Part shown: in pieces, positions 1-64,000 of the stretch | Position numbering within the stretch: the first letter of the stretch is position 1 | How the letters are laid out: every line of letters begins with the position of its first letter | Assembly (NCBI GenBank): GCA_028534125.1 | Contig: CM052816.1 | Coordinates: 33,978,001 to 34,042,000, forward strand | Direction: 5' to 3' | Source: Lama glama | Lineage: Eukaryota | Length of the DNA stretch: 64,000 nucleotides | Notes under the pieces: generated by a model | Told to the model about the DNA's origin: nothing | Database searches by the model: none | Seen by the model: the letters and a program-made list of their open reading frames with translations, nothing else | Program-made: the position numbers and the translations under genes

Positions 1-1933
1 CTTATATCCTGCTATCTTGCCGAATTATTTTATCAGCTCTAGTAGTTTTTGTGTGGAGCCTTTGGGGTTTTCTATATATGTTATCATGACATTCACATAT
101 AATGACAGTTTTACCTCTTCTCTGCCAATTTGTTTCTCTTTTATTTCTTTTTCTCATTTAATTTCTATGCTTAGGACTTCCGATATTATATTAAATAGAA
201 GTGGTGAGAGTGGGCATCTTTGTCTTGTTCCAGATTTTAGCAGAAAGGCTTTCAACTTTTCACTGTTGAGTATTATGGCTGTAGGTTTGTCATAAATAGC
301 TTTTATTATGTAGAGGTATGTTCCCTCTATATCCACTTTGTTTAGAGTTTTTATCATAAATAGGTGTTGAATTTTATCAAATGCTTTTTCTACATCTATT
401 GATTGATATGATCATGTGACATTTGTCCTTTCTCTTGTTTATGTGGTGTATCACATTGATTGTTTTGTGTATGTTGAACCATCCTTGTGTCCCTGGAATG
501 AACCCAACTTGATCATGGTGTATGATATTTTTTATGTGTTGTTGGATTTTGTTTGCTATGTTCATCAACAATATTGGCCTGTATTTTTCTTTTCTGGTAG
601 TATTTTTTTTTTGCTTTGGTATCAGGGTGGTGGTGGCTTCATAGAATGAATTTGGGAGTATTCCCTTCTCTTCATTCTTTTGGAAGAGTTTGAGAAGGAT
701 CAGTAGAGCTCTTTGTGTATTTGATAGAATTCTCTAGTGAAGCCATGTGGTCCTGGACTTTTGTTTGCAAGGAGGTTTTTTAATTGCTGATTCTATTTCA
801 CTTCTAGTGATTGGTCTGTTCAAATCATCTGTTTCTTCAGTTTTGGTGAACTGTATGTTCTAGAAGCTTGTCCATTTATTCCATGTTGTCCAATTTCTTG
901 CCATACAGTTCATAATGTTCTCTTATGATTTTTTTGTATTCCTGTGGTGTTGATTGTAATTTCTACATTTTCCTTTCTATTTTGTTTATTTTTGTCCTCT
1001 CTTTTCTTGGTGAGCCTGGCCAGAGGTCTGTCAATTTTGTTTACTCTTTCAAATAACCAGGTTCTGGTTTAATTGATTTTTTCTATTTTTTTTAATCTCT
1101 ATTTTATTTATTTCCTCCCTGATCTTCATTATTTCTTTCCTTCTGCTGATGTTAGGTTTTGTTTTTCTTTTTCTACTTCTTTTAGGTGGTAGGTTAGGTT
1201 GTTTATTTGAGCTTGTTCCTGTTTTTTGAGTAAGGCCTATATTGGCATGAACTTCCTTCTTAGCACTGTGTTTGCTGCATCCCATAGATTTTGTGTGGTT
1301 GTGTTTTCATTTTCATTTGTCTCAAGGTATTTTTTAATTTCTTCTTTGATTTCATCATTGACCCACTGGTTTTTTAGTAGCATGCTGTTTTATCTCCATG
1401 CTGTCATTTTTTTTTCTCATTTGTTTTCCTGTGGTTGATTTTCAGTTTCATGTCATTTGTGGTCAGAGAAGATACTTGAAATAATTTCTGTCATCTTAAA
1501 TTTGTTGAGGCTTCTTTTGTGCCCAAGTATGTGGTCTATCCTAGATAATGTTCCATGCGCACTTGAAAAGAATGTATATTCTGTTTTGGAGGGATGTAAT
1601 GTCCTAAAAATATCAACCAAGCCCAACTGTTCTATTGTGTCATTTAGTATATCCATTGTCTTACTGGTTTTCTGTCTGGAAGACCCGTCCAATGATGTTA
1701 GTAGGGTGTGAAAGTCTCCTACTATTATCATATTCATATCAGTTTCTCCTTTTATGTCTGTTAGCATTTGTTTTGTATATTTAGGTGCTCCTGTATTGGA
1801 TGCATATATGTTAATGAATATAATATCGTCATCTTGTATTGCTCCTTTGATCATTATATAGTGTCTTTTATCTTTCTTTATGGCTTTGTTTTAAAGCCCA
1901 TTTTGTCTGTTATGAGTATTGCTGCTCCTGCTT
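1..1933 (-). mobile_element. LINE-1 fragment, ORF2 endonuclease-to-RT region, disrupted; continues beyond window start
   Basis: Minus-strand ORFs give L1 ORF2 motifs ([71 protein letters not shown]) split by frameshifts and stops. Confidence 0.97.
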
Positions 1934-3693
1934 TGGAAGTAATCTTTTGAGACCACCACTGAATCATTTATATTTAAATTTTGAAGTTTGAAGAAAAAAA
2001 TTATTATTATTATTTTTTTACAGTTTAAATACTCCCAGCTCTAAGATTACTTAAGGACAGGTGGAGACCAAAAAGGGAGACAGAGCAAGAGATAAAAACA
2101 AAATTTTATGCAAACTGTGCTGTAATGGCTTAGTATCCTATTTCTCTATTATTCTCTCTTGTCAAGAGTAGTGTTAGTTTAAATTTTGATGTGTTTGTTA
2201 CATTTCCCTAATTGTTGATGGAAAATTCAGAACTCTGAAGAGTTTATTTTCTTCTGTGTTGCTACTACATCATTATTCCTTGAGTATTCCCTGTTCTGAC
2301 TTACCCATCTTCTTGCCAACCTACATGAATCCTGGTTTTTACCGTAATTATGCCCAATATAAAGACAGAAGGGCAGGTATCTGCCCCTGCATGTGGCTAG
2401 AATATATGTGTGAGATAAATATTCTTAAGGATACTGATTTTCCAGTTTTAATACTTACTGAGTAAAAATTAACCTAGATATACAGAAATCACCATTTGTT
2501 TCTTAATAAAAGTGTCAAATTTCAACAAAGCAATAAGAAAAATCCTGAATTTTAAAGCCTAATGAAGATTGCTAAATATATGGACACATCATAAAAATGT
2601 AAATTTCCAAATAATGTTTAAATATGGAATTTGAGATAATGTTTATGGGCAAGCTAAATAGTAGTAAATTCATGAATTTGGAATCTGTTGTAAACAATGG
2701 TTATTAATATTTTGGGTAAGTTTACTTCCAAGAAGTATTGATTTATATTTATGCATCATTGGCAGAAATAAATTCATAGTCTCTGAATTATAACATTAGA
2801 TAATAGTTTTAAGAGAAGGAAGACTCTTTAGAAAAGGGTTGACTGCAGAAGTATAATCATAATCCTGTTTGATAAATTTGCAAATATGAAAGTGACAGTG
2901 TAACAAATTTGTTTTCAGTGTGAAGATGTTGGATCAAGTTTTCTCTAGGTTGGTGGAGGGGAAGGGTGCAAAAGCCTGAGTGTTGGTGACTGTCTTAGGG
3001 TCACCCTGAAAGGAGCTGAAAACCTGTTGAGTTTCTCACTGTTGTGAGACAGATCATCCTTTGTTGTCTCAGTGAACCATCACAAACTCTTAGAGGTGGT
3101 TATTATTATCTCTGTATCACAAACAAAAAATGATGGGACCAAACTAAACAGAAAACATAGGCCTGGAAGGTTAACTAAATTTTTCAAGTTTGCATTCTTA
3201 ATTAGTAAGTAGAATAGCCAGACTGATTGCAAATCTTTCTAATTGCAAAGCCCCTATGCTTTCCTGGCTTTTTTCCTGCAGTAAAACAAACAAAACCTTT
3301 TTTGGATAATGCAGATATTCATTGGACCCATATTTGAAACTACATTTCTGTAACTTGAATGCCTTAGACATCTTTGGGGGAGGAAAATTAACCTGGGCTT
3401 TCAATCAAGAAACCAGTGTGAAAAATGTGGGAATGCCTTCATTCTCGTACTTGAGAGAGTTGGCATCTGGATCTACAACCTATCCAGTATGTGAAGGAGA
3501 AAGTAGAAAGTAGCTAAATGAGTCAGCATGAAGAACCTCAGGATTCTATAATGCATGTTTCCTGGAAGCAATGTATTTTACCAAAAATTAGGTCATGAGA
3601 AGACATTGTTTTTGTTGGTCCACTCATTTGTTTACCCACCCATCTATTCATTCATCACTCTCAGCTTTGAAGAGCTCATAATCATATGTTTGT

Positions 3694-3757
3694 GCAATAC
3701 TATATACTATTATACTGTGTTCGAAGCAATACTATATACTATTATATTGTGTTTGAA
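3694..3757. repeat. 32-bp tandem duplication (2 copies)
   Basis: gcaatactatatactattatactgtgttcgaa followed by gcaatactatatactattatattgtgtttgaa, 2 mismatches. Confidence 0.9.
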
Positions 3758-3809
3758 GTACCTTTTTTATGGAAAAAAAAATCCAGGAAAACTATGTAGA
3801 ATAAACAGC

Positions 3810-3900
3810 CTAGGTATTGTGATTACCATTTTATAGATGAGCATATAAACTTTGAGAGATTAAATAATGTCCTAAAAATCCTGATAGGTCCAGCTTGTCC
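3810..3900 (-). mobile_element. MIR SINE remnant
   Basis: attaccattttatagatgag...gagagattaaataatgtcctaa resembles the reverse MIR core. Confidence 0.55.
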
Positions 3901-5373
3901 TAGGCACAATTTAATTTCTTGTTTTAAACTAAATGCTTGTTCCATGATTAGACCTAGTTAATAAGTGAGATATAAAACTGAGAGTAGTATAAACATAATT
4001 ATGTACTAGTTCCAACATCGAGAGATAATTGAAATCAAATAAATTTTAAGAATAGATATAGTTCAATCAGGGCTAGTGATAAAGTTCTTTTTCTGAAATA
4101 GTAAAAATAGAGCTCTCTTTTAAATTTTCAATATTAATTTTCTAGCATTTCGAGGGTATTTTGAGCCTTTTCATTTTTTGATGCATGTATATTTGCATGA
4201 ATTTCACCTTACCCTTTTTAAAGATGTTCTTTGCATGTTATTCTTTCTCATACCTTCATAATAATTCCACATTTACTAATCTGCATTTTGCTATATTTGT
4301 CATTGCTTTACCCTTTGTTTTTTCAGTCTTTATCATAAAATCGATCTCATTTTTTTGCACTATAATTTTGTCTAGATAATGCAATTGTCAGTCTTTAAAC
4401 AGTAATTTCATTGAGCCAAACCAGATTTTGGAATTCTAAAGAGGTTAAGTTAGATGTTCATCTTCACAAAAACATTTTTTATTCCTTCATTTTCTACCAT
4501 AGGATCTATAAACATTTAAAATAAATCCTGAGTGACTGGTAATGAGCTGCCTGAAGATGGATAATATTAAATAAAGCTATAAAAACTTAAATGAAAGGAG
4601 GCCACGCCCAACTAATTTATGAGAAAGGGAATTTTTAACACTAACACATTCTCAACAGTTTAAAAAAAAGTGTAACATGTGACAGTTTGAAACTTACATC
4701 TTCATTTATTACTGATTCCTGCCAAAGGAAAATATTCCTCTAGTCCTTTCAGAAGAAGACATAATTAAGAATCAGTCATGGGCATTATTGAATATAAATA
4801 GGAAAATTTAGAAAATTGCTGTTTCCTGAATAAAAATTGCTTAAATATCGTGGAATTGTTTGTTAGCTTTTTTTTTATATTAGGACATATTCAGTTCAAC
4901 CTAAATCTAAATCCTAGGACATCTTCAATGAAAGTTAAATATAAAGCCTTTTTTGTGTTTTACTTAACCAAATTTTGTTCTGTAGAAACTTTTTGCTGAC
5001 TTCAAGGAGAGTTTAGATTATGCACAGAGAATTGAAATTCTCACTTATTGAAACATCTATATTACGTCAACCGATTGCTTAATTTCTTCCTAAGTAAATA
5101 TTATCAATGATTATGAGGTTCTGTAGAAAGTATACAAATTTAAAATAAAAATTATATCATTAAATTTTTTAAATTTCAAGACTGATCTCCTTCATGCCTA
5201 ATTGTTTGTTTCAATGAAATTTCTTGTTATAATATTTAAAATCCTTTGGGAAGTTGCATTTATTTCTTTTAAAGCTTGTTTTTATTTGATAAGAATAATG
5301 TAATACTAGCCAAAGAAAATAAAGATACATTTTAACTTTTGTTTAATAATACATTACTTTTTCTCTCATCTAA

Positions 5374-5661
<288 letters not shown>

Positions 5662-5682
5662 TAAAAGTGAAGCACTATTCAC

Positions 5683-6830
5683 TTTTTTTTTTGTACATAT
5701 ATATTTTTATTGAAGTATAGTCAGGTCACAATTTTGTGTCAATTTCTGGTTTACAGCACAATGCTTCAGTCACACATGAACATATATATATATATTCATT
5801 TTCACCATAAGTTACTACAAGATACTGAATTTCCCGTGCTATATAGTTTGAACTTGTTGTTCATATATTTTATGTATATTAGTAACTATGAATCTCAAAC
5901 TCCCAACTAATCCCTTCTTACCACCTCCTCCCTGGTAATCATAAGTTTGTTTCCTATGTCTGTGAATCTGTTTCTGTTTTATGAATAAGTTTGTCTTTTT
6001 TTTTATTATTATTAGCTTAGATTCCACATATAAGTGATACCATATGGTATTTTTCTTTCTTTCTGGCTTACTTCACTTAAAACGACAATCTCCAGGTCCA
6101 TGCATGTTGCTGCAATTGGCATTATTTTACTCTCTTTTTATGGCTGAATAGTATTCCATTGTATAAATATACCACAGCTTCTTTATCCATTCACATGTCG
6201 ATGGACATTTAGGTTGTTTCCATGTCTTGGCTATTGTAAATAGTACTGCTATGAATATTTGGGTGTATGTATATTTTTGAATTAAGGTTACCTCTGGATA
6301 TATGCCCGGGAGTGGGATTGCTGGATCATAAGGTAAGTCTATTTTTAGTTTTTTCAGGAATCTCCATCCTGTTTTCCATAACGTATGTAACAAACGTAGC
6401 TGCAGCAAACTACATTCCCACCAACAGTGTAGGAGGTTCCCCTTTTCCCCACAACCTCTCCAGCACTTATTGTTTGTGAACTTTTGAATGATGGCCATTC
6501 TGACTGTTGTGAGATATACCTATTGTAGCTTTGATTTGCATTTCTGTGATAATTAGCAATAATGAGCATGTTTTCATGTGCCTATTGGCCATTTGTATGT
6601 CTTCATTGGAGAATTGCCTGTTTAGGCCTACTGCCCATTTTGGATTAGGTTGTTTGTCTCTTTCTTATTAAGTTGTATGAGGTGTTCACATATTCTGGAA
6701 AACTGCCCTTGTCAGTCTCATCTTTTGCAAATATTTTCTCCCATTCCATATGGTTTGTTTTGCTTATGGTTTCTTTTGCTGTGCAAAGCTTATAAGCTTA
6801 ATTAGGTTCCATTTGTTTATTTGTGCTTTT
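5683..6830 (-). mobile_element. L1 3' end, tandem unit 1 (tail, 3'UTR, ORF2 C-terminus)
   Basis: T-run at ~5683, 3'UTR, ORF2 C-terminal motifs [15 protein letters not shown] and [27 protein letters not shown]. Confidence 0.95.
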
Positions 6831-7983
6831 TTTATGGATATATATTTATATTGAAGTGTAATCAATTTACAATGTTGTGTCAATTTCTGGTGTACAGCAC
6901 AGAGCTTCAATCACACATGAACATACATCTATTTTTTTTTCATATTCTTTTTCACCATGTTACTAAAATATATTGAATATACTTCCCTGTGCTATACAGT
7001 ATAAGCTTGTTGCTGATCTATTTTATAGATATATATGTAAGTTAATATCTGTGAATCTCAATATCCCAATTTATCCCTTCCTTCCCCCGTTCCCCCGGTA
7101 ACCATAAGTTTGTTTTGTATGTGTCTGAATCTGCTTCTGTTTTGTAAATAAGTTTGACTTTTTTTTAAGATTCCACATATGAATGATATCATATGGTATT
7201 TTTCCTTCTTTTTCTGGCTTACTTCACTTAGAATGAGAATCTCCAGGTCCATCCATGTTACTGCACATGGCATTATTTTATTCTCTTTTATTGCTGAGTA
7301 GTATTCTCTTGTATAAATATACCATAGCTTCTTTATCCAGTCATCTGTCATTGGACATTTAGGTTGTTTCCATGTTTTGGCTGTTGTAAATAGTGCTGCT
7401 TTGAACATTTGGGTGTTATGTATATTTTTGAATTAAGATTCCCTCTGGATATATGCCCAGGAGTGGGATTGCGGATCATAAGGTAAGTCTATTTTTAGTT
7501 TTTTCAGGAATCTCCATACTGTTTTCCGTTAAGGTATGTAACGAATGTAGCTGCAGCAAACTACATTCCCACCAATAGGGCAGGAGGGCCCCTTTTCCCC
7601 ACAGCCTCTCCAACATTTATCATTTGTGGACTTTTGAATGATGGCCATTCTGACTGTTGGGAGATGTACCTCATTGTAGCTTTGATTTGCATTTCTGTGA
7701 TAATTAGCAATAGTGAGTGTGTTTTCATATGCCTATTGGCTACTTGTATGTCTTGATTGGAGAATTGCTTATTGAGGGTTACTGCCCATTTTTGGATTGG
7801 GTTGTTTGTTTTTTCTTATTAAGTTGTATGAGATGTTTACATATTCTGGAAATTAAGCCCTTGTCAGTCTCTTCTTTTGCAAATGTTTTCTCCCATTCCA
7901 CAGGTTGCCATTTGTTTTGCTTATGGTTTCTTTTGCATGCAAAAGCTTATGTTTAATTAGGTCCCATTTGTTTATTTGTGCTC
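6831..7983 (-). mobile_element. L1 3' end, tandem unit 2
   Basis: Colinear with unit 1 at a period of ~1150 bp; stops at the same ORF2 position (tttgtgct). Confidence 0.95.
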
Positions 7984-8176
7984 TTTTATTAATATATTCA
8001 TATTGAAGTATAGTCAATGTATAATATTGTATCAATTTCTTGTGTACAGCAGAATGCTTCAGTCACACATGAACATAAATATATTTGTTTTCATGTTCGT
8101 CTTCACCATGTTACTACAATATATTGCATATACTTCCTTGTGGTACACAGTATAAACTTGTTTATCTATTTTATAC

Positions 8177-8226
<50 letters not shown>

Positions 8227-10905
8227 ATATCTGCAAATCTCAATATCTCAATTTATCTCTTCCTTCCACCTTTCCCTGTGGTAACCATAAGTTTGTTTTC
8301 TATGTTTGTGAGTCTGCTTCTGTTTTGTTCATAAGTTCGCTTGGTTTTTTTTTAGATTCCACATATGAGTGATATCATATATTCTTTTTTCTCTTTCTGG
8401 CTTACTTCACTTAGAATGTGAAGTCCATCCTTGTTGCTGCAAATGGCATTATTTTTATTCTCTTTTATGGCTGAGTAGTATTCCATTGCATAAATATACT
8501 ACAGCTTCTTTATCCATTCATGTGTCAATGGACATTTAACTTGTTTCCACGTCTTGCCTATTGTAAATACTGCTGCTATAAACATTGGGGTGTATGCATA
8601 TTTTTGAATTAAGGTTCCCTCTGGATATATGCCCAGGAATGGGATTGCTGGATCACAAGGTAAGTCTATTTTTAGTCTTTTCAGGAATCTCCATACTGTC
8701 TTGCATAACGTATGTAACAAATGTAGCTGGTGAAGTGTAGTTTTCACCAACAGTGTAGGAGGTTTCCCTTTTCCCAAAACCTCTCCGGCATTTATTGTTT
8801 GTGAACTTTTGAATGATGGCCATTCTGACTTGTGAGATGTACCTCATTGTAGCTTTGATTTGCATTTCTGTGATAATTAGCGATAATGAGTATTTTTTCA
8901 CGTGCCTATTGGCCACTTGTATGTCTTCATTGGAGAATTGCATTTTTAGCTTTACTGCCCATTTTTGTATTGGGTTGTTTGTTTTTTTCTTATTAAGTTG
9001 TATGAGGTGTTTATATATTCTGGAAATTAAGCCCTTTATCAGTCTCTTCTTTTGCAAATATTTTCTCCCATTCCACAGGTTGCCATTTGTTTTGCTTATG
9101 GTTTCATTAGCTCTTCAGAAGCTTATAAGTTTAATTAGGTCCCATTTATTTATTTGTGCATTTATTTCTATAGCTTGGGTAGACTGCCCTAAGAGAATTT
9201 TGCTGAGATTTATGTCAGATAATGTTTTGCCTATGTTTTCTTTTAAGAGGTTTATAGTCTGATATTTAAGTCTTTAAGCCATTTTGAGTTCATTTTTGTG
9301 TATGGTGTGATGGAGTATTCTAACTTCATTGATTTACATGAAGCTGTCCAGTTATCCCAATACCATTTGTTGAGGAGACTGTCATTACTGCATTGTATGT
9401 TCTTGCCTCCTTTGTCAAATATTAATTGACCAAAAGTTTGTGGGTTTATTTCTGGGCTGTCTGTTCTGTTTCACTGATTCATATGTATATTTTTGTATGA
9501 ACACCATGCTGTTTTGAGTCCTGTAGCTCTGTAGTATTGTCTGAAGTCTACCAGCTTCGTCCTTTTTCTTCAATATTACTTTGGCAATTCTGGGTCTTTG
9601 TTTTTCCATATAAATTTTAGGATTATTTGTTCTAGTTCTGTGATAAGTATCCTGGGTAATTTGGTAGGGATCACATTAAATCTGTAGCTTTCTTTGTGTA
9701 GTATGGCCATTTTAACAATAATAATTCTCCAGTCCAAAAGCATGGAATATCTTTCCGTTTGTTTAAGTCATTTTTAATTTCCTTGGTCAATGTTTTGTAG
9801 TTTTCCATGTATAACACTTTCACTTCCTTGGTCAGGTTTATTGATAGTATTTTATTATTTGGATACAATTTTAAAAAATGATTGTTTCTTTGCTTTTCTT
9901 TTCTGATACTTCAGTGTTATTGCAAAAATATGCAGCTGATTTCTGTGTGTTAATCTTGCATCCTGCTACCTTGCCAAATTCTTTTTTCATTTCTAGTAGT
10001 ATTTGTGTGGAGCCTGTAGGGTTTTCTATATATAGTATCGTGATATCCACATATAAGACAATTTTCCTCTTTTCTTCCAATTTGGATCCCTTTTATTTCT
10101 TTTTCTTGTTCAATTTCTATGCCTAGGGCCTACAATACTTTATTGAATAAAAGTGGTGAGAGTGGGCATCCTTATCTTGTTCCAGATTTTAGCAGGAAGA
10201 TTTTCAACTTTTCACCATTGAGTATTATGCTGGCTTATTTTCATTATAAATAATTTTTATTATGTTGAGATATGTTTCATATATACCCCCTTTTTTAGAG
10301 TTTTTTTTACCTTAAATGGGTATTGAAGTTTATCAAATGCTTTTTCTGCATCAATTGATTGATATGATCATGTGATATTTGTCCTTTCTCTTGTTGATGT
10401 GTTTTATCATGTTGATTGATTTGTGCATGTTGAAGCATCCTTGTGTCCCTGGGATGAATCCAACTTGATCATGGTGTATGATCTTTTTTATGTGTTGTTT
10501 GATTATGTTTGCTAATATTTTGTTGAGGATTTTTGCATCTGTGTTCATCAACAATATTGGCCTGTAGTTTTCTTTTCTGATAGTGTCTTTATCTAGCTTT
10601 GGTATCAGTGTGGTGGTGGCTTCATACAATGAGTTTGGGAGTATTGCCTCCTCTTCTGTCTGTTGGAAGAGTTTGAGAAGGATTGGTATGGCTTTTCTTT
10701 GTATATTTGATAGAATTCCCCAGTGAAGCCATGTGGTCCTGGACTTTTGTTTGCAGGGAGGTTTTTTATTGCTAGTTCTATTTTACTTCTAGCAATTGGT
10801 CCATTCATATCTGTTTCTTCTTGATTCAGTTTTGGTGTACTGTATGTTTGTAGAAACTTATCCGTTTTTTCCAAGTTGTCCAATTTATTGCCATATAATT
10901 GTTCA
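7984..10905 (-). mobile_element. L1, tandem unit 3, extending through the ORF2 RT domain; 5' truncated
   Basis: Same 3' end as units 1-2, then RT-region peptides ([36 protein letters not shown]); (TA)n near 8176-8221. Confidence 0.95.
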
Positions 10906-10929
10906 ATTAGTTTCTCTTTTTTTAATTTG

Positions 10930-12830
10930 AATTTTTGCTCTACCACCCTCTAGATACTTTATCATGAGGAAGTATTCCCTTTTCAGAAAGTTTCTTCATG
11001 CTTAAAATAGATATTATTACATAATATAAGTTATTGTTTAAGTAAATGAAAGCCTCGGTCTCATACTGACTTACATTTGCCTAGTTTACTCCCTTCTCTC
11101 CCTATAATTATTGCTTGTGTATCCTTCCAGAGTGTATAAAACATAAATATAAGAAATTATAAGTCTATTTTTAATTTTCTCTCCATGTCACAGTATGGTT
11201 TGTGGATTTGTTTTCATCTGTTTAAAAAGATCTTTTAATTTTAAGATTAAAATGTTGTCACATTTCTCCTAGTAGTTTTAATGATTCATTTTGAACATAT
11301 TCGTCACTGGTCCATTTGAAATTCTTTTTGGTGTGTAGTGTGAGGTGTCGATCCAGATGGCTATTGAGTTTTTCCAACAATATTTGTTAAATCATCTATT
11401 TTCCTTCAACATTGTAACTGATTTTAAATGTTATCTTTATAAAACACTAAATGCCCATTTCTTTTTCTTTTTCTATGTACTAGAATAATTTCAGTAATTC
11501 AGAATTATCTATCCTTTAAGCTTTGGTGGAATTTCCTCTTAAACCTTTAGTACCTTATGGCTCTTCTATGGGTAGTTCTTTGTCAGATTCTCCTATTTTA
11601 TATGGCTCTTCAAAAGGCTGATGTTCAGCCATAATGTGCATGTACAGGTAGGTTCAGTTCTTATTCTTTGAGGCCCCTGCCATAAGAGTCTCTGGAGTGT
11701 TTGTCCTGAATATCAGTCCCTTTAGATCTTCCTCTCTCTCTTTAAATTGAAGCATGGTTGATTTACAGTGTGGTGTTTGTCTCTGGTGTACAGCATAGTG
11801 ATTCAAGTATACATTTGTATACATTCTTTTTCATTATACGTTATTATAAGATACTGAATATCATTCCCTGTGCTATACAGTAGGACCTTATTATTTATTT
11901 ATTTTGTACATAGTAGTTTATATCTGCTGATTCCAAACTTCTAATTTATCCCTCCTCTACCCATTCCCCTTGGGTTACCATATGTTTGTTTTCTATGTTT
12001 ATGAGTCTGTTTCTGTTTTGTATATAAGTTCATTTGTGTGATTTTTTTTCCAGATTCGACATATAAGTGATATCATATATTTGTCTTCTTCTGTCTGACT
12101 TACTTCTTTTAATGTGATAATCTCTTGATTTATCCATGCTGTTGCAAATGGCATTACTTCATTTTTTTTCATGGCTGAGAAGTATTCCATTGTATAAATA
12201 CACCACAACTTCTTTATCCAGTTGTCTGTCAATGGACATTTAGGTTGCTTCCATGATTTGGCTATTGGCTGCTATTAACATTGGAGTGCATGTATCTTTT
12301 TGAATTAGGGTTTTCTCTGGGTTATATGCCTAGGAGTGGGATTGCTGGATCATATGGTAAATCTGTTTTTAGTTTTTTAATGAATCTCCACACTGTTTCC
12401 CATACATCTTTTTAATTCAATTTTAACAAATTATGCTTTCTTCAGTATTAAGTATTTTATCCCATTTTTCAAAATTTATTTGGCCATTGTTCAACAAAAT
12501 TGTGTCATAAGATTCCTTTCATTCTCTGTTTCTGTGGTTACTTCCCCATTTAACCAGTTCTTACTTTGTGTGTTTGCATTTTTTCCCTTTTTTTCTCCTT
12601 AATTAGTTTATTTGGTATTTAATCTATTTTATGTTTTTTTTTTTCCAATGAACCAGCTTTTGGATTCTAACTCGTGTATTTTTGTTCCTGTGTCTGTGAG
12701 TCTGTTACTTCTTTTCTTCCATCTGTTTTGTGGTTCATTTTCTATTTTCTTGAAGAAAACAGTAAATTATTTGGGAAATTTTCTTAGTATTTGCCTAAAT
12801 CATTGTTTGAGTTCCATAATCATGTGACTG
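10930..12830 (-). mobile_element. Highly degraded ancient L1 (L1M/L1ME-like) fragments hosting a younger L1
   Basis: Decayed antisense L1 phrases (tccatttgaaattctttttggtgtgtagtgtgagg; ttggtggaatttcctct; aaccagcttttggattc). Confidence 0.6.
11741..12402 (-). mobile_element. 5'-truncated L1 3' end
   Basis: 3'UTR plus WIKKLWCIYTMEYFSAMKKNEVMPFATAW; possible degenerate TSD tagatctt / tacatctt. Confidence 0.92.
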
Positions 12831-13904
12831 TTGCTGCCCAAAGGCAGACTTTACTGTAGGTGTAGTAATTGGGTGGGACAAGGCCAGGAGGCAGGCTTTC
12901 CTCTTCTGTACACAAATAGTTAAGAGAAAAGAAGACACATATTGAGAAGAGTTTTAATATAAGTTTAAGCATTTTTTCCAAGAATTTAAAAACCAGTGAA
13001 GAAAATATATATATTTGAGGTTAAGAAATACAAAGAATACACTTTATTAGTCTCCTGTGCAGTCCAGAAATAAATATTATTAAAAATATTCTTCAGCATA
13101 TATCATAAATACTTATAAAATTGCAGTATGTTCAAGGTACAATGAAAAGGCCAGCTTTAAGTGTTAGGGGTTTTGAGATTTGCTTTTGAATCCCCAATGT
13201 CTTCTGTACCTTCTCAAGGACCACAGACACCAAACAAAAATTAACCTGGGACCACAGGGAGGTCACTGTACAAGTGTGCTTTGGTTTCTCATCATGGTCA
13301 ATTAAAGGAAAAATAGTGAAAAAGAAACTAGAAAAATAGAAGAAACTGAGTATTGGCAAAAGGAGATGAAAGCAGCAGCAGGGGAAAATGTAAATAGACA
13401 GTTAAAAGGCAGGTGGGGATGAATGGTGCCCCCTGGGACGAAGAAAGGAAAGACCAAGGAGGATAAAGACAAGGAAACATAGTGGAGATGCTTAAAATAG
13501 CAGAGCAGAGAAATGAAAGGAGCAGAAAGAAAGATAAGAGATCAAAAGGAAAGGGAGAAGGTGTAAGTAAGGGGAGAGACATACTGAGAATGGGAAGTAC
13601 ACATGGACGGGGTTTGGGGATGGGGAAGAGAATATATGGGTCAGAGAAGGAGACAAAAGAGGCATGGGTGCGGTTAAGACCCATAGAGTCCTGTAGGCTT
13701 TGAAGGATTCGTAAATGAGACCTCTCATCAGAGCCTACCGTTCATTACGTAAATGAGTATCATTCATCACTGATGTTTGAAAAAATGTTATCTCCTTATC
13801 CGTTTTAGCTCATTACAGTGTCTGGAAATTACACTGAGAGTCTCTGGTTCTAACGAGAGAGCAGCTGCAACACAGCAGCCTGAGCTCCCCCTAGCAGAAG
13901 CCCC

Positions 13905-14008
13905 TCAGGGTAGCACAGGGTACCTCTCACAGGGTACCTCTCCCATTGCATCCTGCATGCTGTGATGCATGGGAACAGTGCCCCCTGGAGTTGTGCATAT
14001 TGCCAGCT
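13905..14008. mobile_element. MER91-like hAT DNA transposon relic with an internal 14-bp tandem duplication
   Basis: gtgccccctggagttgtgca resembles the MER91 subterminal sequence; cacagggtacctct occurs twice in tandem. Confidence 0.55.
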
Positions 14009-17000
14009 CCAGTTATGGATGAACTAATCTTTGGGTGCAACAGACATGAGTGGAGTAGGGCTATAGTTCAGTGACATCAAGACTGAGGCTAGGTCAGGCC
14101 TGCTTGAACAGTCCCTACTGTCTATTAGGTGTAACAGACAGACCAGCTTTGAAAAAAGTTGTTGAGGAACAAGTTTAACCCTAAGCTATGCGCTGAAAAA
14201 ATGGCTGTGGCTCACTGAACATTAACTGTGGGAAATGTTATTTCTCCCGTTTGCTTAATTCTCCGTCTAGTTACCAGTCCTGTAGCTCATCCCTTTTGGC
14301 ATTTCTCCACCTCCTCCCACTTCCAGGTCCACAGAGTGGAATTAATGCAATTAATGAATATTTGAGTATGTTGACGTCCTATAGGTAAAACGCAGAGACA
14401 TAATTTAAAGCCGACAGTCTGCCTCACCTTTTTCCACATTTTAAAGATCTTCTTGACTCAGGGTCATATCAGCAGTTCCTCATCAAGTATTCCTAGAAAT
14501 CTCCATTTTATGTTGTCCAAATAGCAACGTGTAAGATGGCAAGCAGGCGAACATTTAAGGACTCCTATGGAAGACAGGGCACATTTAAGAGGTAAAAAGA
14601 CAAGAAGTTTAAGATAATATGTTTCTTTATTGCCTTGGGGCACTAAAACATACTTATTTCCATGTGAAAATCTGAAAATTTACTAGTAAGGAGAAAATTG
14701 GAGCTTCTTTATTGATGAAGCATCTGCTACATCTCATGATCTATAATTTTTTTCCCAAAATATTTTTCCTCACTTGTGTTTTTAGCCTATAAAATTCTTT
14801 GAAATCAGGAGTTCTTTCTTTCATATGTTTAGAAACATATATTTTGCTCTGAATGACTTGCAGATTTGACTTCTTTCCTTTATAAATTTTTTCAAAAGAT
14901 AATTCATTACTTTGCTTCTGTGTATTGAATTTCTGGGGTTTTGCTTTAAGTGAGGGAGACATACTGTTGGATACATGCTCCTTTTTGCCTCTCAGTGTTT
15001 TTTTTTTAAATGAAAAAATCATTATGTTTCTTTACTATATCATAAAAGCTGCAACCAAAAAACCAGGCACAGAATACTTCTTCAAAGCACAGTTTTATCC
15101 TTTTCTCTGTCAGTAAGACTATCTTAAATTTACCTTAAGGCTGAGAATTCAGAACTCTAAATATCGAATTTTCAAAAACCAGTTGCCGCATCTATACTTC
15201 TTGGCTTCTGGGGTTTTCTTGTAAATGTATTTTCTAAGCTTATGCCTTGAATTTCTGAAAACTCATACACAACTGATTATTTGCACGCATACAAAGACTA
15301 GGGGAATATTAACTTAAAACTTTATCTCTGATTAGGATTAATTTGCTCAAAAAAATGCTATGTCAGAAAACTTGGTGTATAAGGCCAGCGCCTAGAAGAG
15401 AGCGCAGGTAGAACTATGAGAATGGACAGAGAATATCTGTTGCCATTCAGGCAGGACGTTTCACATAGCTGACTTCATAAACAGGGTGATTGTCCTGAAG
15501 GCTACTGCATCTCCTCTGCAGCCTCCTTTACAAAAGGAGCAAATTCCAAGGTAGTGGAACTAGGAGTAGCTACCATTTACTAAATGGAGACAAGATGGGA
15601 AAAGGTAGGCACCACATTCCATGAGATAAGGCTTTACTGGAGAGACTAATGGTGAGCAGAAAGAGGCATGCGGTCCCCATTTCTCATTATCTCATTGAGA
15701 GAGATGCTGAAATCTGAGGAAGCAACTGGGTAGTAAACTGGGGTTTGCATTTTGATGGACGACACACTGCCTGACTGCTATTCAACCTTCTTCTAATGTA
15801 AGGGTGAAAACTGCCTTTTCAAGGAAGAAATAAACATTTTGAGCTCAGTTGCCAAGTCATTTGAGGTTGAGCATCAGCTGGATGGGGAAGCTAGAAATAA
15901 ATGCCAGATGCTCAGGACTTGGAGCCCTTGGGAAGTTCCTACTAGTTGTAGTCAGAGGCCATTGGGCTCCTTGGAGAGCTGGGTTTACAAAATGGGAGAC
16001 TCTTCAGACTCCTAGTTCTAGCCAGCAGGTTGCCAGGCAAGTCAAGATGAATCTCCAGTGTTTGCCACCCTGCATGAGTGCATTTTATAGACAAGCACTA
16101 CACTTAGATGTAGATATGATTATTTTATCAACTTTATAGATTTTATGTATCTATAAAATCTGCCTTTTGTAGGTATTAATACTGACAGGTTTGGTAATTT
16201 GTCCAAGAGTTGATAGCCATTAAGTGCTAGTGTTTGAACTTGAATGCATTCTGACTCCAGAGTCCGCTGTGCTGATTTCTTTCCTCTCCTGTGAACTTCA
16301 TCTGATGGCTCAGCCTTGAGCAGTTGTTAAAAAACTTACCTTCAAGTCATAAAGAACCGGGTTTTTTTTAATAAGTATTGTTTTCAATTTTTGTATCGAT
16401 TTTGATTAAGAAACATTTTTTTTTCCTGAGCCCTGTATCTCTCTAGTTAGTATTGGAAATCTATATCAAGGAAGAGGCACTTTGCATTTAGTATGATTTT
16501 GGCTAAAGCCAATGGAGCAAAAAAATATAATATGTAACATATATATTTAAATATACATATATAATACAGAAAATATGTGTCTAATATATAAATAGATGTA
16601 TATATTACATATAAAATACACATATTATATGTTATATGTGTGCCTGTGTATATTTAGAAAGAGAAATTTTAAAAAAGAGTTCCAAAGGATTCTTAAATAA
16701 AATGCCTTAAACACACCTGTTTGTTCTGTTTCATGCAGGGAAAAAAGTTCATGCCTCCTTTACAGAATATCAAGTATGTTTATCTTATAGCTTTTTTGTC
16801 TGATTGATTTAGAGTAAGTGACTTAACTTCTTTGAGCCTTAGGCTAATCTTGAAAAATGTAAAAGTCGTACATCCCTCTCAGTCCTGAGGTTAGAGTCAA
16901 AAAATGTAAGTAAGGAGCCTGGACACGTTAGTTCCTTTTCCTTTTGTTCTATAATTTAGTAGATTTTCTAAAATATTTATTTTCTTCACAGTATAATATT

Positions 17001-18849
17001 TATTTCTTAACTTAATAAAGTCGTGATAAATAATAAACGGAAAATTTACATTTTTGTGCCCCATTTTTTCCTTTTTTGTTTTAAGTCATGATTGCTACTA
17101 GCAGCATTTCAAAAAGAACATACACTTTCATGATGATTTCCTTCTTGGTTATGTTTTCTTCCCTTCTTGTTTCTAGTTATTGAATTAGAGTGCAATTCAG
17201 TCCTGGTTCTATGTCATGCATGTATTTCAAGGGTGTGGTGTCCTGACCCATTATGGAAGAGTAAAGCTTGGAATGTTGATTGTTAACATGGCTCATCATA
17301 ATTTTCACTTGAAGAGAGAGAGAAAGCCTGATTGAATCTTCAGAGATGGGCTCCTATTTTTGGAACCTTTGTGAAATATTCTATTATTAAAATGTTGGTT
17401 AGATAATCATTGGTTAGATCAGTCATTTAACATGTTAAAACTTCTAGAAGTTGAAGTGGTACTGGAAGTGAAGTCCAATTGCCAGTGAGAGAACTGTGCT
17501 TAATATACACCCACCTCCAGTATGCGACTTAGTTTATGTGTGGTCAGTCCTCATCTTTCTTAATATTGTCTCCTTTCCTCTCCTGCCTTTCCAGTAGAGT
17601 CTTGGTCTGAACAGGAATTTTAGGTGTCATCAATGGGGCCATAGCTTAAGCTGCCACTTTCAGTGCAGTGGCTTTATGCTTATAAGACAGGTGTCCGGCT
17701 TCAATACAATCATGAACCCTAGGAGTTCTCTACTCACAGTAAATAGCATGATGCAGAATCTTAAAAATGGCACAGGTTTTAAAATGAATGGAGTAAGATG
17801 TAAAAACATTCTATGTTTCGAATACAGATCAACTAGAATCAGAATGACAGCTCTACGGGAAGGCAAAAGTTGTGCAACAGAAAACAAAAACAAAATCTCC
17901 ATTTTTTTGTGTGTTTTGTATTTCATATTCACTTTGCTGTTTCAAAGAAAAGAGCAGTGTTGTTCGGCTTGTGATGAAATGCACTTGCAGTGGTTGACAA
18001 GTGTTTATTACCTGCCTTGATTAGAATGTAAACTGGATATGACATTAATCAAATTGAAATCGTCTCCCCACTTTCTAGGTTCTCAGAAAATATGAAGTCA
18101 ATCAGTTAAAGGGCTTAATCTCTCCCTATTTCTAAATGTCTCCTTGATAGGATCAAGTACTTGATCAGGCGAATGAATCTGAAAACCTTAGTACCCAGGG
18201 CAGGTGCTTTTTGTCCACCTGTCAGAGCAAAAGTTGCTCCCCAACTAACCAGGCCTTCCTGGGCTGTCTCTTAGTATGGATTTAAAAGGTAGAGAGAAAA
18301 CAACTCCTAGTACAGGCAGTGTATTCCTTCAGTAAGCATTAACTATACACCTCTCTTTGCAGGCACTGTGTTAGGCACAAGGAATACAAAGACAAGTAAA
18401 CCATGCTTAAAACTGTAATTAACTATCTCTTGCTCTGAACTGCTGCTTGTGCCCCTAGAATATCAATTTTCCACCATGAAGACATTTGGGGCTCTGCACC
18501 CATAGTTTTCTGTTTTTTCATATATTCATTTATTCAATACAATTTAATGCCTGACCTATTTTAGGCGTTTAATAAATGATTATTGAATTACTAATGCTAA
18601 GCAGAGGGGCACAGGGTGTGCAAAGCTCCCCCTGGTGAAATAAATCATGAAACATTTGAGGAGCTACGAGAATAGTGGTGTAGCTGGGTCACTTCCCACA
18701 GGGGGAATGAAGCTGGAGAATTGGTCAGAGTTTTCAACTTTATCTTAGAAGCCACAAGAAGGCATTGAATGTGTGTTATGTGGTGGAGTGAGGACTGGTG
18801 ATTGTGTGTTTATGTGTTGGAGGTTGTGATATGATCATGGTTGTGATGA

Positions 18850-19020
18850 ACTTTGGGTAAGTCACTTAACTGCTCAAAATCTTAAATGTCTTTGTCTATA
18901 AAATGGGGTAATGATGGCAGTTTTCTTGTTGGGTGCTTATGAGAAATCAATGGAGCAGTCAACTAAAAGTATTTATTATGGTACCTGGCACAGAGTAAGC
19001 ACAAAAGTGTTTATTATTAT
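18850..19020 (+). mobile_element. MIR SINE
   Basis: ttgggtaagtcacttaac...tctataaaatggggtaatg...cctggcacagagtaagcac follows the MIR core and 3' end. Confidence 0.8.
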
Positions 19021-19179
19021 TGTATTAATAAACATATGGTAGTATAATTATACATGTTATATAATAAATATGTTGCTGTATTATTGATCAATATAATACT
19101 TTAATTATTATTATATATCATGATTTTCACCATCAGTTGCCATCGCTGACTTCGTTCTGTTGGGAAAGCACATAGAATG

Positions 19180-19700
19180 CGATTGCAATATAGATGTGCA
19201 AGATTGGCAGCAACAGAAGTGGAAAGGAGGCAGATGGATTTGCGTAAGATTTGGAAGGAGAAGCAATAGAATTTGTTGATGATTAGACTGGAGACAGTGA
19301 CAGGAGGTGTGGAGAGGAAAATGTCTTTTCCAGGTTGAGCAATTTGTCCAAGAGTGGTGTGATTCACTGACACATGGAGTGATCAGGGAGAATAAAGTGT
19401 GGTTGGGGGTAGGGGCAGATGCTGAATTTGAAGTAGTGCTGTGAGTTCTTTAAGTGGAGAGGTCAAGTAGGCAGTGAGTTTCACAGCTGTGTTATTCAGG
19501 AACAAAGTCTAGGCTCAGTCACTGAACGAAAGTGATGACTAATGTCATGGGCATAAGCAACACTGCTTTGGTAAAGCACTTCACATGAGATGAGAGGCAG
19601 ACCTGGGGTGGCATTTTAAGGAATACCACCATTTAGTTTCTGGAAGGAAAAGGATAATAGTAAAATAAACAACAAACCAAACCTTAGGTATAGCCAGAGC
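19180..19700 (-). mobile_element. L2 LINE remnant
   Basis: Purine-rich decayed antisense L2 phrases (gatggatttg..gatttggaaggag; ggagaggtcaagtaggcagt); related pieces at ~18330-18800. Confidence 0.65.
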
Positions 19701-22700
19701 GGTTGGAGAAAATCCAGAATTTATAACAACTTGAGAAAAATTTATGAAAAATTGTGATATACTAATTACTATACAGTATACTTAAAAAAATTTTGAGTAT
19801 ATGGAGCTGTTGATTTCAAGGATCGATAAGGGAGAATTTCCAAAATAATCTACCCACGCAGTGACAGAGTCTCCCTCTTTGAGAACCTCTGAGCAGCACT
19901 TTCTGCTCACTACACAACCAATGTAAATGCAGGCGAGAAAAGAACTGCGGAGTTGTTTATATATGATGTAACTTCCAAAGACCTTGCAATCCCCACCTAA
20001 TGAAAAAAAAAGTGAAGTGCCAAACCAATGCACGGAGCTTTCTAAGCTCGTAGACAAGATGCATTGGTCAGGAAGGGCAGTAATACAGTCTATAATACGT
20101 GTATCTGTGTACACACAGCAGAAATGGATTTCTGTCTGCTAATGAAATATTTGCATGTATCAAAATACCAAAAATTATGAAGGTAGATTACCACTTAGAA
20201 GAAAATCTTAGTGGACTTTCTGTTTACTTCATAGGCTTACAGGCTTTTTCAAATTTTTGTGTCTTTCCAATTTTTTTTAAAGATAAGATGCGTGAATGCT
20301 ATACTTACGTCATTAGCAACAGCACAGTGTGTCTTTTCTCTCGGTTTATCCAATAAACAATGCTCAAAGATATACAATTAGGAGATTCAGTTCTCCCCAT
20401 ACACTTTTAGGTCCCACATTTCATGTCCTCCGTTTTCACTGGAGAAGGTGAAACTCAGCCCAAACAAGTTAACCAGACTGTGAAAGTGTTCATGCCAAGG
20501 ACTGCAGTGAAATGAGAGGCCTCCGAATAGGCCCCCGCTGTCCTGCAGTGTGGGACCCTCGGGGGGGAGAGCCGTGACTGCAAGGAGGGCATGATGCAGG
20601 ATTCAATTAGGAGAATGAGAGATGGTGCCATGAATGTGTGAAAACTGTGTGACACATCTGTTGCATGCATGTCTTCATTATCTCCAAACTGCCTTGCTGC
20701 TACGTTTGTAGAATTCCTGTCTTTGTTTATAAATTGGGTGTGTGCTGCATATGTTTTTCTTCCCTAAACTTAATTTTCACCTTATAAATTCCCTTTCCGT
20801 TTCTTTTTTCTTTCATCTTCCACTTCCTTCTTAAAAGGGTACATCTATAGCCAACACTAATCATGCCTCCTATCTTTAATAAATTGTCAGATCCATTTGT
20901 CATTCCAAACAGCTCCCACTTTTGAAGCCAGCTCTGTCACTGTAATATAAGATCAGTAATTGCTAAGCATCCATCATACCTGAAGTGATAACGTCACTAA
21001 ATTCTCTGCTATAGTTCACTAACTTGAGTCTTGTCGAGCTGGAACTAATGTCGAATGGTCCCCTTTCTGTTTCTATTTTTTGTTTTTTCCTTAACTACAT
21101 CAAGCTAGTTAAAGGAAAAAGCCTATCTTTAACATTGTAATTTTACTAAACCATTTATACAAGCAAACCAGTATTGTCACCCAGCTGGCTGACAGATCAA
21201 TCACCATAGTGACATCTAGCATGGAGAGCTTGTGATAAGTGAATCATAGGAAAAAAAATGTCGCATGTAATACTTTCACCAGCTTCTATTCTTGCTGAAC
21301 TATAAATAGCACAGGTGGCAGCCAGCAGTGAGGTTCAGGAGCCCCCCACTAAAGGCCAAGCATTTAGAAAAGATTTGACATACTCATCCTCACAAATTCC
21401 CAAATGCCTCTGGGTCTTTCTCTTATAATGTTCACCCTCTGTTCACAGATAAAATATGGGAAGGACAGTAAACAGTGAATTCCATTTGGAACTCAGACAG
21501 CGCACCTGACAGCACCAGATCTGGTTGGAAGAGAGGAGCTGGGACGGGACACATGGGCTCAGACAGGGTCATTCATCCCCCCTGGGAACAGGGTCCAGCA
21601 CCTCTTTTTAAATATCTGCATCTTATTGGCCTCTGAGGCATTTTAGTCACATGTAATTTGGATTAACCCAGGCTGCCTGCTTCCCAGCTTTATTTCCAGC
21701 ATCTCAGTGGATCACAGCAGGGGCGGTGCAGGTGGAGGAGGTGCGGGAGCAGTGGCAGAAGCAGCTGAACGGGCCTGGGCGTCTCGAGTCTACCAGCAAG
21801 GCGCTGTGCTTCCTTTCAGAAGCTCCCAACACCTCTCAGTTCCCCCCAGCTGTCCTCAGTCATCACAGAGCACTTTGCTGTCACACAGACGTCTAAACAC
21901 AGCTAGCCAAAAGATCAACCACATGTTAAGCATACTATATCGAGCAGGGAGAGGATGTGACACGTGCATGGAGAAAAAAGAAAAAGTCGAAAAAAAAAGT
22001 TCCCTCTTCCCCCTCTCCTGCTCCATTCAAACTACTCTATTGATAATCCCAACGCCAGGAAAATCTCTAAATTCGTGATGCTAGATTATCCATCGGCACT
22101 GGCCCAGGTTGGAGTGGTGAGCAGTAGTGTTACTGTAAATCCTTTCACTCCTGCTCAGGAAGCAGTCCCTTTAGCCTTCTGTTTCAGAGTTTGGTTGCCA
22201 CTAGGTCAGACATACTCAGGAGTAAAAGTGATAGGTCCGCAGGTGCGGGTCACTTGGCTGGAAGATATGAAAGAGCAGCATATAATTATTTGGGGGGGAG
22301 GATATATAGACAGTACACTCTATGTTTAGGAAAGAATATACTTAAATAAATGGAAGCGCTAAAAGAGCTCTCAAGAAGGCACTTTCATTCTCCCCTTTAG
22401 ACAGTCAGGGATGCCTCTAACCTAACGGTGACTCGGGTCGTCAGAAATGGAGATTGTTCTGTGTTCACGTGCTCTGTTGCTGAGCAAGCCTCACTGTCAG
22501 AAAGCCGTTCCGTATCTCTCCCTTTTAATTGTGGCTCTGTGTTACTGCATGAATGAGAATTGGACAAGAGGGCAGTGAATTTGATTGACGCTGACAGCCA
22601 AAGTGGGCAGTTCAGACCCCTGAACTTCCCTTTAGGACAAGAATGATCCTATTTGCTGTCTTGGTGAGTCACAACAGAGGGGTAACCCGCATACTTTCCC

Positions 22701-23799
22701 TCCAGTGTGTGGACAGTCACCGTTAATACTGCTTTCTTAGCCCACTTGTGTTTAGATTCTATCGGCAACTAAAATGATGAGGGGTAAAACTGATCATAAA
22801 ATATATTATTATTTTCAAGTTTAAGTCGATATTTTAAATAACTAGGCAGCAATCTGAGGGAAAAACAGGCTTGTACCAGAACCAAAACCACCACCACCAC
22901 AACAACAATATAAGGTTGGTGAGAAAAAATTGGTCAATTTAATATCCACTGGTGTCTGTAAGGTGTGATAGAAAGTACACTTCTAGTCCTTTTGTGTAAC
23001 TGGGACCACAACAAGTTACTATGGTTGGCACTGTTTTGGGAGAAAACAAGTTACCGTTAGGGAGTCATTGAGGGCGAAACTAGCCCAGGACAAAAAAACA
23101 TCTTCTGTATTTTAATGATAAGGACACTCAAGTCTGATTTGATCATGCAAGTAGGCAGCATTGTCGCACCAGGTCCTTCCACCTCTCATTTTTAGGTTCC
23201 TCATTATCACTTCCCTCCCCCTGCTCAAACACTTTACTGGAATAACAAAGAGAATGGTTTTTCGGTAATTACGTGACTCTAAGCATGCCTGTTTGAGAGC
23301 ATCTGGGTGTACCACAGACCTATTGTTTCTTCCATATTTGAAAAGCTTCCATAGTTTTCATAGAGAGAATTTTCAACTCTAATGGTTGAAATAGACTCTT
23401 TTTCTAAGGGCACATGGACAGAAAGTGACTAAAATTTTCTTAAGTTTCTTGAGGTAAAATCTTTGGAAATTCTTGAATGAAAATTAGTGTCTACTCATAT
23501 TTATGTGGCAGTTTTTCTATTGTCTTCAATGGTACAGCTGTGTTCTCCCCTACCCCGGCATCAACATCTCTTTTTGAAAGTCCAGCATTTTAAACTTACA
23601 AGGAAGCATTTTTCTTCTGCTCAAAAATCTGCATTAAAATGTGCTATTTTTTTTTTTCTGATTGGTCTTCTGTAGCTCTGCATCTCAAAGGAGAGTTTTA
23701 ATAGAGGATAGTAAACTGTACATATAAGATGAAAACTAGTCTAAAAGTCCACAACAATTAAAATGGCACCGTCTAAAGTCACTTTTATATCTTGCCTTG

Positions 23800-24060
23800 T
23801 GAAAGAGTATAGGCAGAGGGCGCGGTGAGCGCAAAACCCAGAGAAAGGAAAGGACTCACCAGGTGTGGTAACTAAAGGTGGTCAGTGTGGCTGCAGAGTA
23901 GTGAGTTCGGGGACAGTGGGAGGAGGTGAAGTTGTCATTGAGGCCAGACCTTACAGGGCTGTAAGTCCAGATAAGGAATTTCAGTTTTATGCTAGTGCAA
24001 AGGAGAGTCATTGGAAGGTTTTAAACAGAGGAGTAACAAAGCCAGTTTACTCTGAGAACA
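23800..24060 (-). mobile_element. L2 LINE remnant
   Basis: ggccagacc..cagggctgtaag..ataaggaatttcagttttat..gagtcattggaaggttttaaacag. Confidence 0.7.
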
Positions 24061-27000
24061 GATTATGGTCTGAAGGCGAAGGCTGAATTAAACTGACATT
24101 TCTCCTGCTCCTTTTATCTTCTTTTCAAGGTTTATAACTGGTCTTGAAAACGACTTAGGTTTATACTCAATGTCTATTGAAAATTCCATTGTTGGGACCT
24201 ATTCTTCCCAATCACTGACTAGGATTTCAGCTTGCATGTATAGCTGTATTCTTCGGCTGTGGTTTCAGCCCCTGGTGACTGCAGAAATTCACTGGTGTAA
24301 ACCATTTCTGGCCTGATGAGGGCAACATTTGATCAATTCATTCAGTGGAATTGGAATAACGATAAGAATAGAATAGTATTTATGAAACGATCTGATATTT
24401 TTAAATTATGATAAACCTGAAAGGTCAGACTCTGGAAATTGGTCTTTAATTTTAGGTATTTTGCTTTAATGTAGATATTTGCATGCATTTAATTTGTTTA
24501 AAAATCATACATGTACACACTCTGTAGGGAGTTTATAGCAAAAGCAAAATAAAACACACATATATATACATACACACAAACCAAAAAAAATTGGAAATAA
24601 TTTACGTCCTAGACCCTTTTATGTGTTTCTACCTGTGATGCTCGCCATGCTGACAGTGACATTACATCGTGCACTGCTGTGGCAGTCATCTCTTCTGTAT
24701 CACAACATTTCAAGCAATAAGCAAGGAAAATTCCTATTTTGATAGTGATTTCGCTTCAAAAGGTTATTTTATATTATACTTTTTATACTTCAGCTCTCAG
24801 ACTATTCTACTAGCTGTAGAATAATTCAGTACACCTCTGTTAAAAACAGAACTCAATTAAACAAAATTTACTTCCCTACAACAGTCTCAGTGCAGATTAG
24901 ACCTAAGCCAGTTGGTTAAATATGGTAGCTCTCTTTTCCCATCCTGATGGTGCTCATTTCCCACAACCACCTCTTAGGTATTTTGTTAGCTCCAACCAGT
25001 GATTTTTAAGATGTTAGTTTACAATGTCTTATGGGGCTTTTTCTTTCCAACAGTTACTGAAAATTTCATGGAGATCTCTTGAAGGCCCCAAAGCTATTGA
25101 CCCTACAGAATGAATTTTTAATGGGGAAAATTCCAGGAATAGAGCCAAGTCATGCAGGGCTGTTAGTGATCTGGAAGGCCTTTCTTTCCCTAAATTACAT
25201 CCACCATGAGAATTCCTATGCTACATTCATCCTAAGGCTACACCTGCCTGAAATAAACTTCTCTCTGGAAAGTTATCCTATAACTTTGTAATGGAGGCAC
25301 TCAAAAGTTTTTGTCCTTGATTATACTTAAAATGTCTTCATAATTCCCTCTTCAGGGTTCTGTAACATCGCAAGGATAAAGGAGTACAGTGGATAATTAT
25401 ACTAAGACTAATTAGTATTTACATTCTGCTTTTCTCTCGCAATACCTTTACAAACAGAAGCTAATTAATAGATTAGATGTCAATATTTTATCTTCAAAGA
25501 GTTTAATGCTTTAATTATGATTTATTTTTAGCTCAAGTGCTTCTTCAGCATTTTTATTTGAGGCAGCAGAGGACAACAGAAGGTAGTTATTTTTCTTTTC
25601 TGTTCCATTGTAAGCAAGTAAAAGGTGTTTGGGGTGACTTATCACACCCATTTGTGCATTTGAGACCCTGGAAACAGTGGGAAGAATGTCTCCTTCTTTA
25701 GGGGGAATGAAGTAGGGTACAATGAGTAAATTTATTCCAGAAGTAAAATGCATATTTCTATAAAACAGATGAAGAAAGATTTGCAAACAAAGCACACATT
25801 CCGTATCTTGCATTTTGACCAGTTGATAAGGATTTAGAAAAGTGGTCAAAGTTTTTTGCACTGTGAAAGAACTATTTATATGTCTAGAAATCCTTACATT
25901 GTCACAGCATCATTTATCTGGAAGTTTCAGCTCTGCATGTGGCCTTTTCAGCCCCTTGATGGGGCTTGAGTCTGCTGTCCTCAAGGTTAAATATAGTTTG
26001 TACTCTAGCCTACCGTTTGTCCTTCGAAGTACTCTTTGTGCCTATTTGGTGTCATAATCCCTTAGTTGTTGCGTTTTTCTTAGATTATTGTCTATTTTCT
26101 CTTTTATTTTTCCTTCCTTCTGTTTACTTTGTCTCCTTTTTTTTTTTTTAGCCTTTTAAGGTGAAAACTTCGATCCTTGATTTTAAAAACTCTTTTCCAA
26201 GAAATGTCTTAAAAGCTACAAATTTCCTCTATATTTGTGTTTGAGATGAGGTGTTATGTTTTTATTATAACTTACTGCAAAGTATTTTCTTCTTGTTCTT
26301 GTGACTTCTTCTTTGAATCATGGGTATTTAGAACTATGCTTTTTAATTTCCAAATATGTGGAGAGTTTATAACTATCATTTTTATTCATATAAAATTTAA
26401 TTCCATTGTTAACAGAGGTCACACTTTGTAAAATTTAAATTTTTAAAAATTTAATGAGACTTGGTTGAGCACTTGATCCATATTAGAGAATGCTCCAGGT
26501 GCACTTGTAACTAGTAGAAATTTTGCAGTTGTGTGTAGTGTTCTATAAATCACAAATTTGCTCAAAGACGTTGTAGTATAATTAGAATCTTCCTTTTCTT
26601 TACTAAATTTTTCACTATCTTTTTAGTTCTATCTGTTGAGAGAGGGGTGTAAAGACCTCCAAGTATACTTGATGATTTGGCTATATCACCATTTTATTGT
26701 AAAAGTTTGCTTTACGTTGATTGAATCTGCTGTTAAGCATACACACATTCATCATTTTAATGTTTCCTGAGGAATTGACCCTTTTAATACTATGAAATAT
26801 CCCTCTTTACTTCTGGTTAATTACCCTTGTCTGAAAATCTACACTGATATTATCATATCACATTATTTTCTTTTAGGGCTTACCTTTTTCATGATTTATG
26901 TGTCTGTATTTTCCCTGCTCCTTTCCTTTTACCTTATCTGTTTTTTAACTTAAAATATCTCTCTCATATACAACATATGGTTAGGTCCTTTTTTAAAAAA

Positions 27001-27064
27001 AATTCTAGTTCAACATTCTTTGTCTTTTAATTGGAATCTTTAAACCATTTAAGTTTAATGCAGT

Positions 27065-27224
27065 GGGGAGGGTATAGCTCAGTGGTAGAGTGCATGCTTA
27101 GCATGCACGAGGTCCTGGGTTCAATCCCCAGTACCTCCATTAAAAATAAATTAACCTAATTACCTTCCCCACAAAAGTAAAACAAAAAAATAAAATAAAG
27201 ACATTTAAAAAACTACATAAAAAT
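27065..27224 (+). mobile_element. tRNA-derived SINE, camelid Vic-1 type
   Basis: ggggagggtatagctcagtggtagag (A box)...gggttcaatccc (B box), aacctaattacc motif, A-rich tail, imperfect TSD aagtttaatgca / aaatttaatgta. Confidence 0.92.
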
Positions 27225-27548
27225 AAATTTAATGTAAAATATTGATATGGTTAGATTTAAAGCTACAAATTTTTTGTTTCTTATGTGTTACATCTTGCCC
27301 TCCCCTTTTCTGGTCTTCCTTTCCTGCCTTATTTTGGGTTAATGACATATGTTTTATTATTCCACTTTATACCATCTATTGGCCTTTTTGGGTCTCACTC
27401 CGTATTTTATTTCACATTGTTTAGTGGTTGTTTAAGGTATAATATGCCTCTTCAGTGTATCGGTGTCTCCTTAGTACTGTACCCCTTCATGTAGGATGGA
27501 GGGACATTTTAGAGGCCCTGGATTCTGGCAACTTCCTCTGAAGAGTTT

Positions 27549-27680
27549 GTTTGTTTGTTTGTTTATTTATTTGGGGTTAATTAGGTGTATTTATTTATTT
27601 TTACAGGAGTTACTGGGGATTGAACCCAGGCCCTTGTGCATGCTAAGCATATGCTCTACCACTTGAGCTATACCCTCCCC
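27549..27680 (-). mobile_element. tRNA-derived SINE, camelid Vic-1 type
   Basis: Reverse complement of the 27065 element; TSD tctgaagagttt / tctaagagttt. Confidence 0.92.
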
Positions 27681-28602
27681 TCTAAGAGTTTTTATTTTTG
27701 TATACAGTTGGTAGGTCATCCAAGTACTGGAGAGAGGTTTATGTGTAGCTTTTCTGGTTTTGTCCTTTATGGTACCCTGTTCCTGGCGCTTCCTCTGTTA
27801 TTTTCCAGCCACTCTGGAGCCTCAAACTCCATCCTCTGACACCTAAAGCAATACACCCAAAGGTTTCTGCTTGAGCATTAGCTATTCTGAATCTGGGAAG
27901 ACTGGAGTGTGCCCTTAAGAGAAGCCTCATGATGTTTCGGTCACCCAGTTGCATTCCTCTTCTTTCAAAAGTTGAACTCCCTTCAGTTTGCCTACTTTTG
28001 GTTGCTCTCTAGTGCCTATAAATCAATGGTTTTTAAGTTTTATCCAGTTTGTCACCTTTGGGAGAGTAATTCGAATTAAACTACTGCCTTATTCCCAGTA
28101 CTGGAATTGGAAAAATGATTATTTTTTTTTTTAATATTAAGTCTCCCTTATGAAAACAGCTGAAGTAGGTTCTGAGCCACATAAGGCTTAGCAAGTCATA
28201 TGATCTTGATATGCACAAACTCTGTGCTGTGAGATGATCATCCTTTTTTTTTTTTTTTTAAATCAGTTCCATCATTGGCTTCTTTATTCTTATGTTGAAT
28301 CAGATGATGTGGCTACAGGGAATAGTTTATTGACTAAAGCAGACATTATTGTTTTCTTCTTGCTTTAATATGAAATTCACTTGATAAGATTAGGGAGTAT
28401 AAAAGCTTCCAGATGTGGGGATACCTTATTTTATTTATACCCTACATAATTTCCCATGCTTATTTCAATAGTCTTTAACTTAGGTTTCATAAAATAGATA
28501 CATTTAAATTGTTGTTAAACACCAAAAGTACCCACTCTTCACTTATTTTCTAACTGTCCTTTGTTCTTATTGGCTCCACTGTGACTTATATGACTCTGTA
28601 TC

Positions 28603-28860
28603 CAGGGGTTGCATACTCAACAAAGTAACGCCTGCAGGCCTAGAAAAATAACATAAATATGTAAAGCAGGCCAGCATGCGGAAACATTAGAGAGTTTGAG
28701 AGAATGAAGCAGATTGAGGAAAGCATGCATTATCTAAAAGGTCAACCTTACAGGCTGTTATGATACAGGGATCCATGGGCCAGTGTTGCCAGATAATTCA
28801 CGTCTAAGAGAAGTTGAAAACATGAATTTCTATATAAAATTTCCTGATTATTAAAATATC
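28603..28860. mobile_element. hAT-Charlie relic (MER102-like)
   Basis: caggggttgcatactcaa terminus and gggccagtgttgccaga...aagagaag internal motif; family name from memory. Confidence 0.5.
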
Positions 28861-28904
28861 CTAAAAAAAATATCCTTCAGGTTAAGTCAGACATGTTTGA
28901 TTAG

Positions 28905-29242
28905 TGTCTTAGTTTGGGCTGCTATGACAGAATACCATGGAGACTGGGTGGCTTAAACAACAAACATTTATTTCTCACGATTCTGGAAGCTGGAAAGCCC
29001 AAGATCTAGGTGCTGGAAGATTCGATGACTAGTGAGGGCCTTCCTGCTTCGTAGCCAGCCAGGTTCTCACTGTGTCTCACGTGGAAGAAAGGACCAGGCC
29101 TCTTGCTAAGAGAACACATCCCATTCATGAGGGCTCTCCCCTTGTGATCTAACCACCTCTCAAAGGTCCATCTCCAAATTCCATCCCCTTGGGGATTTCA
29201 ACATGTGAATTTTGGGAGAACACACACATGCAGTCCATAGCA
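28905..29242 (-). mobile_element. MaLR solo LTR (MLT1A-like)
   Basis: TG...CA ends, perfect 5-bp TSD attag (28900-28904, 29243-29247), gggctgctatgacagaatacc..gggtggcttaaacaacaaacatttatttctcac. Confidence 0.9.
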
Positions 29243-29607
29243 ATTAGTGTGCACAGCGCTTGTGTCTTTAATTGCTTGCTTGTTTCCACGGTTGGCTATT
29301 CTTCCATTTGCTTATTCTCCCTCACTCACTTGGAATGCTCCCCCAGGCAAGTCTACCCAGATCCCATTTTCTTATGCTCAATTCATGTTTCATGTCCACA
29401 CAAAGCTGCTGAGTCTTCCAGTCGCCATTGTTCATCTTCCCCTTATGTGAAATCTGTATGTTTATAGTCTTAGGAAACATTTTATAACTTAATTTTACTA
29501 CCTTTGTACACTGGGAGGTGTGCTTCAGTTCCCAATGTCTTTCCTTTATTTATTCTTTAGGTTTTCAATTTTATTTTATCAATTTATTGTTGGTGTTGAT
29601 ACATAAG

Positions 29608-29988
29608 ATTTTTTCTTATTTTTTATTCTTTTTAATTTTCAATTTTGTATACAATTTTTAAAGGTTACTTTCCATTTATAGTTATTAAAAAATATTGGCT
29701 ATATTCCCCATATTGTACAATACATCCTTGAGCCTGTCTTATACCCAATAGTTTGTACCTCCCAGTCTCCCACAGACAGGACAGAAGACAGACTGAGTCT
29801 CTGAGTCTGCTTCTTTTTTTTTTTTTTTTGTTATATTCACTAGTTTGTTGTATTTTTTAGATTTCACATATAAGTGATATTATATAGCATTTGTCTTTAT
29901 CTGACTTATCTCACTTAGCATAATGCCTTCCAAGTCCATTCATGTTGCTGCAAATGGCAAATTTTCATTTTTTATGGCTGAGTAGTAG

Positions 29989-30043
<55 letters not shown>

Positions 30044-30115
30044 CATATATATATCCCATCTGCTTTATCCATTCATCTGTTGATGGACACTTAGGTTGCT
30101 TCTGTATCTTGGCAA
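29608..30115 (-). mobile_element. 5'-truncated L1 3' end (older type)
   Basis: TSD tgatacataag(a/c)tttt at 29597 and 30116; T-rich tail; L1 3'UTR. Confidence 0.9.
29991..30054. repeat. (GT)22 microsatellite continuing as (GC)n/(AT)n alternating purine-pyrimidine tract
   Basis: Read directly from the sequence. Confidence 0.95.
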
Positions 30116-30189
30116 TGATACATAAGCTTTTTAAAAGTGTGAGGGAAAGTGAAATTGTAGGAGGATTATTGATTTGGAGGACCTCAGAG

Positions 30190-30330
30190 AGATATCCAGT
30201 CCAAATCCTTTTATTTAATAGATGAGGAAACTAAGGCCTTGTGAGGTAAAAATGATCAATCAGAAAGCTAATGGCCAGATCTCAGGAATCCAAACTTACA
30301 TGTTTCTCTTTCCACCAAAGATACTACACC
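30190..30330 (-). mobile_element. MIR remnant
   Basis: tttaatagatgaggaaactaaggcc. Confidence 0.6.
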
Positions 30331-31849
30331 CAATAGATTTAGGATAAGGTACTTCTCTATTCAGTATCAAAAGATGCATTTTTTTCTGTTTCTTCCTCTG
30401 TGTTCTTTATTTTTCTTAGGGTGGCTGAGTGACATAGAATCATATTCTTTAGAGCCAAAGAGATAAAAATACCTTTCCTCTGAAATTGGGATTATCTGAT
30501 GGCTTCATCCAATCACTTAAATTTGGAAATGGGGAATATTATGTCAGCCTAACTCTTTTGTTCATGAGATTTTGATTTTATAGTCATCTATTTTCCCTAT
30601 GAGCCTGATGGACAAGAAGGTATCCTGGTTGTGGAAGAACAGAATTTATCCTATAATATGAACTACCTATTCTTTCATCAATTCTTAAGCAGAATTAAAT
30701 TTTATTAAAACATTATAGCATTGCTATAATAGACATATATTCTACTCTAGTATGCATTTGCCTTTTGAACATAGTCATTATACCACATGATGGCATCCTA
30801 AATCAATTTCTAAAAGTGTAACACTGAAGTAAAAACCTAAAGCTTTGCATATATGCAACTTGCTTGTACACTTGTCTAATCCAAAACTCTCGATGAGTAA
30901 CAATATTAGTGCAATTCATTAAAATTATTTGCACCTTCTTTGTTCAGAGCCTGATACAAAAAAGTAGCTCTTTTTTAATGAAATAAAACTGCATTCACTA
31001 TCATTTTTAATTGCGAAAAAGCTTAAATATTGTATACCATAGGTAAATTTAATATACTCACCTAATTTTTAGCACATGAAGAATGAAAATCTTCCTACAA
31101 TGAACTACAAAATAAAACTATCAAAATGATTAAAAGTTTTAAGCAAAACCTCCAAGTTCCCAATAGTAGTTTGTGTGTAAAAAATTTTTTTGTATATTTG
31201 TGGTTTTGAGTGCAATTTTACTTAAAAAAATCACAGAATTAAGTTTCAGATAACCATAGCTAACTTGAAAAATAATGCCAAAAGGATAGCCCTCTCTGTG
31301 CTTGAAAAGTTTAAGTTCTCTTTTATCTTTGTTGACATTATACTTACAACTCACTATTTCTTTACTAGCAAAAAGAACATGCATTTGTCCTTTTTAAAAA
31401 TTTAAGAAGTATTTATTTCTTCCAGTTGATGCTTAATAAGAGCCATCACTCTTCCAAAAAGACCATATCACTTTTACTTTGGTGCTAGTAAATATAATGG
31501 TTACAAATGTGGCATTAAGTTAATGACGTTCATTTTATTTTTCTCATAGTATTTCAACAGTGTATTTATTTCCCAGAGTTAAGTATTTTATTTAATTTTA
31601 TATTGCATTTATTATAATGGTTATACTAATAAATATTTTGGCCTCATCTAGATTTTTGAGTTGGAAAATTATATTTTTGTATCTGCAAAGCCTTATGTTT
31701 TTATTTCAGCATTTCCTTCATACAAGGTAGGATATTTAGGCTAAATGTAATTTTTATTTAATCAATATGTGCATTTTTATTTGTTCTTTCAACCAAATGA
31801 GATAATCTCTGGGGCATTAATATTATTTGATACGAGCAGTGTTTGTATT

Positions 31850-31997
31850 TTATTGCATATGGAATTAACTGGGAGAACATTTAAAAATCCTAATGTCAAG
31901 GCCATATTCCAGTTCGAGCAGAGGTTAACTCCAGATATCACTATTTTTTAAAACCCTTTAAGTGGTTTCAGTTTGCATCCAAATTTGAGAACCAGTG
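31850..31997. mobile_element. MER5-like hAT-Charlie relic
   Basis: Ends in tttgagaaccagtg; internal atttttaaaa..ccc motif. Confidence 0.5.
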
Positions 31998-32099
31998 GAA
32001 TAGATGATAGGCATGTGTTGACATTATATAAGATAAACCTCACCTAGTTTAAACCACAGATCTCTCTGTCACTTTTGCTATGATCGTTGAAATTCCTTA

Positions 32100-35000
32100 G
32101 CTTTTCTAAGCTTTAAATTTTAAATATAATATTTGATATATGAAAAAAAATGTGCAATGTAAGTGTAAGTTATGAAGTTTAATTAAAATACTAAATATCC
32201 ATGGGCCTCCTGTATAACTTCAAATCTAAGCATTATGATGTGTGCTTCTTATTCACAGTCCCATCCACCTGCCTGACCTCACAGGTCACCACTGTCCTGA
32301 ATTTTGTATTTATCCTTCACTTGTTTTTGTGAAAATATTTATAACATGCATATGTTTCCATAATCTAATTTAGCTTGATTTTATGAGTTATAAAAAATTT
32401 CCTTACAATATGTAGTATTTAGGACTGGTTATTTTTTTGTTCAATATTATAGTTCACGGATCCACTCATGTTTTTTGTAACTACAGTAATTCATTTATTT
32501 TCACAGAAGTATAGTATTTTCATTGTGGGAATATGCCATCATATAATTTTCAATGTTTCTGTCAATAAACTTTCAGGATTTCTTCTTTTTAGTTTTTGTT
32601 ATTGCAAACAAAGCTGCTATGAACATTTTTTACTGGCTCCTGGTGCACATGTTTTTCTGGGATATAACTAGGAGAGCGATTCCTGGGTCATACGATATGT
32701 GCATGTGTAATTTTCAAGATAATACTCTTTCCCTCCCTGCTCCCCAACTGGTTGTATTGATTTGTACTCTCATCAGTAGTTGGAAGACTCCCCACTGGTT
32801 CACATTCTCACCAACACTATCAGATTTCTTTATTTTGGGCAATCTACTATGAACAGTTCACTGTAGTAATTTTAAATGGGTTTAATTTTAATTTATCTTT
32901 ATATATTTCTTTCTATTGGATAACCTCTTCCAAAATGGCTATTCTTGCCCTTTGTGATACTCAGTTTCCCCTCTATGAACACACTATAGCTTTTCATTTG
33001 ATTGGGGCTTTCCAAATAATTCTTAAAAAGTTTTGAAATTTCCTGTCTAAATATTACTTCATCTTTTGTTGGATTTAATTCTAGGATGTTTTTAGCATTA
33101 TGAATATTTTTATAAACATTAATTGTGAAAAATTTGACATATAGAAAAGTAAGAGAATGATATAATTAATCCTCTTTTATACAAGCTCTAGCCTCAATAA
33201 CTCTTAATTATGGTAAATCTTGTGTTATGTATCATTCCACCCATTCTTTTCCACCAACCCCAGATTATTTTGAGGCAAAACTCTTACATCATATTACTTT
33301 ATTTATAACTAATAAGTGGTGGCTTTAAAATTTTTTTAAAGAAAAATTATGTCTCCTAATAGTTACAAGTGTATAGGAGTAAATATGTTTTGCTGTAACT
33401 ATTTTATACCTAGCCAATTTTCTAAACTGTCTCAATAATATCTCTCTCTAAAGTGTTTGCTGTGAAATTTATAACTAATGAGATTTTTAAAACTTTCCTT
33501 TCAGATCCTTAGAGATTTATTTGTTTTTGTTTTTGTTTTTGTTTTGACTCACTGCACTTTTAGATGCTACATTAAATTTTGAATAGAAGCAGTAGTAGTG
33601 TCTTGTTTCCAAATTTAATGGAACTGTTTTGAAATTCTCACCATTAGGATGATAGTTGCTATAGGTTTTTGGTAAATATGATTTCTGAAAATACAAAACA
33701 ATCTTTAATTCATAGTTAACTATGACTTATTGTGAAAAACTATTTAATTTTATCAAAGTATGTTCTCCACTATTGAAATATCATCATTTTTTTTCTTTTT
33801 TGATTTGTTATTTATGTTTACACAACACTAGCATTCCTCACATAACTGCAAACTGGTCATTATGTTATATTTTTCTAAATGCCCTCATATTCCATTTACT
33901 TGTGTTTTGCTGAATTTGATTTGCTAGTATTTTGCTTGGGAATTTTATGTCTGTGTTCACTAGGGATATTGTTCTGTCATGTTCTTTTATTGTCATTTCT
34001 TTGTGTGGTTTTGGCATGAGAATAATATCGGCCTCATAGAATAATGTTCCTTTCCATTTTTAAAGAGTTTATGAAATATTGATGTTAACTCTTCTGTAAA
34101 CATTTGGTAGAATTCATCAGTAAAGCCATCTGGTGCTAGGCATTTTTATAAGATTTTGTTGTTGTTTTTACTAATTCAGTCTCTCCTTGTCATATAGGTT
34201 TATTCACATTTTCTTTTCTTCTTGTCATTTTCAGTAGTTGGAGATTTCTAGGTCCATTTCTACCAGGTTATCTGTTTTATTGGCATATGGCGGTTCATAG
34301 TATTTCCTTGTAAATTTTTTTATTTCTGTAAGGTCAGTAGTAATGTCTTCTCTTTCATCTTGATTTTGAAACTTTGCATCTTTTTTCTTTTTACTCAGTC
34401 AGTATAGCTAAAGGAAAATCGTTTTTGTTGATCTTCCCAAGAGCCAGCTTTTGGTTCTACTAGTTTTCTGTATTGTTTTTCTATTCTCTATTTCATTTAT
34501 TTCCTCTCTAATTTTATTTCCTTCTTTCTCCTGGCTTTAGGTTTGCTCTACTTTTTTTAGTTTCATGTAAGACAGAAGGTTAGGTTATTGATTTGAGACT
34601 TTTCTTCTTTAAAAAATCTTTTTGGTATGTTGTATTTTAATTTTAATTCATCACAAAGTATTTTCTAATTTCCCTTATTATTTGTTCTCATCCCAGTTGC
34701 TTTTTTATGAATGTATTGGTAAAGTCTACATATATGTGAATATCCCAAATTTCTCCTTTACTGATAACTAATTTCATTCCACGTGTGTGTAAAGAAGATA
34801 TTTCACATAATTTCAATCTTTTTTTGTAATGTATTGAGACCTGTTTTATGGCCAATTGTATGATTTATCGTAACAGTCCGTGTATACTTGCGAAAAACGG
34901 GTGTTCTCCTATTGTTGACATTGTTATGCCTGTTTGGTTTATAGTATTGTATTGTATCAAGTCCTCCTGTCTAGTTGTTTTCGTATTATAGAAGATGGGG

Positions 35001-35680
35001 TATTGAAGTCTCTTCTACTCTTGAACTGTCTATTACACATTTCAGTTGTCAGCTTTTGCTTTATGTATTTTAGGGTCTCTTACTTGCTGTGTATGTTCAT
35101 AATTCTTGTATCTTCTTGATAGGTTGACATTTTTCTGATTATTAAATGTCATTTTTTCCTCCAGTAGCATTTTTATCTTAAAAATCTATTAATTTCATAT
35201 TAGTATATTTTGACTGCTGTCTGCATGGTTTATCTCTTTACTTTAAATTTCTGCAAGTCTTTGAATCTAAAATATGTCTCTTATGATAGCAGATCAATGT
35301 TTTGAAAAGTATTCTCTCAATCTTTGGCTTTGTTTGGAATGTTTGAGCCATTTATATTTAATACAATTACTGATAAGGTAGGAATTTCATCTGCCATTTT
35401 CCAGTGTTTTCTATATGTCGTGTCTTTTTTTGTTCCTCTGTTATTGCCTTTTGTGTTAAGTAGATATTTTTCTAGTGCACTATTTAAATTCCCTTTGAAT
35501 TTCTTTTACTGTTTTGTTAAAATTATTTTCTCATTGGGTGTCCTGGGGTTATAATTAATATTGTAACATAAAAACTTAGTTCATATTTAGTTCACAACTT
35601 AATTTCAACAGTATACAAAAGTTTGCTCTTCTATAGCTCCATTTTTTTCTTCTGTTTTGTGCTATTATTGTCACGCACCT
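32100..35680 (-). mobile_element. Nested ancient L1 (L1M-type) fragments
   Basis: Long decayed antisense L1 3'UTR and ORF2 sequence (tttggtagaattcatcagtaaagccatctgg; gatggggtattgaagtctc). Confidence 0.8.
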
Positions 35681-36970
35681 AGATGTAGAATTCCAAGGGA
35701 TCATTCAGAGCATTGCTTCCAAGTCCATTCTTCATATGCACTAGCACCTGGTGCAAATTCCATCTTCTGGGGGAAAAAAAAAGATATTCTCATAATTTAG
35801 AGCTGTGGTTTCTGCTTCAATCTGTTAATCTCTACTTTTCATGGTTCATAAATGGTCAAAATGCACCCTCTTTTGTTTTCCAGATCTAATATTATATATT
35901 TGTTGTGTGTGTATGTGTGTGCATGTGGAGGTATTATATATTTTCATGGACTTGGTAAGAAAGAGGGAGGAGAGAGACTGTTCTTAGTGATATCATCATA
36001 GACCATTGGTCATATCTTAATTTTAAATATAGAATCTATAGCCCAAAGACAAGTGTTTTTTGTCTAAAAATATTCAGCTTTATGGTAACAGGTCTAAGAA
36101 TGGAATTTGATTATCTGACTTCTGTTGCTTTTCCCTATATGATAGTGGCCTTCTCAATGAAACAATGATCTGAAAATTCATTTTATCATCCATATATAAT
36201 ATAATGGATTTAACATTGGAAAGCTTACATCATAAGTAGAATAGAAAGTCCTAGTGAATTTCTAGAAACAGATACTGGTATTATACTTTAAAGCCACAGA
36301 TGAAATCACATGAAGGAAGAATGTATAATTTTGCATAGAAATACAAGATCTAAGATTCACTGTTAACGTTGCTTAAGTTGATTCCCACGTGCCCATTTAG
36401 AACAAGTGTTTTTATCAAATAACTGAGTTACTTATTAGTAATTAAGATAACAGCAAATGCATATTAATTAGTTACATAAGACAAAAAAAGGTATATAATA
36501 CTCTCATTTAAAGTATAAAACAAATATAAATCAAAGAAACAGGAATTTGAATTCAAGATAAACTTCGTTAATCTGCCACTACTAACTAGTTTTCAGTGCT
36601 AGAGAAAGATACTTCTTAGGGTATATGCTCTCATATATATGTAAAACAGGTTGATATTTATTTTTATTTTACAATACAAGTAGGAAATGGAATCTTTTAG
36701 TTCAATAGGCACTTATTTTTGGTGATGACAGGAAAACTTGACCCTCTCTACTCTCACTCTCCATATCTCTTTCCTATGGTGTAAGATGGGAACCTCTTTT
36801 AGAGTCTCTGCCTCCCTCGCCCACCTTGTACCATACTCCAGACAAGCAGTTCAAGCAGAGCCCATTAATACCAAGGAAAATGAGTGAGAAACAACTCCCA
36901 CTGCAGTAAGAGTATTATAGGCCTTAGGAAAAACCGGAAATCAGGATGAATCTCTTCCCATGCACTCTCT

Positions 36971-37262
36971 CTCTCTCTCTTTTTTTTTTTTTTTAATTTT
37001 ATTTATTTTATTGAAGTACAGTCAGTTACAATGTATCAATTTCTGATATACAGCATAATGTCCCAGTCATGCATATATATGTATACATATATTCATTTTC
37101 ATATTCTTTTGTGTTAAAGGTTATTATATTAAATATAGTTCCATGTGCTATGCAGAAGAAATTTGTTTTTTGTCTATTTTTATACACCATGATTAACATT
37201 TGCAAGTCTCAAACTCCCAGATTTATCCCTTCCCACCCACTTTCCCCCAGTAACCATAAGAC
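36971..37262 (-). mobile_element. Short L1 3'UTR insertion
   Basis: (CT)n/poly-T tail, ttgaagtacagtcagttacaatg 3' end, TSD tgcactctct (36961) / tgtactctct (37263). Confidence 0.9.
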
Positions 37263-38039
37263 TGTACTCTCTTAAAAAACAAGTGAACAAAACAAAACTT
37301 AAATCTTCTACTTAGGTGTGGTCAGTAGCTTAAAATGAACTCTCCAACTATTCGTCATTTTCATTATCTCACTCTAACTTCTTTGGAGGAAAAGTACTTC
37401 TAAGTTCTTCACGCTAGTAGGTTGAGTTGCTCAGAAGCTTGCATTTAGATAGAAATAAAGGATGACAAAAATATGCTGGTAGACTATTCGAATAAGAATG
37501 GAATATTTAAAAAAAAAAGCCAGACTGGTAATTCATTGTTTAGTCTCTGGGATGATTTCTTTCATGGAGAATATGGATGTTTTCCTTTTCTTTCATTGCT
37601 ACTTATGTGAGGAATGCTGAATAGCTTTAGCTTCCAATTTTTATTTTTATAGGATATAAAACAAACCATAAGTGTCACTGAGGATTAAAAGAAAAAGAAT
37701 ACAGAAAAAATAAGTAGCCATTTTAGGATGAAAGTTTAAAGTAATATATGGAAAGGAAGTAGTATTAATACTACTAATTGAACAGATTTAGGGAAGAAGA
37801 ACTAGGATTATATATTTTTCTTCTCAGCTGAAAAGAATTATATATTTCAAAATTATGTTCAATTTAAATATTTGTATAATACGTGCCTAATATACGTGGC
37901 TATAAATTTAGGTGACTCCTTTACCAAAAAGTACTGAATTTTGGGATAGAGCACTTCAGTATACACAGAAATTGAGTTGTGTTCAGTAGTACCTTAGCAA
38001 ATACTGACAGAACAACTATATTTTGAAACTGATGTATTA

Positions 38040-38500
38040 ATGAATAACTGTGTGAAATAGAGACTATTACATAAAAATTAGTGAACAACTGGAAAAATCC
38101 AAAATATGTACTGAGAGTAGATTAGACAAATATGCTGTGGTATAGTCATTAGTCATTAAATGCTATATAATGAAAAAAAGTGAAAGGAATATAATTACAT
38201 GCAAAATAATACTGAGTTAAAGAATTGAGACACAGTTTCTGTCCTTTATACTGCCAGTTATGGAAAGTTCAAAAGGAATCACAACTAATCTGCAGTGTTA
38301 CAATGTGGAATAAAGGTTATATTTGGGAAAGGATTAATGACCAGGAAAGGGGCTGAAGTGTCTTCTGTTGTTTAGATGTTTTATTTCTTGATATGGATAT
38401 TGTTTAATAGAAGGCATTCACTTAGTGGTAATTTGTCAAGTTGTATATTTATGATATGCACTATTTTCTATATTTTCATGTTATAATTTCATTGGTTTGA
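38040..38500 (+). mobile_element. Ancient L1ME-like 3' end
   Basis: aacaactggaaa..tgtggtata..aaagttcaaaa..tgttttatttcttgat..tgtatatttatgatatgcac. Confidence 0.65.
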
Positions 38501-41229
38501 CATGGAAAAATATTTAGAGTATATGGCTAAAAGAAAATGTTTTCCCACCTCTATTGCAAGTTATATCAAAATGTATTTTGACAGGAGCAGGTAGGCAAAA
38601 ACAATTTTTAATTAAAAAAAATCAGTTAAACAAATACCTCAGGCTTTAAAGGAATTGCTGACTCATGAGTTCTTGGATATTTTAGGGGAAAGGGGAAGTC
38701 ATAAAGCCATATGGATTGGCCATGGTATATCTGGAGTCAATCAACAGTTTTTTCCAGAATTTCTAGTTCTAGCATGGTCTTGTAGACCTAACCATAGACT
38801 CACTGACACTTAAGTCTCAACCAAGGATATCAATCCATGGCTTTTCACTACCTTATTCTTAAAGCACAAAGAAAGAGAAGAAGAAAAAAAAAAAAGCCCA
38901 TTATCTTCATGTACTCTTAATCAAAACATTTCTACTTCTATAACAATGCATAGACAAAACAGTGTTTATCATTTCATTAGCCAGCTGAATTGTAGTTACA
39001 GCAGTGACCTAACACAAACAAGGCAACTTCCGCCCATTTAAAGCTCAGTAAATTCAAAACGTTGCAGTATGATATTAACATCTTAAACTATGATAACGTG
39101 CTTTGCTGTGCATGCAGACTTTCAACACTGAGGCCCGCAAGTGAATTTTCACAGGTCTTATATCTGTCTTCCACTTCACATTTAACACTCTAAATCTATA
39201 TATTATGTCTAATTTACCCTGTATCTGCTTCTGTATATACACATGAAAAACATGAAGTCATTTTCTGGATAACTCAAATCAAAAAAGTGGCCTCAGTTGC
39301 CTAGACATTTCAGATGAAATTGTGTTTCTCTTAGTTTGAGGTATATGGATAATTATTGTAGTTCAGTATTTCACACGCATAGGCAGATCCTTAGAATTCA
39401 GTGTGTGGAAAAGTGCTGAGGACAGTGGTTTTGAAATGAGGGAAGGAATCTGTTTTAAAGTGGAATAAGAATGTGAATTTATGGTTATTATTTTGGCTTA
39501 GAGTTAGAAAACTTTCTCTTTTTAATATTGCATTAACATTTCAGTTATCAGGTTGATATCCATAATATGTAAATTGAAGTGGGCACTATATAGCAGCAAA
39601 AGTGTATCGACGTTGATGATTAACACAGGAAAAATTAATAGCATGGGAGACAGTCAGCTTTGCTTTGACTACATAAGGATAAAAGATGCAATGGTCGCCA
39701 AGAGATTCTTATGGCTGAGACATGTCCTGTGGTAGTGCTATTTAGAATGTAATAATGAATGCCTTTCTACTGTAATAATACCTATTCTAATCCCCTCATT
39801 CTGAACGGAACATAAATGTAAAGGATATTAAGAATATATTTGAGATGTCAATGAAATAAAATGTTGTCACAGGATAATGGTCTCCTGCTGCTTCATAAAA
39901 TACCAAGCCAAAGGCAAGACTTACTTTTTTCAGAGTAGAAGACATTAATCCCCAGTGTTTTACTGCAGTGATTGTATTTCTGTTAAACAAAATGAGCATG
40001 TAGATTTAATCAATTCATTTGATGTAGTAAATTGACAGTGGTTTATCATCATTATGAAATTGTTATGTTCTTGAATGCAGTTTATCAAAGAAAATACAGA
40101 TGTTTCAGAAAACTTAACTTTCAGGTTGAGGGGAAATAGAGATTTCTGACCAGCTGGAGTTTGGTTTTTCTTAAGAATGTAATAGTTAATATAACAATAG
40201 AAGGACAGTAGGACTGACATACCCCAAAAGGTTTGTGTAATAATCTGGTTAATAGTATAGTTCCACATTTCAATTTGCTGACAGACAGAACATAATAATT
40301 ACATATAATTATCTGAGCAAAAAACCACAATGACACAAAGAAAGTTGAACTGGGAATGCTTTACTAAGTCATTTACAAAACTAGCTTTGCTATTTTGAGT
40401 ACTGATTATCGAATAGCAGGTGATGTCCTTAGACTACGGCATCATTCCATGTTTCTAAGGACTGTCACAGTACAGCAAAGACAGGCTGGGGCTTCTTATG
40501 GAAGCTCAACCATCTAAGCAAAACCAAGCATTATTCCCAATGGAAAATGAAAACTCATTGCTTGTTTTCTTCTCTAGAAAACACGTTAATGCCAAAATAG
40601 TTGGATGCATTCCACTGAATGTGTTTAGAATATTACGTTTCATTTAGAAATACCTGTTCCTTAACATTTGAAAGAGGACTCAGATTTCCTTTGAGAACTT
40701 TTTCCAGCTTTTAAAATGAAGCCAAACTATTACAGTTAATTCCCAAAGGTAGATCTGAAAAGATACTTTTTTGTTTTATTTGTTGACTATCTTAAAATAA
40801 GAGAATTTTGTATTTCTAAGGCCATCTGTGTTATCATTCTCTTTCTCTTGGTGCTGTAAGTCCCAGAAATCTGAAAATTAAAAGCTTCATCTTCAAAATA
40901 CAAGAAGTAAGTTAACTGAAAAAGCTATTATTTTTCCTAAAAACACGTATCATCAAGCACATATATCCCTCAGGCCAGTAAGGAAAAAAAAAATCATAAT
41001 GGCCAAGGTGGGGTGAGAATGCCATGTGGAGATGCTAGCGGAGTCGGGGTACTATTGCATTACTGTTGTCATACCCTTGTCATTAGGTTGTTCATTACAA
41101 CACAGGCAGTCCACTGTGTCAATTCTTTGTGTGAGAAGTTCTGGAATCATTACATTAATAGTTCTTCTGTATTAATCCCAAATCCATTTTTATGATGCTT
41201 TTATTATGAACTCTATTTTTTAGGATCAC

Positions 41230-41591
41230 ATACTGCATAGGGCTGCCATAACAAAATACCACACACTAGGGGGGCAATCCAAGTCTTGGGCTACAAGTCC
41301 AAGATTAAGGTGTCAGCAAGGTATGGTTTCTCCTAAAGTGTCTCTCCTTGGCTTGTAGATGATTGTCTTCTAACTGTGACTTCACATGGACTTCTATGTC
41401 TGATGTCTCTGTGTGTGTTCATTTTCTCTCCTAAAAGGACACCAGTCAGATTGGATTAAGGCACCTGTATGACCTCTTTCAACTTCATTTACCTCTTTAA
41501 AGCCTCTATCTCCAGATATAGTCATATTGGGAAATTCTAGGGGTTAGGGCTTCAATATATGAATTTTGGTGACAAAATTCAGTTCATAACA
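41230..41591 (-). mobile_element. MaLR LTR (MLT1B-like)
   Basis: agggctgccataacaaaataccacacact...aaggacaccagtcagattggatta...gggttagggcttcaa..tcagttcataaca. Confidence 0.85.
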
Positions 41592-41738
41592 CATACTAAG
41601 ATTTCCTTTGAATTTTAATATTATACATAAAAAGAAAACTGAAGCTTTGCACAACAGTAGGTAGAAAGTTAGTAATAAAGTCGTAGTAATATATGATCTT
41701 TTAATAAGTGTGAAAAAAATCATGTGTTGAAAGGACTC

Positions 41739-41863
41739 TTTTTTTTGGTTTGTTTTTGGGGGGTGGTAATCGCATTATTTATTGATTTATTGGTTTGACA
41801 GAGGTGCTGGGGATTGAACCCATTCTAAGTACACACTTTACCACTGAGCTATACCCTTCCCCC
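41739..41863 (-). mobile_element. Vic-1-type SINE with internal deletion
   Basis: ctggggattgaaccc...accactgagctatacccttcccc; imperfect TSD aggactct / agggctct. Confidence 0.85.
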
Positions 41864-41989
41864 AGGGCTCTGTCATTTTCATTCTTCTAAATCTTGGACT
41901 ACAACCCCTAGTATATCATTGTGCTATAATCTTACGTTGATGAAGTATTTCTATGTGTATTAAATTCCTTCAGTCCTTGGTTTTGTCTT

Positions 41990-42130
41990 CCCTACAAGGA
42001 ATAAGTTCCTTGAGAAAAGAGACCTTGTTTCATATAAGTATGTGTTATACTTCAGACTTAGCACAGGACCTAGGCACTCTATAAATATGAGGGAAATAAA
42101 TGGATACTTGGATGGATGGATGGATGGGTG
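41990..42130 (+). mobile_element. L2 3' end remnant
   Basis: aagttccttgag..agagacc..cttagcacag..taggcactc..ataaat plus (tgga)n tail. Confidence 0.6.
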
Positions 42131-42955
42131 AAATAATCTGCAAGTTCCTTACTCACTTAGAGCTGTGACTCAGACATTTTATACCTGAGATTATTGCTGA
42201 TGAGAAAACTCTCAATTATGACAAAAGACACCCTAGGAATATCATTCTTTAGTGTACATAATACTGGCTCTTAAAATATGACTGCCAAACAGATAAGAAA
42301 GATTTTATTACATGGCTACTAGCCAAAACCATTGAGCAGAAAATAGAGAGGAAATAAAATTATACTGTCTTGAAATCCAGGTGGGGTTTTGTACATACTT
42401 TCTCATTAAACATCTATCTAGTTGCCTATCTGAGTTTCAGAGGCAAAGGAAGAGCTATGAACATTTGACATTAGTTCCAACTAGATTGTAAATACTCAGT
42501 AGCTTGGGTTCACAAGCCAGGAGAGATGTGTTTATATTATTCACTTTCTGCAGCGTAGTTCTCTGAGCATAAATTTGTCCTCAATCTTTAGGAATCTTTT
42601 ACCTAGCACCAAAAAACACCTATATTCTAAGCTTAACAAGAAAAATTTAAAATATCCAAGTAACATATTTATGGGAAAATGAGAGAATATAGGTAAGTAG
42701 AAAGACACCAGAAGAGTCACTGTAATTCCACTTCTTAGTGAGAACATTTGTTAAATAAACTTCCCAACATTTAGTGTACACTTAAATACATGTGTATGTT
42801 AAAACCACATAAATGTGAATGAGTCTATATCTATCTCAGATTCAGCAAGTCTCCAAAAGGATGTACATGCTAAAGTGAACTACATGCAGCACTTAGTGAT
42901 GAATTGCTAAAGGAAGCATTTGATTACATTAGCCAACAATCATTACTAAGCATTC

Positions 42956-44194
42956 CTCCTTTTTTTTCCCTAGTTAAAAAAAATTTTTTTTTATTGAAGT
43001 ATAGTTGATTTTTAATGTTGTGCTAGTTTCTGGTGTACAACATAGTGATTAAGTCATATATATATACACACACACATATATATATACCTACACACATTCT
43101 TTTTCATTATAGGTTATTATAAGATATTGCATATGGTGCTGTATTGTAGGACTTTGTTGTTTATCTATTTTATATATATAGTAGTTTGTATCTGCTAATC
43201 CCAAACTCCTAATTTATCCCTTCCCTACCCTCTTTCTTTCCCCTTTGGTAACTATAAGTTTGTTTTCTATGTCTCTGAGTCATTTTCCTTTTCACAAATA
43301 AGTTCGTTTGTGTCATACTTTAGATTCCACATATAAGTGATATCATATAGTATCTGCCTTTCTCTTTCTGGCTTACTTCACTTAGTATGATAATTTCTAG
43401 GTCGAAAAATGGCATTATTTCATTCTTTTTTATGTCTGAGTAGTATTCTATTGTGTGTGTGTGTGTATACATATACATACATATACACACATGTACACAT
43501 CACATCTTGTTTATCCATCTGTTGATGGACATTTAGGTTGCTTCAATATCTTGGCTATTGTAAACAGTGCTGCTATGAACATTAGGGTGCATGTAGTCTT
43601 TTTGAATTGGACTTTTCTGTGGATATATGCCCAGAACTAGGATTGCTGGATCATATGGTAACTCTATTTTTAGTTTTTAAGACTCTCCTTTACCGTTTTC
43701 TATAGTGGCTGTACCAAATTACATTCCCACCAACAGTGTAGGAGGGTTCCCTTTTTTCCACACCCTCTCCAGCATTTATCATTTGTGTAATGGACAAAAT
43801 TCATTTTAGATTACTGTTTCTATACTTCTTTAGCTTGGAAACAGTGATAATGACAGAGAACATGAATGACTTCTTTTTTTCTCCAAAAACTCTTCTGCCT
43901 GTCATCTCTGACTTCTGATATTCCCCAGGTATAAGGGAAGGAATTTGGTGAATTGGGGAGAAGAATGATGGCCATTCTGACTGGTGTGAGGTAATACCTC
44001 GCGGTTTTACATTTCTCTGATAATTAGCAATATTGAGCAGTTTTATCTAGGACTTAAATTCCAGAATATACAAACAGCTCATGCAACTCAATAACAAAAA
44101 AGCAAACAACACAATCAAAAAGTGGGCAGAAGACCTAAACACACATTTCTCCAATGAAGACATATATCCATACGGATGGCCAACAGGCAAATGA
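42956..44194 (-). mobile_element. L1 with 5' inversion (twin-priming structure) and a foreign 180-bp insert
   Basis: TSD taagcattc at 42947-42955 and 44195-44203; antisense 3' part to ~44043; sense-oriented ORF2 piece ~44050-44194. Confidence 0.92.
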
Positions 44195-44843
44195 TAAGCA
44201 TTCTTTCATGAAGAGTTTAAGGGACAGATTTCCTTTGGAGAGGGCTGTGCTCTGTGCTCTGTGTCCTCCCTCTCAGGAGAGAGTCTACTTTGCCTCTAGC
44301 TTTGCAGGAAGCCATACATAGAAACCTGAGTGGTGTGCTTTGGTGTCATAGTGAAGGGAAGTGGCTCATGTGAAATACTCAGCACCTTTTGAAATGTATC
44401 AGGCCAAAAGAATAGTTGAGTGTTTTTCATGGTCAAAATACGGGCTGTTCAGGAGTGAGAAACATTAGTAGCAGACAGAATAGTGGAATGCAGGAAGGCA
44501 ACAGCTGCAGGGAGAAGTAAGGGCCAGCTAGAGGAGACACTGCTCACATTAATGTTGCTGCCTTTGGGAATCTCCAGGAAACATATTTATGACATGTGCT
44601 AGGCTCAGAGGGCAACAATGCCACATCAAAATAGTGCTAGGTAATGGAAATCCTTTCTGACTTCACTTCTCCCCACTTCACCAAATTCCTTCCCTCCTAC
44701 CCTTGGAAGATCAGAAGTCAGGGATGACAGGCAGAAGAGTTTTTGAGAAAAAAGAAGTCATTCATGTCCTCTGTCAATATCACTGTTTCCAAGCTAAAGA
44801 AGTGTAGAAACAGTAATCTAAAATGAATTTTGTCCATTACACA
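43784..44843. repeat. Inverted repeat, arms 43784-43963 and 44666-44843, spacer ~700 bp
   Basis: Hand alignment gives about 11 substitutions and 2 single-base indels over ~180 bp. Confidence 0.95.
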
Positions 44844-45099
44844 TGACTGGATGTTTTAATGATTCAAATTGAATTATAATAAAAGTGACAAAATATTTTT
44901 CTAAAGTGATCGTAAACTAGATCTGGCCTGATCTAGATTTCATCCAAGATATAGGAAAGAGCTAGAAACAAATAAAAACCAATTAGAAAGGAGAACCTGG
45001 AGGAGATGAAAGTGTTACCTTGCGTATACACTGTGTAATTCTGCTCTTTCAACATTATATGTACAAATACCCACACGTAAGCCATATACGAGACACCAG

Positions 45100-48000
45100 T
45101 AAATGTACATAATGAATTATACACACCATAAGTTTATACACATACAAAATGGGACTATATTTGACACAGTATATAAGAGTTTTACAGCTTTTTCCTCATC
45201 AATGTATAGTAATCAAATCTTTTTTTCTGCAGCATCATTTGTAATTACTTCAAAATAACCTTTGAATAGTTACCCATACGATTTAACTATTTCCCTGTTG
45301 TTGGCCATTTATATTATCTTGAATTTATGCATGTTTAGTGTTTGCTGAAATACTGTTAATACTGTTGTAATGAGTAATTAGTGAACATCTTTTCTTATTA
45401 CTTATAATAAGAGTGTGTAAGCATGGATTTGTAGTCAGAGGGACACGTGTTGTAGTAGTTGTTGACGTCGTACTTCTATACCATCACTCAGAAACCTTTA
45501 CCAGTTTATCCTTCCCACCAGTAGAGAATCATGTGCCATTCCCCACACACTCTGCATTATTAACTTCTAATGCACAACATTATTAACTTTTTTTGGTTAG
45601 CTGTTTTCTAATTTTAAAGTGAAAAATGCTGTATAATGATTGTTATAATTGGCATATCTTTGGTTATTACTGAATTATGGGTGTAATGTTTTTGCTAATT
45701 GATTTGTCTCAATGTTTTTATTTTCTAATTTTATTGGCCAGTTTACCATTTTTTGGCCCTTTTTTAGAAAGAAAGTCTATCTGTGTATCTTTCCTCAATT
45801 GATTCATAATTCTTTTGATATGTTAAGAATTTTAACACTTTGTCCCATGTATTGATATTATATTCCCCTGATAATCATTTACATTTGACCCTTGAACAAG
45901 GCGAGTTAGGGGCACTGACCCTCCTGGACGTCAAAAATCAGGTATAACTTATAGTCAGTACTCCCCATACATGGTTCCTCCATATCCTCAGTTCTGCATA
46001 TGAGGATTCAACCAACTGCAGAATCATGTAGTATTGTATTTACTGCTGAAAAAAAATCTATGTGTAAGTGGATCTATGCAATTCAAACCTATGTTGTTCA
46101 AGGGTCAGCTGTATATTTAAATTTCTTTTTTGTCATGCTAGCCATAAAACATTTTTCAATTTTTCTGTGGTCAAATGAATCATAATTCTCCCATGTTTAT
46201 TATTTTCCTTGGTGTCAAAATTAGAATAGCCTTCTTACCTTTATATGGTTATGTTTACATTTAAGTCTTAAGTCTAAATATAATTTAAGATGTAAAAATT
46301 GCCAAACATGAACCAAGTAACAAAAATAATAGGATGTGCACACCCAGGTACCCACATTGAAGAGATGCGAACTCTTTCCACATTTTATTCTCTTTATTCA
46401 TATTCTTTTTTTCTCTTTGTCTGTTTTTTAACAAAAAAATTACAGTTGCAAGTCCATTCTGACACTTCCATCCATTTACCTTCTTTCTGCAGAAGTAACC
46501 ACTACTCTAATATTTCAGGGTATTATTCATGTACAAATGTCTATAATTATTCTAGGTATAATATATCAATAAGCAATCTACCTCCTTTGTTTTAGGGTTT
46601 AAAATTTTTATTAAAATATTTCCAATATGTCTATGTATTTGCAACATGCCTTTTTACTCAACATTGTGTTTTTGAAATTTGGTAATGTGGCAATTGTTTT
46701 TTCCCCCAGCATTATACATTTTAGACCAACCTATGTTGATGGTTATAGATCTAGTTCATTCATTTTAACTGCTGTGTAGTATGCAAATATATGACTAAAC
46801 CTGAAATCATCTCTTGTGTTACACATGGACAATTAGGTAATTCCAACTTTTTAATTTCTGAATCCTAATCAGTGTTAGAATGAATTTTCTAGCTCATGTT
46901 TCCTTGGGAACATGAGTTAAGAACTTCCCAGAATAAGATCATACCTAGAAAAGGAATTGTTGAGTCATACAAATGTGCGTTATGAAGCTCTACTAGCTAC
47001 TGCCAAATTGTTTTATAAAGTGATCGTATAATTTATAGAATGACATGTAAAAATTCATGCTAATCCAAATTTTTTTGCCAAAAGTTAGTTGAAAGAGACT
47101 AAAATTTCTCAGTATGTGAAATGGTGTTCCAGTGTTGCTCTGCTTTGCATTCTCTTACTCCTTCTTCAGTTGTGCAACTCTTAATAGGTTGATTATTTCG
47201 AATCCTCTTCAGTGAAATAGCTGATCATTACACTGTGCCATTTTTCCTACTGTTTGAATTTTTTTCATTTATTTGATTTTTAAAATTTAAATTCAAATGC
47301 CTATTTTTAAGTTTTTAAGTTTACTGTATTTGATTTATAATTTTCTTAAAATATTCTGCACGTGTATCTTACTCAAAAAAATCCTTCCCTATCTTGATAC
47401 CCTAAGAATATTCTCCTATATCTTCTTGAGAAATTTCCACAGTTTTGTTTTTCACATTTTGGTATATAACCCATCTGGAATATTTTATTTTTGTGCTTAG
47501 TATAAGAGATCTATTTTTATCATTTTTCCTTAAAGGAATGCAAATCATCTTGGCATCATTTTATTGAATAGTCTATTCTTTGGAACAGATTTGTAATGCT
47601 ATGTCTGTCATTCTAGATTCATACAGTCTGTTTATCTGCTCAGTCCTTTGTTTTTCTGCTTCTTTCACAAATACTGCTTTAATGATTATAGCTTTGTGAT
47701 GAGTCTTTGAGTATAGCAGGGCAAATCCCCTTCTCTAGTTGTTCACGTACAACATGTCTTATGTATTTTGGATTCTTCGCTCGAATAGATTTTAGGATCA
47801 ATCTGTCCACTTCTACAAATAGTCTTGTTGGAAATTTTATTTGAATTGTAATGGGTTTATTGATCAGATGGGAATATTGGTGATCTCCATGATTGTTTTC
47901 CATTTCATTTACTTTTTCTTTCCTTTCATCCTTCATGAAATGATATAAATTTCTTACAACACTTCTTGCTGGATACTGCATAAAATATTGATCATTCTAT

Positions 48001-48390
48001 GTTGCTCTTGTTTTCCATAAAGAAATTTAAACTCTTAATAGTCTCAATAGGTTGTGGATTCACTTAAATGTCTGTGTATACATCATGGAACCTGTGAATA
48101 ACAGTACTATTTGTGTGCTTACTTTTTACTTGTGTCTAGACTAGGGTATCCAGGTAATCTTGGAAAAAAGTGGTACTAATGAGCATCTTTACCTTTTTCT
48201 CTGAATCAAAAAGAGATTCTTCTAAAGTCTCTCTGTATTTTTTGCTGCAGGTTTTGGGCTAGTATAGTTTCTAAGTTAAAGAAGACCTTCTCACCTCATA
48301 GTCTGATTAGAGTTTAAAATGAGTTTCTCTTGGGACTGAATAATTTGATGTTTTTAATATATTGAGATGATAAAATTTCTCACTTATTAG
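45100..48390 (-). mobile_element. Ancient L1ME-like fragments
   Basis: Decayed antisense L1 (ccatctggaatattttatttttgtg; gttggaaattttatttgaattgtaatg; gtggtactaatgagcatctt). Confidence 0.7.
45882..46111. mobile_element. Tigger2-family MITE (MER8-like)
   Basis: TIRs catttgacccttgaacaa / ttgttcaagggtcagctg, TA target duplication on both sides, 230 bp. Confidence 0.9.
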
Positions 48391-48394
48391 AGTT

Positions 48395-49554
48395 ATAAAT
48401 TATTTTATAGAATTATAGTTGATGTACAATATCATGAATTACAGGTGTACAACATAGTGATTACAATTTTTAAAAGGTCGTATTCCATTTAAAGTTATTA
48501 CAAAACATTGGCTATATTCTCTGTGTTGTCCAATATATCCTTGTAGCTTATTTATGTTATACATAATAATTTATAATTCTTAAGCTCCTACTCTTATCTT
48601 GCCCCCCCTCCATGGGTAACCAATACTTTGTTTTCTATAATTCGGAGTCTGTTTCTTTTTTGTTATATTCACCAGTTTTATTTTTTAGATTCCACATGTA
48701 AGTATATCATAAAGCATTTGTCTTTCTCTGACTTATTTCACTTAGTATAATTTCCTCCAAGTCCATTCATGTTGTAAATGGCAACATTCCTTCCTTTTTT
48801 ATGGCTGAGTAGTGTTCTCCTGTGTGTGTGCACGTGCATCTCTTCTATATCCACTCATCTGTTGATGGACATGTACTTTCCATATCCTGTCAATTGTAAA
48901 TAATGCTTCTATGAATATTGGAGTGCATGTATCTTTTTGAATGAGTGTTTTCTTTTTTTTTGGACATATACTGGGGAGTGGAATTGCTGGGTCATATGGT
49001 ACTTCTAGTTTGTTTTTTAAGAAACCTCTATAACGTTTTCCAGAGTGGCTGCACCAATTTACATTCCCACCAACAGTGTAGCAGGGTTCCCTTTTTTTGA
49101 TATTCTCTCCAACAGTTGTAATTTGTGGTCTTTTTCATGATAGCCATTCTGACAGGTGTGAGGTGATATCTCATTTTGGTTTTAATTTGCACTTCTCTGA
49201 CGATTAATGATGTTGAGCATCTTTTCAAGTGCAGGTGGTCATCTGAATGTCCTCTTTGGAAAAATGTCCATTCAGGTCTTCTCCCCATTTTTCAATTGGG
49301 TTGTCTGATTTTTTGACGCTGAGTTGTATGAGCTCTGTTTCTCCAGTTTGGGGTTTCCGCTTGGTTTATGGGACTTGACTATATTGTGAGTCTTAACTTT
49401 TAAAATCTTATTGTGGTTCCTTCTTTGTGTCTTTAGCTGTAGATGATCTTTTCTTGAAGGTTCTTGTTTATTCTTCATCAGTGGTTCTAATTTGGTTGTC
49501 CATTAGAAAAGGTGAGTTTCAGGGCTTTCTACTCCATCATCTTGGCTGTTCTCC
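48395..49554 (-). mobile_element. Internally deleted L1: putative 5' terminus (~49341-49554) joined to ORF2 C-terminus and 3'UTR
   Basis: [30 protein letters not shown] in the 3' part; minus strand starts ggagaacagccaagatgatggagtagaaag, like an L1 5' end. Confidence 0.8.
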
Positions 49555-49942
49555 TGGAATTGGTTTCTTTATTACTTTTGTCTTGGTTCTTCCAAACCAT
49601 GATTGATTTTGTTCAGTGCTAGAAGACTCTAGGGAAGGATCTAAACTGGGGAGAGTTAGTAGTTCCTTCTTTATAGGGAACCTGTATGCCCTCAGAAAGC
49701 ACTACTTACGTTGATAATTTTCTTATTATAAATTTACCTTGCATTACTGGTAAATATTGCCTTGAATTCTACCCCATCTTTTATCAATACTGGCAATACC
49801 ACTTTTTACAATGATTGCATATTTTACCATATTTTTTGCTTTCTATTTCTCCCAATTTTTGTGTTATTTTCTTTACCAGTATAGTTTAATAAAACAGCCT
49901 ATTTTTACATTTTATATTTTTCCCATTTCACACATTTTTTTT

Positions 49943-50355
49943 AAACAGCAGAAAGTCAGACAAAAGTTTAGAACATGTATACATGAGAAAGATCCAGAAA
50001 ACTGAGTAACTCACCAAAATGGCTGAAGTCCCTACCTTAAATAGCATTCTCAGCTGAAGACAAAGAAGGATGTTGAGGTTGGGGAGAGTCAGTTATGTGA
50101 GGTTCCAGGAAAAGCACAGTAAACAAAGTAAAGTTGTGATGTATGTGAGTCATGATTAGTTTTTAAAGATATGGTCATCCTCCTCTTCCAGGTTCAGCAA
50201 AGGAGACTTTCCTTCGAAATGTAAATGTTTCTTACAAAAGAGTAACTCCTACTGGTTTTTCAGAGTGTTTTTTATTTCTGCTCTTTCTTGGAAAATAACC
50301 AGCTCAAAATAATATTCCAAAAAGACACATTTTGGGTTGTCAAATTCTCCGTTTA
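49943..50355 (-). promoter_or_regulatory. 3' LTR portion (U3-R) of the ERV
   Basis: Minus-strand TATTTAA at 50043-50037, GCCATTTT at 50023-50016, decayed poly(A) signal near 49967, T8 run at 49935-49942. Confidence 0.75.
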
Positions 50356-52932
50356 GTGCCATCTTTGAAATTTCCTGAGTAAGTTTAACAGCCTAAGAAT
50401 CTTAAGTTGATGACTTCATATCTCTTTGAATACTTAGTTCAGTTGAACAGTTCTATCTTATTTCAGGAGATGGTGATGGGGCTGGTCTCTCAAAGTTAGT
50501 TCTATATTTTGTGAGAAATCAGATTTTTAATAAGGCGTTTCTATGAAAACAAAAGAAAAACAAAGATTAATAGTTGGAACAAATTATAAAACCAGTGTCT
50601 GAGTCTTAAGAAGTGCCAGTAGAGAAGTTCTAGATGTCAGGGCCAAAGCATCTTTCAGTTTGAAGTGTCGCCAATGATGTTGTTGCGTGTGCAGGTAAAC
50701 TTTCTGAGTGGCTGATACAGCAACAGACATGAAGACTCATCATGGGTTATTGTGATCTCTCAAATTTATACCAAGTTGTTCAGCTTCAGTTTGCTGGGCT
50801 TTAGAAAAAAGGACCTTCTTGGTTCTGAATGAAATCTAAGTCAGAAGTGGGAGATAAATTGGAAATGTTAATTTGAAGAGCTGCAGTGAAGTATTTGAGG
50901 AAACTTAATTCAGGATCCAGTCCAGTTTGCAGAAAAACAGAAACTCAAAGACAATTAACAGAACTACAATCTGCTATTCATAACTGTGTATTAAGTTTCT
51001 GCTGAAACACAATTGTTTTTTCTAAAATCACCTCCATTTCTACCAAAGGTGGCCAAATTGAGACTTAATTTGTTTGCAAAATAAGTTTAGTTTTATTAAA
51101 CTTAGCCTGTAAATTTTCATAAGTCCAGCACAAATAGCAACTGACCATTTACACTCTTACTGAATCTGTTTTGCTTGAATTTTTCATGAGGAATCTCCAG
51201 ACTGAACCTTTAAATGCCTTTTTGAGCCCAGGAAGCCACACCAAGAATTTGTCATCAGACTCGCCTGTAATATCTATAGATGTGGGTGTATGTATTCCTC
51301 TTCTTGATGTCCCCCAAATATACTGAGGTTCCTGTACCTTCCAGGAAGTGATATTCCTTTCTCACCTTTTTCAAGGGGATTTCTGGCTCTTTCATAAAGA
51401 TAATTTTAGTTCCTTAAAGGTGTCTGATCATATCTGAGTCCGTGCACATTCTCAAATATGATATTCTAGTCAAAGCTCTGGTAATGTAACCAGTGTTTTC
51501 AATTGTGTCCTGTTACGAGGAGAGTAAATCTTATTGAACTTATGTAAATAACTATACTGCCATCAAAATAAGACTACTTCCCAAGAGTTTCCAAATTCTG
51601 GAGGGATAGGTAGGGAGAAAAAGAAATGTGTGAATTCTGCTTACAAAGGTATAATTTTCCATATTGCTGTAAATCATAGTTAGCTTAAGAGGAAAGGTTT
51701 TCTTATATATGGAAAACAAAGATTAAGAAGCCAGTAATGTTATAGACAAAAATTCATAAAAATTATAATCATATTCATTAGTTCCTTCAGTCCTATGTAA
51801 CTAATTCTTGTTGACTTTTATCTTCTATTTCTCTGAAAGCTTTATGAAGCCATCAGGTTTTCCATTGGATTCTGTAATTTTATACCCAGTTCAGTGGTAT
51901 GTTCTAAAAGTTATCACAGACTATATTTATCAGAAAGTTCTGTATCTTCTTGAAGATGAAACATTTTTGCAAAACCATTAAAGTAAAATAGCTCTCTGTA
52001 AATGACAAAAGACTTCAGATGACATGGTTGAAGATCTGAATACAAGGCAGTTGACAAGGAAATTTGGTTATATCTGTGGCATATAACATTTTAAGAAAAT
52101 AACTGAAATATGCCTGAAAACATTATACCAGGACATAACTGAATTTCAGAAATTCCATGTAATTTCTAGAGGATTTATATTATAACATTTACTCATACAA
52201 TATAACCTAAGAAAATTTATTATCACAGATTTGACAATCTTCCAATAGCATTTAACCAGATAAACCTAATTAGTTAACATATCTTTAGTAGGGGGAGAAA
52301 ATAAGTATCTTGAAGTGTTCCAGGGACCCTTTGTAAAACCTCAAAGTTATTTTCATATCAGTAAGACTTCATTTAGAATTTGATTTTGTGTCAAAAATAT
52401 CAAACAGGTTTAATGCACATGGTCAAAAAGGATCATAGGCCACTGTGAAATAACACTTAAGTTATCCATGCAACCATGGTGACAAAAGACTTCAAAGGCA
52501 AAGACAGAAAGTTACAAAACATGACTTAAAAGGTAAAGGAACTTTTACACTCTGTTATCAAAGGCAGATTGTTATCAAATTGTTCAAGAAAACTTTGTCC
52601 TCTCAACAGAGAAAAATTCTAGCTTCTCACCACCTTACTTTTGATACTAAAATTTCACTCAATTAAATTTATTCCAATCTTTGCCATCTTGACCATGCAT
52701 AACTCTTTTCTCAATATTCTTTTTTTGCAAACCCTACATAGCTTCCTTTTTTAAACTCATTTTAGGACAAAAGTGTTCTTTTCTCTTAAAATGCACTTCC
52801 ATTCTTTCTTACATTAGTTTTAGTAGTCTTAATTACATACATTAATTAGAATTATTAAGTTTTAGAAATATTAATTTCTGGTGAAAACAAAGTCATAAGT
52901 AACTGTAAACTGCTGTTATACCAGTATTATTT

Positions 52933-54791
52933 TTTAAACTGAAGTATAGTCATTTACAATGTGTCAACTTCTGTTGTACAGCATAATGTCCCAGTCATGC
53001 ATATACATGCATTTATTTGTTTTCATATTCTTTTCCATTAAAGGTTATTACAAGATATTGAACATAGTTCCCTGTGGTATACAGAAGAAACTTTTTAAAA
53101 TCTATGTTTATATATAGTGGTTAACATTTGTAAATCTCTAACTCCCAAATTTATCCCTTCCCACCCTCTTTCCCCAGTAACCATAAGATTGTTTACCATG
53201 TCTGCAAGTCTATTTCTGTTTTGTAGATGAGTTCATAGTGTCTGTCTGTCTGTCTGTCTGCCTGCCTTCTTTTCTTCCTTCCTTCCCTTCCTTTCTTTCT
53301 TCCCTTTCCTTTTCTTTCTTTTCTCTCTCTGTGTCTCTCCCTCCCTCCCTTCCTTCTTTCCTTCCTTCCGTCCTTCCTTCCTTCCCACATATTAGTGACA
53401 GTATATGGTATTTTTCTTTCATCTTTCTGGCTTACTTCACTTAGAATGACGATCTCTAGGTCCATCCATGTTGCTGCAAATGGCATTGGTTCATTCTTTT
53501 TTATGGCTGAGTAGTATTCCATTGTATAAATATACCACAGCTTCTTTATCCAGTCACCTGTCAATGGACATTTAGGTTGCTTCTATGTCTTGGCTATTGT
53601 ATATAGTGCTGCTTTGAACACTGGGGTGCATGTATCTTTTTGAATTAGAGTTCCCTCCAGATATATGCCCAGGAGTGGGATTCCTAGGTCACATGGTAGG
53701 TCTGTTTTTAGTCTTTTGAGAAATCTGCATACTGTTTTCCATAATGGCTATGCTAAACTACATTCCCACCAACAGTGTAGGAGGGTTCCCTTTTCTCCAT
53801 GTCCTCTCCAGAACTTATCATTTGTGGACTTTTGAATGATGAACACTCTGACTGGTGTGAGATGATACCTCATTGTAGTTTTGATTCGCATTTCTCTGAT
53901 AATTAGTGATATTGAGCATTTTTTCATGTGTCTATTGGCCATTTGTATGTCTTCATTGGAGGATTGCTTGTTTAGGTCTACTACTCCTTTTTGGATTGGG
54001 TTTTTTAGGGTTTTTTTGTTATTAAGTTGTATGAGCTGGTTATATATTCTGGAAATTAAGCCTCTGTCAGTCACATCATTTGCAAATATTTTCTCTCATT
54101 CTGTAGGTTGTTGTTTTGTTTTGCTTATGGTTTCCTTTGGTGTGCAAAAGCTTTTAAATTTAATTAGGTCCATTTGTTTATTTTTGCTCTTATTTCAGTT
54201 GCCTTGGTAGACTGCCCTAGGAGAACACTGCTAAGATTTATGTCAGAATGTTTTGCCTATGTTTTCTTCTAGGAGATTTATCGTGTCTTGTCTTATATAT
54301 AAGTCTTCAAGCCATTTGGGGTTTATTTTTGTGTATGGCATGAGGGAGTGTTCTAGCTCATTAATTTACATGCAGCTGTCCAGTTATCCCAAGACCACTT
54401 GCTGAAGAGACTGTCTTTTTTCCATTGTATATCCTTGCCTCCTTTGTCAAAGATTAATTGACCATAGGTCTGTGGATTTATTTCTGGGCATTCTATTCTG
54501 TTACATTGATCCATAAGTCTGTTTTTATGCCAATATCATGCTGTTTTTGATTACTATACCTCTGTAGTATTGTCTGAAGTCTGAGAGGGTTATTCCTCCA
54601 GCTCTATTCTTTTTCCTCAATATTGCTTTGGCAATTCTGGGTCTTTTATGATTCCATATAAATTTTAGGATTGTTTATTCTAGTTCTGTAAAAAATGTCC
54701 TGGGTAATTTGATAGAGATCGCATTAAATCTGTAGATTGCCTTGGGCAGTGTGACTATTTTAACAATATTGATTCTAACAATCCAAGAGCA
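52933..54791 (-). mobile_element. 5'-truncated L1 inserted in the ERV internal region
   Basis: 16-bp TSD tataccagtatt(a/g)ttt at 52917 and 54792; ORF2 C-terminal peptides. Confidence 0.96.
53239..53385. repeat. Compound (TCTG)n/(TTCC)n polypyrimidine tract inside the L1 3'UTR
   Basis: Read directly; replaces the short T-run at this site in other L1 copies. Confidence 0.92.
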
Positions 54792-57700
54792 TATACCAGT
54801 ATTGTTTGATTGGCAAACTTATGAATACATAATTTCTAAAAACATATTTCCTTATAGCATAATTTTTTACAATGTGTACAAGACATATTTCTAATAAACC
54901 CAAATATCCTTAGTTTTTGATAATAAGACAAAAGTAAGTAAATTTAGACTTATTTAGCAATTAATGTCTCAGTATTTTATTTTATTTGGGAAATGGTCTA
55001 GACATTCAGTGAATTCCCATCATTTAACTTAACTTGGCAAAAATCTAAAGTTTTAAATTACCAAAATATTTTGGAAGTTATTTTTAGTCTTATCCCACTT
55101 TTTTCTATCTAAATCACTTGTTAGCAACAAATATGTTTAGATTATTTATGGTAAATTCATGAGACATTAAACAAACTCAACCATCATCCCAAGCTATTTT
55201 TCTAGCTGACAGATTTTATAACTGAGATAACATGAACTTATTTGACTTTCAGTAAACCTAGTTACAATAAAGGAATTATACTTAATGCTGATACCGCTAA
55301 AGACATGTCTATGTTAATTAAGTCAACGAACTTAAACTAGCTTTAATACTGAATATTTTCTCAGATCATGAATTTCAATCTGAAATTCATTTGGGTTAGT
55401 TTCTATTACATATTTCTGATAATTTATGTAAGTGCTTAATTTTCTTTTAGCCAACTAAATAGAGCTCTTTTACAGGTTAATTTTATCAATACCACCTTAA
55501 AGTAGAAAATACTGCATATCTATAACACATATGTAGACACATAAAAGCAGAAACAGGTGCAGAGACCTCATAGCTCCCATTTCAGCCATGAATCAGGTAT
55601 GATAATACAAAAACCAGTCACAAAGGAAGTTAGATTCAAATTGGGTTCCCAGTAGTTGAAACAAGTGAAGGTCATATGTTCAGATGGCTAAACCTTTTCC
55701 ACTAGTATCTGTGGAGAATACACTGAAGATTTCTATTTATCCTTAACAAGTCAAGTTCCAATGATCTTTCCCCTTTTTGTTTTTTCTTCTAACTAAAAGG
55801 AACCTCCCTAAAACTTGCATTTTAATGGGATGGCCAAGATAAGAGTTGTAGAGAAGACAATGAAATGGTAGAACATTTACATCTCTAAGGCAAAGAGAGG
55901 GAAATGCAAGTTCCTCTTAAAAAAAACAACAAAACTTTAGGTCCCCTAAGGCCATATTAGAAAAACAACTTTTAAGACTTTTAAGATAAATAGAGGAGGT
56001 TTTGGGAATGGTAAAAAAACACTGGTGGGCTTTGAATTGTTTCTGGAGCCACAAATCTGGTACTTTAAGACTAGATTTGTAAAAAAACAAAATAGGCTGT
56101 TTTTAATTCCAAAGAACTGGTTGCCACCTAAATGAAATCAAAGGATTGACATATGCATCCACCTGTGCTGCTCTGTTTTTCCTTCCCACTCGACACATTT
56201 AGCTTAGGAATTTTTTTAAAGCCTTTTCCCCTATCATGCTCTACATATCACCTCTATGGTCTCTGGTCATCAGTCAGGTCTTGTGGCCCCTCAGTTTATT
56301 TTCTTATCTATTTACTAGTTTCAACAGGCAATCCATGTACAAAAACCTCTGAGAATCCTTTCTGGGTTTAAGTTGTTTACTTATGGCCCTTAGTTTGGCC
56401 TTTGACCAGAACATGATCAGTTATAGCCTCAGGTGGTTCCATTATGAAAAGCTGTGGTTTAAGCATCTCTTTAGAGCAGAAAGGCAGTTAAAACAGGAGT
56501 ACTAGAATGAGCTCTCAAATAAAAGAGGATAGAGTAGAGCAGCTGGAGTAATGTGAATCTTACAGTCTTTTGTTTGAGGTGCCTTTTATATCTTTAATTT
56601 TTCAAAAGCCTTGCCAACAAATCCCTAAGTGAAGTTATTTTGGAATTTAAAAGACATTTGGGGCTTCTGCATACCAATTAAAATCGGTAAAATTGTTTAC
56701 GGTGAGAATTCTCTAAAATTTTGCCAATTCAGAAGTTTTTCCAATTCAAAAGTTCCATCATCTGGCTATTGACAAGTAGGATCTTAACAGGAACTCAAAT
56801 GAGTAAGAGCGAGAGGCATCCCCACAAGAGACGGCAAAGGATGCAGCCCTCACAAGACCCAGAAAGTTCACTCCCATTGATAGTCTAAGAAAGTAAAGGC
56901 CCTCAGAGGACAGGCAGAAGCAATGAAGGCTGAGACGACCAAGGCCCCTTATGGACTGGGCCCCTTATGGCAAACTCCCCTGAGACCTAGCACAGCCAAA
57001 GGTCACTCAGCTTAGGATCCCAGTCTATTTGACCGACAGGCAAATACATACTGGTATGTGTACCTTCTGGATGGTGGAGACCAGAGAGAGTATTCTCATT
57101 GGTCAACAAGCCAAGTCCTCAGGACACATAACAAGACAGAAGGGAAAAATCGCATCTAGTTTTTTCTTACATACACATTAACAGTTTTAATTATGCCTTG
57201 GGTTTCTTGTAGCCAAACTAATACCTAAGAGGGGTGTCCTGTGGGGTTGGGGATTGTGTGTTGCTTTACAGAGTAGCTCATTAATTGGAAATTTTCTTCA
57301 GGTTGGTGGGTGACCTAGTGTGACCTAATTTGTTCTGTGACCAACATATCCTTTCATGGCTGTCTTTTTGAGGTGGGGAGTGCCCTAATGACCCTTAAAT
57401 GCTCTATCTCTGCCCACCCATGGTGCAATTGTGGTTTCCATGCTATCCCTTAGCAATAGCTTTTACCTTTTGTTATGTTAATCCACAGCAAACTGGTCTT
57501 CTGAGGCCCACAAACTCACCAGTGTGCAGAGCTGGCTCAGACAGCAGACTTTTAAGACCTGTGCCTGCATGTTTCCCTATGGAATTTCCTTCTTATGACA
57601 AATGATACAGTAGACAGAGACAAAGGAAAACATTAACCGTCTCTGGGAGGTAAAGGATCAACAAACCAAGAGTACCCTGCCAAATTTCCTAAGAGTTGCT

Positions 57701-57921
57701 GAGTCTAAGAGCTAGCCCTACAAATATGTTCTCCTGCTAATGTAAATTTAGAAAAGAGAAAAAAGACTCTTAACACTGTTATTTTCAACATACTCTGCAA
57801 GCAGAGATCCAGGAGACTAACATGGTAAGAATTCTCACCTTCTGCTAGCTTTTGTCAGGTGTTTCGGGATCCCTTACCTGCAGCATCCCTGGGGCAAGTA
57901 GCATCCGACCAGTAAAGGTGA

Positions 57922-57939
57922 ATCCTATCCGTGTCGCCA
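57922..57939 (-). other. Retroviral primer-binding site, tRNA-Ser(GCT)-like
   Basis: Minus strand TGGCGACACGGATAGGAT vs recalled Ser(GCT) PBS TGGCGACGAGGATGGGAT (15/18); candidate splice donor CAG|GTAAGG ~45 nt downstream (57877). Confidence 0.7.
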
Positions 57940-57940
57940 G

Positions 57941-58094
57941 TTCTTGGAGGGGAAGAAATTTTCCTCAGCCTTCCTAGGTTCTTCTGGCTAGTCTAAGGAT
58001 TAAATGACATGAGACAGATGAACAGGAGAAAATCAAACAAAGTTTAATAACATGTATAAATGGGAGAGACCCAAAAAGCTAAGTAACCAACATG
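57941..58094 (-). promoter_or_regulatory. 5' LTR portion (R-U5) of the ERV
   Basis: Adjacent to the PBS; contains ATTAAA on the minus strand; similarity to the 3' LTR stops before the TATA-like box. Confidence 0.75.
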
Positions 58095-59098
58095 AAGTAT
58101 GTTCCATATCTTACTATTTTCCTTACTTTTTAAACCATTTTAAAATGATTTAAAAACACTTTTTCAGTATTTAAAATATTTTTTAATTTTTTAAAGGATG
58201 TATTTAAAATGGGTTATTATTACTAAGAGTTTTAAGTATTTAGAATAGTTCCTGCCAAATAATAAATACTTTATGAAGGCTAGTTATTTTAAGTATCTAT
58301 TACCTATTCTATTTGCAATTTTTAAAATTTAAACTGTTTAGATTCAGGTTCACATTAATTTTTTAAAAACACTATTTTTTAGAGCAGTTTTAGATTCACA
58401 GCAAAAGTTAGCAGAAATGGAATTAATTTCTTAATCTTAATTTTTTTCTACAGATTTATTTTTAACATTTCTATATTGATTTTTACAAGTACATTAAAAT
58501 TATTTAAAATTAAATTTAGGTTTTATGAATTTTATTTTGTCACATATTTCAGACTGAAGATGGCTTGTACTGGCTGAGTCTTTCCTCCTTTTTTATTCTC
58601 CACTTTTCAAGTATAGTCCAAATCCTGACTTTTCTGTTCTGTAGCTTCCTTAGCGACGAGATATTTAAAATTTTGTCTCTGGTCTTAACTGCTAATAGTA
58701 ATTAACAGTTTTATTGTAAACCAAATGGAGGGAGAAAATGAAGAAATAAACAAAGGAAGGTCTTTGTTATTTGAAGCTAGGAAACTTGCATTTGTCAAAT
58801 AAACAAGAGAACTAAATAACAGATGTTGTTTTTCCTCTCCAAGTCTTCTCCTCAGGACTATATTCAATTTAGGAGCACTCTTATAAGCCCTGCTTATGAA
58901 ATATACTAGAAAACATCCCTATTTCTCCACCTCCACTGTTAATTCCAAGTTCAAGCCATCATCATCTTTCATCCTGATAATAAAACCAGTCTGTGTTCTA
59001 CTATTAGACTAATATTTTATCTCACTAAGTGACTTAGCTGTGAGGAGTCCCTTTATTGTGAGCAGAGAAGTAGAGTGGATCTTGACATACAGTGGACC

Positions 59099-59587
59099 TG
59101 TGAACCAAAATACTGCAATGTGAATGAAAATACTGCAACCATATCAGTAAACAAAGAATGCTGAAACCAAGTCACAGTAGCTGCCGCCACCCCCTAGTGA
59201 GGACAGGCCTGCAGCCCAGCCTCTGCAGCCACTCACAATGGTGCACTCTGAGGGGACTCGGAATAAGAAAGGACAGGATACTGGCCCTAGATAGCTAGGT
59301 GCTTGTAAAAGGAATGAATTCAGTGAGCCCAAATCTTTGCTTCCTCCCATACATAGAAAAGCACTGAATTCTTTAACTTGAGATGCCTGGTTTTCTTTAG
59401 ATAGCAAGCAATCTTTTATTGTTCCAACTACCTGGTCTTTGTTGTAAAGCTCCTGTATATCCTAGCTCCTCCCCTACCTCTTCGGAGCAGTCCCTCAGGG
59501 CGATCTGAGAGGCTGTCATCTGGGCTTCCTCCTGCCAAATAAAACGTAACTCTTAACTTTTAGGCTGCACATTTATATCAGTCGACA
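59099..59587 (+). mobile_element. ERV1-class solo LTR
   Basis: TG...CA termini, 4-bp TSD gacc (59095-59098, 59588-59591), AATAAA at 59538-59543. Confidence 0.92.
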
Positions 59588-61249
59588 GACCTCTACAAGG
59601 AATCTCTCTATCCAAGGATAAAATACTCTTATTTACCTTGTTGCCTGAGTAATGTCCATTGGAATAGTAATTTTTGGAGTTCATATTGTTTCCTGGATAT
59701 CCTTGCCCCCACCAAAGTTTTCCAACTCAGAAACCTTATAGCACCTGGATCATGCTCTATAGTTTAGACCTAAAATATGATGTTTTATATGGTTTGTATA
59801 CTGGTACTGATCATTTTATTAGTCCCCATTGTTAAAAGTTAATTTTTCTTCATTATCTCCTTACTCTTTTAAATCGGTAGTTCTTATGTTATATCCAACT
59901 TGATCTGCATTGATCTAAAAAATAAATGGTCAACAAGCATTCTGATTGATTTATTAATAGAGTTAAATGCAAGTCCTGGCCAAAATTAATCCTTTAAGGA
60001 TACAAGTAATTACAATTTGAGGTACTTTATATTATTTTGAAAAACAGGAGACATATCACACTAGAACAAATATGTTTGAAACAGTGAGCCACTGAATTGT
60101 GATTTCAGTCTTTACAAGAATGAAAAATGTTTTCCCCAGTGCTTCTGATTAAATTTAATGGATGGCAACTCAATTAGGTTAACATGTCTGGAAAAATAAA
60201 ATAGTCAATTTGACAGTTAGATGTAGACCCTGGTTCTGACATTAAAGTCAATACTGAATAAGCCAACATTTTTTCTCATTACTCTCCTTCAAATTTAGAG
60301 AGATTGTAACTTTTAAAATAATTTTCACTTAAAGGTCAATTGTTCAGGTTAAATTCATTAGCAGCATATGTCATGAGGTAGCTGCAAATACAGCATTAAT
60401 AATATTTTGTTATTGAAAAATTTCATTTCCAGTTTTAGTTCAGTCACTTAGTAGCTATGTGTGTTTAAGCAATGGACCTGTTTACTCAGAGCCTGTTTAT
60501 ATGAAATTAGAGTAATGTCTGCCTTTTGTGTTCCATCAAAAGGATTAAATGAAATAGTGCCTATAATGAAAGCATTTATCTACTCAACAACACTTCTAGA
60601 GAAAAATAATTCTTTATCTCGAGCTAATTTCATTTTAACAATTTCAAAGTCTTATTTTAGGCTATAAAATAAAAGGTCACATCATCTTGAAATGCATTTT
60701 CTAAATAAAAACACCTTGCTTCTAAGAAACTTGCTCTCATGCATCCTTTGATCTGATAACTAGGCCTTCTGATAATCAAGAAGATAAAGTAATTTAATTA
60801 CAACAAAAATTGTAACAATAGCCTCTCTCTCTGCTGTTGAAAGAGTACATGTTAGATGTTATACACAGGTAATAACCTGGGAAAAGGTCAGCATTCTGTT
60901 GTTTGGATAATTGTTCCACAGAGTGGGCTGGGTACAGCCAGACTAGATGTGGCCGTGGAGAAAATGGCCTCTTGAGCCTCTCTTCTGAGCATCCTGCCCC
61001 ATCAGGATGAATACTCTGTAAACAGTAGCCCACATATAATGTTTGTTATAACAAAAGATAAAAACACAATTACTGCTTGCTGCAGGTGCAGCCATGAAGG
61101 GGAAGTAATGAAAGGAAGGAGAGAAAGAATATGGTTGATGGCTTCATGTCTGTCACCAACCCCCCCACCCCCGTCTCATGCTGGCTTCTGTCTAGACGTT
61201 AGGATGGCTCATGATCTTTGTGCCAAGTCACAAGCAACCTCGCTATGGC

Positions 61250-63280
61250 TGCCCCCACAATTGGCCATTTATGTAGCCACTCCAGCAGTCTTTTGATGAA
61301 TGTTAGCAGGTTATTAGATTAGTGTTGGCAGGGCATATGGTTTTCTGTCCTACTTTTAACCTGCTTGTGGTTAGGGGTAGGCTTTTTGTAGACAGCTTGG
61401 ACTTGAGTCTTTCTTTCTAGCCAATCTGTCAGTCTTCGCCATGGAATTGGGGTGTGCAGACCATATACATTGAATAGAGTTATTTATTTGATTTGGTTTA
61501 ATTATACCATCTTTCTATTTGTTTCCTATTTCTTTTTGTTCTTTTTGTGCTTACTTTTGAATTAACTGAACAGTTCTATGATTGATTTTATGTCCTTTGT
61601 TGACTTATTAGCTATTACTCTTTATTATCTAATTTATGGGATGGCTATATGGGTCACAGTATACATCTTCAGCTTAACACAGTCAACTTTCCAGGGCTTA
61701 TGGTAGTATAAGAACACTAAACTTCTATTTATCCCATCCTGGCCTGTGTGTTATTCTTGTCATGAATTTAACTTCTACACTGGCTGTAAATCATCCAACG
61801 TATGTTACAATTTTTGACTGTAAATACTGAATTTACATAAAAGAAACACAATCAATACTTGCTGCAGTTCCCGCCATGCAGGTGGGATAGTGAAAGGAGG
61901 CAGAGGCTGTTGAAGTGATTTAAATAAAATGAAAATGAAACATTTTACATTTACCCGGGTGGCTTCAATTTCTGGTCCTCTGCATGTGTTTGTGTAATCC
62001 AGATCTCTGTCTGCCATCCTGTTCCTTTTACCTAAAGGACTTCCTTTTACGTTTCTTATGATGTAAAATATGCAAGCCTGCTGATAATGAATTCTTTAAA
62101 TTTTTATAAATTTGAAAAAGTGTTTACTTTGCCTTAAATTTTTAAAGAGATTTTCTGTGAGTAAAGAATTCTATATTGATAGGGTTTTGTTTTGTTCTGG
62201 TTTTTTTATTTCAGTATTAACGATATTGCTCTATGATCTTCTGTCTTCCATTATTTTCTGTCTTACTAGTGCTATAATATATAATTATAGGTAAAATCTG
62301 TTATTGTTATCTTTGCCTCTTTGTACATACTGTGTATTTTTTCTTTGCTTGTAATTTTTTTTCTGTCACCTCTGTGCAGTAATTTCATTATGATATGCCT
62401 GGGTGAAAGTTTCTGTATGTTTCTTTGCTTAGGGTTAGTTGAGCTTATTAGATCTCTGGATTGGTAGTTTTAAGCAATCTTCAAAAAAATCTGGCCATTA
62501 TTTCTTCATTTTTTTTTGTTTCCCCCTATCATGGTATTCTATCATGGTATTCTATTTTTGTTAATCTATTTTTAAAAATTTGGTCTGTAAGAGTTATATT
62601 AGAGAGTGATCTACTTGCATGCATTGATACAACTCGCTCTGTCTCAGAGTCTGTAAGGGGAGTTACTAGGTTTTCTCAGGCAATACCCAGTCTCTCCACA
62701 AATGCCCTTCTATATAAATAGCAGTATTTAAAATGTAAATAAATAGCTTTTTATTCTACATATTTGAGATTATTTTGTACATATAATTTTGTAATTTGCT
62801 CTCTTCAGTTATTTATATAATGTGAAGTTTTTTTTTTTTGCCAACTCATTAAATCTCTCTATAATGAAAATGTCATGAGAGCAGGGATCTTCTGTCCTAT
62901 TCTTTGCTGTATTCCACTACTAGAGCAGAAAGTGATGCATGGCAGATACTCAGGGAGTATTCAGGGGGAAAAAAAAAAGAAAGTATTCAGGGGGAAAGTC
63001 AATAAGTGAACTCTTAGTTTTTGTAATCAATAGATAGTATTGAGTACATATTGCATACAGGAGTCATAGCTAATTTAATAGGTTCTCTATCGTTGGTCAT
63101 TTAGTTTCCGAATGTTTTACTTTTATTAGCAATGCAGTGATGAGTAAACTTGTAGATACACGGTTGGGCACATTTTTTTGTTTATATAGTTCAAGGTCCT
63201 AAATTAGTGGTTATGTACATGTGTTAAATTTTTAGAATTGTCAGATTGCAAAAGCACAATTTAAATGTTTGTGTACCAAA
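61250..63280 (-). mobile_element. Ancient L1M fragments with small L2 piece (~62870-62960)
   Basis: tttttgtagacagc..ccaatctgtcagtct..gaattggggtgtgcagaccatatacattgaat; aaaagtgtttactttgcctt..agattttctg. Confidence 0.65.
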
Positions 63281-64000
63281 ATAATAAGATGATAGTCTAG
63301 ACAGAAGATTAAAATTGAAGTCTTAAATTAAAATAAATTAATGGTACACTAGGGAGAATAAGAAAATAATATTCTGTTATGTTCAGACTCTGATAGTGAA
63401 TCTGGGCCCATCTAAACTATTAGGCAGCCTGACTTCAGGGCGGGTAAAGGGATGGGGTTCCAGACCACCCTTTCATGAACGCTGCCTTGTCTTTGATGTT
63501 AACCACCAATCCCAGATGACACTGATGGAATGGCTTCAGAAGTTGAATGTGACATCTTTGTCAGGTAGAGGTCCCAGTGACAAATAGAAAGCTGGACATA
63601 ACCACAGCTCCGAGGAACTTCCTGTTTGATGCCTCACTGATACAATATTTTATCAAGACAGCTTCCCCAGCAGGCTGATCTTCTTGACCTGGTTTTCCCT
63701 GTCTTTGTCTCTTAGTATATTCATTTGACAGTGTGCTAATGCAGTTTCAGAAAGACAAGACAGCTTTTCACTCTGCATCTACATTGAAAATCTTTGGCTT
63801 TTGGTAGTGCTTTTCTTGTGTGATTTGTCAGATAGCCTCAGTTTTCTTCAGGCTTACAAAGATGTACTTACTGACTTAGGGAAGCCAGTCCCAGGCTTTG
63901 GCTGGCATCCTGCGTGAGCGGTACCAGGGCAGGCATGAGCACGCTCTGCTTTTCACTTGCCATCTCAAGGTCCTGGGCAAACATCTGCAGTTTAGTTATC

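Follow-up and report, generated by a model that had tools for sequence, protein, structure and literature searches.

Tandem repeats built from parts of transposable elements (TEs), L1 3′ ends included, form an already described class. According to two reviews, they arise by a duplication seeded by short repeats and subsequent unequal crossing-over (PMC6947457, PMC9659126), which the former gives as the standard model of tandem origin; head-to-tail units, 5-10 nt boundary repeats and one shared junction are features of such repeats. The monomer of the common cetacean satellite is reported to resemble the 3′-terminal portion of L1 (Kapitonov 1998, cited in PMC9659126 and PMC6947457). Among Drosophila non-LTR elements, tail-to-internal tandems generated by repeated insertion are described as common, with an intact 3′ end abutting an internal part of the neighbouring copy and later expansion by unequal exchange (McGurk and Barbash 2018, PMC5932611). 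Template-switched complex L1 insertions, as presented in PMC11702581 (for ORF2p template jumping in vitro, PMC10830420), contain same-orientation pieces within one pair of target-site duplications (TSDs), with microhomology at the joints.

Features of all these systems were observed at a locus of Lama glama (CM052816.1), where the L1 3′ end occurs three times head to tail (1144, 1155 and 1178 nt); the window, that is, the whole stretch of DNA analysed, comprises 64,000 nt. With head-to-tail units from one TE part and one shared junction, the array can be classified as a TE-derived tandem. It differs from the TE-part tandems of the reviews in consisting of three 1.15-kb intronic units, frozen at about 13-15% divergence and neither expanded nor homogenised. 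The unit is derived from a mammalian L1 3′ end, as in the cetacean satellite, a likeness of description and not of sequence; that satellite is described as high-copy and heterochromatic, whereas the llama array is a single locus of three units (K2P 0.13-0.15), not high-copy or homogenised. Unlike the tandems of PMC5932611, with which it shares the joining of an intact 3′ end to internal sequence and the proposed later expansion, it has no TSD at the junctions, identical truncation points and shared disabling lesions. The pieces of the complex L1 insertions are reported to come from different transcripts or parts, while here one 3′ end occurs in triplicate and the junction is always the same. 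The literature searched (main texts, few subscription journals) contained no paper about this locus or about an L1 3′ end triplicated in this way. The triplication is real, and its likeliest origin is an ordinary duplication of local DNA. The features are given below with their positions in the window.

5413..5660, + strand: TMEM232 coding exon, donor GT at 5661-5662 (splice sites taken from the sequence)
5678..5688, + strand: left copy of the TSD candidate (TTCAC plus T-run), from comparison of the flanks
5683..6826, - strand: unit 1 (1144 nt), A-tail with (AT)n, 3′ UTR and final ~265 ORF2 codons
6382..6396, + strand: 15-nt insertion directly behind the HCWWEC codons, in all three units (the other copies at about 7533 and 8709)
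6516..6517, + strand: 1-nt deletion that shifts the frame near ORF2 codon 1109, in all three units (the other copies at about 7666 and 8838)
6820..6850, + strand: junction 1, ORF2 fused to the T-run of the following tail, with TTTTAT as microhomology
6827..7981, - strand: unit 2 (1155 nt), derived sites in common with both neighbours
7975..8002, + strand: junction 2, ORF2 position as in junction 1, microhomology TTTTATT
7982..9159, - strand: unit 3 (1178 nt), (TA)25 expansion at 8172-8221, running straight into the L1 body
9160..10904, - strand: single-copy L1 body, ORF2 codons ~411-988 (RT region), 5′-truncated
10912..10922, + strand: right copy of the TSD candidate (11 nt, one of them mismatched) with AA directly after it (TTTT/AA, an endonuclease-type site)

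The 5′-truncated, antisense L1 spans 5683 to about 10905. Its ORF2 codons ~411-1268 aligned to full-length ORF2, including the RT region and the C-terminal HCWWEC motif, and identity to database proteins was 66-78% among the best 120 matches, some of them named LINE-1 ORF2. The A-rich 3′ tail corresponds to the T-run at 5683-5693, and ORF2 homology stops at 10904. ORF2, A-tail and 5′ truncation point to a LINE-1 insertion (a TPRT product). A single TSD candidate pair (11 nt, T-rich, 1 mismatch) encloses array and body together; a match as good was found in 0.4% of the 25-nt stretches of the window, the true chance being higher as many lengths were tried. The body carries 6 stops and 8 frameshifts. 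Its distance to the L1 at 53 kb was 0.184, and that of the units 0.171-0.186, which indicates one lineage and age for both.

The three units of the original prediction (anchors at 6511, 7661 and 8834) are all present in the sequence, and their ungapped identity, estimated by eye at roughly 85-90%, was measured as 86-88% (p-distance 0.119, 0.138 and 0.125). Exact matches between units reach 48 nt at most. Units 1 and 2 are indeed broken at one ORF2 position, after TATTTGTGC at 6826 and 7981, and unit 3 reads through at 9159. After each break the sequence starts again in a tail made of a T-run and (AT)n, with junction T-runs of 6-7 nt. Both junctions have the identical ORF2 base and 6-7 nt of microhomology. 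TTTTA sites are common, with 21 in 2.9 kb of this L1. No TSD or flank sequence was found at either junction, nor were distinct 5′ truncations found among the tandem units.

The 15-nt insertion and the 1-nt deletion that had been claimed for every unit were seen in all three, and both are missing from the L1s at 43k, 49k and 53k (the 43k copy resumes after an interruption at the deletion site). The description of the insertion as in frame no longer fits cleanly for unit 2, which has an extra base, or for unit 3, which has a nearby 1-nt loss. The lesions are private in so far as the comparison reaches, namely the other L1s of the window and 240 database proteins; the insertion was found in 0 of the 240 ORF2 proteins examined, 3 of them camelid. 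With a 26-nt pattern over the insertion (≤3 mismatches), two matches were obtained in the window and none in 100 shuffles, unit 2 being too changed at this place to match. Chance is excluded as the source of the shared insertion. An 18-nt insertion pattern also matched 73 metagenome-contig stretches, which were rejected as chance matches in microbial DNA; at none of the 72 loci did the sequence align with the L1. Units 2 and 3, and possibly all three, also have another 1-nt deletion in common, near ORF2 codon 1028. Altogether 2-3 indels are shared, against 7 private ones per unit. In-frame stops number 0, 0 and 2 in units 1, 2 and 3, fewer than the rate of the body suggests; since each unit has 5-7 frameshifts, no selection was read into this count. 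The common ancestor of the units was already broken but had decayed only briefly, and indels and substitutions agree on this.

Distances between units are well below that to the 53-kb L1 (K2P 0.22). In the tree, units 1-3 and the 53k copy were split from older copies with a support of 99.9/100. All three units differ from the 53k copy in 104 alignment columns (stem 0.051), and they form one clade set apart from the other copies compared. Among the units the tree is near-star, and no topology was rejected (AU p 0.25-0.73). The pairwise distances are nearly equal; the equality had been proposed as a sign of simultaneous origin, which it does not decide, since it would equally result from two duplications that followed each other rapidly. 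The pN value was 0.0135 for the stem versus 0.035-0.057 for private changes. With 6 N and 5 S substitutions (ratio 0.32, P about 0.06 versus neutral), the stem looks partly selected, suggesting that much of it is history of the source lineage. For dating the stem the CpG sites are too ambiguous, 11 having decayed alike and 14 differently.

Derived sites relative to the 53-kb L1 are shared by units 1 and 2 (13), units 2 and 3 (13) and units 1 and 3 (7), where a star predicts about 7 each. The excess between adjacent units is significant against the star (P = 0.01 for an adjacent sum of at least 26), and the adjacent-versus-distant contrast by itself is weak (P = 0.068; another estimate, 0.027-0.076). 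A single-crossover mosaic, with unit 2 like unit 3 on the left and like unit 1 on the right, was looked for and not found; the two classes of adjacent sites interleave and no one crossover point is visible. The pattern shows signs of exchange after the units had begun to diverge. Each unit has diverged by 6-8%, neutrally and without homogenisation. The mammalian substitution rate is about 2e-9 per site per year, at which this drift would correspond to roughly 30 million years.

The best explanation, to which a probability of about 0.65 was assigned, is one L1 insertion, a short decay in place, a DNA-level duplication between the T-tail and the TTTTAT site of ORF2, and then unequal exchange. 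A single 5′-truncated L1 would have landed antisense behind the TMEM232 exon, as the tail, the truncation and the TSD candidate suggest. The observed 15-nt insertion would date from a brief decay, as would one or two frameshifts and the ageing of the (AT)n tail; that this decay took place at the site is assumed, as the window sequence alone fits decay there or in a source element equally. A + strand DNA end in ORF2, ending in TTTT(AT), may then have re-annealed to its own A-tail 1.15 kb back, and extension from it would have duplicated the L1 3′ end and produced the junction that is seen. Conceivable routes are slippage during replication, repair between sisters by way of microhomology, or nicking of the endonuclease-type site. 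Soon after, unequal exchange between the two units could have yielded the third, with the same junction and with unit 2 as a patchwork, and neutral drift without homogenisation would have followed. Of the two origins proposed initially, microhomology-seeded duplication with unequal crossover fits best because of the 6-7 nt microhomology, the one TSD pair, the short shared decay and the surplus of sites that neighbouring units have in common; for the other, re-priming on a defective template, there is neither proof nor disproof.

Against local duplication speaks the position of the breakpoints, the left one exactly at the A-tail and the right one resembling an endonuclease site (TTTT/A), as priming by ORF2p would always give, though sites of this type are frequent in the element. 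It is possible, although doubtful, that the first repeat was the work of the L1 machinery itself, with a T-rich 3′ end from the TTTT/A site of ORF2 priming on an L1 A-tail. This one reading has two self-priming variants, on RNA (germ-line template jumping) or on the resident genomic tail after an endonuclease nick. A more specific version places everything at insertion: ORF2p acting in trans on a defective L1 RNA would have stopped twice at one ORF2 position, the cDNA ending in TTTT being re-primed each time on the A-tail (template jumping) and finally read on into the body. The junctions do join the ORF2 T-run to a tail in the direction of first-strand synthesis, the single TSD pair and the near-star tree agree with it, and template-jump concatemers by ORF2p in vitro (PMC10830420) as well as same-orientation template-switch insertions in cells (PMC11702581) are reported. 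This version is nevertheless unlikely, as three rare events would have to coincide: the mobilisation in trans of a frameshifted template, and template jumping at exactly one base on two occasions. Because ORF2 is broken by the lesions and L1 proteins are described as favouring their own RNA (PMC5860796), such a template needed rare help in trans. Moreover, the tails at the junctions are old, with a T-run of 6-7 and a shared (AT)n, and not fresh long ones; no sibling with the insertion was seen in the 240 proteins, and the excess sharing of adjacent units requires later DNA exchange anyway. Rolling-circle copying of a back-spliced RNA was rejected; the junction has no splice donor and unit 3 continues into the body.

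Quite unlikely, too, is a tandem source element elsewhere, member of a small non-autonomous family whose other copies would carry the same junction, retrotransposed here as one read-through transcript. The one TSD candidate around everything and the part of the stem that resembles source-lineage evolution would suit it, but among the matches listed no database protein exceeds 78% identity to the open frame of unit 1, the insertion is missing from the same 240 proteins (a search blind outside open frames) and from the other L1s of the window, and unit 3, the supposed supplier of ORF2, is the most changed. A second L1 inserted at the TTTT/A site of ORF2, its remainder deleted and the third unit added by unequal exchange, would account for the endonuclease-type breakpoint and has the Drosophila precedent. 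It is nonetheless improbable: both marks given for such tandems in PMC5932611, a junction TSD and distinct truncations, are missing, and independent copies are not expected to share disabling lesions. No ORF2 remainder of an interrupted copy exists past the 5′ end near 10904, so the argument raised earlier against nested insertion, that nothing of units 1-2 follows unit 3, holds. As to an assembly artefact, no sequencing run contained half of the sampled words; yet 19 runs from 5 organisms contain 0.37-0.42 of the words of 5000-9300, where unique flank can give 0.16. These shares fit the whole array at ~3% divergence, or flank, one unit and body at >99% identity; the shares of 0.03-0.05 in four other rows carry no weight. 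With units 12-14% different and 7 private indels in each, an artefact is scarcely credible.

On the local-duplication reading, the locus is a clean, datable case of the first two steps from L1 fragment to tandem repeat, halted at three units; it is a miniature of how some satellite DNAs begin and changes no concept. On this reading the array is probably also a camelid lineage marker. If self-priming were true, the array would be the fossil of a route that always gives tail-to-ORF2 units, a possible seed of L1 3′-end satellites, and many such small arrays would be expected, with breakpoints piled on ORF2 TTTT/A sites. A genome-wide concentration of tail-to-ORF2 tandem breakpoints on endonuclease sites would tie the enzyme of L1 to the seeding of tandem DNA.

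The host gene was identified with the dromedary TMEM232 protein, which matched the window at 5413..5660 alone (+ strand, ~residues 475-557, 96% identity, E 1e-44); Pfam and PDB searches with this exon gave no match. No function of the triplicated array is indicated. TMEM232 is reported to be required for sperm flagella in mice (PMC11549365, PMC10296807). The 5.2 kb L1 starts in the intron, 22 nt past the exon and its donor, whereas young antisense L1s are described as almost missing within 500 nt of human constitutive exons (PMC6108849), which raises splicing as a side question.

The three L1 3'-end units of about 1.15 kb that had been predicted proved to be real. They lie head to tail in a single 5'-truncated element:

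5683-6826, minus strand: unit 1 (1144 nt)
6827-7981, minus strand: unit 2 (1155 nt)
7982-9159, minus strand: unit 3 (1178 nt), which runs on into a 1.75 kb single-copy body

Every unit contained the tail, the 3' UTR and the final ~265 ORF2 codons, and both junctions fell on one identical ORF2 base, as had also been claimed. The tails of all three units displayed the same layout, a T-run followed by an (AT)n block and the normal L1 end; the block was missing from the other L1 ends in the window. K2P distances between units were 0.130, 0.154 and 0.137 (SE ~0.012), compared with 0.22 between the units and the nearest other L1 in the window (the 53-kb copy). Since the longest exact inter-unit match was only 48 nt, a mis-assembled duplicate is very unlikely. 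The array is real, old and most likely neutral; the locus can be classed as a LINE-1 insertion and as a TE-derived tandem, and is not a satellite.

Both lesions that the original prediction described as shared were found in all three units, namely a 15-nt insertion directly behind the HCWWEC codons and the loss of 1 nt near ORF2 codon 1109. A further 1-nt deletion near codon 1028 was present in units 2 and 3, unit 1 being masked there by a larger deletion. The insertion was screened in ORF2 protein matches (the best 120 of 8000 and the best 120 of 1527). Spacing was normal in 239 of these 240, and the remaining one carried an unrelated 6-residue insertion. None of the 240 exceeded 78% identity and three were named camelid proteins; broken L1 copies seldom reach protein collections, and a screen of this kind does not prove that the insertion is private. 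The evidence argues against a common subfamily trait. The final bases of the insertion are reverse-complementary to a 7-nt stretch located 10 nt further on, and in sequence it looks like a repair scar.

A candidate target-site duplication (TSD) of 11 nt with one mismatch flanks the element: one copy lies by the tail (5678), the other by the 5' end (10912), where the following AA restores a TTTT/AA site. Comparable matches occurred 10 times elsewhere in the 64 kb, or in 0.4% of 25-nt stretches, an optimistic figure given the many lengths tried. A remainder, a TSD within a junction or distinct truncations are among the marks described for double or nested insertion (PMC5932611); none was found at the locus, and the inspected junctions contained neither flank sequence nor a TSD. 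The distance to the 53-kb copy was 0.184 for the body and 0.171-0.186 for the units, with similar decay. Because the junctions lack a TSD, a single candidate TSD brackets the element and the body equals the units in distance and resembles them in decay, nested or double insertion is unlikely.

The unit tree had terminal branches of 0.057-0.083 and an internal branch of 0.009 (support 57/62), and no topology was rejected. The stem, the branch from the 53-kb copy to the ancestor of the units, measured 0.051. Over 187 codons it carried 6 non-synonymous and 5 synonymous changes (ratio 0.32, P ~0.06 against neutrality), so that a large part of it looks like source-lineage change. The neutral portion was estimated as ~0.01-0.03 (pN 0.0135 on the stem versus 0.035-0.057 on the private branches). 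Shared indels numbered 2-3 versus 7, 7 and 7 private ones (ratio 0.29-0.43, 95% range 0.03-1.4). This short shared decay indicates that the ancestor had died only a short while earlier and that copying took place within a narrow span of time. A rate of ~2e-9 per site per year would make the copies very roughly 30 million years old.

Derived sites relative to the 53-kb copy were shared by units 1+2 (13), units 2+3 (13) and units 1+3 (7), while a simulated star yielded ~7 per pair (adjacent sum P = 0.01, contrast P = 0.068). With six outgroups and after removal of CpG and gap-adjacent columns (9 of 23), the counts were 5, 8 and 1 (P = 0.027); P was 0.076 when all 23 columns were kept. Unit 2 is thus similar to both neighbours, a pattern that, with moderate confidence, may be attributed to unequal crossover or conversion. 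No single crossover point was found in unit 2, as the 1+2 and 2+3 sites interleave.

At the ORF2 breakpoint, TTTGTGC is followed by TTTAT(T) in unit 3, and the 53-kb copy has TCTTATT there; the junction sequences are TTTTTTTAT and TCTTTTATT. On the presumed ancestral sequence, tail and ORF2 would share a microhomology of 6-7 nt. A plus-strand end halting at the breakpoint could anneal to the A-tail of the same element, 1.15 kb back; at the DNA level, the duplication would be seeded by this short repeat and unequal exchange would then copy the junction exactly. Duplications seeded by short repeats are described in reviews (PMC6947457, PMC9659126). The microhomology fits the tandem duplication plus crossover originally proposed, and we consider DNA-level duplication with unequal exchange the best reading (probability about 0.65). 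The re-priming proposed as its alternative, by the ORF2 protein (ORF2p) on the RNA tail, has the same geometry and is unlikely. Priming by ORF2p would pick both of these breakpoints, the strongest point against the DNA reading, and template jumping by ORF2p is described in vitro (PMC10830420) and in cells (PMC11702581). However, TTTTA sites are frequent in the element (21 in 2.9 kb), and re-priming requires two jumps at one base as well as mobilisation in trans, contrary to the cis preference (PMC5860796), of a template with a frameshift. A source element that was already tandem is also improbable. That the L1's own enzyme seeded the repeat is a doubtful, though conceivable, proposition.

The element lies next to a TMEM232 exon (5413-5660), the sole one detected within the window, with 96% identity to dromedary TMEM232. 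The genome is that of a camelid, and the 4 differences in 85 residues hint at a species other than the dromedary. The L1 T-tail starts 22 nt past it, and ORF2 is traceable back to codon ~411 at 10904, the truncation point:

5661-5683: 22 nt gap between the TMEM232 exon donor and the start of the L1, which runs antisense to the gene (minus strand)

In human, young antisense L1s are reported as depleted so near coding exon donors (PMC6108849). A perfect donor-like AAGGTAAGT was observed once per unit, at 6330, 7480 and 8657 (plus strand, TMEM232 sense); these are its only occurrences in the window. The gene's own donor at 5661 matches less well. The three sites are candidate cryptic donors.

Between 0.37 and 0.42 of the sampled words of 5000-9300 were present in 19 runs from nine studies and five organisms. 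As unique flank makes up 0.16 of this stretch, the L1 sequence of the locus, or one close to it, is present in those runs; such a share is compatible with either the whole array, diverged by ~3%, or an allele with one unit and >99% identity. A literature search, mostly of non-subscription journals and of main texts, found no report of this locus or of this triplicated form. In kind, its closest named counterpart is the cetacean satellite that stems from the L1 3' end, as cited in two reviews (PMC6947457, PMC9659126).

Other L1 sequences were also observed. A decayed minus-strand L1 at 6-1934 (ORF2 codons ~68-727), 0.158 from the body, is a separate insertion and not a continuation of the element. 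A short L1 3' fragment at 11741-12404 ends exactly where the units have the 15-nt insertion, probably by coincidence. The 43-kb L1 contains a 180-nt non-L1 segment (43784-43963) that is an inverted copy (88-97%) of 44666-44843, ~700-870 nt downstream, together with an inverted piece at 44049-44197; the arrangement looks like a templated insertion with 5' inversion. Internal repeats of the C-terminal region occur in several database ORF2 fragments (P0067, P0068, P0071, P0072 and P0187-P0191); these may be chimeras of assembly or further small duplications within L1s. In P0257, a GTF2F2 isoform model from the Bactrian camel, the last ~280 residues are L1 ORF2 C-terminus, either an exonised L1 or a gene-model error.
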